The notes under the pieces: generated by a model | Database searches by the model: none | What the model saw: the letters and a program-made list of their open reading frames with translations, nothing else | Told to the model about the DNA's origin: nothing | In this document: piece after piece, positions 1 through 64,000 of the stretch | How the letters are laid out: each line of letters begins with the position of its first letter | How positions within the stretch are numbered: position 1 is the first letter of the stretch | Source of the DNA: Podarcis vaucheri | Lineage: Eukaryota | NCBI GenBank assembly: GCA_965113315.1 | Contig: OZ220363.1 | DNA length: 64,000 nt | Direction: 5' to 3' (one strand) | Made by a program: the position numbers and the translations under genes

Positions 1-460
1 TGTTTGCATCTTGGATCCCCACTCCACAACTTGGCCACAGTGTTCTGTACTAGCTGCAGTCTCTGTACCAGTTTCAAGGGAAGCTCAACATAGAGCGTGT
101 TACAGTAGTCCACTTGAGATGTTACCATCACATGACTCATAATAGCCAATACATCCCTGTCCGGGAAAGGGCGTAGCTGGCGTACCAACTGAAATTGATC
201 ATGGGTGCTCCTTGCCACTGAGGTCACCTGGGTGTCCAATGAAAGAAGTGAATGTAGGAATGCCTCCGAACGACATACCTCTTCCCTCAGAAAGAGCGTC
301 TCAGACCACATAACCACTCAGATTCAGCCTTAGTGTGTTGGTTGGCCCTCATCCAGCTACCAGAATGTCACCATTTCACCATGTTGAATCACACCAATGG
401 TCTCTGATTTTATATATCTGAAAAGTAATGAACAGGAAACTCAAGTATTTAACAAGGAAC

Positions 461-466
461 TTTATT
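461..466 (-). terminator. Candidate distal poly(A) signal of ERMN (3' UTR about 2.7 kb)
   Basis: AATAAA on the minus strand followed by U/GU-rich sequence; other AATAAA hexamers lie nearer the stop, so usage is uncertain. Confidence 0.4.
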
Positions 467-1160
467 TGAACCATGCAATTCTTAACAATAATGTTAAAAA
501 TGCCTGTTGCTCTCAGTTTTGATTCCTTGCTTAGCGGTCCCCAGACTTGCCATAAAACCACCCATGCAGAACATTTTAATTCCTGTTCTTGGTCACCTCA
601 CCAAAAAGTCACTCACAATGGTTTCCCCTGGCTACCTCCCTGTCAGAATGGTCGTGTGAATCCAATAAGAGAATCTGTTTCAGAAGATGAATGTGGAAAC
701 GAAAAGTCTCATAATTCTTGGTTTCTCAAAGCATTTGAAATTGAGAAACTGTCTTCATAAGCATTATAATATCCTCTAATTTCACCTCAGCCTATTTATT
801 CACCTGAGGTGCTTCCCTTAAGGTTAGTTCCCCCACTTAACATTTCTCAGGAGTGGACTCTTACTTTTTTTTATTCAGGCCATCTGTTAAACATGAAAGC
901 CCTTTTATTTGTGCCAATTCTATTAATTTCCCCCCTCTTACTGAGGAACTCTGTTGCTACTGGAAAAGTTGCTATCTGCACTAACAAGAGCTGGTTCATT
1001 AAACAGTATCATCTGCAACAATTTGGATATGCAAATTTTCTTCCTCTTTTACTGGTTGGAAATGAACTTCAATGGGATTTTAAAGGGTTTTCAGTTGCCT
1101 TTCATTATACTAGCTAAAATATACAGATTGGGGGAGGAAGAAAAAGGAAGGCAAACCTAT

Positions 1161-1176
1161 TCTCATTTTGAATAGC

Positions 1177-1250
<74 letters not shown>
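1161..1250. repeat. Compound (TC)n(AC)n microsatellite
   Basis: Direct reading. Confidence 0.97.
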
Positions 1251-1255
<5 letters not shown>

Positions 1256-2699
1256 ATACCCAATCTGGGTTTTTTAAAAAAAGTTATAACAATATATCAA
1301 CCAAAGAATGTTAATAGCTGAAGTACATATATTTTAATACTGTACTGTAGTCATTTACAAACATGATGTTAACATTTCAGTCTGTGTATTAATTGATACT
1401 AGTATGCAGTGTTGATGTTCTCAGTTGCTGACTGGAATGTGATGGAACAATATTTGGCAGACAAAATTGTGAGAACTAGTTTTGTGAGAATAGTGGACAT
1501 ACAGTTATTTATTTGTGAGATGGGTAAATCTGGTTCTAGTCTGGATTTCAAGTTTTTGAAATGTAAAACAGTGTTTCAGCCTTTTTATTAACAGTGCATA
1601 TGTTGCTAACAGTTCCAACACTGGCTACCAAAGCTCTGCAGAGGATTCACCATGTTCAGTGGGGTTTTCTCCCAAGAAAATGTGAAAAGGATTGCCACCT
1701 TAGTTTTAAAGTAGCTCCTGGATTCATTTTGTCAATGCCCATAATGTAAGACTAATACAACTAGGTGGTGCAAATGTATGCCGTTATTTTCTCTCAGCAC
1801 AGAATGATAGGATAGGAAAACAGACAGGAAGTGGGTTTCAAAGGTGGTGTAGTTCATGCTCACAGAACCCTTTAAAAACAGAGATCATAGCAATTGCAAC
1901 GAGTTATAACTTTATTCTTCTAACGGTATCCTCAAGTCTACTCTTATTTGTCAGGAAATCACCAGAATGGAGAACCATCTTGATTATTCTGTGTGTGTTT
2001 TAAAGAGATTACAAATTAGTCCAGGGCTATCTAAAGGGTCACCAATGTTATGCCCATGTTGTGGCGGTGTGTCCTATGGCACCCACAAAAAGTCTTAATA
2101 AATATCCCCTCAAAAATGTTTCTTCTCCCTGCTCAGTTCCTGTTTGCACTGGCTCACGTTGAACACACCCTCTTAAACATGTCTCCACATTTCACTGGAT
2201 GCCAGGAATTGACACCCATCCTCCCACCTGTTCTGAACTGAGGAGAATTGCAAAGAGCTTCTCTCTGTGAGTGTAACAGTGGCTGATGTGCCTTCCCCAC
2301 CCCACAGCTGTGAGGAGGAGCTCACACCATTTTGTGGTCCTGTCTAATTTCTTCTCTTTTAGATGTGGAAGACATGCCCTTATAGCAGCAGTTTTGAGTT
2401 ATGCCATGACCCCACGGCAGCCATTTTATGACTGGTGCCCGCAGCACTCTTTCAGTGTTCAAAATGTGCCTGCTGGCTGCCAAAGGTTGGCGTCCCCTAG
2501 CTGTTTCTTCCATTTCAGTACCAAAAATGGATAGGGGGGATGGAAAACTATCTCTAAAAGACCTTTTTTGATTGAGCTATGTTAAAGTCATTACACTGCT
2601 GATTTAAGTTAGTACATGTATTGTTGTGGTTACATTTCTGAGGTGCAGACAAATTGCACATACTAGCCCCAGTCCAATGAAAGTTAGTTGTAATTTATG

Positions 2700-3030
2700 A
2701 CTGCAATCCTAGACACACTTGCGGGATTAAGTCCAGTTGAACTCAATGGGACTTATTTTTGAGCAGACATGCATCAGTCCCACCAAAAGCAGTAGGAGTG
2801 AAGTTAGTCATGACTAACTTGTTCTGTTAGTTTCAATGAGACTTCCAGTCCAAGCGTATCCACATGCTATGTACTCAGAAGCAAGTCCCCTAATAGTCCA
2901 ACAGACAGTACTCCCAGATAACAATGCATAAACCTGCAGCCATGCAGTCCCATCCTATGCATATCTATCTGGATGTAAATGTGATCAATAGAGCTTGTTC
3001 CCAAACAGAAAGGGTGCATAGGGTTGTAGC
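2700..3030. repeat. Tandem cluster of short (about 85 bp) imperfect palindromic interspersed repeats in the ERMN 3' UTR; further copies near 6425, 6650 and 15790
   Basis: Recurring caatcct-a-cac ... aagtcc ... aatgggactta ... gcataggattgcagc-like pattern. Confidence 0.55.
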
Positions 3031-3168
3031 CTTAGATTACAGGTAAGCTTAGGTTGGATCGAAGCTGCAAAATATATTTTGATAACTTGATATTACAGGT
3101 GGATAAATGTCTGGCATTGGGGAGGGGAGGAGAATCGCAGCATGCCCATCAAATCCTCTGCCTCAGTT

Positions 3169-3650
3169 TTATGAATGCATCATGGACTCAAATTCATCAA
3201 TTCTCTGTTTAGTGTTTCCTTTCCGGATCTTCCGGTAAGATATTGTATTGTATCGAGAATAACTGTGCCTGGAGATATCATTTTTCTTCACCAAGCTCGG
3301 CTGCTCAGCAGGTTTCTCAGTCTGAGAGTTACAGCTGGCACTGGCAGAAAGGACATCCTTGCTGCCGCTCTCCAGCCTCTTTTTATGTTTATCCTCATTG
3401 CTTTCCTTCTGCATTATTTCTTCAGTGCCATCGAAATCTTCCTCTGCCATGGTTTCATTTTCTTCTAGTTGCGTTTCCTCTTTCATTGGCTCCTTGGGTT
3501 CACTCAGCTCCGCCTCTTCCTGTTCCTCCTCCACCACCACCTCATTAGTGCTGTAGACTTCTTCAGTCTGGGGTTCCTCCATCTTTCTTTCTTCCATCTT
3601 AGCTACTTTATGGTCTATAGTGCTCACAGGATGCTTCTCCTCGCAAAAGC
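3169..3650 (-). CDS. ERMN: Ermin (juxtanodin), last coding exon 3 with C-terminal ERM-type actin-binding motif
   Basis: Acceptor tttgttacag at 3651; phase 1; reads [15 protein letters not shown]...[39 protein letters not shown], matching the ermin C-terminus; expected synteny with CYTIP. Confidence 0.97.
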
Positions 3651-6600
3651 CTGTAACAAATAACAGTGGGGTTACAGTGCAGTTGAGCTAGGGTAAAAGT
3701 ATGGTGGCAAGGAGGCTGAGATGCAAACCTGGGAAATCCCTTGTTTAAAGTTTGCCGTTACCTCAGTAGGTGGCCCATGGGCATCCACTGTCTCTCAGCC
3801 CTACTCACCACCCACCTGCTATTTAAGACTAATAATACTGATGGGGTTGGCTTGAGGAATACTGAGATAATATATGTGGAAGCAGAATCAGAAGAGGTTT
3901 TGTCTTTGTAAAAACTGAAGTACCAGTGCGCATATTTTGATTAAAAAAAAATTAGCGGGTGCCAGTACAAAATGGCTGCAACGGGCAGCAAAAAAAAAAG
4001 AGGTGATGGTACTTTGGACCAGTGAGTACTGTCACAAAAAAGCAACAACAACAATATTGTATTATAGAATAATGAGATTGAATGGCCATGGTCATTCAAC
4101 ACCAGCATACTAAAGAGACTACCAGTGCCCTACAGATCAATCTAAGCATTCACAGGAGTGGGGTATGTTGTTCTCCCTTCTGCTTTTCACGGTTTTTCTG
4201 AAATATATAAAGTAACTGTGCCTACGATCCTATACACCAGGGCTGGGGGACCTGCTTGACTACATCTCCCATCATCCCTGATCATGCTTGGCTGGGGGTG
4301 ATGGGAGTTTATAAGCAAATGGACTAGAGACCCCATGCACTCTTCTCCACCATCCTTACCACCCTATTTTTCAACACTACTTCTAAGGAGGCCCAGTGAA
4401 GTGACTTGAATCCTGAAGCATGAGCTCTCTAGCAATATGCTTGCACTAACAAATTGTTAGTGAGGCATCCATAAAAGGGAAAGAGGGACACAGGAAGGGC
4501 AGGGGTTTACCAGAAATGGATCAAAATAAATAGGAACTGTCCCCGGAGCAGATAGTCTTATCATCATTATTTTGCAAAAATTTATAACCATCTAATTTTC
4601 CCATTCTACCACCACCACACAAAAATTAGCAAGATAACTGAGGTGTAACATACAGCGCTTGAAAGCCTTGAAATAAATATTTACTAAATGTGGCACGGAT
4701 TGCTATATTTTCTTGATTCAAAGTGCAACTAATTGTCTGCAAACAGCCACTTTTCTCAACCATCTTATTAGGGTAATATGCCTGGAATATCTGGTCAGTA
4801 GGGGGATTCTGAGAGCTCAGCAGGTAGAGTCTGGTATCTTTTTGACCGGTCAGGAGGTGGTACCATAGGAGAGCAGCCTAGTTTGATACTGGCTTACTCA
4901 GCAAAATACCTGATATAGACTGACCACCTATGCATTCCCAACAAATAGAAATGCACCCCCACCCAATAAAAGGACAAAAGATGATACGGATTTGTATGAA
5001 ATAGGCTTATGCTAATTTATATGTTCAGGTGCACATTTAGAAATTACTATAATCGAAACAGAAGCGCATTACACAGTGGGAAAGACTGTGATGACGTGAC
5101 CTGTCTTGCCTGCTCAGTCTCCTGTTCTGGTGGTAACTGTTGATGGGCAAATGCTCTCCCTTCTTATGGCTCTTAACCTTGAAACAAGATTTAAACCAAG
5201 CAGCCTTTCAAACCCAGGACTGTCCTCTGCAAGTAGGACACATGGTCACTCTATCCTAATATCTAACTGGGCAAGCATACTGAATAAGCAGCAGACTATC
5301 CAACTCTTGGTTGGGCCTAGTAGTGTTACAGTGGCTTCAGTCCTTCCTGGAGAATCGGCCTCAGAAGGTGGTACTGAGAAGCTTATTTTCCACCCACTGG
5401 CCAGTAGGCTATGGGGTACCTGCTGGGAAAAGTCATCTAGAGGTTTGAGTCACAGCAACATCAGCATGCAGGTGACAGTCATTTCTACCTCTTGTTTCCA
5501 ACTACTTGAAATTATTGAAAAGTGTGTGTGTGCACCCTACTGAAGTGCAGTGTGGCTTACTAGATAGCTCAATGGTAGGATAGCCAGAGAAAGACATAGT
5601 GTCCCATTAAATTGTCTACAGCAGGACCAGGGAATCTGTGACCATCCCAATGTTGTTGGACTCTAACTCCCATCAGCCCAAGCCAACATGGCCAATGGTC
5701 AGGAATGATGGGAGTTGTGGTCCAAGAACACCTGGAAGGTCACAGGTTCCCCATCCCTGGCCTAGAGTCCAGACTGAATGAGTAAACACTTACATCTGGC
5801 TGTGATTAAAGGAATGCCATATTGAAGATAACTATGCTAGGCCTTCTATTGTAGCTTCTTTCAAGATTTGGAGTATTTTGCCAAAGTCATTTTATAAAAG
5901 TTCAGTGCACTTCTGTAAGCACACGCTGATAAAATAGCATCACTTTGTGCCCCTCTGTGTGGCACTGGATATTGATGGCTTTTGACATGTAGTTAAAGTG
6001 GATCTAAATGTATGGAATGACTTGCCAACTGTTACGCAAAATCCAAATAACCAGTGTTAATGTGTTGTCAAGATTGTGAAATCGCACACTTAGCAGGCAT
6101 AAAGCTATAAAAACAAAAAAGCCTTCTCTTATCAAACTTGATTCAACCTGAACTATTGGGTCACATTTCTACAAGCTTCCTGCATGGATGTTCAAGGTGA
6201 GAAGGGGTATCAAAAGCCCTTCCTAAAATAGTCACCAGAACATAGGCATACATGCAGCTTCCTGATACTCCTGGAGAAAATATTTAAAGGTGGAAGGAAC
6301 CATAACCCACTTTAGGAGAGACATGGTAATTCAGTACCATCCTGTTTCACTTGTAATTTTCAAATAAGGCAGGCATCTATTTAAATTAATAGGAGTACCC
6401 AATGTGGTTTCAGTTGTGGCACTATACAATCCTATGCACACTTGTTAGGGAGCAAGTCTCACTGAACTTAACGGGAGCTATCTCCACATAAACATGTGCA
6501 GGGCTGAGCTGTATGACTAGCAGGAATGTCGCAACACATGGAGAGCCACATAAGAAATGATGTTAGCAAAATTTGCCAGATTATTCTCTGGATGAAGAAG

Positions 6601-7494
6601 AGCTGTATGGGTCGGGACAGAAACTCCTCATGGTATTTTTAGACTTCAGCCCTATACACTCTTACCTGGGAGTAGGTGCCAATGAACCAAAAAACATAAA
6701 AGTTACTTCTGAGTAGACCTAGGCTGTGTACACACCATATATTTTAAAGAACATGGCTTTCCCCCAAAGCATCCTGGTATTCTGTAATTTAGCCCTCACA
6801 GAGCTACAATTCCTAGCACCCTTTACAAACTACAGCTCTCAGAATTTATTGGGGGAAGCTGTGTGGTTTAGATATGTTTTAAGCGTATGGTTTGCATGCA
6901 GCCATGCATACCATTGCACTGTTACTCATATTAGCTAGAACTCAACACGGACAAGGAATGTGATCTGCAGATAGTTTCTCTGTAGAATTTATAATAAAGA
7001 AGAACTTTGCAAGTGTTGCATTCAAACTGGCAGCTATTGGAGTTTCCAAGTAGAATTTAAACAATTGGTTCATGCCCACTGGTTTTTAAAAAGTATTTTT
7101 GAACCATCTGCAGGGGTTTGCACTAGATGATCCTCAGGGTCCCTTCCAACTCTACAATTCTAGGGTTCTAAAGTGTGTTGTTTCAGATGTCTAGAAATAT
7201 CACAAGCAAAGAGGCTGCCTATATCTGCAGGCTTCATGAGAATCTCGATCAGGCAAGTCACTCAGGTGCTTACCTCGCTCTTCCCATAAAAAGAGGCACT
7301 GATGATGCCATCTCCAGGACTAGGTACCCTTCCTGCCTTCATATGCCACCTTGGGAATGCAGACAAACACTAATAATGTGCCATTTCTGAGACTGGTGTT
7401 AGGTGTGAACACATATTGCAAAAGCACCATTTCCCCCCCCCCCAGCTTTGCCAGAATTGGGATCCTTAACGCTGTGCACAAAAACACGGGAAAG

Positions 7495-7916
7495 CAGTGG
7501 CGTAGTGTGGGGGGTGCAGGGGGGCCGGCCGCACTGGGCGCAACATCTGGGGGGCATGCGCTCGCACTCGCAGCTCTCTGCCCCTACCTGGCTCACTCTC
7601 TCTCACTGCAGTGCTGGCTGTGCGAATCCAATCCGAGCCGCTGGGTTGCCGCCCACTGTGGAGGGGGTGGGTGCCAGGCGTGTGGTGCGGAGAGAGAGCG
7701 AGGGACTATCTGGGGGAGGGACAGTGCAGCGGCCGCCCAGTGCAGCGCTGAGCGCGGGAGAGAACCACACCAGACCAGACCAGGCAGCAGCAAGAAGAAG
7801 CTGGCAGCGGCGGCAGGTTAGGGGTTAGGGGGCGCAAATTACTTGCCTTGCCCCGGGTTAGGGGGCACAAATTACTTGCCTTGCCCCGGGTGCTGACAAC
7901 CCACGCTACGCCACTG
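7495..7916 (+). mobile_element. hAT-type MITE (long form) with TTAGGG-containing subrepeats
   Basis: TIR cagtggcgtag...ctacgccactg; 8-bp TSD cgggaaag/cgcgaaag. Confidence 0.88.
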
Positions 7917-9523
7917 CGCGAAAGCAAAGGTTCTGGTGGCTCTGGTTAAATATTATCTTACTTCCATTTTGTGTTTCTAACTACAGCCCTTGTTGACCTT
8001 TCTCCCCCATATAAGACATTGGTCCATGAAAGATGAGCAGAGTGGTTTTTGCTATCCTTGCTTAAATTGTTACACAAACTGCCACCAGGGAATCTAAAGT
8101 CAAGAGAAAGGTAAATGGCAAATGTACCTTATATACATAGGCATGAACTGTCTAAACATTTGCCTCCTTCTGAAATATAAACTTTCTTAACAGAGCTGTG
8201 CCTATGCTAAGGAAACTGAGGGGTGCAGGGAGTATCCTCAAATAGAAGATAATGCACACCAGTTCAATACAAGTATGTACCTCACTCTGTTTAAATTTCT
8301 CTGCATAGTTAACAACTTCATGTGGGATTTTCCAGAAGATCACAGCTGAATTCTGATTAACAATCGAGAGAATAACCTGAATCAGACAATTCCTTCACAC
8401 AGGTCTGTGTGCGCCTGCCTACCAAACGATGCAACTTTGGTTGGAATGTAGAATTCAGTTTCAGTCCCTACCAGTGATCATCATCACTGCCCAAGCTGAC
8501 CATACTGACCATCTGTTAGAAGCTGTGTGCAGAAAAGCAAATAGGATAGGTATCCATGCCCAAAGCCCCAGAAAAAGGAAACCAAATGTGCATCACACTC
8601 CATGGGATTCAATCCATCATATATATGTTTAGAAGCCTGTCGTCCCTTGTTTGTTGACAGCGATGGTGTTTGCTCATTAAGTGGAAGCTCATGGGCAGCC
8701 AGACCACTTGCATGAATGATTTCAAACCAGCCATAAAAGTTATGTATCATAGAAGACCATTTAACCATGTAGAGTATATATATCTTGTCCCTATGCATGA
8801 AATTTTGGCCACTCACTTTGCAACATGCTGCAGTTGCTGCTGTGTCCAGCTTCACACATGCAAAAGCAGCTGCATCATCGCAGCAAGTTGGAAGATATTG
8901 CAAGAGGCTAGGCTGCAGTTTCCATTATTAGCAGTTGCCACAGGTGGGAAGTGCCACACTCTACTGCAAGTGAAGTTATTACCTTAATTATCATTTCTAA
9001 GGCCACAGTAGGGTCCAGATTTTTGTTTATTTGATTTGGTTTTTTTTACATTCCCTCATCTCCACAGCAAGCTATGGCACCACACAATCCAAGGATCATG
9101 AGTGACTGAGACTATATATAACGTTCTAGAAACTGCAAAAACTAAGCAAGAGCAGAACTTGGGTTGTCCATGAAACATTGACCATTCAGCCTCCACACAG
9201 GTGTTTGTAATATAAGAGGGTTATTAAACTGGAAGATAATAGGGTTCCTTAAGCAGAGACCTAAACACAGGTCTGCTGCAGGGACTTCCCCCTAATCTAA
9301 GGGAAGAAAAGGGAGAGCATTATCTGAATGTGGGGCTGTGTTTAAACAGGACACAGTTAATTCACTGTGCCTGAACAGTACCTTAAATAGGAGACTACTG
9401 GTTACCCCCGATTCAGACTTTGTTTATTGCAGTATAGTCCCTTAACAGGGCTAGCCAAAGCCATTTTGCTTTCTGAGACAAAGGACAAAATGGCACCCTC
9501 CCCCATTCTACAAGTAGAAGATG

Positions 9524-9948
9524 TGTCATGGGCCAGGAGTCAGCTCTGCCTGCTGAACAACAGCCTGAAGGGGGAGAAAGCGGAATGACTCCACCTGCAA
9601 CTGATCAGCCTTCAAGGACACAGAGGAGAATGTGCTGATGAGAAACAGCTGGCTTCAGGCTTCTTAAAGCAGAGCTTCCAGAAGCAGTCAGATACCGGTA
9701 ACAACACTTGGAGTTCTTGGCCCTACCTTGCTGCTTCCTGGTTGTTTTGACCCTGGACCCCCTGATCATTGGATTCCCTGACTCTTGGGCTGTCTGATCA
9801 CATAGATTGCTGTTCACCCAACCCTAGGACTGGACCAGACTTCGGATGCTGTCTCTGTCTCCAGGTAAGTACATCTCAGACTTTTGGATGGCTGGCTTCT
9901 CACTCCATTGAGCTCTGCACATTGTTGCTCAGCAACAAAACTATAACA
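9524..9948 (+). mobile_element. Probable older solo LTR inserted into a DNA-transposon remnant in ERMN intron 2
   Basis: TGTCAT...ATAACA termini, TSD agatg/agctg; the flanks rejoin into a repeat also seen uninterrupted near 24940. Confidence 0.55.
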
Positions 9949-11593
9949 AGCTGACTGGTCTGGTAGTCACATCTTATTTCCAGCCCTTGCAACAGAATGT
10001 TTTTATTTATTTATCCTACCCTTACTCCCAAAGGGGCGCGGAGCAGGAAACAATAATAAAACATTTTTTTAAATTAAACAAAATCTAAAAGTTAAAAACA
10101 GCTATCTCAGATTGCCATATTTTATTTAAAAAAAAATATCCTGGCATCCGCAAAGTTGTTGAGCAAAATTTGGAGCTGCTTCCACTGCTATTTCCATCGT
10201 GTTGCCATACATCCCGGTTTTCCCCGATTCACCAAAATTCCCCCGATGCCATTTTTACGCCCAAAAAACAGGCCCTGCTCATGGTCCTGCCTTCTCTGCC
10301 AGTTTGCTGGCTGTTCCTTTAAAGGTTCTGACCTAAACATAAGAAAAGTCCTGCTGGGCTGGGCCGCTCACAACCCTAGTAGCCATTGACAGCCCCACCC
10401 ACCATGAATTGGTCTAACCCTCTTTTAAAGACATGTTTGTGAGACCCGAGTCACACTATGGGCTGCCTTGAAGAGACTAACCCACCTATCATTATGTGTA
10501 GTATTTGTTCTTTATTGTGCAGCAAGTGCACCCAGTTGTGTGCATGGCTACTCGGCTAAGCAAGTAGCCATATGGATTGACCAAGCACCACATTGCATAT
10601 AGTCTCTTTGCATTACCCGAAGATAGGCAGGCTACATGATCATTTATACGGGTGTCGCACACTTGTCGTATTCAACTCCTCTCTGGCTTAATTGGTGCTT
10701 TAATGTTGTGACAAAATTCTCCATTCAACTTCTGCCTGTGGTGTCTTAAGTATTAATTAGGTTGAATTGGATAGGTAGTAAAAATGCTGTCTGCAATTTT
10801 GAGATAAACTGCTTGTGCATGGGAGTTGGGGAGGGGAAGGTGTCAAATTTTACTTAATAGGTTTTATTGTGTGCTTGTACAATGCAGCGTGAATGCAGAT
10901 ATGTGTTGGCGGGAAAAGCCATTCTTCATCAGCTGAGCTCTCCAAAATACTGAGGTTTTAAGACTGACAAGGTCACTTCTGATAAATGTGTAGATTATAC
11001 CACCACCACCTTTCTGAAGCCAAGACAGCTGTAAAATTACTATCCTATTTCCCCTAGACTGAAATCCGAAGCCCAATGGGACTCGCATATAAGTAAATGT
11101 ACATAGGAGTATGATCTAACTTGGTCCTAATTACTCTGCCTTTCCTAATGGAGTCTATTATTGGAGTCCAAACCATGATTTTAGAGAGATGGGTAGATAG
11201 AGCAGGTGCATAATATTTGTGAGCAAGAATGAATAAATGGGGGAGGGGGGAGGGAGAGACAAATCACCCCTGCTGTGGGGCACAAATTTAGCTGTAGTCT
11301 TTCATCCATGCATCTCGTACCTGCATGTATCACTGACATCCTTCACTGGGATTGAATCCTGTATGCAAAGTTGGCTGTCGACCCTGAAGAAATAGCCACC
11401 AGTTTTAGTATAAACTCATATTGAGTTGAGCTCTTATCCCTAGACTGAATTAGCGTCAACTGATTTCCGTGAGAGAGACTTGTGCATGTGCTTAAGTGCC
11501 TCATTAAATTAAATTGGATCTTGGTTAGACCGCTAACAAATTCTGTGGCTTTCTTCCTACTTTTTTAAAAAGTAAGGCAGCTCTACTCCTCAC

Positions 11594-11674
11594 CTTCTCT
11601 GGATTCTTCTTCCCAGCTTCTTGTCTCCTGGGAAAAGATGTCAGTTTCTCTCTCCTTGTTTCCCTCTGGCTCTC
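11594..11674 (-). CDS. ERMN: Ermin coding exon 2 (81 nt)
   Basis: AG/GT boundaries (ctaaag | ... | gtgagg), phase 1 to phase 1; EPEGNKERETDIFSQETRSWEEESRE resembles mammalian ITDLSLQETSADEMTFRE. Confidence 0.85.
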
Positions 11675-12399
11675 CTTTAGAAGATACAAGACAGTGTAAA
11701 ATTGACATCTCCTACAAAGTGTTTAGTGATTACAGCGGCAATTACTAATCTCTTCAGCCATATAGTGCAGCTTAAACCTTTCTCCCTGGAGTGATCTTTT
11801 CCCATTAGATTTTGATCTAGAGCCACTTGCAGCAGAAAATATGTGCCACAGCAATCAATGGACCGACTTCCAGTGAAATGGAATGGAATGCCTTCCCCTC
11901 CATTTTTCTTTTTAGGGAGGTACAGCAAACACTTAGAAGCAAATTCCATTGAAAGTTGTGCACAATCCAGCCAAAGTTAAAGTGCATCGATTTCAAAGAG
12001 AGAATGCAACACATGCTTAAATCTCTCTTGCTTTTAATTCTCATTCATTTCACATTTCTCCCATTCAGGAGAATTAAAAGCACTTAACTTTGGCTAGATC
12101 GTGTTTAGAACTAGATCCACATTTGCTTTTTTAAAAAATGTATATCCATATCAATAATGGGACAGATCTTTTTTCTTCTTTTTTTTTGAGGGTCAGAGAA
12201 AATTTCAGAAAGTGTCAGCCACTGTTACACATTCAGCACAAAGGATTTACAATCTTACAGACAGAAGTAAAAAGAACGCTTTAAGAAAAACATTTAAAAC
12301 ATATTTCTCAAAAAATAAAAAGATCTCAATATAATAAAGCATCTCACATCATTCCCAAGACAAAAAGGGTGGGGGGGGATGCATAAACTGGCATTTTAC

Positions 12400-12643
12400 C
12401 TTGAAGTTCCTTTATCCCAACTGAAACTTCGTATGCTGTGCTCTTTGCTAAATGTTTGCCTCCTCCTCGGTTTCCTTGTGCAAGTGGGGAACCAGGAATA
12501 GGCTCTGCGGTTTCGTAAGGAAATATCTCGACAGAATTTGCAATTTGATCAATAATATCAATGACCTGGAGCTGAGGTTTTTCAGAGGGCACGTTCCGAT
12601 TGTATTCAGACATGCTGGTTGGAACCTGGACATCTTCTGTCAT
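12400..12643 (-). CDS. ERMN: Ermin coding exon 1
   Basis: ATG at 12643 (MTEDVQVPTSMSEYNRNVPSEK, similar to mammalian MTDVPATFTQAECNGDKPPE); donor gtaaaa at 12399; 244 nt, phase 1; joined CDS 807 nt = 268 aa + stop. Confidence 0.88.
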
Positions 12644-15600
12644 GATTCCTGCAGTATCCAAGAGGTTCCTTGCGGATATGTGTCCAGAGATGATCTGGTA
12701 TCCCGGAATCGCTGCAGAAATCAAACCATCCACCACTATCCCTCCCCCACCAAATAGATAGATATATTGAAGAGTCAACAAGCTTTCCGTCCTCCTGAAG
12801 TTGTTGCAGCCAAGCAGGGAATAATGTCAGGATTTGCCTTGGCTTTGTCATAGGTCCCTTTCCAAGAGGCTTGTCCAATCAGCACTTTTCTTGTCACTTA
12901 GAGCCTTTCCCCGTTGCATAATAAAATGCACCATGTCAATTTACATAAACAAACAATCTACAAGCAACAAAGCTTTTTGTGCTGGCATGCAGGAGTGGGG
13001 CTTTCAGCATGTCAGCCTGGCAGTAATAAACAGAGATTGTTGTCCTCGTTGTCATAAATGGCCCTTTGTATGCCAGCCTTGTAACAGGAGTGGCGATTGT
13101 TCTAAATCTTTAATCCACACCAAGTGACTACCTTGAGTCACATTAGCTGTGAGTTAACCAGCTTAACATTCCCAAACAGGTTAAATGTTCTGCGTAAACC
13201 TTGACCCGCTCTTGTTCGGACAAAGAGTCCATTGGAAACTTGTTGAAAGTGGGAGGTGAGGAAGGTAGGATTGCATGCAATTGTGTCACTTTCAGCTATC
13301 CTCCTTCCAGATAGCTCTGTGTTCCATCTGCTGCCATCACACACCCACACCCACACCCACGGGCCCAATTATTTCCATTTTTAACCTGTCCTTGCCCACA
13401 AAAGCTCATAGGTTGTTTTTCTTTTACTGCTTTAAAACAATTGATTTAAATTATATGCTAAAAGGATGGGCACCCAATGCTCCGAAGCAGAGTGATCTTT
13501 TAAGAATGACTTTAAATAAGAACTTTTGTCTGGTCCAGTTTTTCTTACTGGTTCAAGCATCACAGTTTGGCAAACGGCAACTGTCTTTACCATAGGAAGA
13601 GCTCTGGAGGATCAGTCCAAAGCCCAGCCTTTTATTCTCACAATGACCACAGTAATAAATTATTATTAATTTGTACCCAGCCACTCTGGGCAGCTGCCAA
13701 CAGCTATGAAAACATAATAAAACATCAAACATTAAAAACTGCCCTATACAGTAATGAGTGCTATTTTTCTAGAAAAAGAGGTGTCAGAACTCACCATGAA
13801 TGCCTCCCTTGTTCTCTTATGATGAACGCAATGGCGCCCAGTAATGTATACTGCAAACTGTATCTATCCAGGCAAAGCTTGCTACACTCTGCGCATGGAG
13901 GGAGGGGGGGTGTTGTGAGGGGTGAGGGCATTACTAACCAATCTATGTGCCATATGATTCATCTTGTGGGGGCCACAGGAACCCCATGCCAGCCATGGCA
14001 TAATCATCTGAAAATAGTTAATCTCATTTGCCCATGTTTATTTCATGTCCGTCTTTGTTTGTATCCCACTTTTCCTCCCAAAAGAAGCTGGCAATTATGA
14101 AGAAAACAAAATAATGCCAAAACCCAATAAAATTATCAAACAGGACATGAGTCCCAGTGCCTGGCATTAGGAGGCATATGGCCTCTGACTTTGGAGGTAG
14201 AATGCAGCCGTCAAGAGTAGTTGCCTTACCCTCCATGAATTGATATCCTGATATTTGATGGCTTTATCCTCCATAGACTATCCAATCCTCTTTATTTTAT
14301 TTATTTTAATTTCCTTCATTAATTAAATTTCTTTCCCACCCTTCCACCCAAAGGAGTCCAGGGTGGCAAAAGCCATCGTTACATTCTGTGGGTGGAAATT
14401 ACATAGTTTAATTATGTGAAGTTCTTTCTCTTGCCTGTCCTGAATCTTTCAATGTTCAATTTCAGGTTCTACTATTATAAGAGCAGTGCTGGATTAAACC
14501 CTGTGGAGGCCCCTAAGCAGTCAAAATCTTGGAGTGGGGCGGGGCGCCTTGTGTGCACGCTCTAGTAGGATAACATTGAACTAAGAAAGCTTGATAGTAA
14601 TTTACTTCCAGGATCAAATCAATATTATTTTGATCCATTGTTGCAGGCTCCTAAAAGGCATGGGGCCCATAGGCCGCTGCCTGCTCTGCCTATTTGGTAA
14701 TCTGGCACTGTATGAGAGGGAGAAAAACTCTAATCACTTTCTCCATACTGTGCTTAATTTTATATATCTGTATCATGCCCACTATCCGCTCGATTGCCTT
14801 TTTTCCGAACTAAAAAGCCCTAATTGTTGTACCCTTTCCTCACATGAGGGGGAAAAGATGGCTGCCCCCCACAACACCACATGTGAGAAGCCACCTTTTC
14901 CCTGTACTGCCCTTACCAACAACGTTATGTGATCTCATTTCCAGGGACATTTCCAGGCCTGTTTTGCAAGCACATGGCAGTTTTGGTCAACTTTTTAACT
15001 TTAAGGAAGTTAAATAAATAAGAAAATTGTGATTTCAAGCTTCCTGAATCAGCTGTACTACTGAATTCTTCTTGGGGGAACCTGGTAGCACAACTAGTCA
15101 CTGTCCAAAGTGGAGGTTGAATTGAAGTGGCTTGGATTTTCCTTTGTACACAACTTGTCATGCTACAAAGGAAAAACGGATCACCTGATGTCATGGATCA
15201 CCTGATGGTTCAGAGGGGGGCAGGCAGCATATCGAGAAATCTGGGAACCCAGGATCTGACCTGTCAGTCAGATCCAATTCACCCCTGGTTTAGAATCATC
15301 TCATATGACTATAATTTTATGAGAGAAAGCAACAACACCCCAACCATTGACACTACAGAGGTGCAAAAAATATAAATCAGCTTCTAAAAGATCTCATTTG
15401 AATGTTCTCTAATTTAGACCAGTGCACATGGTAGAGCCATATAAGCATAACTCCCTATCTTATGGGCTGCTAGGGTGCAGAGGATTGTTCTTCTTAGCAA
15501 AAACCATGAACAGCACATAATGTGTATAGAAACCCTCATATCCCTGGAACAGAATTGCAAAGCTAGGGAGCAACATACCTACATGCCCTTTCTCAATGGA

Positions 15601-16595
15601 ACATGGTGCTTAGAGGCCCACCACCACCAACCAGTCCCGGTTGGTCTTCAAGATAGAATCCAGAGATATGAAGATCCCAAGATTGGTTTTGTTTTGTTTT
15701 CTACAACTTCCCTAGGAACTTCCCTAGTTTTAGGTGCTGAACAGCAGCTGAAACCCTGTTTTTAATCTGATGCTTCAGGAGTAGTCTGCTTGCTACCAAC
15801 TCCATGTTTATCTGGAAAGATGTCCCACTGAGTTCAGTGGGGGTTATTCCCAATTACATAGGCATAAAATTGTTGCCTAGAAGTTTTCTATCAAATCTGG
15901 AGAGGCTACAAATGGCTATTGGATAGAGTAATCTTGGTCTTGAGGTCTAAGATTAGTAAATCCCCTGCCCCCGCAATTTAAAATTAAGAAATTATCTGAC
16001 CATAGGCAATTTTCACTTCATCTCAGCTTGATTCCTTATTTGCTTGCTTGAGCCAACTATCTATGTTCTGCTGAATGGACTCATTCATCCTTAATATGCA
16101 TCTGGCATGGTGCACCTTTTTTTTTAATAAAAAAAATACTTATTCTTGATCCTGCTTGTGGATGAAATAGGCTAATCTAGTGCGATGCCAGATTTAGAAG
16201 AGTTTGGCCTTAATACATAAGGAGTTGGGGAATATAAAATTCAAGTTCTTTCAACTCTGCAAAGTCTTGTTCTCCTGGCGTTGTGAGAGTTCAGCCTTTC
16301 TCGAGAAGCAGTTGGCCCTTAGAAACCGGGTGGGGGTGGAGAGTCAGATTTAAATAAGCAACAGTACAGAGAATGCAACACATTGCGAGATGAATCAGCA
16401 GCGCTTATTTTATGCTTCCCATGAGACTAATTATCAAACAACTCCAAATATTAATATACAATCATATCCTGCTACCAGTACATTGCCAATGAAGGAGACC
16501 TGGAAGCAGAATCAGTCTGCATGCAGATTACATGGCTACATTAGGAACCATGCATTCAATTTTCATACAATGTGCAATTAAATGAAATGCAGCTA

Positions 16596-16837
16596 CAGTG
16601 GTACCTCGGGTTAAGTACTTAATTCATTCCGGAGGTCTGTTCTTAACCTGAAACTGTTCTTAACCTGAAGCACCACTTTAGCTAATGGGGCCTCCTGCTG
16701 CTGCCGCACCACCGGAGCAAGATTTCTGTTCTTATCCTGAAGCAAAGTTCTTAACCTGAAGCACTGTTTCTGGGTTAGCGGAGTCTGTAACCTGAAGCGT
16801 ATGTAACCTGAAACGTATGTATCCCAAGGCACCACCG
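16596..16837 (+). mobile_element. Tc1/mariner (Tigger-like) MITE
   Basis: TA TSD, TIR cagtggtacctc; related copies at 30193-30431, 56196-56424 and a partial inverted copy at about 17365-17517. Confidence 0.85.
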
Positions 16838-16948
16838 TATAGCAATACTTTCACATTATATCCTAGGGATTGTCACATGTTACATTCAGTGTTGTTGAAT
16901 TATATTTCTATCACACATTTTCTTTCAATGATCTCAGTTTGATTAGTA

Positions 16949-17290
16949 CAGTGGTGCCCCGCAAGACGAATGCCTCGCAAGACGGAAAACTCGCAAGATG
17001 AACGAATTTTCCGTTTTGGAGGTGCTTCGCAAAACGAATTTCCTATGGGCTTGCTTTGCAAGACGACAATGTCTTGCGAGTGCCTGCTGGTTTTTTCCCT
17101 CCCCCCTTTTTTCTAAGCCGCTAAGACGCTTATCAGCTGATCCGATCAGCAGATAAGCCGCTAAAAGCCGCTAATAGCACTAATAGCGCTAATCCGCTAA
17201 TCCGTCAATGGGCTTGCTTCGCAAGACGAAAAGACCACTAGACAAAGAGAATCACAGAACGGATTCTTTTCGTCTTGCGAGGCACCACTG
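16949..17290. mobile_element. Tc1/mariner MITE, second family
   Basis: TA TSD; TIR cagtggtgccccgcaagacgaa / ttcgtcttgcgaggcaccactg. Confidence 0.85.
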
Positions 17291-18128
17291 TATATGATCT
17301 GTGAACCTATGTACACAAATAGTTTTGTGCAGATTAACAGGTGTACATTCACACAAGCATGTGAACTTTGCTTCAGGTTGAGAACAGAAATCGTGCTCCG
17401 ACAGCCCAGCAGCAGCAGGAGGCCCCATTAGCTAAAGTGGTGCTTCAGGTTAAGAACAGTTTCAGGTAAAGTACGGACCTCTGGAACGAATTAAGTACTT
17501 AACCCGAGGTACCACTGTATATCTGTGGAGTTTAAGAAGCATACATTGTACAAAAGTCAAACAGCATATTTTTTAAGAGAGAAAAACTGCTGGGTTGATG
17601 TGTATATATAGAGAAGCCTTCACTATCTCCTTCACTGGCCCAGCATCTAAAGCCACATAAGACAATAACTTGCTGTTTTATATGGCATCCTTTCTACTAG
17701 GGGCAAAGCATATACTGTACACACTTTTAAATTTTACTTGCTTTTATTTTAACCTTCCTGTTTGGCTCAATTCCAGCACTGGGAAATGGGAGCAAAGCCC
17801 CGGTGGCTTCTGATGGTCCCTCAGCTCACATACTTAAATCAAGAGTTGCCATCACTGTCATAAAGATGAGCTGGGAGGAGGTGACTCATTATCGCTATGG
17901 CTGTTCATGAGAGTCAAATGAGCTGTGAAGGTACAGAATGAGCCAGACTTTTACTTGATAAAAGCAGTCATGATGAGAAGGAAATCCTTTCTCCCCAAGT
18001 AGGGAGAAGCCCTACGTATTCTGCGACCCACATATTCAAGGAACTGCCTATCTCTTTGGCAGCCCATGTGCCTGTTGTGGTCAGAAAATCAGGCCCTGCA
18101 CCATATAACATCCGGATAATAGTATGGC

Positions 18129-18283
18129 AGAATAATAGAATAATAGCATTGCAGAGTTGGAAGGGGCCACGAGGGTCATCCAGTCCAACCCCTTTCAATG
18201 CAGGAATTTTTCACCCAATGTAGGGTTTGATCCCACAACCCTGGGATTAAGAGTCTCATGCTCTACCGACTGAGCTATCCAGC
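18129..18283 (-). mobile_element. tRNA-Lys(CTT)-derived SINE with CR1-type 3' tail
   Basis: Head GGATAGCTCAGTCGGTAGAGCATGAGACTCTTAATC..., then ggggttggactggatgacc...ccttccaactct and an ATTCT-like tail. Confidence 0.8.
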
Positions 18284-18471
18284 AAGGAGTAGGACCTTTG
18301 CTATCACAGGCCCAAAGCTGTACTACTGAATTCTTCTTATTGAGGTGACGAGTGCCTCTTCCTCCTCTGGTTTCACAAGGCTGCTTATTTGGGCAACACT
18401 GGTTATTTCTACTTGCCTTTGGTGAAGTCTATGGTTGGCTACTTAAAAAGTTTTTATGGTTTAAACGTTTT

Positions 18472-18735
18472 TGTTATGTACTGAAGTTCTCACCCTGGGC
18501 CAGCAGGGGGATATTGTGGATAGTTTTCACTCAGGTCCACATATGCAAATAAGGGATCGAAAGTGACGTTCAGTGATTCGATAGTTACAGAAAATTGTTA
18601 CTGTTGCATTCTAGTGGAGCTCTATATAAGCAGGCTGGCTGAACCCTTCAGTTCAGTTCAGTTCTGGCCTGTGAATAAACAAGAGCTGTTTGAAGAACTG
18701 CTGTGTCGTCTGACATGTTCACCCACAACTTAACA
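18472..18735 (+). mobile_element. Solo LTR (Gypsy-like), 264 bp
   Basis: TGTTA...TAACA termini, 5-bp TSD gtttt, TATA (18623) then AATAAA (18674). Confidence 0.85.
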
Positions 18736-18854
18736 GTTTTCATCATCTATGGTTGGTTTAAATGGGTGCCTTTCACCAGCTTCAGTTGCTCTGGAAGGTG
18801 CAGCCATTCCTGGGCAGCAGATGCCCCTGACAGTGCTTAACACTCTGGTTAGAG

Positions 18855-19215
18855 TGTTCTCAACTAGGGCCAGGGCCTTTTCAGTACTGGCCCCAATTTG
18901 GTGGAACACTCTGTCACAAGAGACTAGGGCCCTGAGGGACTTGACATCTTTCCGCAGGGCCTGCAAGACAGAGCTGTTCCACCTGGCCTTTGGTTTGGAC
19001 TCAGTCTGACCCTTATGTTTCCCTCCCCTTGTGGTTTTGATCTATGGCCTACTTTTAAAATGAGGCTGCATTTTAAATTGTATTTTAACCTGTATTTTAA
19101 ATTGGTTTCCCCCCCTTATGTTTTTATTGTAATTTTACTGGTGTTAGCCACCCTGAACCCGGCTCTGGCCAGGGAGGGCGGGGTATAAATAAAATTTATT
19201 ATTAATTTATTATTA
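18855..19215 (+). mobile_element. L2-type LINE 3' fragment
   Basis: RARAFSVLAPIWWNTL...FRRACKTELFHLAF C-terminus, then gcggggtataaataaa tail. Confidence 0.75.
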
Positions 19216-19362
19216 CTTCTCATCAACAGCGACTCCACCCGGTGGGATGGAGCCACAGCAACAGCCTCCTGGCAGCAATGCCACTGCTATTTGCTGGAAG
19301 AGGAGAAGGCAATGTAGCTCCAAGCTCATCACTTTCTCATTCCCCCCTAGGAAGTAACAGTG

Positions 19363-19404
<42 letters not shown>
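19363..19404. repeat. (CTG)n trinucleotide repeat, about 13 units
   Basis: Direct reading. Confidence 0.95.
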
Positions 19405-19405
<1 letters not shown>

Positions 19406-20759
19406 GAGGCTATTGCTGTGGCTCTACTGCCCCAGGCAAGCCACTCCTGCTAATGAGCACATTAAAACGGCTTCCTCAGTTGGGCTCTGTCAACTGCCCA
19501 CCATGCCTCCCTGGGACCATTCTTGAGCTGGACACAATGTCCCTTATTTTTAATGCCCTACTCTTATGGCTAGATGTTAGCAGTGTCCTCCAGGAATATG
19601 TTATTCTGAGAATAGCTGGACCAGACTTGAGTTTTTCTATTGCTCCCCACGGATATCGTTTATAATGCTTTACCATGACTGTCGCATCAAGCTTCGCAAC
19701 AGCCTTGTGAAGGAGGGACAATACAGTTCTCGCATGGAGGCCCAGTGAAACGGTCAGTATTGTGTGGACAATCACTGCATAGAATAGATTGGCTCCTACT
19801 GTGTAGCCTGCTTCAGTGCCGCTCCTTGAACAGCTATGAATAAATTGTGCAAAAGAGCAAGCTATTATTTATTTGTATCACAGAATTTGGCTTTCCTCGT
19901 TGCAGAATATGGGCTACCTTGCTGCAGAATTCCATATCGTTTCTTATCGTTTGTAGCACAGGGGACTCACACAGCCATGGCAAAAAGATTATGTCCTCAG
20001 CTGGGTACTACATCGCAAAGGACTGCCTTGGCAGCCCACAATCCCTGTGGGGCCCACGAGACAAGAGAGTAATTATAGAGCCTTCAATTATGCTAGCAGT
20101 GAAAGCATCTCAAATGGGCACTTGGAGGGGAAGAGGAACAAACAGTTCCGGCCTGGCACTCGGCAAGCCACGTGACATATGAATCCTGGATGAATAGGAG
20201 CATCAAATGCAAGTCTGCATGACTGAGTGCAATCACTGAAACGAATAAAGTCTGGGAGAGGGAGATGCTAGTGAGGAGGTTGTGGTCAGGAGGAAGGCAC
20301 ATAGTGCAATAACCTTGCTGAAGCTGATCTGATCTGTGTCTGGCCAAGGTTTAGGCACGATATAGCCTCAAGTCCACTGCCTTGAGATCCACCATGGGAT
20401 ATAAACAAACTTGACTGCTCGTGAATAGCTGAAGCCATGTGTTGGCTCTGAAGACCCATTGGTACTGAAAATAACTGAAACAGGAGGAATGTGTTCCTCC
20501 CACTGAAATGCATCAGGAAAAGGCACACGAGATTTATCTTCAGCTGAAAATCATGAGATGCTATGTGAAATTAGGAATCTGTCTTAAACGGAGTCAAGTC
20601 ATTGGTCCATCTAGCTCAACAGTGTCAACTGGCAACAGTTCTCTAGGGCATTCCCAGTCCTCTGTGTAGATGCCAAGGTTTGAACCTGGTAGGACGTTCA
20701 GCATGCAGAACAGATACTCTACCACTGAGCTATGGCTCTTCCCCAAGTGAGCAAGGAAA

Positions 20760-21080
20760 CTTATGAAAGTGGTCTTTTCCCATCAGTTCTCCTTAGCGAG
20801 CAACATTAACCCTGCTATGTGGGAATCCCTTGCAGACGACTGCAATGCCTGGAGACAGACAGACAGTTTGTGCATCCATAGCAGTGACCAGAGGAGGAAT
20901 GACAGCTGGGGGGAGCACAGAGAAGAAATGCTGTGTTACACTGGCATCAGCAGAACCACAGCTGCAACAAAACTTTGGTCTTTACAGCCACAGCAGGTGC
21001 TGCAACCTTGCACCAGTTTGACTTCACCCCCAAAGGCATACACCTCCATTGTCTCCCACGACAGACGGATGCCAACAGCA
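20760..21080 (+). mobile_element. RTE-clade LINE 3' fragment, degraded
   Basis: WESLADDCNAWRQ and GLYSHSRCC pieces in different frames, typical of RTE C-termini. Confidence 0.6.
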
Positions 21081-21535
21081 ATTAGCCTATAAAGCACTGT
21101 GCAGTTCGGTACTGCCTTTGCAGTGCCTCTGTTTTGCAGAGGTTAAAACCATTTTCCTTTGTGTAAGACTATCTGTAGGCTGATAGAGGGTATGGCTTTT
21201 ACACTCAGCATATTTCTCCATGTAAGAGACAGAAAGGCCTCCAATCCACTTTCCCACAGCAAATTTTGTTATTACTAGTGCCACCTATTGGCATCAAAAC
21301 ATATTTTTTTTTGCAATCAGACATTGCTGCAAATTACATTCTAATCTAAACTGAAAAATCTGTTGTAGTCAGCATAGCACCAAATGCTATACACCACAAA
21401 TTAGAAATATAATCTGTGTGTCCAGATGTATCACTGGTAGCCTTTGATCAACAAATATTGGCACAATGCACTTGTTACTAGATCATAAGACAAACTGGGG
21501 CAAATTGTCCAAGTTCCAGTTATCAATACAAAGGA

Positions 21536-21677
21536 CAGTGGCGTAGCGTGGGTTGTCAGCACCCGGGGCAAGGCAAGTAATTTGCGCCCCCTAACCCGTG
21601 GATTTGCGCACCCTAACCCCCAGATGTTGCGCCCGGTGCGGCCGAGCCCCCCCTGCACCCCCCACGCTACGCCACTG
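21536..21677 (-). mobile_element. Same MITE family, short form
   Basis: 17-bp TIR cagtggcgtagcgtggg; perfect 8-bp TSD acaaagga. Confidence 0.9.
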
Positions 21678-22269
21678 ACAAAGGATTAAGCAATATGTGA
21701 GCAAATTCACAATGGCTGTCATAATGGCATTCCTTAAAGTTCTTTCTCAAAAGGAGTTCTTATTTCCTTTGTTAATAAGCTAGAGTTGCCCTCTTTATCC
21801 TGAGGTTAAGCAGGGGATAAAGAAACCCCTTGATTTTTGGGACATCAAGAAATCCTTTAAAACCTAGAATCAGTAAAAGCAAATCTAGCATTGAAGGTAC
21901 ATAATGTGCTCCGTGGAGAAAGGGCAACCAGCTTCCTAATAAACCAGTGAATCACAATCACATTTTCTACAAAACCAGTTAATGTTTTCTTACCAGCAGT
22001 GACATCATTAAACCTATGCAATTTTATCAAATCATTTTATTCCATTGATAGAATATTACCTGCTGCACCTAAATGAAATATCCATGTGACTTTTAGAAGC
22101 TGATTCCTCCTAATGGCCTTCAATGTCTACATTAGGGTACTCCTGAGGTTCTCAAACTTCTTACCCTCGGAGGCCACTAGAGAATGTTAAAAAAGAAAAA
22201 GGAACGTAAGAAGAGACTGCTTAATCAAGCGGTATTTACTGACATCATTTTCTTCATCTTCATCTTCAT

Positions 22270-22620
22270 CATCATATTATTCACATACTGCCCTTCACCC
22301 TAAGATTCCAGGGTGGTTCACAAAAGAAAAATGCAAAATACACAAGAAAACAAAAACAAGCCAATAACCTCCTGATCCCACAAACACATTTTAAAAGAAT
22401 ACAATGTTAATCAGCCAAACACCTCGTTGAAGAGAAACATTTTTGCTTGGTGTCTGAAGATATGTAATGAAGGCACCAGAAGAGCCTCCCTGAGGAGAGC
22501 ATTCCACAAATGGGGGGCCACCGCAGATAAGGCCCGTTCTTGTGTTGCCACCTTCCGGACTTCTCGTGGAGGAGGCACACGAAGAAGGGCCTCAGAAGGT
22601 GTTTGCAGGGTCCAGGGCAA
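22270..22620 (-). mobile_element. L2-type LINE 3' fragment; similar fragments near 1-300, 31335-31535, 47900-48040 and 59710-59840
   Basis: ERALSAVAPHLWNALLRE...FRHQAKMFLF. Confidence 0.7.
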
Positions 22621-25600
22621 TTTCTACTGATATCTAATCCATCTTTGGGAATATCTAAATTCTTTGCTAGAGCATTGTTCTTGCAGAAAGAAATTTCTCT
22701 GGTCAGCTTTCTTCAGGGTATGTATGGATATTAGCACTGGATGTATTGTGATTTGGCACACCCACCCACCCCTCTTAAGGCAGAATTTGCTGATCTGGAG
22801 GCAACCTTCGACTCTTACCTTTGTACAGTGAGCTCCATCCCAGCTGTGCAAAAGCCTGAGGTTTCTACACTGCCACTGTCACCCACCCACTGTGTTCCTG
22901 ATAATACCCCACACCCCACCACCTGACAGTGCAGCAGCAAATTGGGCAACAAGGGCTGCTAAAAACAAAGATGTGTACAAGAGCAGAAGCTAAGGTTTTC
23001 TTTTTTTACAGACACACCCTTGCCCAGACAAAACTTCCTTGTCAGAAATAGAACCTCACAGAAATTCAGCAGACTCCTAAACTGAAATTGGTGGTCATGA
23101 ATCTTATCTGCAATGTTACTATGGTGCACTGATGCAGCTCTTGCATCCTTCCAACTCCCACTGCATGGGGCAGCCAAGCCCTCACTCAAATCACAGGCAT
23201 AACAAGGAATTGAGGTGCTACATGGTTTTCAAGAGCAGCCAACACTGCTGTACGTCATGTCATCAAAGGCAACCAATGAATGCCATAGGAGAGACAAGGC
23301 TGTAATTTAGAAACGGAGTATAAATCTTTATGGTGTATATATGCATTTGTTTATATCTGACCGTGGCATGTAAGGAAGTTAAACCACTGTTCATTTGCTG
23401 TTCACCATCTGACTTCTTTGTTTCCTCAGATTATTTGTACAGTTAGTACATGGACTCAGCTGCATTAGTGAAGAAACAACTGTTTGAATGCGCTATAAAC
23501 ATGCAACACTAGATGGTGCAAGAGAGCAGGAAATTTTTATATGCGTTTTTCCATAGGGTTTGTTGTTATAACGATCTAACTTCTGACTTATTTATAGTGG
23601 CGGGAGGCGGTGTTTCCTGTGTGTAGATCCACTCTATGATTACTTCCAAACTTTGTTCACTGACACAGTGAGTGAGGCTATGTGAATGGAATTTTATCAG
23701 TGGGGGGCAGTGGGAGCTGTGTCTTGGAACCAAACAGCAACTATAGTATTGCAGTGAATGCTAAAAGTTGAACATATATGCCTTTCTACACACTTATTCT
23801 TGGGTGTATTAAACAGATCTTTAAAAAGCTATTTATTGCATATTCTCTGTTTGATCCTAAGGATGGAGACAGACAGTAGTTTTTAAGAGAGCTGAGCATG
23901 ATGTTCATGCCCATTCTGATAAGCTGTTCTTTTCTTTAATAACCAACATTGACAGATGATAGTAACATTGCTTACATTTTAAATTGACTGTTAACTGAGC
24001 TTCAAATATGCATTGTGCAGGCTAATAACATTTTCAGAAAGGCTGTCATCCAATTAAAGATTAATCTGCTAAACCCCATACCATTAATCTAAGAATTAAA
24101 TTTGCAAATGGGTAAAAACAGTATTTCTAAAGCAAGGCACAAATTCACTTTTGTGAGGAGGAAGAGAAGTTCCACTCTTGCGTCTGGTCAAACAACAGTT
24201 GGGATTTTCACTGTGCTTCAGAAATATATAGAAATGTGCATCATATCAAACTTAACACTCTGGGGTGAAGAAAAAAAATTATCTCAAGCCTGAAAGTAGA
24301 AGACATCCTCCCTATTGTGGTTAAACCATGCCTGAGATCAAGGGAGCCATTTTAAGCACCCTCCCATGTATCTCTGACACCCACTTCCTGTTTGTCTTAC
24401 CAACCGCGTCAAAAAGCTTCAAACATTTCGATGTATGAAGCAGGCCACAGAAGCAGGCGAGTGAGACTGGGGTGTGATTTCTTTGCTGAGCTTAGCTCCA
24501 GTTTGCTGTAAAATGTCTAATTCGGGGAAGAATTGGCCGCTTGCAAAGGAGCCTAACACAGGATTGACAAAAGGTGTTGCAGAGAGGCACTGATCCTGCA
24601 TGGTTCAGAGTGCTTCCCCGCAGAGAACTGACCCCTCTGCTCTTGGTCAGAAGTTATGTGGGGGGGGGGGGAGGTGCAACATCGCCAAGCTAATTTGGGA
24701 CCGGATTCAGGGCAGGTGATTTCCAGGTGGACCCAGGGTGGGCCAACCTGATTGGGGGACCCAGGGTGGGCCATAGGTGGATGCAGGGGGCTTTGCACAC
24801 AGCTCTAGTATTTATTTGCCAATAAGTATGTTCATATGGCTGCAGGGATGCTGATAATCTTCTCTTTAAACTTCACCCAGGGCATTTCACTGCTAAGCTA
24901 AGGGCAAGGTGATGTATTCTCACCATTTCACATACAGAAGCAGACTGGACTGGCAGCTGAAGCTTACTTCAACAGTGGCAATGGGACGCCGTCTTCTGTA
25001 CTTGAAGGCAGCTGGCTAAGTTAGGTGGACAGGGTAGGTCGCGGTGCACACACTGTGTCCACCCTTTGCCGCTCAACATTTGCCACACTGTCTCATGGTA
25101 GCGCTGCCCCTGACTTCACTGACATTGACAGGCAATAGTAACATTGCTTATGTCCTAAATTTCCTGTTGACTGAGTTTGAGATATGCACTCCTTGGCTAA
25201 TACGTTTTCAATAAGTCTGTCACCCAGTTAAAGAAATCTTTAGTAGTTTAATCTACTAAAAATTATATGATTAAATATTCAGTTGGGTAAAAGCAGTTGT
25301 TCTAAAGCAACATGGATATGCTTTGCTTTTGGTGACACAGAGGGGGATAGTTGTTAAAGCAGGAGTGGACATCACAATTATTAGTCTCTTTTCCCGCAAA
25401 AAAAAAAAGTCTCGACGACACCAATGAAAATGCAATACACAGTGCCACTGGCATACACTGTGTATAAATGAAAATAAGACGTGTCATGTAGGCCCTGCCC
25501 TCAGGCTTAGAAATTCAAAGGCAAGACTTAGCAGAGGAAGCAGGGAAATAAAAAAGCAAGAGGAAAGAGATCTGTCTGACAATGCCAGAAGAAAGAAAAG

Positions 25601-27202
25601 AGATGTTAAGAACCAATTGCATCTGGTTGGGTCCATGCTGAACTTCCCTCGCTGGTGTTCCTGTTGAGATGGAGGTGGTGCAACAACTACCCAGAAGTCC
25701 TTTTGGCCCAGAGGTCTTTTGCCAAAGGCAATTGGCAGACGGTTGCCCCCTACGTCAGCACTGCTGGTTGCGCTAAGGTCGACGTTACTGTGGCAACAGC
25801 TGGTGTTAGCATAGTGGCATGACAGAAAAACACTTCCTCTCTCCCATGCTATATTAAACCTGCAGCTGTAGAGAAAATGGAAATATCCTCCCACAGAATA
25901 CCTCACCTCATTTATTTATTTTTAAACCACACACCTAAAAGCCCACCAAGCTCAAGAGTTGTGCATGGGCAGAGACACTGGGTCAACCTCATGTGGTGAT
26001 ATTAGCTCTTGGCTCTTCCACCCTCAGTAGGGAACTGCAGTAAATTCTGGCAAACGGGTCTGTATATGTGTGTGGTACCACAGGGCACCACCAAAGTGCC
26101 TTAGTAACCTTGTGACACAGATGTGTACAATACAGCCAGCATAGAGGTCTGTGTCTTCTTGAAATTCCTAGCCAAGTTGTTTGTCCAAATGCACAGGTAG
26201 CTGATGTAGTGACGTTCAGATATTGTTGGACTACAACTCCCATCAGCGCCTCGGACCATCACAACTATAGCATAGTGCACATGCAGAACAGAAGGCGAGA
26301 GGTGAGGGAGCTGAATTTTTGCCTTGCACAGGGCACTGCTGAAATTTGAAAGACCAAAGCCCCCTCCACCTTGTGTGTGCTGAGAATGGACATGCAGAAA
26401 TTTGCTTCCCCGAATATTTATTATTTTTTGAAAAATGATATCTTGTTTTTCATCATGTAGGTCTCACAATAAAACTTACAACATACAAAATTTAAAAACA
26501 TAAACCTCCAAAATTTAAAACCTCAAGAACTGAAAATCCTTCTTTAAAACGTGTAAAACGTTTAGGTTTCACAGACCTCCTGAAATAGAGCAGTTTTGAC
26601 TAGGTGTCTGAAACTCAGAAGGGGCAGTGCTTGTCTAATTTATTGTTAGGCCCCCAATTTAAGAAATATGGAATTATTTGTGAGCAAGTAGTTCATCTAC
26701 TTTATCAGCAGAGTACTTAGTACAGGTGCTCTGGCTCCTTGCAGTCAAGGTGTTTTGCTTATTAATTTGATACGCTTATATCTTGCTGCATCTCTTCCAA
26801 CGTGGATCTCAAAGGTGGCAGGCAGAAAGTTCCCATACAGCCTCTCACCCAGACCCTGGTGAGATCCAGACATGCTTAGCTTCTGCTCAGTTGCCACATC
26901 CTCCTCCCTTTAGGCCACGTCATGAAAGACAGCTGCTAGCAAGCAGTTCCAGGATTCATAAGAAAGGGGCCCTGACCACATCCTCTAAATGTTTTTTTTT
27001 TTTTTAAGTTCACTCTGCTTGAGAACAGTAGGTGAGGAAGAAGCGAAGAGGGCGCTGATTGGATCTGAACTCTCCAAACTGTGCAAAACGGTTAATGTAG
27101 TTCAATGGGAACAGTGTGTACGGTGATGAACACTGGGGGGGGGATCCTAACTTTACATATACACTGATGGGGTCTGGTTTACTACGAGGTAAACATACTC
27201 AG

Positions 27203-27551
27203 GGGACGTGGGTGGCGCTGTGGGTTAAACCACAGAGCTAGGACTTGCTGATCAGAAGGTTGGTGGTTTGAATCCCCGTGATGGGGTGAGCTCCTGTTGC
27301 TCGGTCCCTGCTCCTGCCAACCTAGCAGTTCGAAAGCACGTCAAAGTGCAAGTAGATAAATAGGTACCGCTCTGGTGGGAAGGTAAACGGCGTTTCTGTG
27401 CGCTGCTCTGGTTCACCAGAAGCGGCTTAGTCATGCTGGCCACATGACCCAGAAGCTGTATGCCGGCTCCTTCGGCCAATAAAGTGAGATGAGCGCCGCA
27501 ACCCCAGACTTGTCCACGACTGGACCTAATGGTCAGGGGTCCCTTTACCTT
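27203..27551 (+). mobile_element. Sauria SINE (Squam1), full length
   Basis: tRNA head with A/B boxes, body ending in tttaccttt; degenerate TSD taaacatactcag / taaacgtgctcag. Confidence 0.9.
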
Positions 27552-27631
27552 TAAACGTGCTCAGAATTGCAGCCTTGTTCATTGATATATTTTGCTCCTC
27601 CATTGTCTATCCTTCCTATCTTCCTTTAGAG

Positions 27632-27816
27632 CATTTCAGGGGCCTAATCTAGCCTACCGGTTGATTTAAACAGGCCCCAGTGGCAATATATGTCCCGGGG
27701 GGAAATCCTAAAAGCTCAACAACCTCAACCCTAAAAAAGCTCAAGAACTTTGGTCAGCCCTCATGCATGTTCACTTCATCAAATCTGACTCTTTGGAAAA
27801 AGTTTGGGCACCCCTG
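27632..27816. mobile_element. hAT MITE remnant
   Basis: 8-bp direct repeat ctttagag on both sides; right end gtttgggcacccctg; left TIR degraded. Confidence 0.6.
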
Positions 27817-27848
27817 CTTTAGAGAGTTCAGAATTTCCAGGACATTTG

Positions 27849-28396
27849 CATAGGCGCCGACTCCATGGGGCCTGAGGGGGCTCGAGCCCCCTCAAAAAAT
27901 TTTTTTGGGGGGCTCAGCCCCCCCAATAATCTCAGGCGCCCTTCCAGCAGAGCGCCGCCGCCGCCCCCCGCCTCCTCCCCACCTGCGCCCTCGCCAGCCA
28001 GCCAGCCAGCCACGGGCCCTAGTCGGAGAGCCCCGGCCGTCCCCCGCGAGATTAGGGAATCCCCGGGGGCGGGGGCTCCTGCCTCGCTGCTTCGCAGCAC
28101 CACCGCCACGGCCAAGGCACTGCCGGGGGGAATTTCCTTCCTCCTGGCGGTTTCAGCGGTTTAGGGCCGGAGCGGAGGGGGCTCGCCCTCTCTTCTCCAG
28201 CTAGCCCCACGTTTCCCGCATATCAGCTGTTCCGGAGCTGATTAATAGGCGCAGCACGCTCTCCCCTATTTGCTCACGAGGGGGCGGCGCCACTTTATTT
28301 GCATATTCATGAGCTTATTTGCATATTCATGAGCTTATTTACATTTCACGAGCTTTCCCGGGCCCCCCCAATATTTTTTATAAGTCCGCGTCCCTG
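27849..28396. mobile_element. CpG-rich hAT-type non-autonomous element
   Basis: Perfect 8-bp TSD gacatttg (27841-27848, 28397-28404); imperfect TIR cataggcgccgact / agtccgcgtccctg. Confidence 0.85.
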
Positions 28397-29661
28397 GACA
28401 TTTGTCATCTAGGTATAGGCCATGACCAGACGTATTCAACTCCAGAGGTGGAGCTATGCATGCCTTTTTAAAACCAGCCACTTAGAAATCAGAATCTCAA
28501 AACTCCATTTCCCCCCCAATGTGGACCTTGAAAATTTAGTATTTTATGTTTTTTAGCATGTTTGAGTTTTTAACCCCTCCCACCCCCTGCCCCTGGAACA
28601 ACTTCTGATGTCCATATCCCAATATTTACCATTTGGTGACCACCTTTCAGTTTGCTTGTTGAAAAGCTAATATCAACCACTTCATTCTTCAAAACTGATA
28701 TTCAAATATATACACATGAAATGCAATTTGAACTATATTTACAAAAGGGGGGGCTGTATTAAAGCACTTGGTCTTTTTTTCTTCTGGAACACACACCGTA
28801 CATTAAAGAACAGGAACAGGCAGTGTAGTTACATCTGAAGGCTATAGCTCTATGAACCCAGGTCATTAATGTTGCCAAATCTTCTTTGCACATACATGCA
28901 AGAAATAATACTAAATATACTTGTATGCTGGTTCAAAAGATTTCATCAATTCTCACGCTTATAATAGATTTGCTTTGCTTCCTAAGGCTCCTCAAATCAC
29001 AGGAATTGCTGTACTCCTGCAAACCAGTACACACATATACTTCTGGTTCATGGGTTACTTTTTCCCTGTGATCAGAAAAGGACAAGAAAACAAGCATGGA
29101 CAGCTGCGAACCCTTAATAGCTGTGTGAAGGGAATGTGCTGGTAGAGCCAAACTTGTGAATGGGCCTTTGTTTGATTACTTAGATCATAAATATGTCTAA
29201 TTTTCTTGTTAGCAACTAGTAAGACTTGGGAAAGGACCATCATGACACTTAGTTCCTAGCAGTTGCCATGTCTGACCCACAATGTACGAATGTCATTTGA
29301 AAACAGCCATCCACCCTCCTGCCCTTCACCCCCAAATGCCATGTATACATATATAATATCAATGGGGATGTCTTGAAACTATTTCAGGGGGAAACAAGTC
29401 TCTCAGTCTCAAGTGTTCCCTTCACCTCCATTGACTTTTCACTGAATGAAGTGCAGGCACAACATTAGGGATGGGGGAATCTTTGGCCTTTAGATGTTGT
29501 TGGACTCCAGTTCCCATCAGCCTCTGCCAGCATGGCCAATGATCAGGGATGATGGGAATTGTATTTTGTCCCTGACGTAGGACCTGCACTTCTGTTTGAA
29601 AGCTACAGGTTGTTGCCCAGATATTCACTGAAGGATGCAGTACCTAGCCCACTTCAAGTCG

Positions 29662-30128
29662 TCAGACACGACTTTCTTCCTCTTCTACAGCTCGGTAGAG
29701 TCCAGGGATGAATTTCAGCAGCCTCTTCCGAACACTTCCCTTCCGGCTTTTCCGCGGGAGAGTCCCAAATATGTTTGAGACGTTGCTTCCATCCCAAGAG
29801 GGAGATGCTGACCCACTGCTCGTCACACTGATGCTTCTGTGCCTTCTCAGCGAACTCTTCACAAAGGCAACATCACTGTCCCTCGAGAGGAAGCAGTCGT
29901 CTTCTGTGCTTGACTGCCGGCTAAAAGTCCCACTAGCAGGATCCTCCGAATCGTAGGCTTGGTAGAAGCTGTCCTCACTGTCCACAGTCATTGAGCTCAG
30001 GCGGCTTAAACAGCTGCTTTCGCTGGGAAATCGGGGTTTGTTTGCCAAAGCTGACCCTGATCGAGCGTAATCACCAAATAAGTTAGATTCTTCCAGTCCC
30101 ACAAATTCAAGTGGTGAGCGCATTTCCC
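29662..30128 (-). CDS. CYTIP: Cytohesin-1 interacting protein, exon 8 (last coding)
   Basis: Acceptor ttcctag at 30129; [18 protein letters not shown]...[35 protein letters not shown] matches the CYTIP C-terminus. Confidence 0.97.
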
Positions 30129-30192
30129 CTAGGAAAGAGACAGAAGAGAACATGCATTAATTACCTCAAAATGCACAAGCTGGAATAATATA

Positions 30193-30431
30193 CAGTGGTA
30201 CCTCTGTTTATGAACTTGATTCGTTCTGGAGGTTCGTTCTTAACCCGAAACCATTCTTAACCTGAGGCACGCTTTTGCTAATGGGGCCTCCTGCCACCAC
30301 GCCACCAGCATGTGACTTCCACTCGCATCCTGGGGCAAAGTTTGCTACCCGGAACACCTACTTCCAGGTTAGTGGAGCTCGTAACCCAAAGCGTTCATAA
30401 GGAGGACAGTACATAACCCGAGGTTCCATGG
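30193..30431 (+). mobile_element. Tc1/mariner MITE in CYTIP intron 7
   Basis: ta-cagtggtacctc start, degenerate right TIR. Confidence 0.75.
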
Positions 30432-32772
30432 TACTAAATGTACTGATCTTGCTGAAATATAATTGGAGCTCTCACTTTGGAATGGGGGAGAAATTACATT
30501 CAGTTTTCGTTTAAAGGTGATCCTTCCTAATTCACACTCTCTGAAACATGAGAACCAAAACACAGCTATCTTTCAAAATTCACACTTTCCTGAATTTTGC
30601 AATGCAGTTTTCCAGCCAAGTAAGGTGTACAAAAATCCATACACTGTGGTAAAGTGTGCATTAGATGCATATATTACTGAAAATGACATACAAAATTGAA
30701 CTTATTATTTGGGGGTGGGGGGAATTGCTTTGCAAAAATGTGTAAGGCAATTTTGCATACAGTTATGCAGATTAGGAGAAACGGGACTAAAATGCTGATG
30801 AAGTTCCATTAGGACTTTTTCTTTTTTAAAAAATTGCAAACTGGTGCAGAAATGTGGCGATATGAAATTAAGGTTGGGGAGGGAAATGCAAAATTGACTG
30901 AAACCGAAATTGACAGATCCACCCATTGCTAGCTCTAATATGACACGATAAGCACCCCAGTGGGCGGGGTGTGTGTGTGTTTGTGTGTGTGTGTTTCACT
31001 TCTGCATTCTAACTGGTGCACATTGTGTGAATGTGGAAGCTGGTGCAGTGTAGTGGTAGGCGAGACTGAGCTATGAATTGTATCTGCCATGAACTTATCA
31101 GGGAGCCTTAGGCAAGTCTCTCTGTCATCTGCAGAAAGGGGAAGAATAATAATAATAATAACAACCTTGCAGAGTCGCTGTAAGGATTACAACAAAAAAA
31201 TGCATGATAAATTCTTTGAGTCCTCAAAAAAACTATGGTAGGAATGGGGAAACTCAGGTCCAGGGGCCAAATGTGGCCCTCCAAGTCTCTCTGGCCTCTC
31301 TTGGAACTCTAACCCCTATTCGCCCTCCCACCAGATGTCAAAGAGAAGAACAACTACCAGATTTTTAGAAGACATCAGAAGGCAGCCCTCTTTAGGGAAG
31401 CTTTTAATGTTTTAACAGACTACTGTATTTTAATGCTTTGTTGGATGCTGCCCAGAGTGGCTGGGGAAACCCAGCCAGATGGGCGGGGTATAAATAATAA
31501 ATTCTATTCTATTCTATTCTATTCTATTCTATTCTTCACACCCCAAGTGTTTTTGTCTGACTAGAAAGTGTAATTGAACTCTGATGATGCCTCTTGCTTG
31601 CTTGGGGTGTGTGAGCATGCATAGAGGAGCTAGCCAACTCTACAGAGGTGTTCACCCTCATTGCTCTTCTCCTCCTTTCTTACATTTATATACCACCTTT
31701 TCCTCTCAGGAGCTCTGTGGTTCTCCCCATTTTCTCCTCACAACAACCCTGTGAGGTAGGTTAAGCTGAGAGACTGTGACTGGCCCAAGGTCACCCATAG
31801 CTGAGTGAGGATTCAAACCCTGACACACCACAGTGGCTCCACATTTGGCCCTGCCAACCTTTGGAAGGTTGCTCAGAAGGGGAATGTTCCTCACCCCTAT
31901 GCTATGCTATACAAATGTTAAATTCTATTTTTTACTTAGCCGGCCTGAGAGCTGGTGTTAGTATAATGGTCAGAGCAGCGATGGCAAACTGATGACCCTT
32001 CAAATGGTGTGGGACACCAACTCTCATCAGCCCCGGTCAACATGGCCAATGGTCAGAGATCAGGTGAGCTGCAGTCAAACAGTATCTGGAGGGCCACAGG
32101 TTACCAGCCACTGCACTAAGAGCATCAAACTAGGGCTGGCAAGAATTGGATTTAAATCTCTACCCAGCAATGGAACTCAGTGGGCTGGTGCTGGACCAGT
32201 CACCATCTCTCTCTCCCTAACCTACATCACTTAAACTCTTTGTTGTTTCCAGGTCTCTGTGGAGGTCCCAGATCTCCTGTCTACCTTCAGTTTAGAGATG
32301 AGCCTAATTCATGTGACCTTCTATTTTGGGGACAACATCTGATTACACTTGTATCACATACTACAAATAATATTGCGTTTTTATACTGTAATCTGCCCTG
32401 TGATCCTCAGATGAAGGGCGGTATAGAAATTAAATAAATAATAAGTAAAGGCTGTTTATTAAGGCTCTGGGGAATTCTGCTTTCTCCAGTGTAGCTCACA
32501 GCATCCTTGAAAAATCAATACAAGTGGATACAAAAATCATGTATGTATATTTAAGGCATTTATAAACTGCCCTTCAAAAATATCTACCGCCCAGGCAGTC
32601 TACAATGCAGATTAGAAACAAAATAGCAACAATAAGAAATAAAACGTAAAGGTAAATCAATAAAACAAATACCATTAAAAACAAATTAGCTGGATCAGCA
32701 AGGTGAAAAGCTTCGTATGCAGTGTTCAAAATGCAATTTCCTAAAAGCAGAAACTTCATGCTAAAGACTAAA

Positions 32773-33212
32773 GGTAAAGGTAAATATACCCCTGCCCGTA
32801 TAGGCCAGTCTTGACATACTCTAGGGTTGTGCGCTCATCTCACTCTATAGGCCGGGAGCCAGCGCTGTCCGCAGACACTTCCGGGTCACGTGGCCAGCGT
32901 GACAAGCTGCATCTGGCAAGCCAGCGCAGCACACGGAACGCTGTTTACCTTCCCGCTGGTAAGCGGTCCTTATTTATCTACTTGCACCCGGGGGTGGTTT
33001 CGAACTGCTAGGTTGGCAGGCGCTGGGACCAAACGACGAGAGCGCACCCCGCCGTGGGGCTTCAAACCGCCGACCATGCGATCGGCAAGTCCTAGGCGCT
33101 GAGGTTTTACCCATAGCGTCACCCGCATCCCATAAAGACTAAATGTAAAGGTACCCCTGCCCGTATGGGCCAGTCTTGACAGACTCTAGGGTTGTGCGCT
33201 CATCTCACTCTA
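32773..33212 (-). mobile_element. Sauria SINE of a different subfamily (32773-33131), adjacent to a truncated 3' fragment of the same subfamily (33144-33212)
   Basis: Reverse-strand Sauria body and tail; TSD taaagactaaa. Confidence 0.85.
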
Positions 33213-33738
33213 CTGTATGCACAATTCAGGCAAATGTTTTAATACCAGCCAGAGGTGTACAGTCAGTGTCATATGGCCACATTCACACCATATATTTAAA
33301 GTATTATCATATGAATTTAAACAGTAATAGCTTCCAACGAAGAGTTCTGGGAGCTGTAGCTTGATAAAGGTGCTAAGAGTTGGTATGAGACCCCTATTTC
33401 CCTCAGAGCTACAGTTCCCAAAGTGGTTCACAGGGAATTCTGGGAATTGTAGCTCTGAGAAGGGAGCAGGGGCTGCCTAACAACTCTCAGCACACTTAGC
33501 AAACTGCAGCTCCCATAATTCTTTGGGGGAACTGAAGACTTATCATGGCTATTTATGCTATGGGCGGTGTTCTTCTATACAGCTTCTCCCAAACCTTTTA
33601 TCTGCAGGAGAGAACAAAGGCAAACCAAAATCTGAAACTCAGGAAACTCATTGACTCACTGGTGTTCACATCATTTTTGCAGAGGAAACTGGGGTGGTTA
33701 TGCATTCTTATTTTCTATCATAGGAAATTCAGCCTTAC

Positions 33739-33805
33739 CATTAGCAAGGTGGTGTTCTCGTAAGCACAGTGACTGGAACTCCAGCAATTTTTCTTGCAGG
33801 GTTTT
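33739..33805 (-). CDS. CYTIP: CYTIP exon 7 (67 nt, coiled coil)
   Basis: AG/GT boundaries; KTLQEKLLEFQSLCLREHHLAN(G); phase fits neighbouring exons. Confidence 0.92.
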
Positions 33806-35919
33806 CTGTATAAAAGGCAAGCAGAGATCACTGCAATTTGGGGCACAACACTTTATAAGGTAGCTCGGTTATACACTCGAGCCCCCATTGTGATTGTGAC
33901 AAACGTGTCCAGTGATTTTCTCTGAATTGGTCCAGTTGTGTCTGAGGGATTTGTATTTGTTGTTAAATGCAGTTTAGTGTTTTATCCCTCTTTCTCATGT
34001 TGCCTCTTTCCTGTTGTTGTTTTTTAAAATCAGGATTTCAAATCCCCCCCCCCCCGGGCATTGGAGTCAGTTGGACATTAATTAAAGTGAATGGTGGTTT
34101 TTGAGGAGGGAGGGAATAATGCATATCCAAGTTGTTGTTGGTGGGGGGGTCATGATGGACTTTGGGTATTCAGATTTCAAAATTTACTGGTCACACACCT
34201 GGGGAGTTGAAAAACGCCCAAGGGAAATATCAGAATCTAAGAGAAATGACCAGGAAATTGGACTAGGTGGGTCTTTGGTCTTATCCAAAAGGATCTCCTT
34301 ATGTTCTTATTGGGACACATAATCCCATCTCACTTTCCCCTAGAACAGCTGAGCAGTGACATTCTGTACTGTGTATCATAGATTACTGCAAATGTATGTA
34401 TTACACTTCCTTTAAACTCCAATTCCTTTCCTTAAATCCCAGTGCGATTCCTAAAGCTTTCCTTCCAAGAGAGAGAAAGATCATCATCAGGGAGTTTATC
34501 CAAGTTTTGGATAAGTGACAAGACAGCATTCTTCCTAGTTTGCCAGGCTTCATAATAATCAGCCACTGTGCTCTCTCCTTAATCGGAGCAATGAAAAAGT
34601 TTGGCTCTGCGGTTCAAGCACATTTTGCTAGCTCTTTCTAGGCTGGATGGCAGGAATCCCTTGCCTTCTTAGCTGCTTTAATCAAGGCGCTTGCTACCAT
34701 CCCAGGATTTGGTGTCATCTGGAGGTCAAGCTCAGGTGGTGGCTTTGGGGTTATGTAAGCAGTTTGGCTGGGCCAGTGGCCTTCCCACGTTTCCTCCTTC
34801 GGTTTCAAGATTTTGTACTAGAGTGGAACAGCAGCAGAGTGCAAGGACCTTTCCCTCATATTCTCTGCTGGATATTGGCAGCATGGTTGTGGTGATGATT
34901 TATGGGGATTTCACAGCAGCTAACGACTTAATCAAGATGAAGGCCCCATTGTGCAGCTAAAGAAACCTTTAACCCTGTCCCTGCCAGGATTTCATGCCCA
35001 ATGAGTAGAAGGGAAGGTGAAATAAGTTTAATTCCGAATAAGGGACAAGAATTCATGACCTCTGTGTTAAGGATAATGGTTTAATTTCCTGAGATGGGAA
35101 TGTTCAGTTATAAATGCATAGGTGCTTCAAGGGACTAGGAAACCTACGTGATCAGGTCTCCAGTTAAATGCAGAGGAGCCTGAGCATGTACAATGGTATG
35201 TGTGCAACTTTCCACTAGGTTCAGACCTTCCACTGAAAGTGTGGAGGAGGAGGAGCAAGGCCAGTGGACACAATTCTGCTTTTTCCTTTGGTGGTTCAGT
35301 ATCTGTGCAACTGAAACTCCGAAAAAGGCTACTGTTTCTACTGGGCGTTGTTCTATCATGAATTAGACAAGGAGTTACGTTGCTTTCCAATCATCAGGAG
35401 CTAGGTGGAATCACATGATTCTTGCTGACTGCCCTCTCCCAATATAAATGTTCGGGGGCTGAAATGTACTTTCCTGGCTTAAGCTGCAGGCACAGAGCCC
35501 AAGGAAAGCTGAACGGATGCCATTCTGCTTGAGCTGCTGCCTGCACTAAGTCCTTTCCAGCTAGCGGAAAAGCTGGCTGCTCATTAATCACATTGCAAAA
35601 TGAGTCAAAACTGGCAATAGAAGATTTAATAATTTTGCGTTCTTTTTATAACTGAAGAAATGAGGCATTACGTTGAGGCCCATTTTCTGTCTTCTTCGTC
35701 CCCCAAAAATAGTGTCTAGGGCAGGTGCTCTACTCTTCATTTATGCTAGCATTAGTGTAATAGCCATCAGAGATAGATGGGTCCCCCCCCCCGGAACTTT
35801 CCTCCTCCTCTCCCCCACCCCCACCTTTGGGGAAGGGGGTAATTCATTGGGAGCAGTGGGCAGGGCTGGAGTAAAGTGGGTGGGGCCATTATTTCCCCCT
35901 TTGTTTCCCTTTCTCCTTC

Positions 35920-35924
<5 letters not shown>

Positions 35925-35976
<52 letters not shown>

Positions 35977-36007
35977 TCCTCCTCCTCCTCCTCCTCCTCT
36001 TCTCCTC
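35925..36007. repeat. (TC)n / (CCT)n polypyrimidine tract
   Basis: Direct reading. Confidence 0.95.
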
Positions 36008-36708
36008 CCCACCCCCAGTTGCCAGGGGAAGGATAGGATCAAAGATCTGAACTAATCTCCAGCAAAGGGTTTCCTCCACCTCCATTTCAGATTTTTCCCA
36101 ACTCACCCCATGTTTCCCCCCTCTTGTTCTTCCTCTGAGCTCCCCTCACCTGCATTAAATTAGGCTGAGGGCAATTAACATCACCCAACTGCTGGCAACA
36201 AATGCAGCTGTTTTAGAACAAGGGTTATATGAGTTCTAAATGTAACTCCAACTGCTGCCTTTTGGACCAGTTGAAGCTCCTGAGTTATCTTGAAGGACAA
36301 CCCCATTAGGCTGCCCCCTCTCACTTTCTCGACTTGAGAACTTAGAACACATGACACCTCCATCTTTCAAGGATTTCATCACTGCCTCCAAACACCTGCC
36401 TAGCCCTTCAGCTAGCTTTCCTGATTCAGGTGGGACAGAGAAAAGGCTGGGTAGTTTCCCTGGATGCTGTGATTATAATGTTGCTACTTTGCATGGCAGA
36501 TGTTGTTTTTTTGCTCTTATTGATTTGGGAATATTTATATTGAATTTGCTTTTATGTCTCATATTATGGTTTGTTATCTGAACCACTCTGAGTTCACTTT
36601 GTGAAGAAAATCAAAGATATAAGCCCCTAAATAAACAAATGTATCTTCAGGTGGTTTCTGCATAAAGGTTAAAACTGATGCTTTCTATCCTCTATATAGA
36701 ATCAGTAC

Positions 36709-36778
36709 CTTCAAGAACCGCAGCTTAGTTTCCAGTTCCATCCGCTTCATTATAAAGGACTCATTCACAGTATCTAAC
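36709..36778 (-). CDS. CYTIP: CYTIP exon 6 (70 nt)
   Basis: AG/GT boundaries; LDTVNESFIMKRMELETKLRFLK. Confidence 0.93.
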
Positions 36779-36788
36779 CTGCAAACAG

Positions 36789-36792
<4 letters not shown>

Positions 36793-36845
<53 letters not shown>

Positions 36846-36848
36846 ATT
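36793..36848. repeat. (TTA)n microsatellite just upstream of the CYTIP exon 6 acceptor
   Basis: Direct reading. Confidence 0.95.
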
Positions 36849-38264
36849 ACCACTATTAATAAAATTTCATACTGCTAATATGAATGCAAGTTAAAATGTC
36901 AGGCATGCGTTTCCTGCATTAGACTGTGGCTCCAACTAGTCTTGGTTGCTTCTCCCATACCAAATATAAGCCATGCTAAAGCTCACAAGGAGAATGGTTA
37001 TAGCCATGCCTTGTTACTTGCCTCTGGCAAATATGAACGTTTGCAGACATCATTTACATACTTGATTTTTGAGACAGACAAGATTGCTATTGGGACAACA
37101 ATGTTTTATATTTTGATTTTGTTCTGTGACACCCCCCCCCCCGCGAGACCTCCAGGTATAGGGTGATATATAAATTCAACAAATAAAAAAATAAAATAAA
37201 AACAAGCTTAATAACTTCTGGCAGCTCAAGTGGATAAGGAGGCAAACTTGGGCTCATGTCATCACTGATTCTTGCCTGATCCAAAAGAACGTGTATTACT
37301 GGTTAAGAATGTGAATGGACTTGAAATCCATTTCTGATTAAATGCCATTAAATAATAGTGCCTGAGTAGTGGGGGCAAAGAGATATTCCAGGGTTGAGAA
37401 AGAGAAGGGGACATAGGAGAAAATAGCTGTACTTTTATTAAGATGAGGAGCCTACATCCCCTCTGAGTTCTATCCCATTGAAATGTCCCAAAGGAGCCAT
37501 AGGGTAACAGACCTTAATTGATTGTCATATGTCAGCCAAATTTTAGGCTGTGTTGCAACTATCGGGCAACTCAGGCTCTGAGACTTTGCTGTGAAGAGAC
37601 ATGAAAGAGGGCCTTCTCTGTAGTGGCACCCAGACTACAATATTCCTCCTTCCTGGAGGTATGGCTGGCCACAATATTGTTGGAATTCTGTTGCCTTGTT
37701 AATAAAATGCTTGGTCTCTCAGGCTTTGGAGGGGCTTGCTTAAGCAGTTTTGAATTTTCTTATGTATCTGGATTGTTCTACTGTACCCACAGCTTTGATT
37801 TAAATCTGTTGTCATTTTAATTGTGTTTTATGGTTTGAAGTAATGCTGCTTTATTTAAAATGTTGCAAAGTCCTCTATGATCACAATGCGAAGAGTTCTC
37901 CGTAAGTTTCTTAAATAGATTGAATACTGTTTCAGATTCTGGACTTAATGGTTGTACAAACACCACCTTTTTCAGTTGAGCTCAATTTATGGTAAGCCAG
38001 CTCTGTTGCTGCATTTGGGCTCCTGCTCATTCTGCTGAGGGGGGCCCTGGACCTTTGCCCCAAAGTCCTGCCCTGAGTGCACCAATGGCTTTTGATGGCA
38101 AATGCCTGCCTGCCTGCCTGCCTGCATACTCTCTCTAATGTTCTGAATCCTGGAATGTTTCTTGTGGCCTGTGCCCATTGCTGCCTTGGCCATTTCTCTG
38201 CAGCAATAACAAACCATGAGAAAACCCTTTTTGTCTTCTTGGGGGCAGAAGGGCTTTTGATTAC

Positions 38265-38358
38265 CTCAAAAAGTTCCCTGATGACTTGATCAAGTCCACC
38301 ATTTGCTTATGAGCAAGTCCTTCGGTGCTCATTCCGTTGATGTTGGTCAAAATATAAC
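38265..38358 (-). CDS. CYTIP: CYTIP exon 5 (94 nt, PDZ domain)
   Basis: AG/GT boundaries; [30 protein letters not shown]. Confidence 0.95.
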
Positions 38359-38976
38359 CTGTGATAATTCCAAAACGAATATAATTAGGAACTGTGTATT
38401 CATTGTTCCCTCTGAATCCTAAAAAAAAAAAAAGCAAATGGGAGAAGCAGTAAACCAGGAGTGGGAAACCTCAGGCCCAGGGTCTGACTGTGGCTGTCCA
38501 CACATCCATGTCCAGGCCTCAAGACTCTGTCCAGGCCAGAGGTGCCAACTTGAATAACATATGGGGGGGGGAGGAAAGGTAAGCCCTGCCACACATAATC
38601 ACCTGATACAGTGCATGCACACCATTTGAACGGCAGTGCCCATCAACTGGGGGGGGGGCGGCCCTCTGCCCCTAGAGGTTGGTTCCTCTGGTCCAGGCCA
38701 AACTGCTCACTGACTTCACTCTGTGCCATCTTGTAGTGATTTTATCTGACTAGAATGTATCCTTAAATTCTGGTGCCTCTTGCTTACATGCATGGCGAGA
38801 GGGGTGGGTGTGTCTGTGTCTATGTCCACACACACACACACACACACACACTACTGGTATGTGGCCCCTGGAAATTTGCCTGTGAGGAAGTGTGGTCCTC
38901 AGGCTGAATATTTACCCCATCCCCGCAGTGAACTTTGTTTGGGTGAACTTTAGGGTGGGGGGGAAAGGCTAGTTAC

Positions 38977-39079
38977 CACTTTGGAGTCCGGCAAGCGAGG
39001 CTGGGCTTCCTTCTTTAACTTTGCAGATGTACGTGCAAGTTTCCAAGGAGTGGCTGATGTGGCGCTGCAATCGAAGAGT
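38977..39079 (-). CDS. CYTIP: CYTIP exon 4 (103 nt, PDZ domain)
   Basis: AG/GT boundaries; TLRLQRHISHSLETCTYICKVKEGSPASLAGLQS(G). Confidence 0.93.
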
Positions 39080-40582
39080 CTGTGAACAGAAACACAGCGT
39101 TGGGAACAGGAAAAGGTTTATCTTGTGGCTTGAAACTGGCTTACGTACCCATCAAACTGCATCCTCCCACCCATTCACTCTCCCACGCAACACTGAAACA
39201 AATGCTTCCTCTTTCTAAAAGATAAATAGTAGAGGGGAGGAACTAACAAGAACAAACATTGTTCCCACCCAACAACAAGGCTGTCCTTCTCCTTCCCAGA
39301 CATTTAAAGAAGATCAGGAAGAAATTGCTCATATGGCACCACTAAAGAAAGTATGTGTCCAAGGCCCTGGTGTGTTACACAACTGTAAGACAGTCTGACA
39401 GTAGGTGTGTATAATAATTCATTAAGCACCCAGCAGAACAGGGGGACAAATTTTTTATTATCATCATTATTTATTAAATTTGTGTATCACCCTATACCTG
39501 TAGATCTCAGGGTGCTTCACAACATAAAATTACAATAAAGGATCTGGTCAGAGGCAAAGCAATGTTTCTTAGGTTTCCTGCCTGGGCATAGCTATTGGCT
39601 GCAACTAACAAAGTGAAGGGTATGTGAAGCAAAACTAAAGTAACTGTTTTGGCCCTAATCAGGTCCTGTCAAAATGACTAAACAGTGTCCCCTCCCAAGG
39701 TTAGCTCAAGCCATTTTGCTGCCTGAGGCAGAGCAGCAAATGCTGCTGACACGGCCAACCAAGTGGTTTTGGCACCTTGAGCAGGAAATCTCACAAGCAT
39801 CTCTGCCCCTCCCTGGAAATAAAAATAGAACAGTAACAATTTGCTGTCCTTTCATGACACCCCACACCAGCTGCCTGATGCGCCTAATGGCAGGGCTGGC
39901 CCTGCAACACCACCTCCCCTCTCCAATGGTCAAATGCCCACAACAGATATTGCTCACAATATAGCACTGGAAAAGGAAGTGAGGGGAAAGGAAGAAGAGG
40001 AGCTCAGACGCCTCGGGGGCCTCTTTCATTCGTCTCTGAGACATTCCGTGCTGTGAGATCTTCTGAGCTCTCACAGAAAGCCCGACCCACCTCCTTATGC
40101 ATGGTAAATAGCTGTTGTTGCTGTAACAATTATATCCCAAGTTTCTTCCAATGGGAGTCAAGGTGCTACACATGGCTCTTCACTGCCCCCATTTTATCCT
40201 CAACAACAACCCAGTGAGGTAGAGTAGCTGACTATTTCAACCCTTCTCTTCCAGGTCCTAATTCAGCATTCTAACCAGTAGGCCACACTGGGTCTTTCAT
40301 AGTTATGAAATGCTGGCTTAGCATGGAATAAAGACCTCTCCATTCCAGTCAACATGGGGTAACAACCATGAGGAGCAGTTTAGCACCCCGTGAAACATTC
40401 TCTTTCTGTGAAGAAGCACTTCTGTTTCGTTTGTTTGCATTTTTGTCCCCTCCTTCCTCTAAGCAGGATACATGGTTCTCCCCATTATATCCTCACAACA
40501 ATTTTGTGTGGAAGGTTTGGCTGAGGGAAAAAAGCCAGGACCAGCTCCAGGTTTGAGAGAGCCCAAGTATCCCATAGTGTGT

Positions 40583-40584
<2 letters not shown>

Positions 40585-40627
<43 letters not shown>
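40585..40627. repeat. (AC)n microsatellite; others at 51592-51633 and 53168-53208
   Basis: Direct reading. Confidence 0.95.
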
Positions 40628-40630
<3 letters not shown>

Positions 40631-40740
40631 GCTTACATGGATGAGTGTGCTTGGGCTAACCTGATAATGGCAGCAGCACTCCAGAATGGTTTGAGAGCTC
40701 CCATTTTAATTTCCCTGCATTCATATTGTTAAAGGCTCAC

Positions 40741-40795
40741 CTGAATTTCAAATCCAAATGTTTCATTATCTTCTTTGAAGATTTTAACTGACTTT
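40741..40795 (-). CDS. CYTIP: CYTIP exon 3 (55 nt, start of PDZ domain)
   Basis: AG/GT boundaries; (R)KSVKIFKEDNETFGFEIQ. Confidence 0.95.
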
Positions 40796-42079
40796 CTGCA
40801 GAGAGAGAGAGATACACAGATACACACAAAGTCAATAACCCATTGGAAGGGAATAACGTGTTTAAGGCTTAATTTAGAATAAATGTGCTGTACATCATAA
40901 GCATCAGTAGTTCTTAACAAGTGCTGTGCAATGAAAATCTAAAATCTCCCCACATCTCCAAAGATCATGTGGACAGGATTGTTTGCAGGACGTACATTAT
41001 TGTACACATCACCGAATGGTCACTGTGAGAATGTGGATCGACTGGATGTGTGCAAAGCTGAGCATAAAAGGAAGCAATTGTGCCATTGCCTCTCATCTCC
41101 TGCAGCCAAGGATACTTGAGGAATTCATCTTCTGACCAGATCTGCACATCCCAGATTTAACAAGCAGAACTGTACACAGTTATGCTTCAGATTTCACACT
41201 TCCCTGAATTCTGCGATGCAATTTTCAGCTTCAAAAAAGATGAAGTACTGAAATGCACATAAAAATGTTTAGGATAAAATACATTTTAAAAGGGGGGAAA
41301 TACATTCAAAAATACAAATTTTCATGCAGATTTGATTTTTTTTTTTTTTAAGTAGCAGAAATGGGCATGAATGGACTTCTGCACAAACACATCCCAGAGT
41401 GACATGGATGAGAAACAGACTCATCCATTCATCCTTCCTCCCAGCTCCCAGCTTACCTCCATGTTTTCCAGCATGGCATCATTTCAACCCACTTTTGAGT
41501 TCTGTGCTGGGCATATAGTGAAATGACCGCCTAATTGCTTCACCCTTCACAATACTATATGCATGAATCCTTTCTGTCCCTATATTTGGATTCCCATTTT
41601 GGTTGTGTGGTCTGGGCCACTGAGTGAAAGGAACGTGTCACATATAAAGTGATGTCCCAGTTCCTCTGCACTCTGGCCTTCTGTCTACCCAGTTGGTAGC
41701 ACAGGGGAAATGACCAGCCGTGTACTGGAGAAATGATTTCAAATCCATTCCCAATATCATTGTTGTCAAAAGAAAGTATATACCACCTTTCATTTCAAGA
41801 AGAAATACAAAGGTGGTTAACTCTCTAATGATACTCTGCCACACTGCAATATGTAATGGTGGTTACATTAGCTACTGGCTTTAGGGATGGGCTGCGGGTA
41901 TGCATTGCTCAGTCTTTCCACAACTCTCCAGCCCACGGATTTCATTGTAGTTATTTGTTTTTTCACACTTTCATCTTCCTCTTTCAGTATCTGCCTTGGG
42001 CCTCTACACACAATTATTGCATTTCTAGTAGCAGTGTAATGAACTAATATTTAGAGAGAGAAAGCAATGCCTTTATTAC

Positions 42080-42129
42080 CTTTGAGGGCCAAGAGAGTCA
42101 CCTGAAGAGATTGTCCTACTTAAAGCAAG
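42080..42129 (-). CDS. CYTIP: CYTIP exon 2 (50 nt)
   Basis: AG/GT boundaries; LALSRTISSGDSLGPQ(R), similar to human LALTRSSSLSDFSWSQR. Confidence 0.9.
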
Positions 42130-42239
42130 CTGGAAGCAGAAGAGACAAGGGAGGGTGTTGCATTAGAAATTCATTTGTGTCTAGAAAACAAAATGCTAGA
42201 TGAAAGCTTTACATATGCAAAACTGCCAATGAGAATTAT

Positions 42240-42447
42240 TTACAGATAGGTAGCCGTGTTGGTCTGCCATAGTCAAAATAAAAAAATTCCTTCCAGTAGC
42301 ACCTTAAAGACCAACTAAGTTAGTTCTTGGTATGAGCTTTCGTGTGCATGCACATGTGTATCTGAAGAAGTGTGCATGCACACGAAAGCTCATACCAAGA
42401 ACTAACTTAGTTGGTCTTTAAGGTGCTACTGGAAGGAATTTTTTTAT
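42240..42447. mobile_element. Tiny palindromic Penelope-like (Neptune-type) pseudo-LTR insertion in CYTIP intron 1
   Basis: 77-bp inverted arms 42278-42354 / 42371-42447; 12-bp TSD aatgagaattat (42228-42239, 42448-42459); contains a hammerhead core. Confidence 0.85.
42358..42395 (+). ncRNA. Minimal type I hammerhead ribozyme motif
   Basis: GTAT-CTGAAGA-A-GTGTGCATGCACAC-GAAA-GC-TC-ATAC: helix I GTAT/ATAC, hairpin II, core GAAA, palindromic AGCT helix III, cleavage predicted after 42391. Confidence 0.8.
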
Positions 42448-44028
42448 AATGAGAATTATGATCGTATAAGGTCCACCTGGTCCAAGGTCCTTTGCACAGG
42501 GCCAAGCAGGTGACTCCAAAAGTTCAAATTCAGGGCATGGTGAAGATGGTTACACCCTCTTGATTTCCCCCAGCTTAGGAACACACAAACGTTAAAAATG
42601 GCCCTCCTGGATCAAAGGCCCATCTGCATTCTAAACCCTACAGTGGTCAACCAGCTATTTCCAGGAATCCCTCAAGTGGGGCAAAAAGGAAATATCCCTT
42701 CTCTCCTGGTTGCTCACCAGCAGGTGGTGTTGGGTGGCATCCTGACTCTGGTTCAAGCACATATCATGGCTACTAGCTGTTGATAAAGGCATCTCTCCAA
42801 AGAGTGCTGGCCCTACCATTAGGCAGAGTGAAGCTGCTGCCCCAGGCAACTGATTTTGGGTGTCATAAAAGTGAATAAATTGTAAGTCGTGGGTTGCCTT
42901 TCAGTTGTGACTCTTCACTAACAGAAGTGGCTGTGCTTGCTCAAGGCAGGGCACTGGATTTTCAAAGAGTCCTCCTACCCAGTACAGCTCTTCCTGTTTT
43001 GCAGTATCTGCTTCTGAAGAATAGCGGACCCTCTGAAACAGAATGGGGTATGCCATAGAGGGTGCTATTGGTAGAAGGGATCAAGGGAAAATGGGGTGTC
43101 TCGTCTTGTGCTAGTGAAAGTGTACTGCTAGGGCAAAGGCACCATTTGATACAACATCAACAACAACAACAACGCGTTTACTTCCAGGGAAGGGGGAAAG
43201 GAGCTTATGGGATTTTCTTCCTCAGGTGCCAAAATAACTTGACTGGCTTTGGGTAATGTGCCAAAATACCTAGGGCCAGCCCTGACTCGGAGGCACCAAC
43301 AACCCAGTCATCACCATTGCCTGAAGTTAAATGATTTACACTTGAGGGAACAAATTTCAGCTCCCAAAAGTGGAAAGCAAGAGCCTCTCTTGATTAAAAA
43401 TATAATCCATCTCAGCACATTTGTCAACTGAGAGCAGTCCTTAGTCAATTTAGCAAGCAGCCAAGGAACTTATTGACAGAGGTGGCTTGAACAGTGAATT
43501 GATCTTGTGCCCAAAGCCCATGCCTATGGTTTCTTTCAAGATTTAACCACAGCACAGCACAAGCAAGCACTTCAGACCATGCCTGGCCACAATCCCTTTG
43601 AATCAACTGGGATTGCCTGTGCCAATCCTAGTTCCTGCTTCTGTGCCCAGGGCCTGAGGAGAAACGCCACATGGCAGCCTCCTTTCCAAGTCAACCTCCT
43701 TTCCTAATATTAGTACTCAAGTTGTTTTGGCATCCAAGGAAGAAAATCTTACAAGCACCTCTCCCACACAGTAGAATTAAAAAGATAACCCTTTGTTTCC
43801 TAGTCGCAAAGCTCCAAATCAGCTGGCTGAGCCTCTGGGGCAGCTGCCTCCCCCTGCCTAATGGGCAGACCAGCCCTAAAACAGTAGTCTAAGACATGGA
43901 AATTGAACAGGTGTAGATTTCTGTGGCACAGAGAAATGGTGGGAAAGCCTCACCTGCTAAATTTCTGTGATTCAGGTGGATACAGCATCTAGGACTGTTA
44001 AAAGATTGCAACTCTAAAAGTGATAGAC

Positions 44029-44165
44029 CAGGTACCCCCAAACTCAGCCCTCCAGCTGTTTTGGGACTACAACTCCCATCATCCCTAGCTAACAGGACCC
44101 AGTGGTCAGGAATGATGGGGATTGTAGTCCCAAAACAGCTGGTGGGCCGAGTTTGGGGATGCCTG
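44029..44165. mobile_element. Short palindromic hAT MITE (about 136 bp)
   Basis: Near-perfect internal palindrome; TSD tgatagac/caatagac. Confidence 0.85.
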
Positions 44166-44581
44166 CAATAGACAGTTCAGGGCTGGCCCAAGACATTTTG
44201 GCACTTGAGGCAAACCACAAAATGGTGCTCTCCTTTCCACCAGGGAAGAAGGGGTGAATGAAGGTCTACATCAGGAATGGGGTGGGGGTGACCAGCCCTG
44301 AATCTACCCAACAAGTTGTCTGCATCATTATTTCCCATTAGCCCAACTTGGAAATGAATGAACAAGAGCAGCAACAGAAATGTGAGGCATAAGAAAAATT
44401 CTGTGGTGTGCTGAAAGCAACCCTCTTTATCCTTGTTACCTCTGATAGATATATTTCCCACCCCATTCTCTTGACTGTAACTTGGTTTAACTGGTTTTAA
44501 AATTCTTTTGAACACTTAACTGCTTTTAACTTTCTTTTTAAATTGTTGTAACCCACCCTCATGGTGAAATCCGAGTAAGAA

Positions 44582-44584
<3 letters not shown>

Positions 44585-44633
<49 letters not shown>
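44585..44633. repeat. (AAT)n microsatellite just inside CYTIP intron 1
   Basis: Direct reading. Confidence 0.95.
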
Positions 44634-44635
<2 letters not shown>

Positions 44636-44642
44636 AACATAC

Positions 44643-44801
44643 CTGCTTGTAGTCCCTAGACAACGTGTCTATTGAATTTGTGAATGCCTGGCTTCTTTTG
44701 TTGTCCAGTGGTGGGTTACCAATTGGATCCAAGTATGGGGTGTAAACTGAGCCCACACAGTTGGCGTTGTGGTTCTGGTGAATGAGCCTCTTTAAGGACA
44801 T
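44643..44801 (-). CDS. CYTIP: CYTIP exon 1 (coding part, 159 nt)
   Basis: ATG at 44801, MSLKRLIHQN...DTLSRDYKQ then donor gtatgt; joined CDS 1065 nt = 354 aa + stop. Confidence 0.92.
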
Positions 44802-44849
44802 CTTGAATTCAACTGGAAGTCATTCACAGGCTAGCATTGCTTAAGGAAC

Positions 44850-45010
44850 CTTGCGCGACTGAGGAAGGAAGCAAACTAAAAACATAACCTCAGTTGTGAG
44901 CAAAAGTAGCAAACACACGAACAGGGTGGAGGGGGAGAGGAGAACAAGGCCATGTGACTTGTGGTTTAGGTGCAGTTTACATAAATCTCTTCTCACAGAT
45001 CAGTCAGTGT
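44850..45010 (-). promoter_or_regulatory. Probable CYTIP 5' UTR / proximal promoter with RUNX (TGTGGTT, 44960-44966) and ETS-like GGAA motifs
   Basis: Position immediately upstream of the ATG; motif matches only. Confidence 0.35.
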
Positions 45011-45844
45011 TACTCAATGTTTCTTTTTAAGCTTACAAGAGTTTGTCCCTGCAATTAAAGCAATCTGCTTATTCCCTCCCCCCCCCCATACACACTATCA
45101 ACCCCCCACCCTCCCGTCCAGGAACACACACTGCTTGGATGCAAACAGAAGCAACTCTTTATCGTGCCGTTTCTATGCCCCCTTGATAGTTTGTGTCTAA
45201 AACACCATCTGGCTTTAAATGTCCTTGGATTTGATGAGTTTGCTGCTTTCTCAGGCTTGTTTAAGGTGGTTTTGTTTTTAACTCCCCATTTCCCACAGAA
45301 CAGGACAGATTAATAAGATTTTTTGTTAATATAAATAGATTAAAACCTTAACTTACATGTAAAGCAGTAATTCTTCAAGTGGCGGCAGCAGGAGGCCTTA
45401 CCCAGGGATGTGTAGCTAGTTATAGAGAGTGAGGGCCACATTCTGTTCTGGACAGCTTTCAGCGGGCCACATGAATGAAGCCAGAGGCAAAAGTGGGAGG
45501 AGCAACAAAAGGACGTTTCACCTTTCCTCAGTAGGCTAGTGCTTTTTACATATCCTCAACACACTCCTCTTTCCAGGCAAACACACCCAATATCAAAGTA
45601 GGTGCGGATTTTAGGGGAGTATGACTGGTTCAACCACACTGGGTGCCGAGTCAAGAGGGTGCTGCAACAGTGACTTGGAGCAGAAGGCACAAGAGGCCGG
45701 GGTGCCAAATTTTGGTGTCACACAGAACACCTGCCGGAATCTGAAAGTCCAAAGGCCACCACTGAGTGCAAGGGTATATTCCAGTCTGGCAGAAGCACTC
45801 AAGGGGGGTGCAGATCAGCGCCACTGAGGGGTGTGGCGCTAGAC

Positions 45845-46347
45845 CAGCAATGTCCAACCGTGGACCGTGATTGACAGGTAGATTGCCCTGGTGCTCCTGG
45901 TCAATCGCGCCCCGCCCCACCTCCTGCACTATGTCCCATCAGTGGCGTAGCATGGGGGTGCAGGGGGGGCCAGCCGCACCGGGTGCAACATCTGGGGGTT
46001 AGGGTTAGGGGGCGCAAATCCACGGGTTAGGGGGCGCAAATTACTTGCCTTGCCCCGGGTGCTGACAACCCACGCTACGCCACTGTGTCCCATCACTGTC
46101 ACTGGTGAAAGGGCGGGTAAGCTGAATAACTCTTGCCCCAGTCCCGAAAAGAAGCTCAAGAACTCTTGTCATCCCCTCCTAAAAACAGCTCAACAACTCT
46201 GCTCAATCCTTCCCCAAAAAAGCTCAACAGCTCTGCTCACTCCCCCCATAAAATAGCTCCACAACTATGGTCGATGACAGTGGGTAGATCACTGCCAGTT
46301 TTTTATACTGGGAGTAGATTGCAGTCTCTAGAGAGTTGGCATGCCTG
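45845..46347. mobile_element. hAT-Charlie-like non-autonomous element hosting the nested MITE
   Basis: Imperfect TIR cagcaatgtccaac / gttggcatgcctg; TSD cgctagac/ctctagac (NTCTAGAN-type target); internal aagctcaacaact repeats. Confidence 0.75.
45940..46085 (+). mobile_element. Same MITE family, short form, nested in another hAT element
   Basis: TIRs; perfect 8-bp TSD tgtcccat. Confidence 0.9.
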
Positions 46348-48104
46348 CTCTAGACCATCCTGAGGTCTAGACAGAGAGCTGTATTTGGTCTTCAGGCCTG
46401 AGACACACACACACACACACACACACCCTGTATGACTGTAAATGTCTGGTGTGTACCCATCCTTAGTGTTACCTGTGAAATGGGCCTTTATCTCGCAGCC
46501 TGTATAGGGTCAATCTGATATCTGTGCAGGATTGTCACTGTTGAATCACACTGCTTCATTATATGCAAATGAACCCGGGGATGGGGATTAATCTTTAACA
46601 CAGTTGTTTTTATCCGCTGCAACCTGAATGCATGGATATGTGCTTCTCATTTACTTCAACTTCCTGAATCCCAAAAGACTATAGGCAAGACAAACTACAT
46701 AGCAACTGTCCAGTCCATCATGCTTGTCTTTCTCTGGGGATTTCTGAGGACTATATTTTGGGATGCAAACATGTAGATGAAGTTGAATTTGCGAGTCAAG
46801 CTTATCATCACCCTTCTTCCAATTAACTAGCGATGTTCCCAAAACTCACATTTGGATGCATGAATCTCAGTGGTTGTAATGGTCACCTCAAATACAAGAC
46901 ACACGTTACAGCCCTAAAAGTTTAGCTATTCTCCATTTCAGAGTTTGATTTCTCCCTCATTGTAATACTAGTGCAACCATACTCCACACAGTTCACATAT
47001 TTGAAGTAAATGTGCTAGATAATGGAGTGGTCACATTTTCCCAGTGACAAACTAGCTGTTTCTGCTTGGGAACTAAGAAAATATGATATCCCCCTCAACA
47101 TAAGCTTGAAGGGTGATATCTGCATTCCCCACAACTACTGTGAAACATACGGTTTTAATGTATGAAGAACCATTATCTGTGGAAGTCCCCTGAAATGTTG
47201 AGAAACCAGAGTTGGCACAACCCTTTAAAAAAAAAACTTCAACTTAATCTGATTTCTTAGCTCGTTTAAATCATCTTTAACCAAAACTCGGTGCTTTTTT
47301 GCTTCTTGTTCCCCACTCTTCTTTGGTTTCCTGTATATACATTTGCAAGAGAAAAAAGGGTTTCATTTGCTATCTTGTTTCCTGTAAAGGGTGAATGATG
47401 TCTGGCCTTCAGGATGAATGTGGTTAGACACCCTTCAGAATACTCTTTTGCAGCAGTGCACCTGCATATTCTTTGAGCAGTGCTTTGGGGCTGGTGAGAT
47501 AAAACTTGCACAGAGACTTTAGGACTTCCAACTAATTTCAACACTTTTATCAGTGTAACATTTCTTCTGAATCATAGTTTTCAGGAGAAACTATCTCTTT
47601 GTCAGTTGCATCATGTCGCTAAACTTGATCTAGGAACAACAGCAAGATAACTGTGCAAAAACAACTGAGAAGGGAAGGAGCCTGTTTGCAGATGGGAGGC
47701 ACATTCATTCTGTGTCCAAAGTTGCCCTTATTTCTTTACCTCCCATAAAACCCAGACCCTCCAAGTGTCCCTATTTTCCAGGGTCGTCTCTGATTTAGAG
47801 AAGCCGTCCCGGTTTCTGTTTTGATCCCAGAATGTCCTGCTTTTCCTTAGGATGTCCCTATTTTCATTGGATAAATGTTGGAGGGTAGGGAGTTATCCAA
47901 CTCCTGAGCCATCTGAAGGCAATTCTGTATAGGGAAGTTTTTTTAACGTTTAATGTTCTGTTATGTTTTTATATATGTTGGAAGCTGCCCAGAGTGGTTG
48001 GGGCAACCCAGTCAGATGAGTGGGGTATAAATAGTAAAATTACCCTTATGTAATGGGTCGTCCCTATTTTCATCAGAGAAATGTTGGAGGGCATGTAAAC
48101 CAGT

Positions 48105-48446
48105 GGGGACATGGATGGCGCTGTGGGATAAACCACAGAGCCTAGGGCTTGCCGATCAGAAGGTCGGCGGTTCGAATCCCCACAACGGGGTGAGCTCCCG
48201 TTGTTCGGTCTCTGCTCCTGCCAACCTAGCAGTTCAAAAGCACGTCAAAGTGCAAGTAGATAAATAGGTACCGCTCCGGCGGGAAGGTAAACGGCGTTTC
48301 TGTGCGCTGCTCTGGTTCACCAGAAGCTGGCCACATGACCCAGAAGCTGTACGCCGGCTCCCTCGGCCAGTAAAGCAAGATCAGCGCCGCAACCCCGGAG
48401 TTGGTTACGACTGGACCTAATGGTCAGGGGTCGCTTCGCCTTTACT
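48105..48446 (+). mobile_element. Sauria SINE (Squam1), full length
   Basis: Near-identical to 27203-27551; 12-bp TSD atgtaaaccagt. Confidence 0.9.
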
Positions 48447-50519
48447 ATGTAAACCAGTCAATGGAAGTGATGAAGCTAACTAGATAAAATGGTTTTGCTA
48501 ACCACCCCTCCTTTTTTTAAATGGGCTCCACCATGGCTCCGCTTGCTTTACTTGCATTTTCAAAGTAAAATTGTTAAAACTACTCCACGGACATGGAGCG
48601 GGAAGGGGAGAAGACACGTGCAACTTGTCCACTGCTTATATCATGGGCACTCTTCAGTAGGTGCTCATAACTGCTCAGCACTCATAACACCATTCTTTTG
48701 AATTGTTTGAAATCACGGGCCAACCATTCACGTCTGCCTGGAAAAATGATACAGCAGTTGTTGGCCAAGGTATCCACACTCATTTTTATCTGTTTTCCCT
48801 TTCAACTCTGATCATAAAGCCTGCTTTACTGGAAACTAGACTGCGACAAAAGAAACGAATATGTACACCATGATCGATGGCGTTTCTATCTTGCCACTTT
48901 GGGCTCTCTTAAAGACTATAGCGTGACTTCATTTATTTATTGAATTTGTAGACTGCCCTTCATCCGTAGATCTCAGGGTTGTCTTCTACCTCCAGCGGTT
49001 TGGTACTGGTACAAGAATCACAGCCCAGCAGGAAAAGGCAGGAGGCAGGAATTGCAGTAAAGCAAAGCCCACCCCAAGCTGGGTCATTTCAGGAACACCA
49101 GGGAAGTTTAGCTTCCTTGTAGAGCTTTCTATCTGCTCAGATGCATTGCACACATTTGTTTTTCCTTGCCAGCACACGTCCTCATTCTCCGCTGCCACCA
49201 TGGGCCTAACAAGCCAAGGATGCTCAACTCTCACACATCCACCTCACTCTCCATCAATTCCCCTCTCTTTTGTTCCGTTTCCTATCCCCCTGCCTTGATT
49301 CCAGTCTCTTTTATTTTTCTTCCATCCCGCTCTGTTATTTATAGCTCAGGGCTAAGGACATGTCTCGCAGCCTGGCAGATCAATCACTGTAGCAAAGCAG
49401 AGATCAATGAACAGATGGATCTGGCTTGAAAGCTACCTGGCTGTTTGCAGTTGGAAAGAGGCTCTAAGTAAGCTGCAAGCAACCTTTTTTATTATTTAAA
49501 AGGTGGTGGGAAAATCCAGTTCCATGTAAGATGAATACTAGCTCTAACTTTCACCCCAACCCTGCCCCACTTTATCTGAGGGCTGCCTTTCAAAAACAAA
49601 TTTAGTCAGTCTCTCTCTCTCTCTTAATAGAAATTAATCAGGCAGTTTCTCAGAAGTGTTCCATTTATTAGGGGTCGTTTGAACCACTCTCTATTACCCC
49701 TATTACTAGGTGCATGTGATCATAGTTGGGGGGAGAAACACAGCAGTTATTGTAGGATGAAAGTGAACCATCTGCTTGTCACTGCTTGTTTTCTGCTGAA
49801 CACAAACTAGGTGGTTCCTCTAGGAACGGCATCATCTCATCACTTGCTTAAGTGATATGACTAATGTCTCCAGTGACTCTCTTCCTCTTTTCTTCCTTTA
49901 TTATGCATTGCTTTGTTGTGTGTTGCAGAAAACGATAAATGTGCATCCCTATGTCTTAAATATTATATGGGTCTCCCGCCTTTTTTCTTTTCTTTTGGAA
50001 ACAAAACAAAACAGGAGAAAGCTACGCTTAAGAGGCACCATCAGCAAATATATCTGCTTGCGAAGTAAAAAAGATCTGTAGATAATAATTCTGCTTTAAC
50101 ACGACTAAGTTTTTTAAAAAGTTAACCAAACGTTAATGAATTGATTTAGTTACTTATTATATAGCTGCTGCATAAGAGGAGTTTTCTAGGAGATTCAAAA
50201 GGCAAAAAACAAAAAAGCCATTAACAATGCAATTTAGAACACCAAAAGCTTATCACAATTAAAAACTAAAACAAAATTTAAAACGGAAAGGAGCTGGGAA
50301 GAAACCACATTCTAGACACCTCTCATGTGGCTTACAATGTTACTAGAGTTACTGCAGAGCTCCCATACCACTAAGATAGCCTCCCCAGTCTGCTACCCTG
50401 CCACATGTTGGACTACAACTCCCATCATTCCTGGCTGCTGGCCTTGCTGGCTGGGGTTGATGGGAGTTGTAGTCCATCAGCTGCTGGAGGGCACCATGTT
50501 TGGGAAGGTCGCACTAAGG

Positions 50520-50655
50520 CAGGCATCCCCAAACTCGGCCCTCCAGATGTTTTGAGACTACAACTCCCATCATCCCTAGCTAACAAGACCAGTGGTCAGG
50601 GATGATGGGAATTGTAGTCCCAAAACAGCTGGAGGGTCGAGTTTGGGGGTGCTTG
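50520..50655. mobile_element. Short palindromic hAT MITE
   Basis: Same family; perfect TSD cactaagg. Confidence 0.88.
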
Positions 50656-51588
50656 CACTAAGGAAATGCCTTAAAGCAAACTTAGAAGTATATTTATTTG
50701 GACATGGATGTTCCATTTAGTTGTCATGGCAAATAGCAATTGATGGACCTGCCCTGGATGAGTATCACTAATAGACTTTTTTAAAAGAAAAAAGAAAAGG
50801 CGTTTCAGCTATAGTCCATCATCAGATCATGCAGTAGTGAAGCATGTTGGTTTACTGTGCACACTTCCCTTTTTTTGCTGATGGAGTTAATCAACTTTAC
50901 CAGATGACTTCAAATTCTGAGTTTATTTTGTAACATTTTAATGGCTCTTCTGCTGTTAAAAGGGGGGCACTCAGGGTACTCAAAGTGAGGTACAAATCGA
51001 TTTAAAAGAAGAAGAAGAAGCCCCCCAAAATAAAGACACTAAAAATGGCAAAATAATACATTCCATTTTGAAAAGAATTGTTAAAGTATTCAGCACATGA
51101 ACTCTCCTGGCAGGGTGGCCTGCTTGCAAAGGTGTTGTTGGACTCCCATCAGCTCTAACCAGCATGACCAATGGTCAAGGATGATGGGAGTTGTAGTCTA
51201 ACAACCTATAGTGAGCCACATGTGAGCTACCCCTACAATAGAGCAGATATTTACTGTGTATATACTGAGGGAAAGAGAGTGGAAATTCTCCCTACTTGCT
51301 GGAAAGGGGGTCAAAGCTTATTAAACTGTTTTTAAAACCATGTCTTAGCATTATGTGTGAGCCGGGTCACTATGTGATGTTAGAAGCGTTGCGTTTTTTT
51401 GAACCCCATCACTCTGAACTTGTTTGCACTGGCTCTCACGTGCTATTCTGCTGCCCACTCATTCAGTTTGGAGAGGTCCCTTTTTAAAAAGTTCTACACA
51501 CGCTCCCTGAAATGTCATCATACTGAGTAATTTGGTGTCATCTGCAGTCATGACTCTTTGTGAGCTCATGTGATAAAGCTGACTGCCC

Positions 51589-51636
<48 letters not shown>

Positions 51637-53165
51637 ACTGGTTCACCAAAAAGGGAAGGGGTAGGGTGACTCTGGTGCACTTACAGTCCATTATTTTAAC
51701 CCTTGACGTATTCCCCAAACCTATTGCACAGGTGAACCATGATGCTGTTTGCACATCACACTCTGTCTCTTCTTTGGTGCCACCATTTGATGGCAACCAC
51801 TGGTGTGCAAGCCAGCCAAGAAAGCCACTCAGTTGCTAGTCATCAATGCCAGCCAAACAGGTCAGCCCATTTCAGAAGTCTCTGATTCCAGCTTGTCATA
51901 ATAAATTAAAACACCCTTGAATCCACAACTCATTCTTGGAGACATTTGGTTGCATCCAATGTTGTGCAAGCAACATCCCACTCATGCAGTGGGATTTCCC
52001 CTTCCTCTTATCTCCTCACGCACTCACAGAAACTTCTCCAGAGGGTCTTCCAACCCATATTTTGATGGGACTGGGGGGGGGGAGACTGCAAGGAAGAGGG
52101 AGAGGAGGGGGAAGTTCCATTGCAGAAGCAAACGTTTGCTGCACAAGGAGGTGGAAGCATTGGAGAGGATCCATTGGTGTAATCAACTGCTTCTATGAAA
52201 TCTGTAGCATTTATTGAGAACCACTGATTTTATTTTATTTTTAAAGTAAATATGACTTGCGTATTTGTGAACTCATAGTGTACACCAGCTGCTGAATTTG
52301 ATTTTTCTAGTTTGGAAATAGCAGCAGCAGCAGCAAAGGGGTTTACTAGTGCAAATAATTTCCCATTTAAAACAGTCAATGTAAAATTAATGGCTTCTGT
52401 CTAAAGATTCCACATTGCAATTATGTTTCCCTTGTGCAAGCATGCAATGGGGAAGTGCTGGCCTTTTACAGTCCCTGGTGCCTCTCAGTCAGTCTGAAAG
52501 GCCAAAAATTAAAGTTTTGTTTTATTAACCAGTTTGGGGCACTTTTAATTGCTGGGGTAGAGAGTTAAAGGCATGTTTGGATATTTTGGAAGGTGTTTTG
52601 GCTCTGGTATGGAAATATGTTAAGGAATGACAAAGACTCAAAGAGTTCTGACTTGTCTTTGTTCAATAGCCACTTGCAACACAATTCAGTACCTCAAAAA
52701 GGCACTAAACTGAAGTGTGGGAATATGCATGTTTATTTAAATTAGTTAAGCAATTCAGCAAATGATTGTTTAATTGGTTGATAAAGTATAAATTATTCCT
52801 TCAGTGACCCACCTTACAGGGTATAAATCCATAAATATTTTTGAAGGTGAGGTCCTAAAGGGTAAAAGTCACAGTTGTATTAATCTAAAGACATGCATCA
52901 AACAGAAAGCATGATCTAGTTTTCTATCTCATAAGTTGGCTCTTGAAACTGCACTCTGACTCAGAAGTTAATACCTATATGAGTAATCGTTAAAGTGCAT
53001 TCTCTTAATTTTTCTTGCATGCCACTCAATGATGTGATAGTAATTTGTTAACTGCTCTTACATCTACTTTCCCAATCTTGTTTGCAGATTTTAGTAACAA
53101 AGTTATTCCTTGCCTTAGTTCCCTTTCTAATGGAATTGTAACACAACTACCTCTCATGAGGAAAC

Positions 53166-53212
<47 letters not shown>

Positions 53213-54561
53213 AAAGCACTTTGCATAACAAAAGCTCAGCGCTTTTTAAGTGCCATGATATGCCAGGTATGTCAACACAGATAGTACGATTGCTATTTTT
53301 TTAAAAAAAAACCAGAAATGTTAAATAATGGCCACTTCACAACATCAACTCTTGCCAAATATCATAGGTAAACCTCAAGGTCACACTTCTGCTCAGGCCT
53401 GTTCTTGACACTGTGTCTTATTTACACCTTTAGAGGGTGGAAAGTTAGGCAGTTGCACTGTTCACACTTTTAAGTGACATTCTGAACAGTCTTCACTTCT
53501 CTCTGTTGTAGGAAGCTCAGGGTGGGGTGGCGCCATTTTGCCTTCACCACAACAGTGTGGTGGACCATAAATGGAGCCGAGAAGGACCAACTGCCATTGG
53601 TTCTCCTTCAGACTTGTCTCCTGCGGATAAAATGACATAACCCAGGGCTACCCAGTATTCTGCGCCCTCCCCAGTGTGGTAAACTGCAACTCCTGCCATC
53701 TCTAAGCAACCTGGCCCAATGACCAAGGATGATGGGAGTTGCAGTTGACAACATCTGGGGGCACCCTGTTGGGTACCCCCGGCAGACCACGCTCTGAGCT
53801 TCTTAAAATGGAGATAAGAAATGGAAGAAGCAGCATTGAGAGTGTTAACATCATCATGAGTATTTCCCATTTCTAATTCAGGGATGACGCAGTTGTGGCC
53901 CTCCAGATATTGGACTACAACTCCTATCAGACAGCGATTAGGGGTAATGGGAGCTGTAGTTCAACAGCATTTGGAAAGCCACAGGATCTTCAACCCTGTT
54001 CTAGCTGAAGGTGCCAAATATCCTCTTCTCTTTTTTCTAGCTGTGAAACTCTTTCCTGCTTCTGTGAAACAAATAAAGCAAGGGTGACCCTGCAATATAT
54101 CAGTTCTACTAAGCAGGAGGCTACAATATCATTTAAGTGTCTTTACATTAAGCACCTTTAATTAGCTTTCTGATTGGGCACGCATTGTGGTTTGTTCTCT
54201 TCGGCTTTTGAAAACAAACCTTGTTTCTCAATAATCTGTGCAACTGTTACTCAATGTGTACCTCTCTTCCTACTGAAGCCTGCAGAGAAGCCACAATAAA
54301 CTTGCAACACAGACGTAACATCATGCACCAGAATGACTCCGCTGAGTCGATGACTTAGTGACTCAGCAAGGAAAGTTCACTGCAGGACAAATGGGTAGGA
54401 ACCATAAAGAAGTATAGCGGGAATGGATCTGTGGCACTCGCAGCCAGGGGGAGTGGGGAATGGATAATCACAACCCTAGGGAGCCGCCGTTTGTCCACAG
54501 ACAGCTTTTCAGGTCATGTGGCCAGCATGACTAAACCGCTTCTGACAGTGTTGGACTAGGA

Positions 54562-54697
54562 TAGGCATGGCCAAACTTGGCCCTCCAGATGTTTTGTGAC
54601 TACAGTTCCCATCATCCCTGACCACTGGTCCTGTTAGCTAGGGGTAATAGGAGTTGTAGTCCCAAAACATTTGGAGGGCCAAGTTTGGCCATGCCTG
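54562..54697. mobile_element. Short palindromic hAT MITE; older relatives near 4237, 5627, 29467, 31975, 50380, 51110, 53640 and 53878
   Basis: Same family; perfect TSD gactagga; shared core actacaactcccatc ... gatgggagttgtagt. Confidence 0.88.
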
Positions 54698-55076
54698 GAC
54701 TAGGACATGAGATACCAGGGTTCAGAAACCTTAGCTGTGTGCACTGTGTACCCTCAAAGCACATTGTTTCCCGCAAAGAATTCTGGGGAATGTAGTTCAC
54801 CTCTCATCGTTACAATTCCCAGCAACCTTTAAGTGGAATACAGTGCCCAGAATTATTTGAGAGGAAAGAGTGTGCTTTGAGTGTGCCGCCACTAAACTAA
54901 TCTGGGAATATCCATCTGTGCATGAATATGGCACTTTGTTTAATAAAGATTAAAAGCCAGACTCTCCCAAACTGTTAGTCAAACCCTCCTCACAGTAGAC
55001 CTTCCATTCAACTAATTAAACTAAATGTTTTAAAGAGGTTTCTATTGTTTCTATTGTTTTGTTAGTTGCTACCCTG

Positions 55077-55181
55077 GGCTACGGCCATACTGATCTCATC
55101 TGATCTCGGAAGCTAAGCAGGGTCAGGCCTGGTTAGTACTTGGATGGGAAACCGTCTAGGAATACCGGGTGCCATAGGCTT
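55077..55181 (+). pseudogene. 5S rRNA pseudogene with about 15-nt internal deletion
   Basis: Matches vertebrate 5S (CTACGGCCATAC...GATCTCGGAAGCTAAGCAGGGTC...TTAGTACTTGGATGGGA...GAATACCGGGTG...TAGGCTT) with several substitutions and no T-run terminator. Confidence 0.9.
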
Positions 55182-55183
55182 GA

Positions 55184-55431
55184 GAGCCAGTGTGGTGTAG
55201 TGGTTAAGAGCGGTGGACTCATAATCTGGTGAGCTGGGTTCGCTTCCCCCCTCCTCCACATGCAGCTGCTGGGTGATCTTGGGCCAGTCACACTTCTCTG
55301 AAGTCTCTCAGCCCCACTCACCTCACAGTGTTTGTTGTGGGGGAGGAAGGGAAAGGAGAATGTTAGCTGTTTTGAGACTCCTTCGGGTAGTGATAAAGCG
55401 GGATATCAAATCCAAACTCCTCTTCTTCTTC
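55184..55431 (+). mobile_element. tRNA-derived SINE, Squam3-type, with (CTT)n tail
   Basis: A-box tggtgtagtggtt, B-box-like gggttcgcttccc, CORE-like centre, CTT tail. Confidence 0.8.
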
Positions 55432-56195
55432 AACCAATTAAACAATCATTTGTTGTAGGTCGCACTGCAGTAGTCCAAGTGGGAGATAACTAGAGCAGAA
55501 AGGTGTCTATCCCCTGCCCTCTAGTCTGGAGGTGATGTCATCAAGATATTTGTTTCTAAATATCTAGTTACCATGTCCATTTTCTTCAAAGATAGATATT
55601 GTATGAGTAAATACCTGAGCTTTATGTTGTGTGCCCCCCGCCCCCATTCACATGAAGGGTGGGATGGGTTTAGATATAAACAATCAATAAATCAGTTCTG
55701 AGTTGCACCATAATTGTCCAGCCTTAGGTGGCTGTGCTGGTGGCTGTGCCTTCCCCAACTGTCGACTGTGGCTCCACACCACCTGTGAGGTCAGAAAAGG
55801 ACATGGCGGGGGCTGAGGGAGAACAGACCCACCCACTTTGACATCACTGGGCAGTGGGCTCTGTGTAAGTCTCCGGTTTGGGCCCTGAAATCTTAGGGTG
55901 TGGGGTGCTCCTGACCTGGCAACACTGCTGCTAAGGAACTGCTAGAGAATTTCTCCTCCGTCCCCTGCCTAGAACCAGAGCTGATAATTTCGAAAGTTTC
56001 TTTGCACCTTTGCTCTCCTTAAGATTCTTGTATTTGCTTTTCACATTGTCGTTATTTGATACATGGTGGTAAACTAGCTAGCTAGCTAGCTAAATAAAAT
56101 CACCCCCTGAAATCATTGAACAATGAAAGCAACTATGCATTGTTTTTTTAAAAAATAAAATAAATCTAAAGCATAGAATGTTTCATTCAGAATTA

Positions 56196-56424
56196 CAGTG
56201 GTACCTCAGGTTAAGCACTTAATTTGTTCTGGAGGCCCGTATTTAACCTGAAACTGTTCTTAACCTAAAGCACCACTTTAGCTAATGGGGCCTCCTGCTG
56301 TTGCTGCGCCGCCGGAGCACAATTTCTGTTCTCATCCTGAAGCAAAGTTCTTAACCTGAAGCACTATTTCTGGGTTACCTAAAGCGAATGTAACCTGAAG
56401 CATATGTAACCTGAGGTACCACTG
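56196..56424 (+). mobile_element. Tc1/mariner MITE
   Basis: TA TSD; TIR cagtggtacctcaggtta / taacctgaggtaccactg. Confidence 0.88.
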
Positions 56425-56472
56425 TAACCCAGTATTCAGAGTACACACACTCATAAAAAAACCCTTCAAGAT

Positions 56473-56488
56473 CCAGCAGGTGGCGCAC
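56473..56488 (+). promoter_or_regulatory. Candidate CTCF site
   Basis: CCAGCAGGTGGCGC, an essentially consensus CTCF core. Confidence 0.55.
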
Positions 56489-57621
56489 TGCTCTCACCAT
56501 AAGAAAAGCTGCTGTTTGCTCTCCATGCTAATTTATTATTGGATTTCAGAGAGACAGAGAGAAAGAGTGCGCACAAAGTAGAGCTCTGATGCTATGAGGC
56601 TTATCCTGGGACTCTCAGCTTTATTTATTCTCTTCAAAATAAATAGTTTACTCTGCTTAGGAAAGCATCTCAGTATGAATATAAACTGGCGGATGTACGA
56701 AACGTTTTAAACAGCTGCAAGTTCTAGTTGACCTTACAGGTGATAAATTGTCTGTTTCAGCCTATACTGTAGTTATGTGACCTGATGGCAAATTTCACTT
56801 TGTAATCATGTGTCTCTAATGCAGTTTGTAAAGGCTGCTGTTGAAGTGGTGCAAATGTGCTTTAATATTTATGGTGCGGATGTGACCTTGGTTCTGCCTA
56901 TCTTGGGAGAAGGAAGCTGTGTGAAGAAGATGGAGCATATTGGGCCAGAACACATGGAAAGGAGAGAGAGAGAGACCCGTTCGTTTCTTACCCCACTCCC
57001 CCTAATTAATGGGTGATAGAAGGGGGAGGCAGTAGTTAAAATAAAGAAGCGTCCACCTTCTCAGCCACAACAAAGGTTTCTATCCTCACCTGCATGACAG
57101 GCAGATAACACACTGCAGAGTGCCATCTCTAGGCACTAACACATCACCATCAAGACCTTTCTCCTAAATGTTTAGGCATTCATTGAAATCTCCACCCATT
57201 GATTCTAACACCGTCCCCCTGGAACAACAGAGAGGAAGTCCACTCCATTCTTCTGTGTTGACAGCTCTCGGTGGTGGCTGGTGGCTAGTGGGGCAGAAAG
57301 CTAGTAGACCAACAGTAGGCAGAGCCAATGAAGGCAGGCAGGTAGGGAAAGGGCTCCAACTGAAGGCAGGCTGTGGTTGAGGAGCAGTGTCCCATTTGTC
57401 TTAATGGACCAGCCTCCGCTGACAGTTCTTCAGATAGTTGTCTCCTCCTTAACCTTGTCTTCCCCACCCCAGGCTAAATATATTTAGCTCTTTCAACTTT
57501 TCCTCTGAGGATGTGGTTCCTTCCTTCCTTCCTTCCTTCCTTCCTTCTTTTCTTCTTTTGTATTTTCCAAAACAGGAACACAAACCATAGTTAAGCTCCC
57601 CATTCCTCTGTCCCACTTAGA

Positions 57622-57852
57622 ACTTCGTACCATTTATTTATTTATTTATTTACAGCTATTAGCCCATAAAATATATACAAGCCTTTACAAACTGCATTAG
57701 AGACACATGATTACAAAGTGAAATTTACCATCAGGTCACATAACTACAGTATAGGCTGAAACAGACAATTTATCACCTGTAAGGTCAACTAGAACTTGCA
57801 GCTGTTTAAAACGTTTCGTACATCTGCCAGTTTATATTCATACTTCGTACCA
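57622..57852 (-). mobile_element. Insertion of a LINE-like 3' tip with (TAAA)5 tail plus a 165-bp inverted copy of 56672-56836, bounded by an 11-bp TSD
   Basis: TSD acttcgtacca at 57622-57632 and 57842-57852; copy differs from donor at 2 positions. Confidence 0.85.
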
Positions 57853-57926
57853 AATACAGCATGTATACATACACCATATGACTTCCCTTCCCCCCTTTTC
57901 CTGGTTCCTTTGCTTTTTTACTACTC

Positions 57927-58183
57927 CAGGGGTCAGGAAACGTTTTCAGCAGGGGGCCGGTCCACTCTCCCTCAGACCTTGTGGGGGGGCTGGACTATAT
58001 TTTGAAAAAATAAATAAAAATGAAGGAATTCCTATGCCCCACAAATAACCCAGAGATGCAGTTTAAATAAAAGGACACATTCTACTCATGTAAAAACATG
58101 CTGATTCTCGGACCGTCCATGGGCCGGATTGAGAAGGCGATTGGGCCGGATCCGGCCCCCGGGCCTTAGTTTGCCTACCCATG
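57927..58183 (+). mobile_element. hAT-Charlie MITE (OC1/nhAT-like)
   Basis: caggggtcaggaaac ... gtttgcctacccatg termini; TSD tactactc/tactgctc. Confidence 0.8.
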
Positions 58184-58529
58184 TACTGCTCCATGTAATC
58201 CACATCTTTTTAATCTTTTTTAGGATCTGGTTTCTAGAGGACTCACCATCCCTTGATCATGCTCCAGTCAGCATCCCTCTTTAAATTTGGTGACCAAATA
58301 GACACTGTACTACAGATGCAGCATGACCAGTGCAATATAAGGTAAGAAATTTTACTTCTCCTATTCTTCAAACAATATTCAGAGATTAGGCTTTAAAAAG
58401 CACCTAAGATTAGGACTTGGGGTGGGGGGAGGTGTCAGTGTTTTGTTTTTACTAAAAAAATAAAAAAATACCCCAAGGTCGAGTGAGATATATATGACTT
58501 TAGGAAGACATAGCAGCAGAACAGAGTAT

Positions 58530-61500
58530 ATTTCGTAGGCATCGTGCTTTTATTCTTTAAAAGAGGTTATGCTTCACAGAAACAATGGCAAAGAAGGATT
58601 AATATAGTAAAATTGCCACTTTACAAAAATACACTTTCAGAAAAATGTAGGTATTCAAAAATACAACATTCAAAACTCATTATTTACAACCAGAGGCAGC
58701 AGCAGTATTGAGCAATAAAAAAAATAAATATTTTACTTCTTACAGTATACACTAAGGTTAGACCAGGTACAAGTTTGAAGACTGACATCATCACTCAGTT
58801 CCATAACTATGTTTGAAGCTAGTCTCTTAATGAACATAAAAACATTCCTATTTCTATTTAAAAAAGCACAGCTTTTATGGAAACTTGCAGGTTTGAAACG
58901 CTACATATTCCCCACTCTGGAATGGCGCTATGCCCAACCATTAAGCATCTCTGAACTCTAAGAGTTGTGCTTTCTTCTGATATAGGCATCTTACCCAATA
59001 CATTCAGGATCCTTCAAATTCAATTTATTGCACTTCTGTCACATTCCACCAACAAAAAATAATAATACTCCTTTACTGGCAGAGCCATAAATTTGTGGCG
59101 CCTGCTAGCACAGAATATGTGTATTCCTTTCAGAAAGGTTCATACAAAAGAAGATCACACAGCACAGACATATACATAAAGTATTTCAAAACACAAATAT
59201 GAAGCTTGTGGCAGCATCCAGTTAAATATATTTTTTCCCTGCAAGGCCATTTATTTTTCACATTAGAATTGCACAGTACAGGCAATAGGCATGGGGCTTC
59301 AATATAAGATGATTTCAAACTATACCAGTGATTCCTTAAAGAAGGGGGGGGGGTTAAGAAGGAACATTCCTCACATACATATAGGCATTTCTCACTCAAC
59401 TTGCAGCAACAGAAGGGTTACTGCTAATTTTACAAAGTTAAGCAAATGGCAGGACAGCAAATAAGAGGGCGATAGGTTGATCCATAAAATGAATTTTAAG
59501 GATAGGCTCTGTGACTCACAGTGCCAAATACATGAATTAAGAACCAGTTCACACATGCAGTATTTTATCATTGGTTGACTACAACATCAAAGCGATGACT
59601 TAAGCCACCCTGCATGGCTTCCAACATATACAAAACCATAATAAAACATACAGAGCTGCCTTCATATGTCTTCTAATGGTTGTATAGTTACTTCTCTCCT
59701 TCCCATCTAATGGTAGGGCATTCCACAGGTGGGTGCCACTGCTGAGAAGGCCCTCTGCCTGGTTCCCTGTAACTTCACTTCTTGCAGTGAGGGAACCGCC
59801 AGAAGGCCCTCAGAGCTGGACCTCACTGTCCAGCCTGAACAACAGACATCTAAAGACATAGCTCTTCTTTAAATATATGTATTTAATAGTCTCATCACCC
59901 TCCCAGATTCAAAATTTCATGGAAAATTAACTTTGAAAATATATACCCAAATTTTCATTATCTAATACCCATTGTTTTCTGACATCCTCCCTTCCATTAA
60001 GAATCACAGACATATTCTACAGCCTCATTCTAATTTTTGGCACCAAAAAGTACACAATCCAAGCTTATCCCAACAGCAGTGGTCCTTGGCTAAGATTCTG
60101 GAATATGAAACTGGACAAATGTAACAAAATGCCATTTCTAACATTTAACTATAAATTTGCATTTGAAGCATTAAATAAATGGCCACTTTTAAGGCAACAT
60201 ATAATGAGAACTTTAAGTTTCACAGTATATATGTTCGATTGAACGCCTCTCTTATTTGGTTAATAAAAGACCAAACAAGAAACAAATTCTATACACATTG
60301 CACCAACTAGTTTACAAAATTCTGTGGGAAATGCTTCAATGAACTTGGTCCAAGATTCTCTCTTGTTTGAAGGGTAACAGCACACGGTTTAGAACATAGA
60401 AAGTGGCCTTGTATCAGGTTGGATCATTGGTCCACAAAGCTAAATATAATCCACACCAACTGACAGCCGCTTTCTATAGTCTTGGGACCAAACTACAGCT
60501 GTGCCTTCTACTGAAGGGTTTTTGATACAGATTTCCAGTGTGAAATGGAGGGGGCAAACATCCTTCCTATGGTTCCAATCTAGATTGGGTCCCCTGCTGC
60601 TGCAATTTGCAATAGGGGGAAAATTCTTATTGAAGAAAACGAGTTATTCCCCACCAATCAAAACTGCAGGAATGGGTGGAAGCAATCCAAATTGTTACCA
60701 CAGCAAGGAGTTAAGGGTTTAAATCCCCTTCCCCTTCTCTCTGCTTTACTAATTTCTGTAAAACCACCACCACAACTTAAATGCACAGCTCTATAGCCAA
60801 CACAACAGGTTGTGTGGCTTGGTTGTAGCTGGAGATGCTAGAGAAATATGCTTCCCTTCGCAAACATTTTCTACAGTCACACAATGCTCATAATGTACCT
60901 TAGCTTAGAACAGATATACTTAGCACATTTCGGTTTTCAGGAATCCCTACCCAACATAGTAGCAATCCACTGGAGAGACATTTGTCATGCCCTGGATGGA
61001 GAGGGGGCTCACTGCTGCTCAAGGAACCTGCAGCAAGCCAGGAGGAACTTGAGAAGCTCAGTATCCCTGCAAGTGGGCATTAATGCTCCAGATCCCATGG
61101 AGATTTTCAAAGACATGCCTCTCTGGCCTGTAGTCACACTTGAAATCCCATGAGGAAGAAAGCTCTAGGTCTATGTCATGTGAGGTCTTGTGGCTTAAGT
61201 CGCAGTTCTTTAGATGACCTGGAAAGCTATTCATCTTGTGAGATTTACTGAAGGGAGGGGGGAAAGTGTGGCTTGAGCAGACAATATATCTTAGCACAGA
61301 ATAAATACGCAGAATATTACATTCAGGATTCGCTTTGAATGCAAACCTTAAATGCTCTAGTTTCTTCAGTTACTTTGCATACCATCTGCACAGACTACAA
61401 AAGTCCTAGGTGTGGTTGCATCCTGACCTTCTCCATGTTCTCTCAGTTGTGTCTTAGATGCATAAGGGCTTGCATGGCAGGCGCAGGGAGAGTGACGTCA

Positions 61501-61783
61501 CACAGTGGAACATTGACCAGATCCCATTTTCCAGAAAAGAGAGGGTGGAGGGTAACTTTTCATTAACCAGGCAAGGCAGTCTGTGGACATCATGAACCAG
61601 CTGGAAATTAACCTTTGAGCATACCAATGAAGTTAATTTCCAGTACTCTACTTTGGGCTCTTAAATACTGTGCTCCGCATCATGTGAGGTAGAGAGAGAA
61701 AGAAAGAAAAAATCAAAACAAATGCAAAACAAACAAACCAACAAAATTTCCTCCCCTTTCCTCTTCTGTGGGGGTGTGCAAAT
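58530..61783 (-). other. Probable ACVR1C 3' UTR (AU-rich, miRNA seed sites, AATAAA at 58549-58554)
   Basis: Follows the stop codon; repeat-poor; let-7, miR-181, miR-27 and miR-25/92 8mer seed matches; end point inferred. Confidence 0.6.
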
Positions 61784-61909
61784 CTAAGCTTTGGAATCTT
61801 CTTGTACGTAGAGCTGAGAAATGGTCTTCTTAATGCGAAGCGCTGTCAGTCGAGCTGCCCCATTGGCGTACCAGCACTCACGCATGATCCGGCCCATTAC
61901 TCTGAGTGC
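61784..61909 (-). CDS. ACVR1C: Activin receptor type-1C (ALK7), last coding exon (end of kinase domain); rest of gene lies beyond the window
   Basis: Acceptor ttttctcaag at 61910; [41 protein letters not shown]; not in the ORF track; synteny with CYTIP. Confidence 0.96.
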
Positions 61910-62007
61910 CTTGAGAAAAGAGCAAAAGCAGAGTAAGACGCGCACATCCATGGTTGTCGCAGTGCTTCAGCATGAAAATTGCCAACAGGAACAAGATGGA
62001 TTCAGAA

Positions 62008-62011
<4 letters not shown>

Positions 62012-62057
<46 letters not shown>
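62012..62057. repeat. (AT)n microsatellite flanking the Penelope element; partner tract at 63890-63946
   Basis: Direct reading. Confidence 0.95.
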
Positions 62058-62063
<6 letters not shown>

Positions 62064-62226
62064 AGGGGTGTGGTGTATAGCCTCCAACGTTCTGGGCAGA
62101 GAGGAAGTTCCTAGATTAGTGTGCCTTTTCTTCTTTTGTTCCTTAATTACTTGAGGGATATCTTGGGTGATTTCATGAGTGATATTCTGAATACCACTGG
62201 GTGGGTCATTAAGTGTAGATTAGTTG

Positions 62227-63393
62227 CTAAAGCTTTCGTGTCTTGACCTCTTGAGCTTGTGAAGAGTTTTTCTGAGAAGATGGCTGTGCTGCATTTAGTT
62301 GTGCTCTGGCTTGGCTTCGTGTATAGGGGCGAGCTGTGGTTTTGTGCCTTGTGCCAGCCAGATCTGTGTAGGGATTGCAGGGGGGTGCAGCATCCGGAGG
62401 TGCCACTATAGTTTGGCTACTGGATGGAGTCTGTAATATGTCTGTGGAGAGGGTCTGGGTTTGGGTCTGGTGTGGTTGATTGGTGACGGCGTTCTGTGTG
62501 CCTCTGGTTCTGGTGTCGGTTTTTGTGGGGAGGGCTAATTTCCAGATGTCTGGCAGGCGGGACGTGTCGTCACGCTTGTTCATGTTGTGAGGGTGTTTCT
62601 CTATCTCGATGGCTTCCATGATTATTCTCTTGTGGTGATGTTCCATGTTAAAGAGCAATTTGGAATCTGCAAAATTAATTTCGTGTCCTGTTTCTTTCAT
62701 GTGTTGGAAAAGAGAGGAAGTTTTTTCTTCTTTTTTGACGGCATTCTTGTGTTCTGCGATACGTGCATTTATTCGTCTGTTTGTTTGTCCAATGTACGTG
62801 GCTGGGCAGACTTTGCAGGGTATTTCATAGACCCCTTGGTTTTCCAGCTGGATTTTGTCTTTTGGATTTCTGAGGATATTGGCTATTTTTTGGTTGGTGC
62901 AGAAGGCTGTTTTGATATTGTGTTTATGGAGGATTTTGCTGATTTTGTCTGTAGTGCCCTTGATATAAGGAAGGAGGGCCATGCCATTGTTTTCTTCTGT
63001 GTCTTGGTTTTTGGGGGGTGTTTCTTTTTGGATTAGCTTCGTAACCCTGTTTTTCTGGTATCCATTGGCGATTAACACATTTGAGAGATTCTGTAACTCA
63101 GTTGTCAAGTGGTCTTTGTCAGCCAGGCGTTTGGTTCTGGAGATGAGAGTCTTGGCTACGGAGTTTATTTGTGCAGGGTGGTGGTGTGATTGTGCATGTA
63201 AGTAGCGGTTGGTGTGTGTTTTTTTCCGGTAGATAGTGTGTCCTAGGGAGCCATCAGGTTTTTTGTAGATTAGGACGTCAAGAAAGGGGAGTTGGTTGTT
63301 GTCTTCTATTTCCATAGTGAATTGTATTTTGGGGTGTAGGCTGTTGAGATGTGTGAGGAAGCTATCTAGTTTTTCTTTCCCGTGTGGCCAAAT
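62227..63393 (-). pseudogene. Penelope-like ORF remnant: RT end/thumb + GIY-YIG endonuclease, stop-free but truncated just after the expected catalytic Y-x-D-D motif
   Basis: IWPHG...IQFTMEIE...LPFLDVLI...YRKKTHTNRYL...GVYEIPCKVCPATYIGQT...RIAEH...MEAIEI...NMN. Confidence 0.9.
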
Positions 63394-63769
63394 TACACAG
63401 ATCTGGCTGGCACAAGGCACAAAACCACAGCTCGCCCCTATACACGAAGCCAAGCCAGAGCACAACTAAATGCAGCACAGCCATCTTCTCAGAAAAACTC
63501 TTCACAAGCTCAAGAGGTCAAGACACGAAAGCTTTAGCAACTAATCTACACTTAATGACCCACCCAGTGGTATTCAGAATATCACTCATGAAATCACCCA
63601 AGATATCCCTCAAGTAATTAAGGAACAAAAGAAGAAAAGGCACACTAATCTAGGAACTTCCTCTCTGCCCAGAACGTTGGAGGCTATACACCACACCCCT
63701 CAACAGTATTTATAGGAACTCAAACACCAGATTCTGCTCTGTTCCAGTAACAAGAAGCCGAAAGCACCA

Positions 63770-63807
63770 GCCTGAAGATGACGAGTGAGACCTCGTCGAA
63801 ACGTCGC
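63770..63807 (+). ncRNA. Minimal type I hammerhead ribozyme motif in the Penelope pseudo-LTR
   Basis: CTGAAGA (63772-63778), stem II GACGAG/CTCGTC, GAAA, CG, TC cleavage site; helix I only about 2 bp in this copy. Confidence 0.65.
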
Positions 63808-63887
63808 ACAGACACCCCGACTCTTACACGGGAAGACACCCGAAGACACCAAAACCTGCATTCCTGTACCCGTGAAAATCTACGAAA

Positions 63888-63952
<65 letters not shown>

Positions 63953-64000
63953 CACACACGTTACTGTATTTGAACTTGGAACATTTCTGCTCACGCAACA

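Follow-up and report, generated by a model that had tools for sequence, protein, structure and literature searches.

A non-autonomous hAT transposon beyond the CYTIP stop codon in Podarcis vaucheri carries a tandem heptamer-octamer array

Elements of the hAT type are recognized by an 8-bp TSD and short TIRs (PMC3942097, excerpt; sources marked in this way are cited for the passages available). Work on Hermes describes hAT elements as dependent on 100-200 bp at either end, as using short subterminal repeats for binding and as sometimes asymmetric; in Hermes itself, motifs of 4 bp are repeated in this way at both ends (bioRxiv 10.1101/2022.09.16.508221, excerpt). Transposable elements are also known to hold binding sites for host factors, and up to 20% of the transcription factor sites of human and mouse have been placed in them (PMC7786948, excerpt). 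In VH promoters, a heptamer lies upstream of an octamer and a pyrimidine-rich region lies upstream of the heptamer (PMC8950363, excerpt). All POU domains bind the octamer, and that of VH promoters has been described as read in the fashion of the MORE, the more palindromic Oct recognition element (PMC1935007, excerpt). OCT1, OCT2, Oct6, Brn2 and Oct4 are found on the MORE, where binding is cooperative (PMC11873960 and PMC9943670, excerpts). According to a further report, Oct dimers on the MORE do not bring in OBF1, the coactivator of B cells (PMC5286379, excerpt).

In this work, we analysed a 64-kb window, that is, the whole stretch of P. vaucheri DNA under study, in which a hAT element inserted just past the CYTIP stop holds an array with the heptamer upstream of the octamer, as in VH promoters. 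The array differs from those promoters in that it is tandem, lies in a transposon and has neither a leader ATG exon nor a V segment, and two of its four units have TCACGAG in place of the heptamer. A previous sequence-only reading of this DNA had proposed a lymphocyte-type regulatory cassette. As discussed below, the motif is a strong but generic POU site, and what remains of the transposon's own promoter is the explanation that we prefer.

The insertion and its surroundings

The element occupies positions 27849 to 28396 (548 bp, GC 63%) and is flanked by two identical copies (8/8) of the TSD GACATTTG, at 27841-27848 and 28397-28404. Its TIRs, CATAGGCGCCGACT on the plus strand (27849-27862) and CAGGGACGCGGACT on the minus strand (28383-28396), are 14 bp long and complementary at 10 of the 14 positions, which is imperfect and falls inside the hAT range of 10-25 bp. 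The 8-bp TSD, the short TIRs and the absence of any protein family in the four frames scanned make it a non-autonomous hAT. When the first 11 nt of each TIR are set against the Tip100 TIR CAGGGGCGGAG (PMC12511174, excerpt), they agree at 8/11 on the right and 7/11 on the left, a suggestive likeness that makes the element probably Tip100-like. The CpG observed/expected ratio is 0.77, as opposed to 0.27 across the window, and the TSD-bounded, CpG-rich hAT-type element of the sequence-only reading is confirmed on all these points.

None of the four longest open frames of the element matched a Pfam domain, the Ig domain included, and these scans together with six-frame translation found no transposase coding capacity in the 548 bp. 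No transposase was seen among the long ORFs of the window either, and Rfam gave no match inside 27849-28396. As a single strand, the element folds better than its shuffles (z=-3.5), which we attribute to the end palindromes and from which no RNA function is drawn. A subterminal palindromic pair, GGGGGCT..AGCCCCC, forms a hairpin at 27873-27925 and is a candidate transposase-binding end structure. The interior (27930-28290) is GC-rich (70%) and shows little CpG decay, with a TpG observed/expected ratio of 0.45 (0.52 over the whole element). Other young elements of the window are equally CpG-rich (ratios of 0.57-1.17), so that the CpG richness of the focal element signals youth and not an island. 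It is thus a fairly young cut-and-paste insertion. By chance, the junction between the left TSD and the start of the element (27844-27851) makes one more perfect octamer.

A relative of the element lies in a CYTIP intron. This 154-bp hAT (38537-38690), with an 8-bp TSD of its own, GTCCAGGC, has ends of the same two types as the focal element (24 of 35 positions agree at the right end, 17 of 30 at the left), the binomial P of the right-end match (~6e-8 per position) being inflated by a run of G. An A-rich and a G-rich tract inward of the right TIR are common to the two. The interior of the relative is different and contains no octamer, heptamer or kB match and no array, which means that not every relative carries the motif set. 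A second copy of the focal interior was not found in the window, where BLAST returned only the element's own palindrome. Among seven candidates with CA..TG ends and an exact 8-bp TSD, five stood as elements, the focal one included, and those at 16621 and 56708 were dropped as palindrome artefacts. With five hAT-like elements in 64 kb, a landing near CYTIP needs no explanation.

The surroundings are crowded with other mobile DNA, including a 350-bp SINE at about 27203-27553, with further copies in the window, and a short repeat in the CYTIP 3' region. A second hAT family is represented by three members with CAGTGGCGTAG ends (7495-7918, 21536-21677 and 45940-46085). The two short ones match the Tip100 TIR at 9/11, and the long one has a GC-rich interior with a 33-bp tandem duplication near one end, so that the focal element is not the only one with slippage close to an end. 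Upstream of CYTIP, a foldback-like element of about 1.1 kb (56691-57825) has very long terminal inverted repeats. At 16601-17520 there is a non-autonomous element with a second one nested inside it (about 16948-17290, CpG ratio 1.17), both presumably Tc1/mariner-like; an apparent interior module shared by the focal element and the Tc1-like element at 17127 (16/18) was discarded as chance (E=1.2). A 412-aa open frame on the minus strand (62227-63465) gave a weak GIY-YIG match, below the cut-off (E=4e-4), and we take it to be consistent with a Penelope-like retroelement. The Rfam matches to 5S rRNA (55077-55180, 54 bits) and to a partial tRNA (18220-18277, 38.8 bits) are probably SINE heads or pseudogenes. 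Immediately to the left of the focal element, a remnant at 27670-27817 has AAAAGCTCAA(C/G)AAC repeats like those of a 34-bp tandem array at 46147-46266 and probably belongs to another repeat family.

Copies of the element were also sought in protein, prokaryotic and plasmid collections, none of which is a set of animal genomes. The translated-frame searches were meant to pick up copies included in gene models or assembled reads. In the protein databases, the frame across the array gave none of 15 candidates at E<=10 and a left-half frame none of 270 at E<=0.01. An exhaustive protein search returned three matches in 1.84 billion; two were tandem-repeat translations with no real likeness, and the third has 37 matched stretches. 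All these protein searches are weak negatives. A scan of 596 Gb of prokaryotic genomes with an 18-mer gave 23 single matches, against 17 expected at 50% GC and a range of 2-88 for 60-35% GC; not one of these matches reaches far past the pattern, and they were regarded as chance. The plasmid collection had no match to the 18-mer. In these collections and in the window, neither a parent element, a transposase gene, a transcript nor a second full copy was seen. The sequence ATTTGCATATTCATG had no match in literature text. In the part of the literature searched, which lies outside Repbase and Dfam, no 17-mer or POU array in a hAT element was found, and the family may already be named. The 17-mer described below is printed as a primer in PMC4219444 and as a test oligo in PMC3488415 (excerpts), neither of them about transposons. 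The octamer of PMC2803484 (excerpt) is irrelevant here, as it is merely a target site, and PMC10058329 (excerpt) covers other lacertid elements.

The tandem POU array and the kB matches

The array lies within about 45-130 bp of the right end and is composed of four units in the same orientation, with TATTTRC starting at 28267, 28296, 28316 and 28336, each followed by TCAYGAG (28274, 28307, 28327 and 28346). These are all the copies of the two motifs in the element. Units 1 (28295-28314) and 2 (28315-28334) are exact tandem duplicates of the 20-bp unit TTATTTGCATATTCATGAGC (20/20; TRF period 20, 3.1 copies, score 101), and they hold the 17-mer ATTTGCATATTCATGAG at 28297-28313 and 28317-28333. 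On the minus strand, the 17-mer reads CTCATGAATATGCAAAT, in which the heptamer CTCATGA stands 2 bp upstream of the octamer ATGCAAAT; this combination is exact in two of the four units. The degenerate unit 3 (28336-28352, minus strand) reads CTCGTGAAATGTAAATA and has no perfect octamer or heptamer, though it keeps the octamer-like ATGTAAAT; the third copy had been delimited as ATTTACATTTCACGAG, at 28337-28352. Unit 0 (28267-28280, plus strand) reads TATTTGC-TCACGAG, without the central four bases. The two exact copies and the degenerate third of the sequence-only reading are therefore present, and unit 0, which it had missed, makes four.

The 17-mer is identical (17/17) to a mouse VH186.2-promoter primer (PMC4219444, excerpt), which bears out its description as an IgH heptamer-octamer. 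Its chance expectation is 1.6-3e-5 per 64-kb window and it appeared in none of 20,000 shuffles of the element; the two exact copies come from one tandem slippage duplication and count as one event. The same DNA can also be compared with the MORE, ATGCATATGCAT. The core ATGAATATGCAA of the duplicated units is near-palindromic and matches it at 10 of 12 positions, a score that is not rare by itself, given that five other 12-mers of the window also reach 10/12. The crystallographic MORE probe also starts with CTCATG (PMC11873960, excerpt). The core differs from the MORE in being asymmetric and in keeping a perfect octamer, so that binding of a monomer would also be possible. The 17-mer, judged by its letters, is a strong generic POU site and a predicted MORE-type dimer site.

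Read inward on the minus strand, the right-end region presents the octamer-like site at 28344, the octamers at 28324 and 28304, a GC box at 28288 (28282-28288), the TATA-like TATTAA at 28247 (28242-28247) and a CpG-rich stretch with the kB matches. The TATTAA lies 49 bp downstream of the innermost octamer and points into the element; it is a weak match to a TATA box, a function that it may have had. The transposase promoter of a cut-and-paste element has the position and direction seen here for the array. The GC boxes reported by the sequence-only reading do exist, three in the element, but they show no excess over chance (2.0 expected, P=0.33) and were rejected as a meaningful signal. POU sites occur in other mobile-element promoters of this window, since an unrelated solo-LTR-like element at about 18472-18735 (to 18740; TG..CA ends, 5-bp TSD GTTTT) has an octamer at 18543, some 80 bp upstream of a TATA near 18623, together with a TGACGT also upstream of the TATA and an AATAAA near 18676.

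Both NF-kB sites claimed previously are present, GGGAATCCCC / GGGGATTCCC on both strands at 28055-28064 and GGGAATTTCC on the plus strand at 28128-28137, and a third, weaker consensus match that had been overlooked, GGGGCTCTCC, lies on the minus strand at 28025-28034. Three sites against 0.30 expected represent an excess of about 10-fold over shuffles, with an uncorrected P of ~0.01 (0.003-0.012) for a motif that was picked after being seen. At least two sites occurred in 5% of the element shuffles, and no kB match was found in the 10 other elements of the window that were scanned. The kB matches are mildly above chance, and a leftover promoter explains them only as incidental.

The CYTIP setting and the competing explanations

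CYTIP, a leukocyte gene, is on the minus strand, with its first coding exon starting at 44801. Its last coding exon (29662-30129, stop at 29662-29664) is 99% identical to the cytohesin-interacting protein of Podarcis raffonei. The gap between the element and the stop is 1,265 bp, in accordance with the distance of about 1.3 kb given before, and the start codon is 16.4 kb away. The element is also upstream of ERMN, an oligodendrocyte gene on the same strand as CYTIP, whose last exon lies at 3169-3687 on the minus strand (Pfam Ermin, E=5.7e-25). A minus-strand ORF at 12344-12826 was considered as the ERMN N-terminus from an apparent likeness; Pfam and Atlas gave it no support, and for this reason no position is claimed for the ERMN promoter.

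We consider that there is about an even chance that the array is what is left of a transposon promoter, recognized by POU factors that are either ubiquitous or proper to the germline or embryo, and that it is a passenger at this locus. The right-end 130 bp hold the tandem array, whose best unit would be a composite POU site in which a perfect octamer and a MORE-type dimer site overlap. The same DNA solution as that of mammalian VH promoters would have been reached by convergence on POU-dimer binding and not by Ig descent, and one unit was later doubled by slippage, as its 20/20 identity shows. The succession of POU array, GC box, TATA-like site and CpG-rich stretch, inward on the minus strand, would most simply be the remnant of the parent transposase promoter, from which broadly expressed Oct1 or germline/early-embryo POU factors would have driven transposase expression. 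In the focal copy such a promoter would have no gene to serve, and that copy is most likely a passenger, silenced or neutral, and not an enhancer of CYTIP kept by selection. Against this explanation stand the weakness of the TATA-like site and of the GC box, and the lack of the array in the relative at 38537-38690.

Three other explanations bear on the origin of the array. It is unlikely, though it deserves some weight, that the focal copy came by its exact IgH match through an accident, in which a family repeat TATTTRC..TCACGAG, with no POU role in the family, would have become TCATGAG by CpG deamination and then been duplicated by slippage. Both non-duplicated units (28274 and 28346) read TCACGAG, the TCATGAG units are identical duplicates that differ from it by C>T at a CpG, and chance alone would give 0.4-0.7 copies of the 17-mer in a genome taken to be 1.5 Gb. 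However, the little CpG decay of the element weighs somewhat against deamination, and the octamer-like sequence of unit 3 argues that octamer-like content predates the duplication. The sequence-only reading had itself offered as alternatives the parent transposon's promoter, which fits the anatomy best, and subterminal transposase-binding repeats, to which the POU match would be incidental. We hold the latter to be slightly less probable than an accident of the copy. Four units of TATTTRC and TCAYGAG in the same orientation near one end would suit hAT ends, which use such repeats and can be asymmetric, but the units are at the right end only, whereas the Hermes repeats are at both (bioRxiv 10.1101/2022.09.16.508221, excerpt). 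Moreover, the TSD-flanked relative has similar ends and none of the units, and for the binding of transposase the palindromes at 27873-27925 make the more convincing candidate. It is extremely unlikely that the element captured a fragment of a lizard IgH V promoter, in the manner of a Pack-type capture. The 2-bp spacing between heptamer and octamer is exactly that of the mouse VH primer, but the match is confined to the core (18/21 with flanks) and the unit is one of four in an array internal to the element. After the array no leader exon or V segment was found, the next ATG (28221) opening the six codons MRETWG before a stop, and no pyrimidine tract lies upstream of the heptamer, where the minus-strand flank is purine-rich (G and A).

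The remaining explanations concern the host. That the element is a lymphocyte Oct and NF-kB enhancer co-opted for CYTIP, of a family that spreads the module to immune genes, we regard as quite unlikely. In its favor are the 17/17 VH match in two copies, the low CpG decay, the lack of any octamer or kB match in the proximal 1 kb of CYTIP and, as the best support, the excess of the three kB matches. The perfect octamer can also be bound by a monomer (PMC11873960, excerpt), so that activity in B cells is possible, and there is a precedent in a rattlesnake hAT-Tip100 that overlaps venom-gene promoters and enhancers (PMC9248877, excerpt). On the other hand, MORE dimers are generic and reportedly leave OBF1 aside (PMC5286379, excerpt), and the other features of VH promoters are missing. 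The CYTIP start is 16.4 kb away and ERMN, too, has the element upstream of it; moreover, the relative found in the window does without the motifs, and CpG richness is typical of young elements. The lymphocyte-type cassette is therefore not supported, although with a perfect octamer and kB matches mildly above chance it is not refuted either. A stronger form of the idea, in which a lacertid hAT family would carry the heptamer-octamer array and NF-kB sites in its consensus, be active in lymphocytes or inducible by inflammation and seed immune genes including CYTIP, seems to us very improbable. It is also very unlikely that the poly(A) site of CYTIP is provided or displaced by the insertion, so that the 3' UTR would take in some of the element. 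At 28294-28299 on the minus strand, which is the sense strand of CYTIP, the end of unit 1 makes an AATAAA not remarked upon before. It is the first canonical hexamer past the stop, as the 1,265 bp in between contain no AATAAA or ATTAAA on that strand; a TATAAA variant also lies at 28377-28382. However, the sequence downstream is GC-rich and poor for this purpose, with no U/GU-rich element, and the variant hexamers AATACA (28755) and AATATA (28734) lie upstream in a U-rich context. An exapted immune enhancer is thus possible but unsupported, and the leftover promoter in an ordinary passenger is the best reading.

Comparison with known systems

If the family did seed immune genes, a DNA transposon would have independently reached the logic of immunoglobulin promoters and rewired lizard immunity, a case comparable to that of the rattlesnake venom genes, and an empty-site allele would be a natural experiment on CYTIP. 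If the leftover promoter is the right explanation, this is one more non-autonomous hAT with host transcription factor sites, which is common. Sites for transcription factors in transposons and the co-option of a squamate hAT-Tip100 are already known (PMC7786948 and PMC9248877, excerpts). In that event, the modest gain is a testable hint of a hAT family in reptiles whose transposase may be expressed from a tandem POU dimer site. The case also illustrates how one can be misled by an "immunoglobulin" motif that amounts to a strong POU site, of a kind to which many factors outside the immune system bind.

The squamate system to be compared is Cv1-hAT-Tip100 of the prairie rattlesnake, a hAT-Tip100 with transcription factor sites that was co-opted as promoter and enhancer (PMC9248877, excerpt). 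That case rests on chromatin data and on enrichment (8/11 promoters). The consensus stretch of Cv1-hAT-Tip100 is AT-rich and, compared by eye and unaligned, unlike the focal element, and in the searched part of the PMC9248877 supplement the octamer was not found in either orientation. As to structure, the focal element resembles MITEs of the Tip100 group in its 8-bp TSD, its short Tip100-like TIR, its size of 548 bp and in that no coding capacity was found. It departs from typical MITEs, which are AT-rich inside (PMC3942097, excerpt), in its GC-rich interior and imperfect TIR.

A further comparison concerns motif content. Modules of octamer, kB and GC box are carried by selfish elements, among them the SV40 enhancer and the LTRs of retroviruses. 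In contrast to these, the carrier here is the remnant of a cut-and-paste DNA transposon with no gene to drive, but the generic strong-promoter motif mix that it holds is the same.

Follow-up and report, generated by a model that had tools for sequence, protein, structure and literature searches.

In Penelope-like elements (PLEs), an inverted, 5'-truncated copy lies beside the 5' end, and a tail of 30-40 bp is often present at one end only (PMC8557442). Head-to-head pLTRs, TSDs of 8-10 bp, a tail on one of the inverted pLTRs and palindromes at the junctions have also been described, and TATA and initiator motifs were found in the pLTR (PMC3846280). The minimal hammerhead of PLEs comprises a CUGANGA/GAAA/UH core, a helix I of 4-5 bp, an extra base 9/10.1, a G10.1-C11.1 pair and palindromic positions 15.2-16.2 (PMC4209133). 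Such hammerheads in turtle and snakes are mostly single motifs of truncated PLEs, and some motif pairs lie on opposite strands, 100-700 bp apart; the one motif that was tested was inactive as a monomer, and its activity as a dimer was low (PMC4209133). In D. virilis Penelope, the 5' end of helix I marks where an intron terminates (PMC4209133; PMC2377424).

The protein of the anole PLE cuts and extends both target strands and prefers ATT, two internal start sites bound the tail, and cleavage by the ribozyme, which cuts only together with the protein, is dispensable (PMC11167929). Lizard Penelope has already been reported to be massively edited (PMC5625713), and a bias of Neptune elements toward microsatellite targets has been hypothesised (PMC8557442).

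Here, we analysed a 64,000-nucleotide stretch of Podarcis vaucheri DNA (contig OZ220363.1; hereafter, the window), in which a 208-bp insert lies in intron 1 of CYTIP. It is highly probable that these 208 bp are two 5'-truncated ends of a high-copy, likely Penelope-like family arranged head to head, and that the palindrome formed by them arose at the insertion site. The head-to-head truncated layout as such is already published for PLEs. The features of the locus are as follows.

42228..42239, no strand: left copy of the TSD, 12 bp, AT-rich, containing ATT; present as a single copy in the empty site of run X10
42240..42277, minus strand: 38-nt PLE tail, the 3' end of copy A; none on the other side
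42278..42354, minus strand: body of copy A (left arm), the 3' end of the element, 5'-truncated within hammerhead stem II
42351..42358, no strand: 8-nt perfect palindrome CACATGTG, whose centre is the head-to-head junction 42354/42355
42355..42447, plus strand: copy B (16-nt spacer and right arm), starting at the common family 5' start and ending without a tail
42358..42395, plus strand: minimal type I hammerhead motif, with predicted cleavage after C42391
42448..42459, no strand: right copy of the TSD, from the sequence and the empty-site comparison
44643..44801, minus strand: CYTIP coding exon 1, from likeness to human CYTIP, splice signals and phase
42080..42129, minus strand: CYTIP coding exon 2 (50 nt), on the same grounds
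40741..40795, minus strand: CYTIP coding exon 3

Overall structure of the insertion

A preliminary description of this DNA had given the insert a 12-bp TSD, a 38-nt terminus, 77-bp arms and a 16-nt spacer, all of which are exact in the sequence. The two TSD copies (AATGAGAATTAT, 42228-42239 and 42448-42459) are identical at 12/12 positions, a match whose composition-based chance is approximately 4e-6 (25 placements). The two arms, at 42278-42354 and 42371-42447, are reverse complements of each other with 0/77 differences; together with the spacer (42355-42370) and the one-sided terminus (42240-42277), they make up the whole insert of 208 bp. Copy A (115 nt) and copy B (93 nt) point away from each other, and both reach past the predicted cut at 42391. 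Copy A lacks the CUGANGA core because its 5' truncation lies inside stem II. The description of the insertion as non-coding is likewise supported. Within the window, BLAST found no second copy of the 208-bp element, and the best match was a 24-27-nt stretch at 82% (13384-13410). The insertion target is non-repetitive AT-rich DNA with no microsatellite, an observation which, coming from a single locus, weighs weakly against a Neptune origin.

Four of the five features tested for a truncated canonical PLE insertion are present, namely, a terminal-repeat hammerhead, a one-sided tail of 30-40 bp, an inverted truncated copy, and an AT-rich TSD of 8-12 bp with an empty site. In fact, the insert resembles canonical EN+ PLEs (PMC8557442 Fig. 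2; PMC3846280) in its head-to-head copy, one-sided tail, AT-rich TSD of ~10 bp, junction palindrome and terminal-repeat hammerhead, but its two copies are reduced to ~100 nt, and no ORF is left. No matching pLTR was found in the searched supplements of PMC4209133 and PMC8557442. The Penelope-like origin suggested in the preliminary description is supported by the head-to-head layout, the one-sided tail and the minimal hammerhead. Pattern scans of viral and metagenome contigs for a parent ORF, expected to encode a telomerase-like RT and a GIY-YIG endonuclease, gave 0 matches (4/4 scans), and membership in the PLEs therefore rests on the layout and the ribozyme. The Neptune clade is recognised from such an ORF, by a Cys linker that separates the RT from the endonuclease and by RT phylogeny.

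MITEs have terminal inverted repeats at both extreme ends and a short fixed TSD. This class was rejected for the insert, since a 38-nt tail lies outside the left arm, the TSD is 12 bp, and the family members are mostly single-armed. A miRNA gene was also rejected; Rfam gave only unspecific miRNA hairpin models, all under the gathering score.

Several other repeats were observed in the window. Three related MITE-like palindromic repeats are located at 44029-44165, 50519-50656 and 54556-54703, with arms of 58-64 nt and spacers of 20-21 nt. A repeat beginning TACAGTGGTACCTC occurs at 16594-16777, 17363-17525, 30191-30270 and 56188-56377 with ~84-91% identity; two of its copies are inverted 612 nt apart, and it resembles a DNA transposon end. 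In addition, a 165-nt segment (56672-56836) is duplicated in inverted orientation, 843 nt apart, at 57635-57844 with 98.8% identity, and the latter copy, with ~45 additional nt that terminate in (TAAA)n and a 10-bp direct repeat on its two sides, resembles a local retroposed copy.

Empty and probably filled sites in related lizards

Four of the 24 listed public runs were compared with positions 41980-42700: the DNA runs X1 (organism A), X4 (organism C) and X10 (organism E) and the RNA run X23 (organism E). The preliminary description had proposed looking for the empty site in related lizards, and in an X10 contig (record 9), 42227 joins 42448 gaplessly, with 248 letters of sequence on one side, 253 on the other and one 12-mer. 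This clean empty site fits the TSD and confirms a true insertion with target duplication. In X4, unique flank contigs enter the element by 25 letters on both sides, and in X1, a unique left-flank contig enters it by 21 letters; since these entries are under the bridging threshold of 31 letters for a filled call, the site is only likely to be filled in X4 and X1. The X1 depth in the bin 42180-42204 is the sum of three contigs (93.2 + 32.8 + 91.5 = 217.5), and 54 unlisted letters of the X1 right-flank contig fit 42176-42227 exactly, from which X1 appears to hold both alleles. An assembly artefact was rejected because X4 contigs contain both junctions, X1 contains the left one, and the empty site matches the TSD. 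The insertion is probably young.

The minimal hammerhead motif

Helix I of the motif is formed by GTAT (42358-42361) and ATAC (42392-42395); between them lie the core CTGAAGA (42362-42368), an extra A (42369), stem II (42370-42383), which is a perfect 14-nt palindrome, GAAA (42384-42387), GC, and TC (42390-42391). A purpose-built minimal-hammerhead descriptor matched 1 site in 64 kb, which is this one, and 0 sites in 200 dinucleotide shuffles, while the bare CTGANGA...GAAA pattern is at chance level (9 found vs 6.6 expected in the window). With its pairing parts found and the descriptor hit standing at 1 vs 0, the complete minimal type I hammerhead reported earlier for the plus strand holds. 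By sequence comparison, the motif satisfies the structural definition of the minimal type I hammerhead in PMC4209133. It shares with the minimal hammerheads of metazoan PLEs (PMC4209133) the 4-bp helix I, the extra base before stem II, the G10.1-C11.1 pair and the palindromic 15.2-16.2 without loop 3, but differs from them in that the opposite copy of the insert has no core and stem II of the motif is a perfect 14-nt palindrome. A check with hammerhead models, which had also been proposed, did not return the motif: the Rfam hammerhead models gave no score for 42358-42395, nor for a motif at 63772.

The 77-bp hairpin was predicted to be far more stable than the ribozyme fold (-148.6 vs -6.0 kcal/mol), in agreement with the earlier proposal that the hairpin would sequester the ribozyme. 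In the predicted dimer, the hammerhead motif pairs through stem II, not through helix III. A pile-up of read ends at the predicted cut site was looked for in one RNA run, a fragmented library and hence a weak test, and none was found. The core residue G42384 is an A in 13-20% of the family DNA depth, as expected of unselected CpG decay.

Location in CYTIP and orientation of the ribozyme

The location in CYTIP intron 1 given in the preliminary description was confirmed, in that exons 1 and 2 flank the insert on the minus strand. We take these exons to be those of CYTIP from their likeness to the human gene, together with splice signals and phase. The best solved-structure match of two host-gene exons is the CYTIP PDZ chain 2z17 (E 2.6e-9 and 1e-3), and the last CYTIP exon gave no useful match in the ESM Atlas. 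The insert ends 98 nt before the acceptor of exon 2.

The earlier reading missed two points. One is the minus-strand orientation of CYTIP, by which the host pre-mRNA contains the complete ribozyme in antisense; the other is that the 38-nt terminus represents the known tail of PLEs. The CYTIP-transcribed strand contains no CTGANGA within the insert; consequently, the ribozyme cannot cut CYTIP pre-mRNA. This pre-mRNA strand would form the same 77-bp hairpin, for which the predicted fold shows no pairing with the acceptor region, and the hairpin in intron 1 would be an ADAR substrate. The ribozyme is probably a passenger: the CYTIP pre-mRNA strand does not contain it, and on the other strand it is locked in the hairpin and has no promoter-like sequence upstream.

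A role of the hairpin or the ribozyme in the control of CYTIP splicing or editing might be considered, given that, on the transcribed strand, the perfect 77-bp hairpin precedes the exon 2 acceptor by ~150 nt and that the RNA of the element family is edited (see below). However, run X10 lacks the insert, as does, according to the depth arithmetic, one allele in X1; the acceptor region is left unpaired with the hairpin in the predicted fold; the transcribed strand is without the ribozyme core; and none of the RNA reads of X23 come from the CYTIP insert locus, the run having given no reads on the insert flanks or on exon 2. A host role is thus extremely improbable.

Family-level pattern and alternative origins

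The family is of very high copy number, and 18245, 9933 and 8030 contigs from the three DNA runs were aligned to the insert and its flanks (41980-42700). Joints (best 15 of 232) and loose ends (best 30 of 783), both ranked by support, were measured against a reference whose own copy B starts at 42355, and de Bruijn-graph contigs handle palindromes and dense repeats poorly. Among these joints, the left arm is exited at 12 distinct breakpoints (42282-42332; 1-4 contigs each), and re-entry is at 42355-42359 in 13 of the 15. Among these loose ends, those at 42240, which is the tail end, are represented by 67-93 contigs in each of the three DNA runs, the flanks being unrelated; those at 42358, also with unrelated flanks, amount to 65, 63 and 55 contigs (agreement 0.35-0.38); and a longer upstream body continues at 42356 in 37-63 contigs per DNA run and 283 RNA reads (agreement 0.92). 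In the same set, loose ends at the tail-less end 42280 were found in one of the three DNA runs, X10. The family has two alternative 3' ends (42240 with the tail and 42280 without it), and its common 5' start, to which the loose ends at 42358 correspond, is located at the helix I foot.

The depth at the junction base 42354 is 0.41, 0.24 and 0.49% of that at 42384 in the three DNA runs. In all three runs, the stretch 42292-42398 is spanned by contigs that have 9-11 differences and 1-4 gaps, an extra C at 42354 is found in 7-9 contigs per run, and the spanning contigs listed have depths of 11-56 vs 6-93 for the flanks. Summed over contigs, the depth at the junction exceeds that of the flanks by a factor of 236-523, a sum of this kind being no measure of copy number. 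Since similar stem II junctions recur across runs, a minor palindromic subfamily may exist.

These data bear on the retrozyme-like unit that the preliminary description had envisaged, that is, a non-autonomous family in which the palindrome itself is transcribed and re-inserted as a whole. Its clean TSD and empty site would fit such a family, as would the similar-junction contigs in all three DNA runs, including X10 with its empty locus, the junction depth several hundred times that of the flanks, and the precedent of non-autonomous HHR-bearing PLE derivatives (PMC7229834; bioRxiv 10.64898/2026.07.22.740005). On the other hand, the junction depth is just 0.2-0.5% of the arm depth, the listed spanning contigs differ by 9-11 positions plus gaps at flank-like depths (11-56 vs 6-93), the breakpoints are scattered (best 15 of 232 joints), and 7 of ~600 RNA reads cover 42354-42356; there is also a single ribozyme with no head-to-tail repeat, and the transcript would be the -148.6 kcal/mol hairpin. 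We therefore regard this explanation as very improbable, and the palindrome was likely not copied from a palindromic master. Of the earlier proposal, a dominant recurring unit was not supported, whereas a similar layout does recur in tens of contigs. The preliminary description had also held that copies all differing in their breakpoints would be one-off inversion products rather than a family; this applies to the 12 distinct left breakpoints (best 15 of 232 joints) but not to the right one, which is common (13/15 at 42355-42359).

In general, the insert resembles non-LTR retrozymes (PMC7229834; bioRxiv 10.64898/2026.07.22.740005) in being non-coding and PLE-derived and in having a type I hammerhead and a TSD >4 bp. 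However, non-LTR retrozymes are head-to-tail 150-450-bp repeats with at least two, mostly canonical, ribozymes and circular RNAs, whereas the insert is head to head and has one minimal ribozyme. With this single ribozyme in an inverted arrangement, the insert was rejected as a tandem non-LTR retrozyme, and the lack of a head-to-tail ribozyme pair also speaks against the retrozyme-like unit that had been raised conditionally earlier.

A 36-residue frame starting at the loop II ATG, with a stop read as X, gave 5 protein matches, none of which is an RT; 3 are spurious ORFs from other family copies (P0032-P0034), and 2 are chance hits. P0032 reads as a head-to-head copy, in which the left copy is ~33 codons longer and the right start is nearly the same, and P0033 and P0034 begin near the right-copy start behind unrelated sequence. 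Public protein collections thus contain spurious ORFs translated from copies of the repeat in the insert. The mirror frame from the loop II ATG (42376-42349) has one stop, at a family-polymorphic position.

Upstream of the common start, the consensus contains a TATA-like ATATAGAAG ~30 nt before the start and an initiator-like TCAGT at the start. The same upstream letters can be read as a 3' splice site (pyrimidine tract and CAG). Shared upstream exon letters were found in none of the best 12 of 179 inserts, and a transcription start is therefore favoured over a splice site.

A related alternative is that the ~130-nt ribozyme-plus-tail monomer, from 42358 to the tail, is a SINE-like family with a short master, that its start may be a 3' splice site, and that the palindrome is a side product. 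The 55-65 contigs per DNA run that begin at 42358 with unrelated flanks would agree with this, and P0033 and P0034 also start there behind unrelated sequence; the upstream letters allow the splice-site reading, and the 5' end of helix I is where the intron of D. virilis Penelope stops (PMC4209133). However, the best 12 of 179 inserts share no upstream exon letters, the starts scatter over 42355-42359, and copies with a longer body are common (37-63 contigs per run among those listed, and 283 RNA reads). Moreover, the monomer does not include the TATA-like motif and would thus be without a promoter once inserted. A SINE-like monomer family is thus unlikely, and two truncated ends of a larger Penelope-like element remain the preferred reading.

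Editing of the family RNA

Run X23, of which ~12% was read, gave 1408 family reads, all from other loci. Changes of A>G were present at 26 places and of T>C at 27, vs 2-7 for the other kinds. Among the best 40 of 115 entries, 14 A>G or T>C entries inside the element were examined, with two 7-read junction entries and the flank entries excluded. Ten of the 14 are at <1% in all three DNA runs but at 17-42% in one mate direction vs 0-7% in the other (Fisher p <= 9e-5), the DNA and RNA coming from different individuals and the strandedness being taken from the pattern itself. None of these ten has G as the 5' neighbour, and two of them are mirror images of one position; the remaining 4 are DNA polymorphisms. 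The mirror positions of the core residues A42386 and A42387 are changed in 21 and 24% of sense reads, respectively. The changes in the family RNA thus have the pattern of A-to-I editing, which affects both strands and, in the core, two adenosines. This strand-linked A-to-G change is shared with hyper-edited lizard Penelope, and, like the palindromic frog Harbinger (PMC5625713), the ~200-bp self-folding repeat needs no partner copy; in contrast to frog Harbinger (PMC5625713), the palindrome of the insert was likely made copy by copy at integration and is not fixed in the family consensus.

Proposed mechanism of integration

That many copies have their start at the helix I foot, preceded by TATA- and initiator-like motifs, suggests run-off copying to the RNA 5' end, primed at both target ends. 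A two-primer, run-off model of integration may be put forward on this basis, in which we place even confidence and doubt. First, the RT-GIY-YIG protein of an autonomous parent would make a cut with a 12-nt stagger in the AT-rich target, and the two target ends would then both prime cDNA synthesis, with the first ~130 nt of a single element RNA as template. The cDNA of copy B (93 nt) would start at the tail-less site and run off at the RNA 5' end, and that of copy A (115 nt) would start at the tail end and stop early in the stem II hairpin. Finally, the two cDNA ends would be joined at the 8-nt palindrome. The template RNA would be uncleaved, since copies A and B both extend upstream of the cut site 42391; insertion of ribozyme-cleaved RNA was rejected, as both copies run past this position. 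A two-primer, run-off model for PLEs was not found stated in the literature searched, subscription papers being outside its coverage.

The inverted copy could instead have been produced by fold-back self-priming, on cDNA or antisense RNA, rather than by priming at the two target ends. The perfect 8-nt palindrome at the junction and the identical arms are compatible with this, short palindromic fillers occur at other junctions (best 12 of 179 inserts), and self-priming on an antisense template is favoured for PLEs in PMC3846280. However, the tail is on copy A only and the 16 nt are on copy B only, so neither copy is a simple fold-back of the other, and extension of both strands was shown in vitro (PMC11167929). 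Self-priming therefore appears doubtful, though it deserves consideration beside two-end priming.

With Poseidon PAc of Anolis carolinensis (PMC11167929), the insert shares two 3' ends bounding the tail, an ATT target and an uncleaved RNA template. The distance from the start of stem II to the tail end is 116 nt in the insert vs 111-118 in PAc (PMC11167929). A closer parallel to Poseidon PAc is the second PLE of the window (62050-63890), with its ATG inside the hammerhead core.

This second PLE is a different element, located within a TA microsatellite and built on the same head-to-head plan at a scale of 1.8 kb. Its inverted arms (62050-62370 and 63394-63714) have 2 mismatches in 321, and the 3' end is complete on one side only. 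The open frame 62227-63465 (minus strand) encodes the RT end and a GIY-YIG domain with no Cys linker, and the protein is 96% identical to a Podarcis muralis record. In its hammerhead core (63772-63801), helix I has just 2 bp, and an ATG within this core begins a frame of 38 codons that extends to the end of the element, as in the anole element (PMC11167929).

Implications

Taken alone, the locus represents a young retroelement insertion of an ordinary kind, usable as a presence/absence marker among related lizards. At the level of the family, head-to-head hairpins offer a structural explanation of why lizard Penelope RNA is, as published, heavily A-to-I edited.

Tentatively, a broader picture may be drawn, in which lacertid genomes would hold thousands of 'strong-stop'-like Penelope insertions: the RNA would start at the hammerhead foot, a dimeric enzyme would prime both ends on the cap-proximal ~130 nt, and the resulting identical-arm hairpins would feed ADAR, the ribozyme core being edited as well. 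The fixed 5' start, the two 3' ends and the scattered inversion points can discriminate between two-end priming and self-priming in PLEs, and if the above picture is true, the 'strong-stop' family would be a natural data set for an in vivo test of the mechanism of PLE integration.
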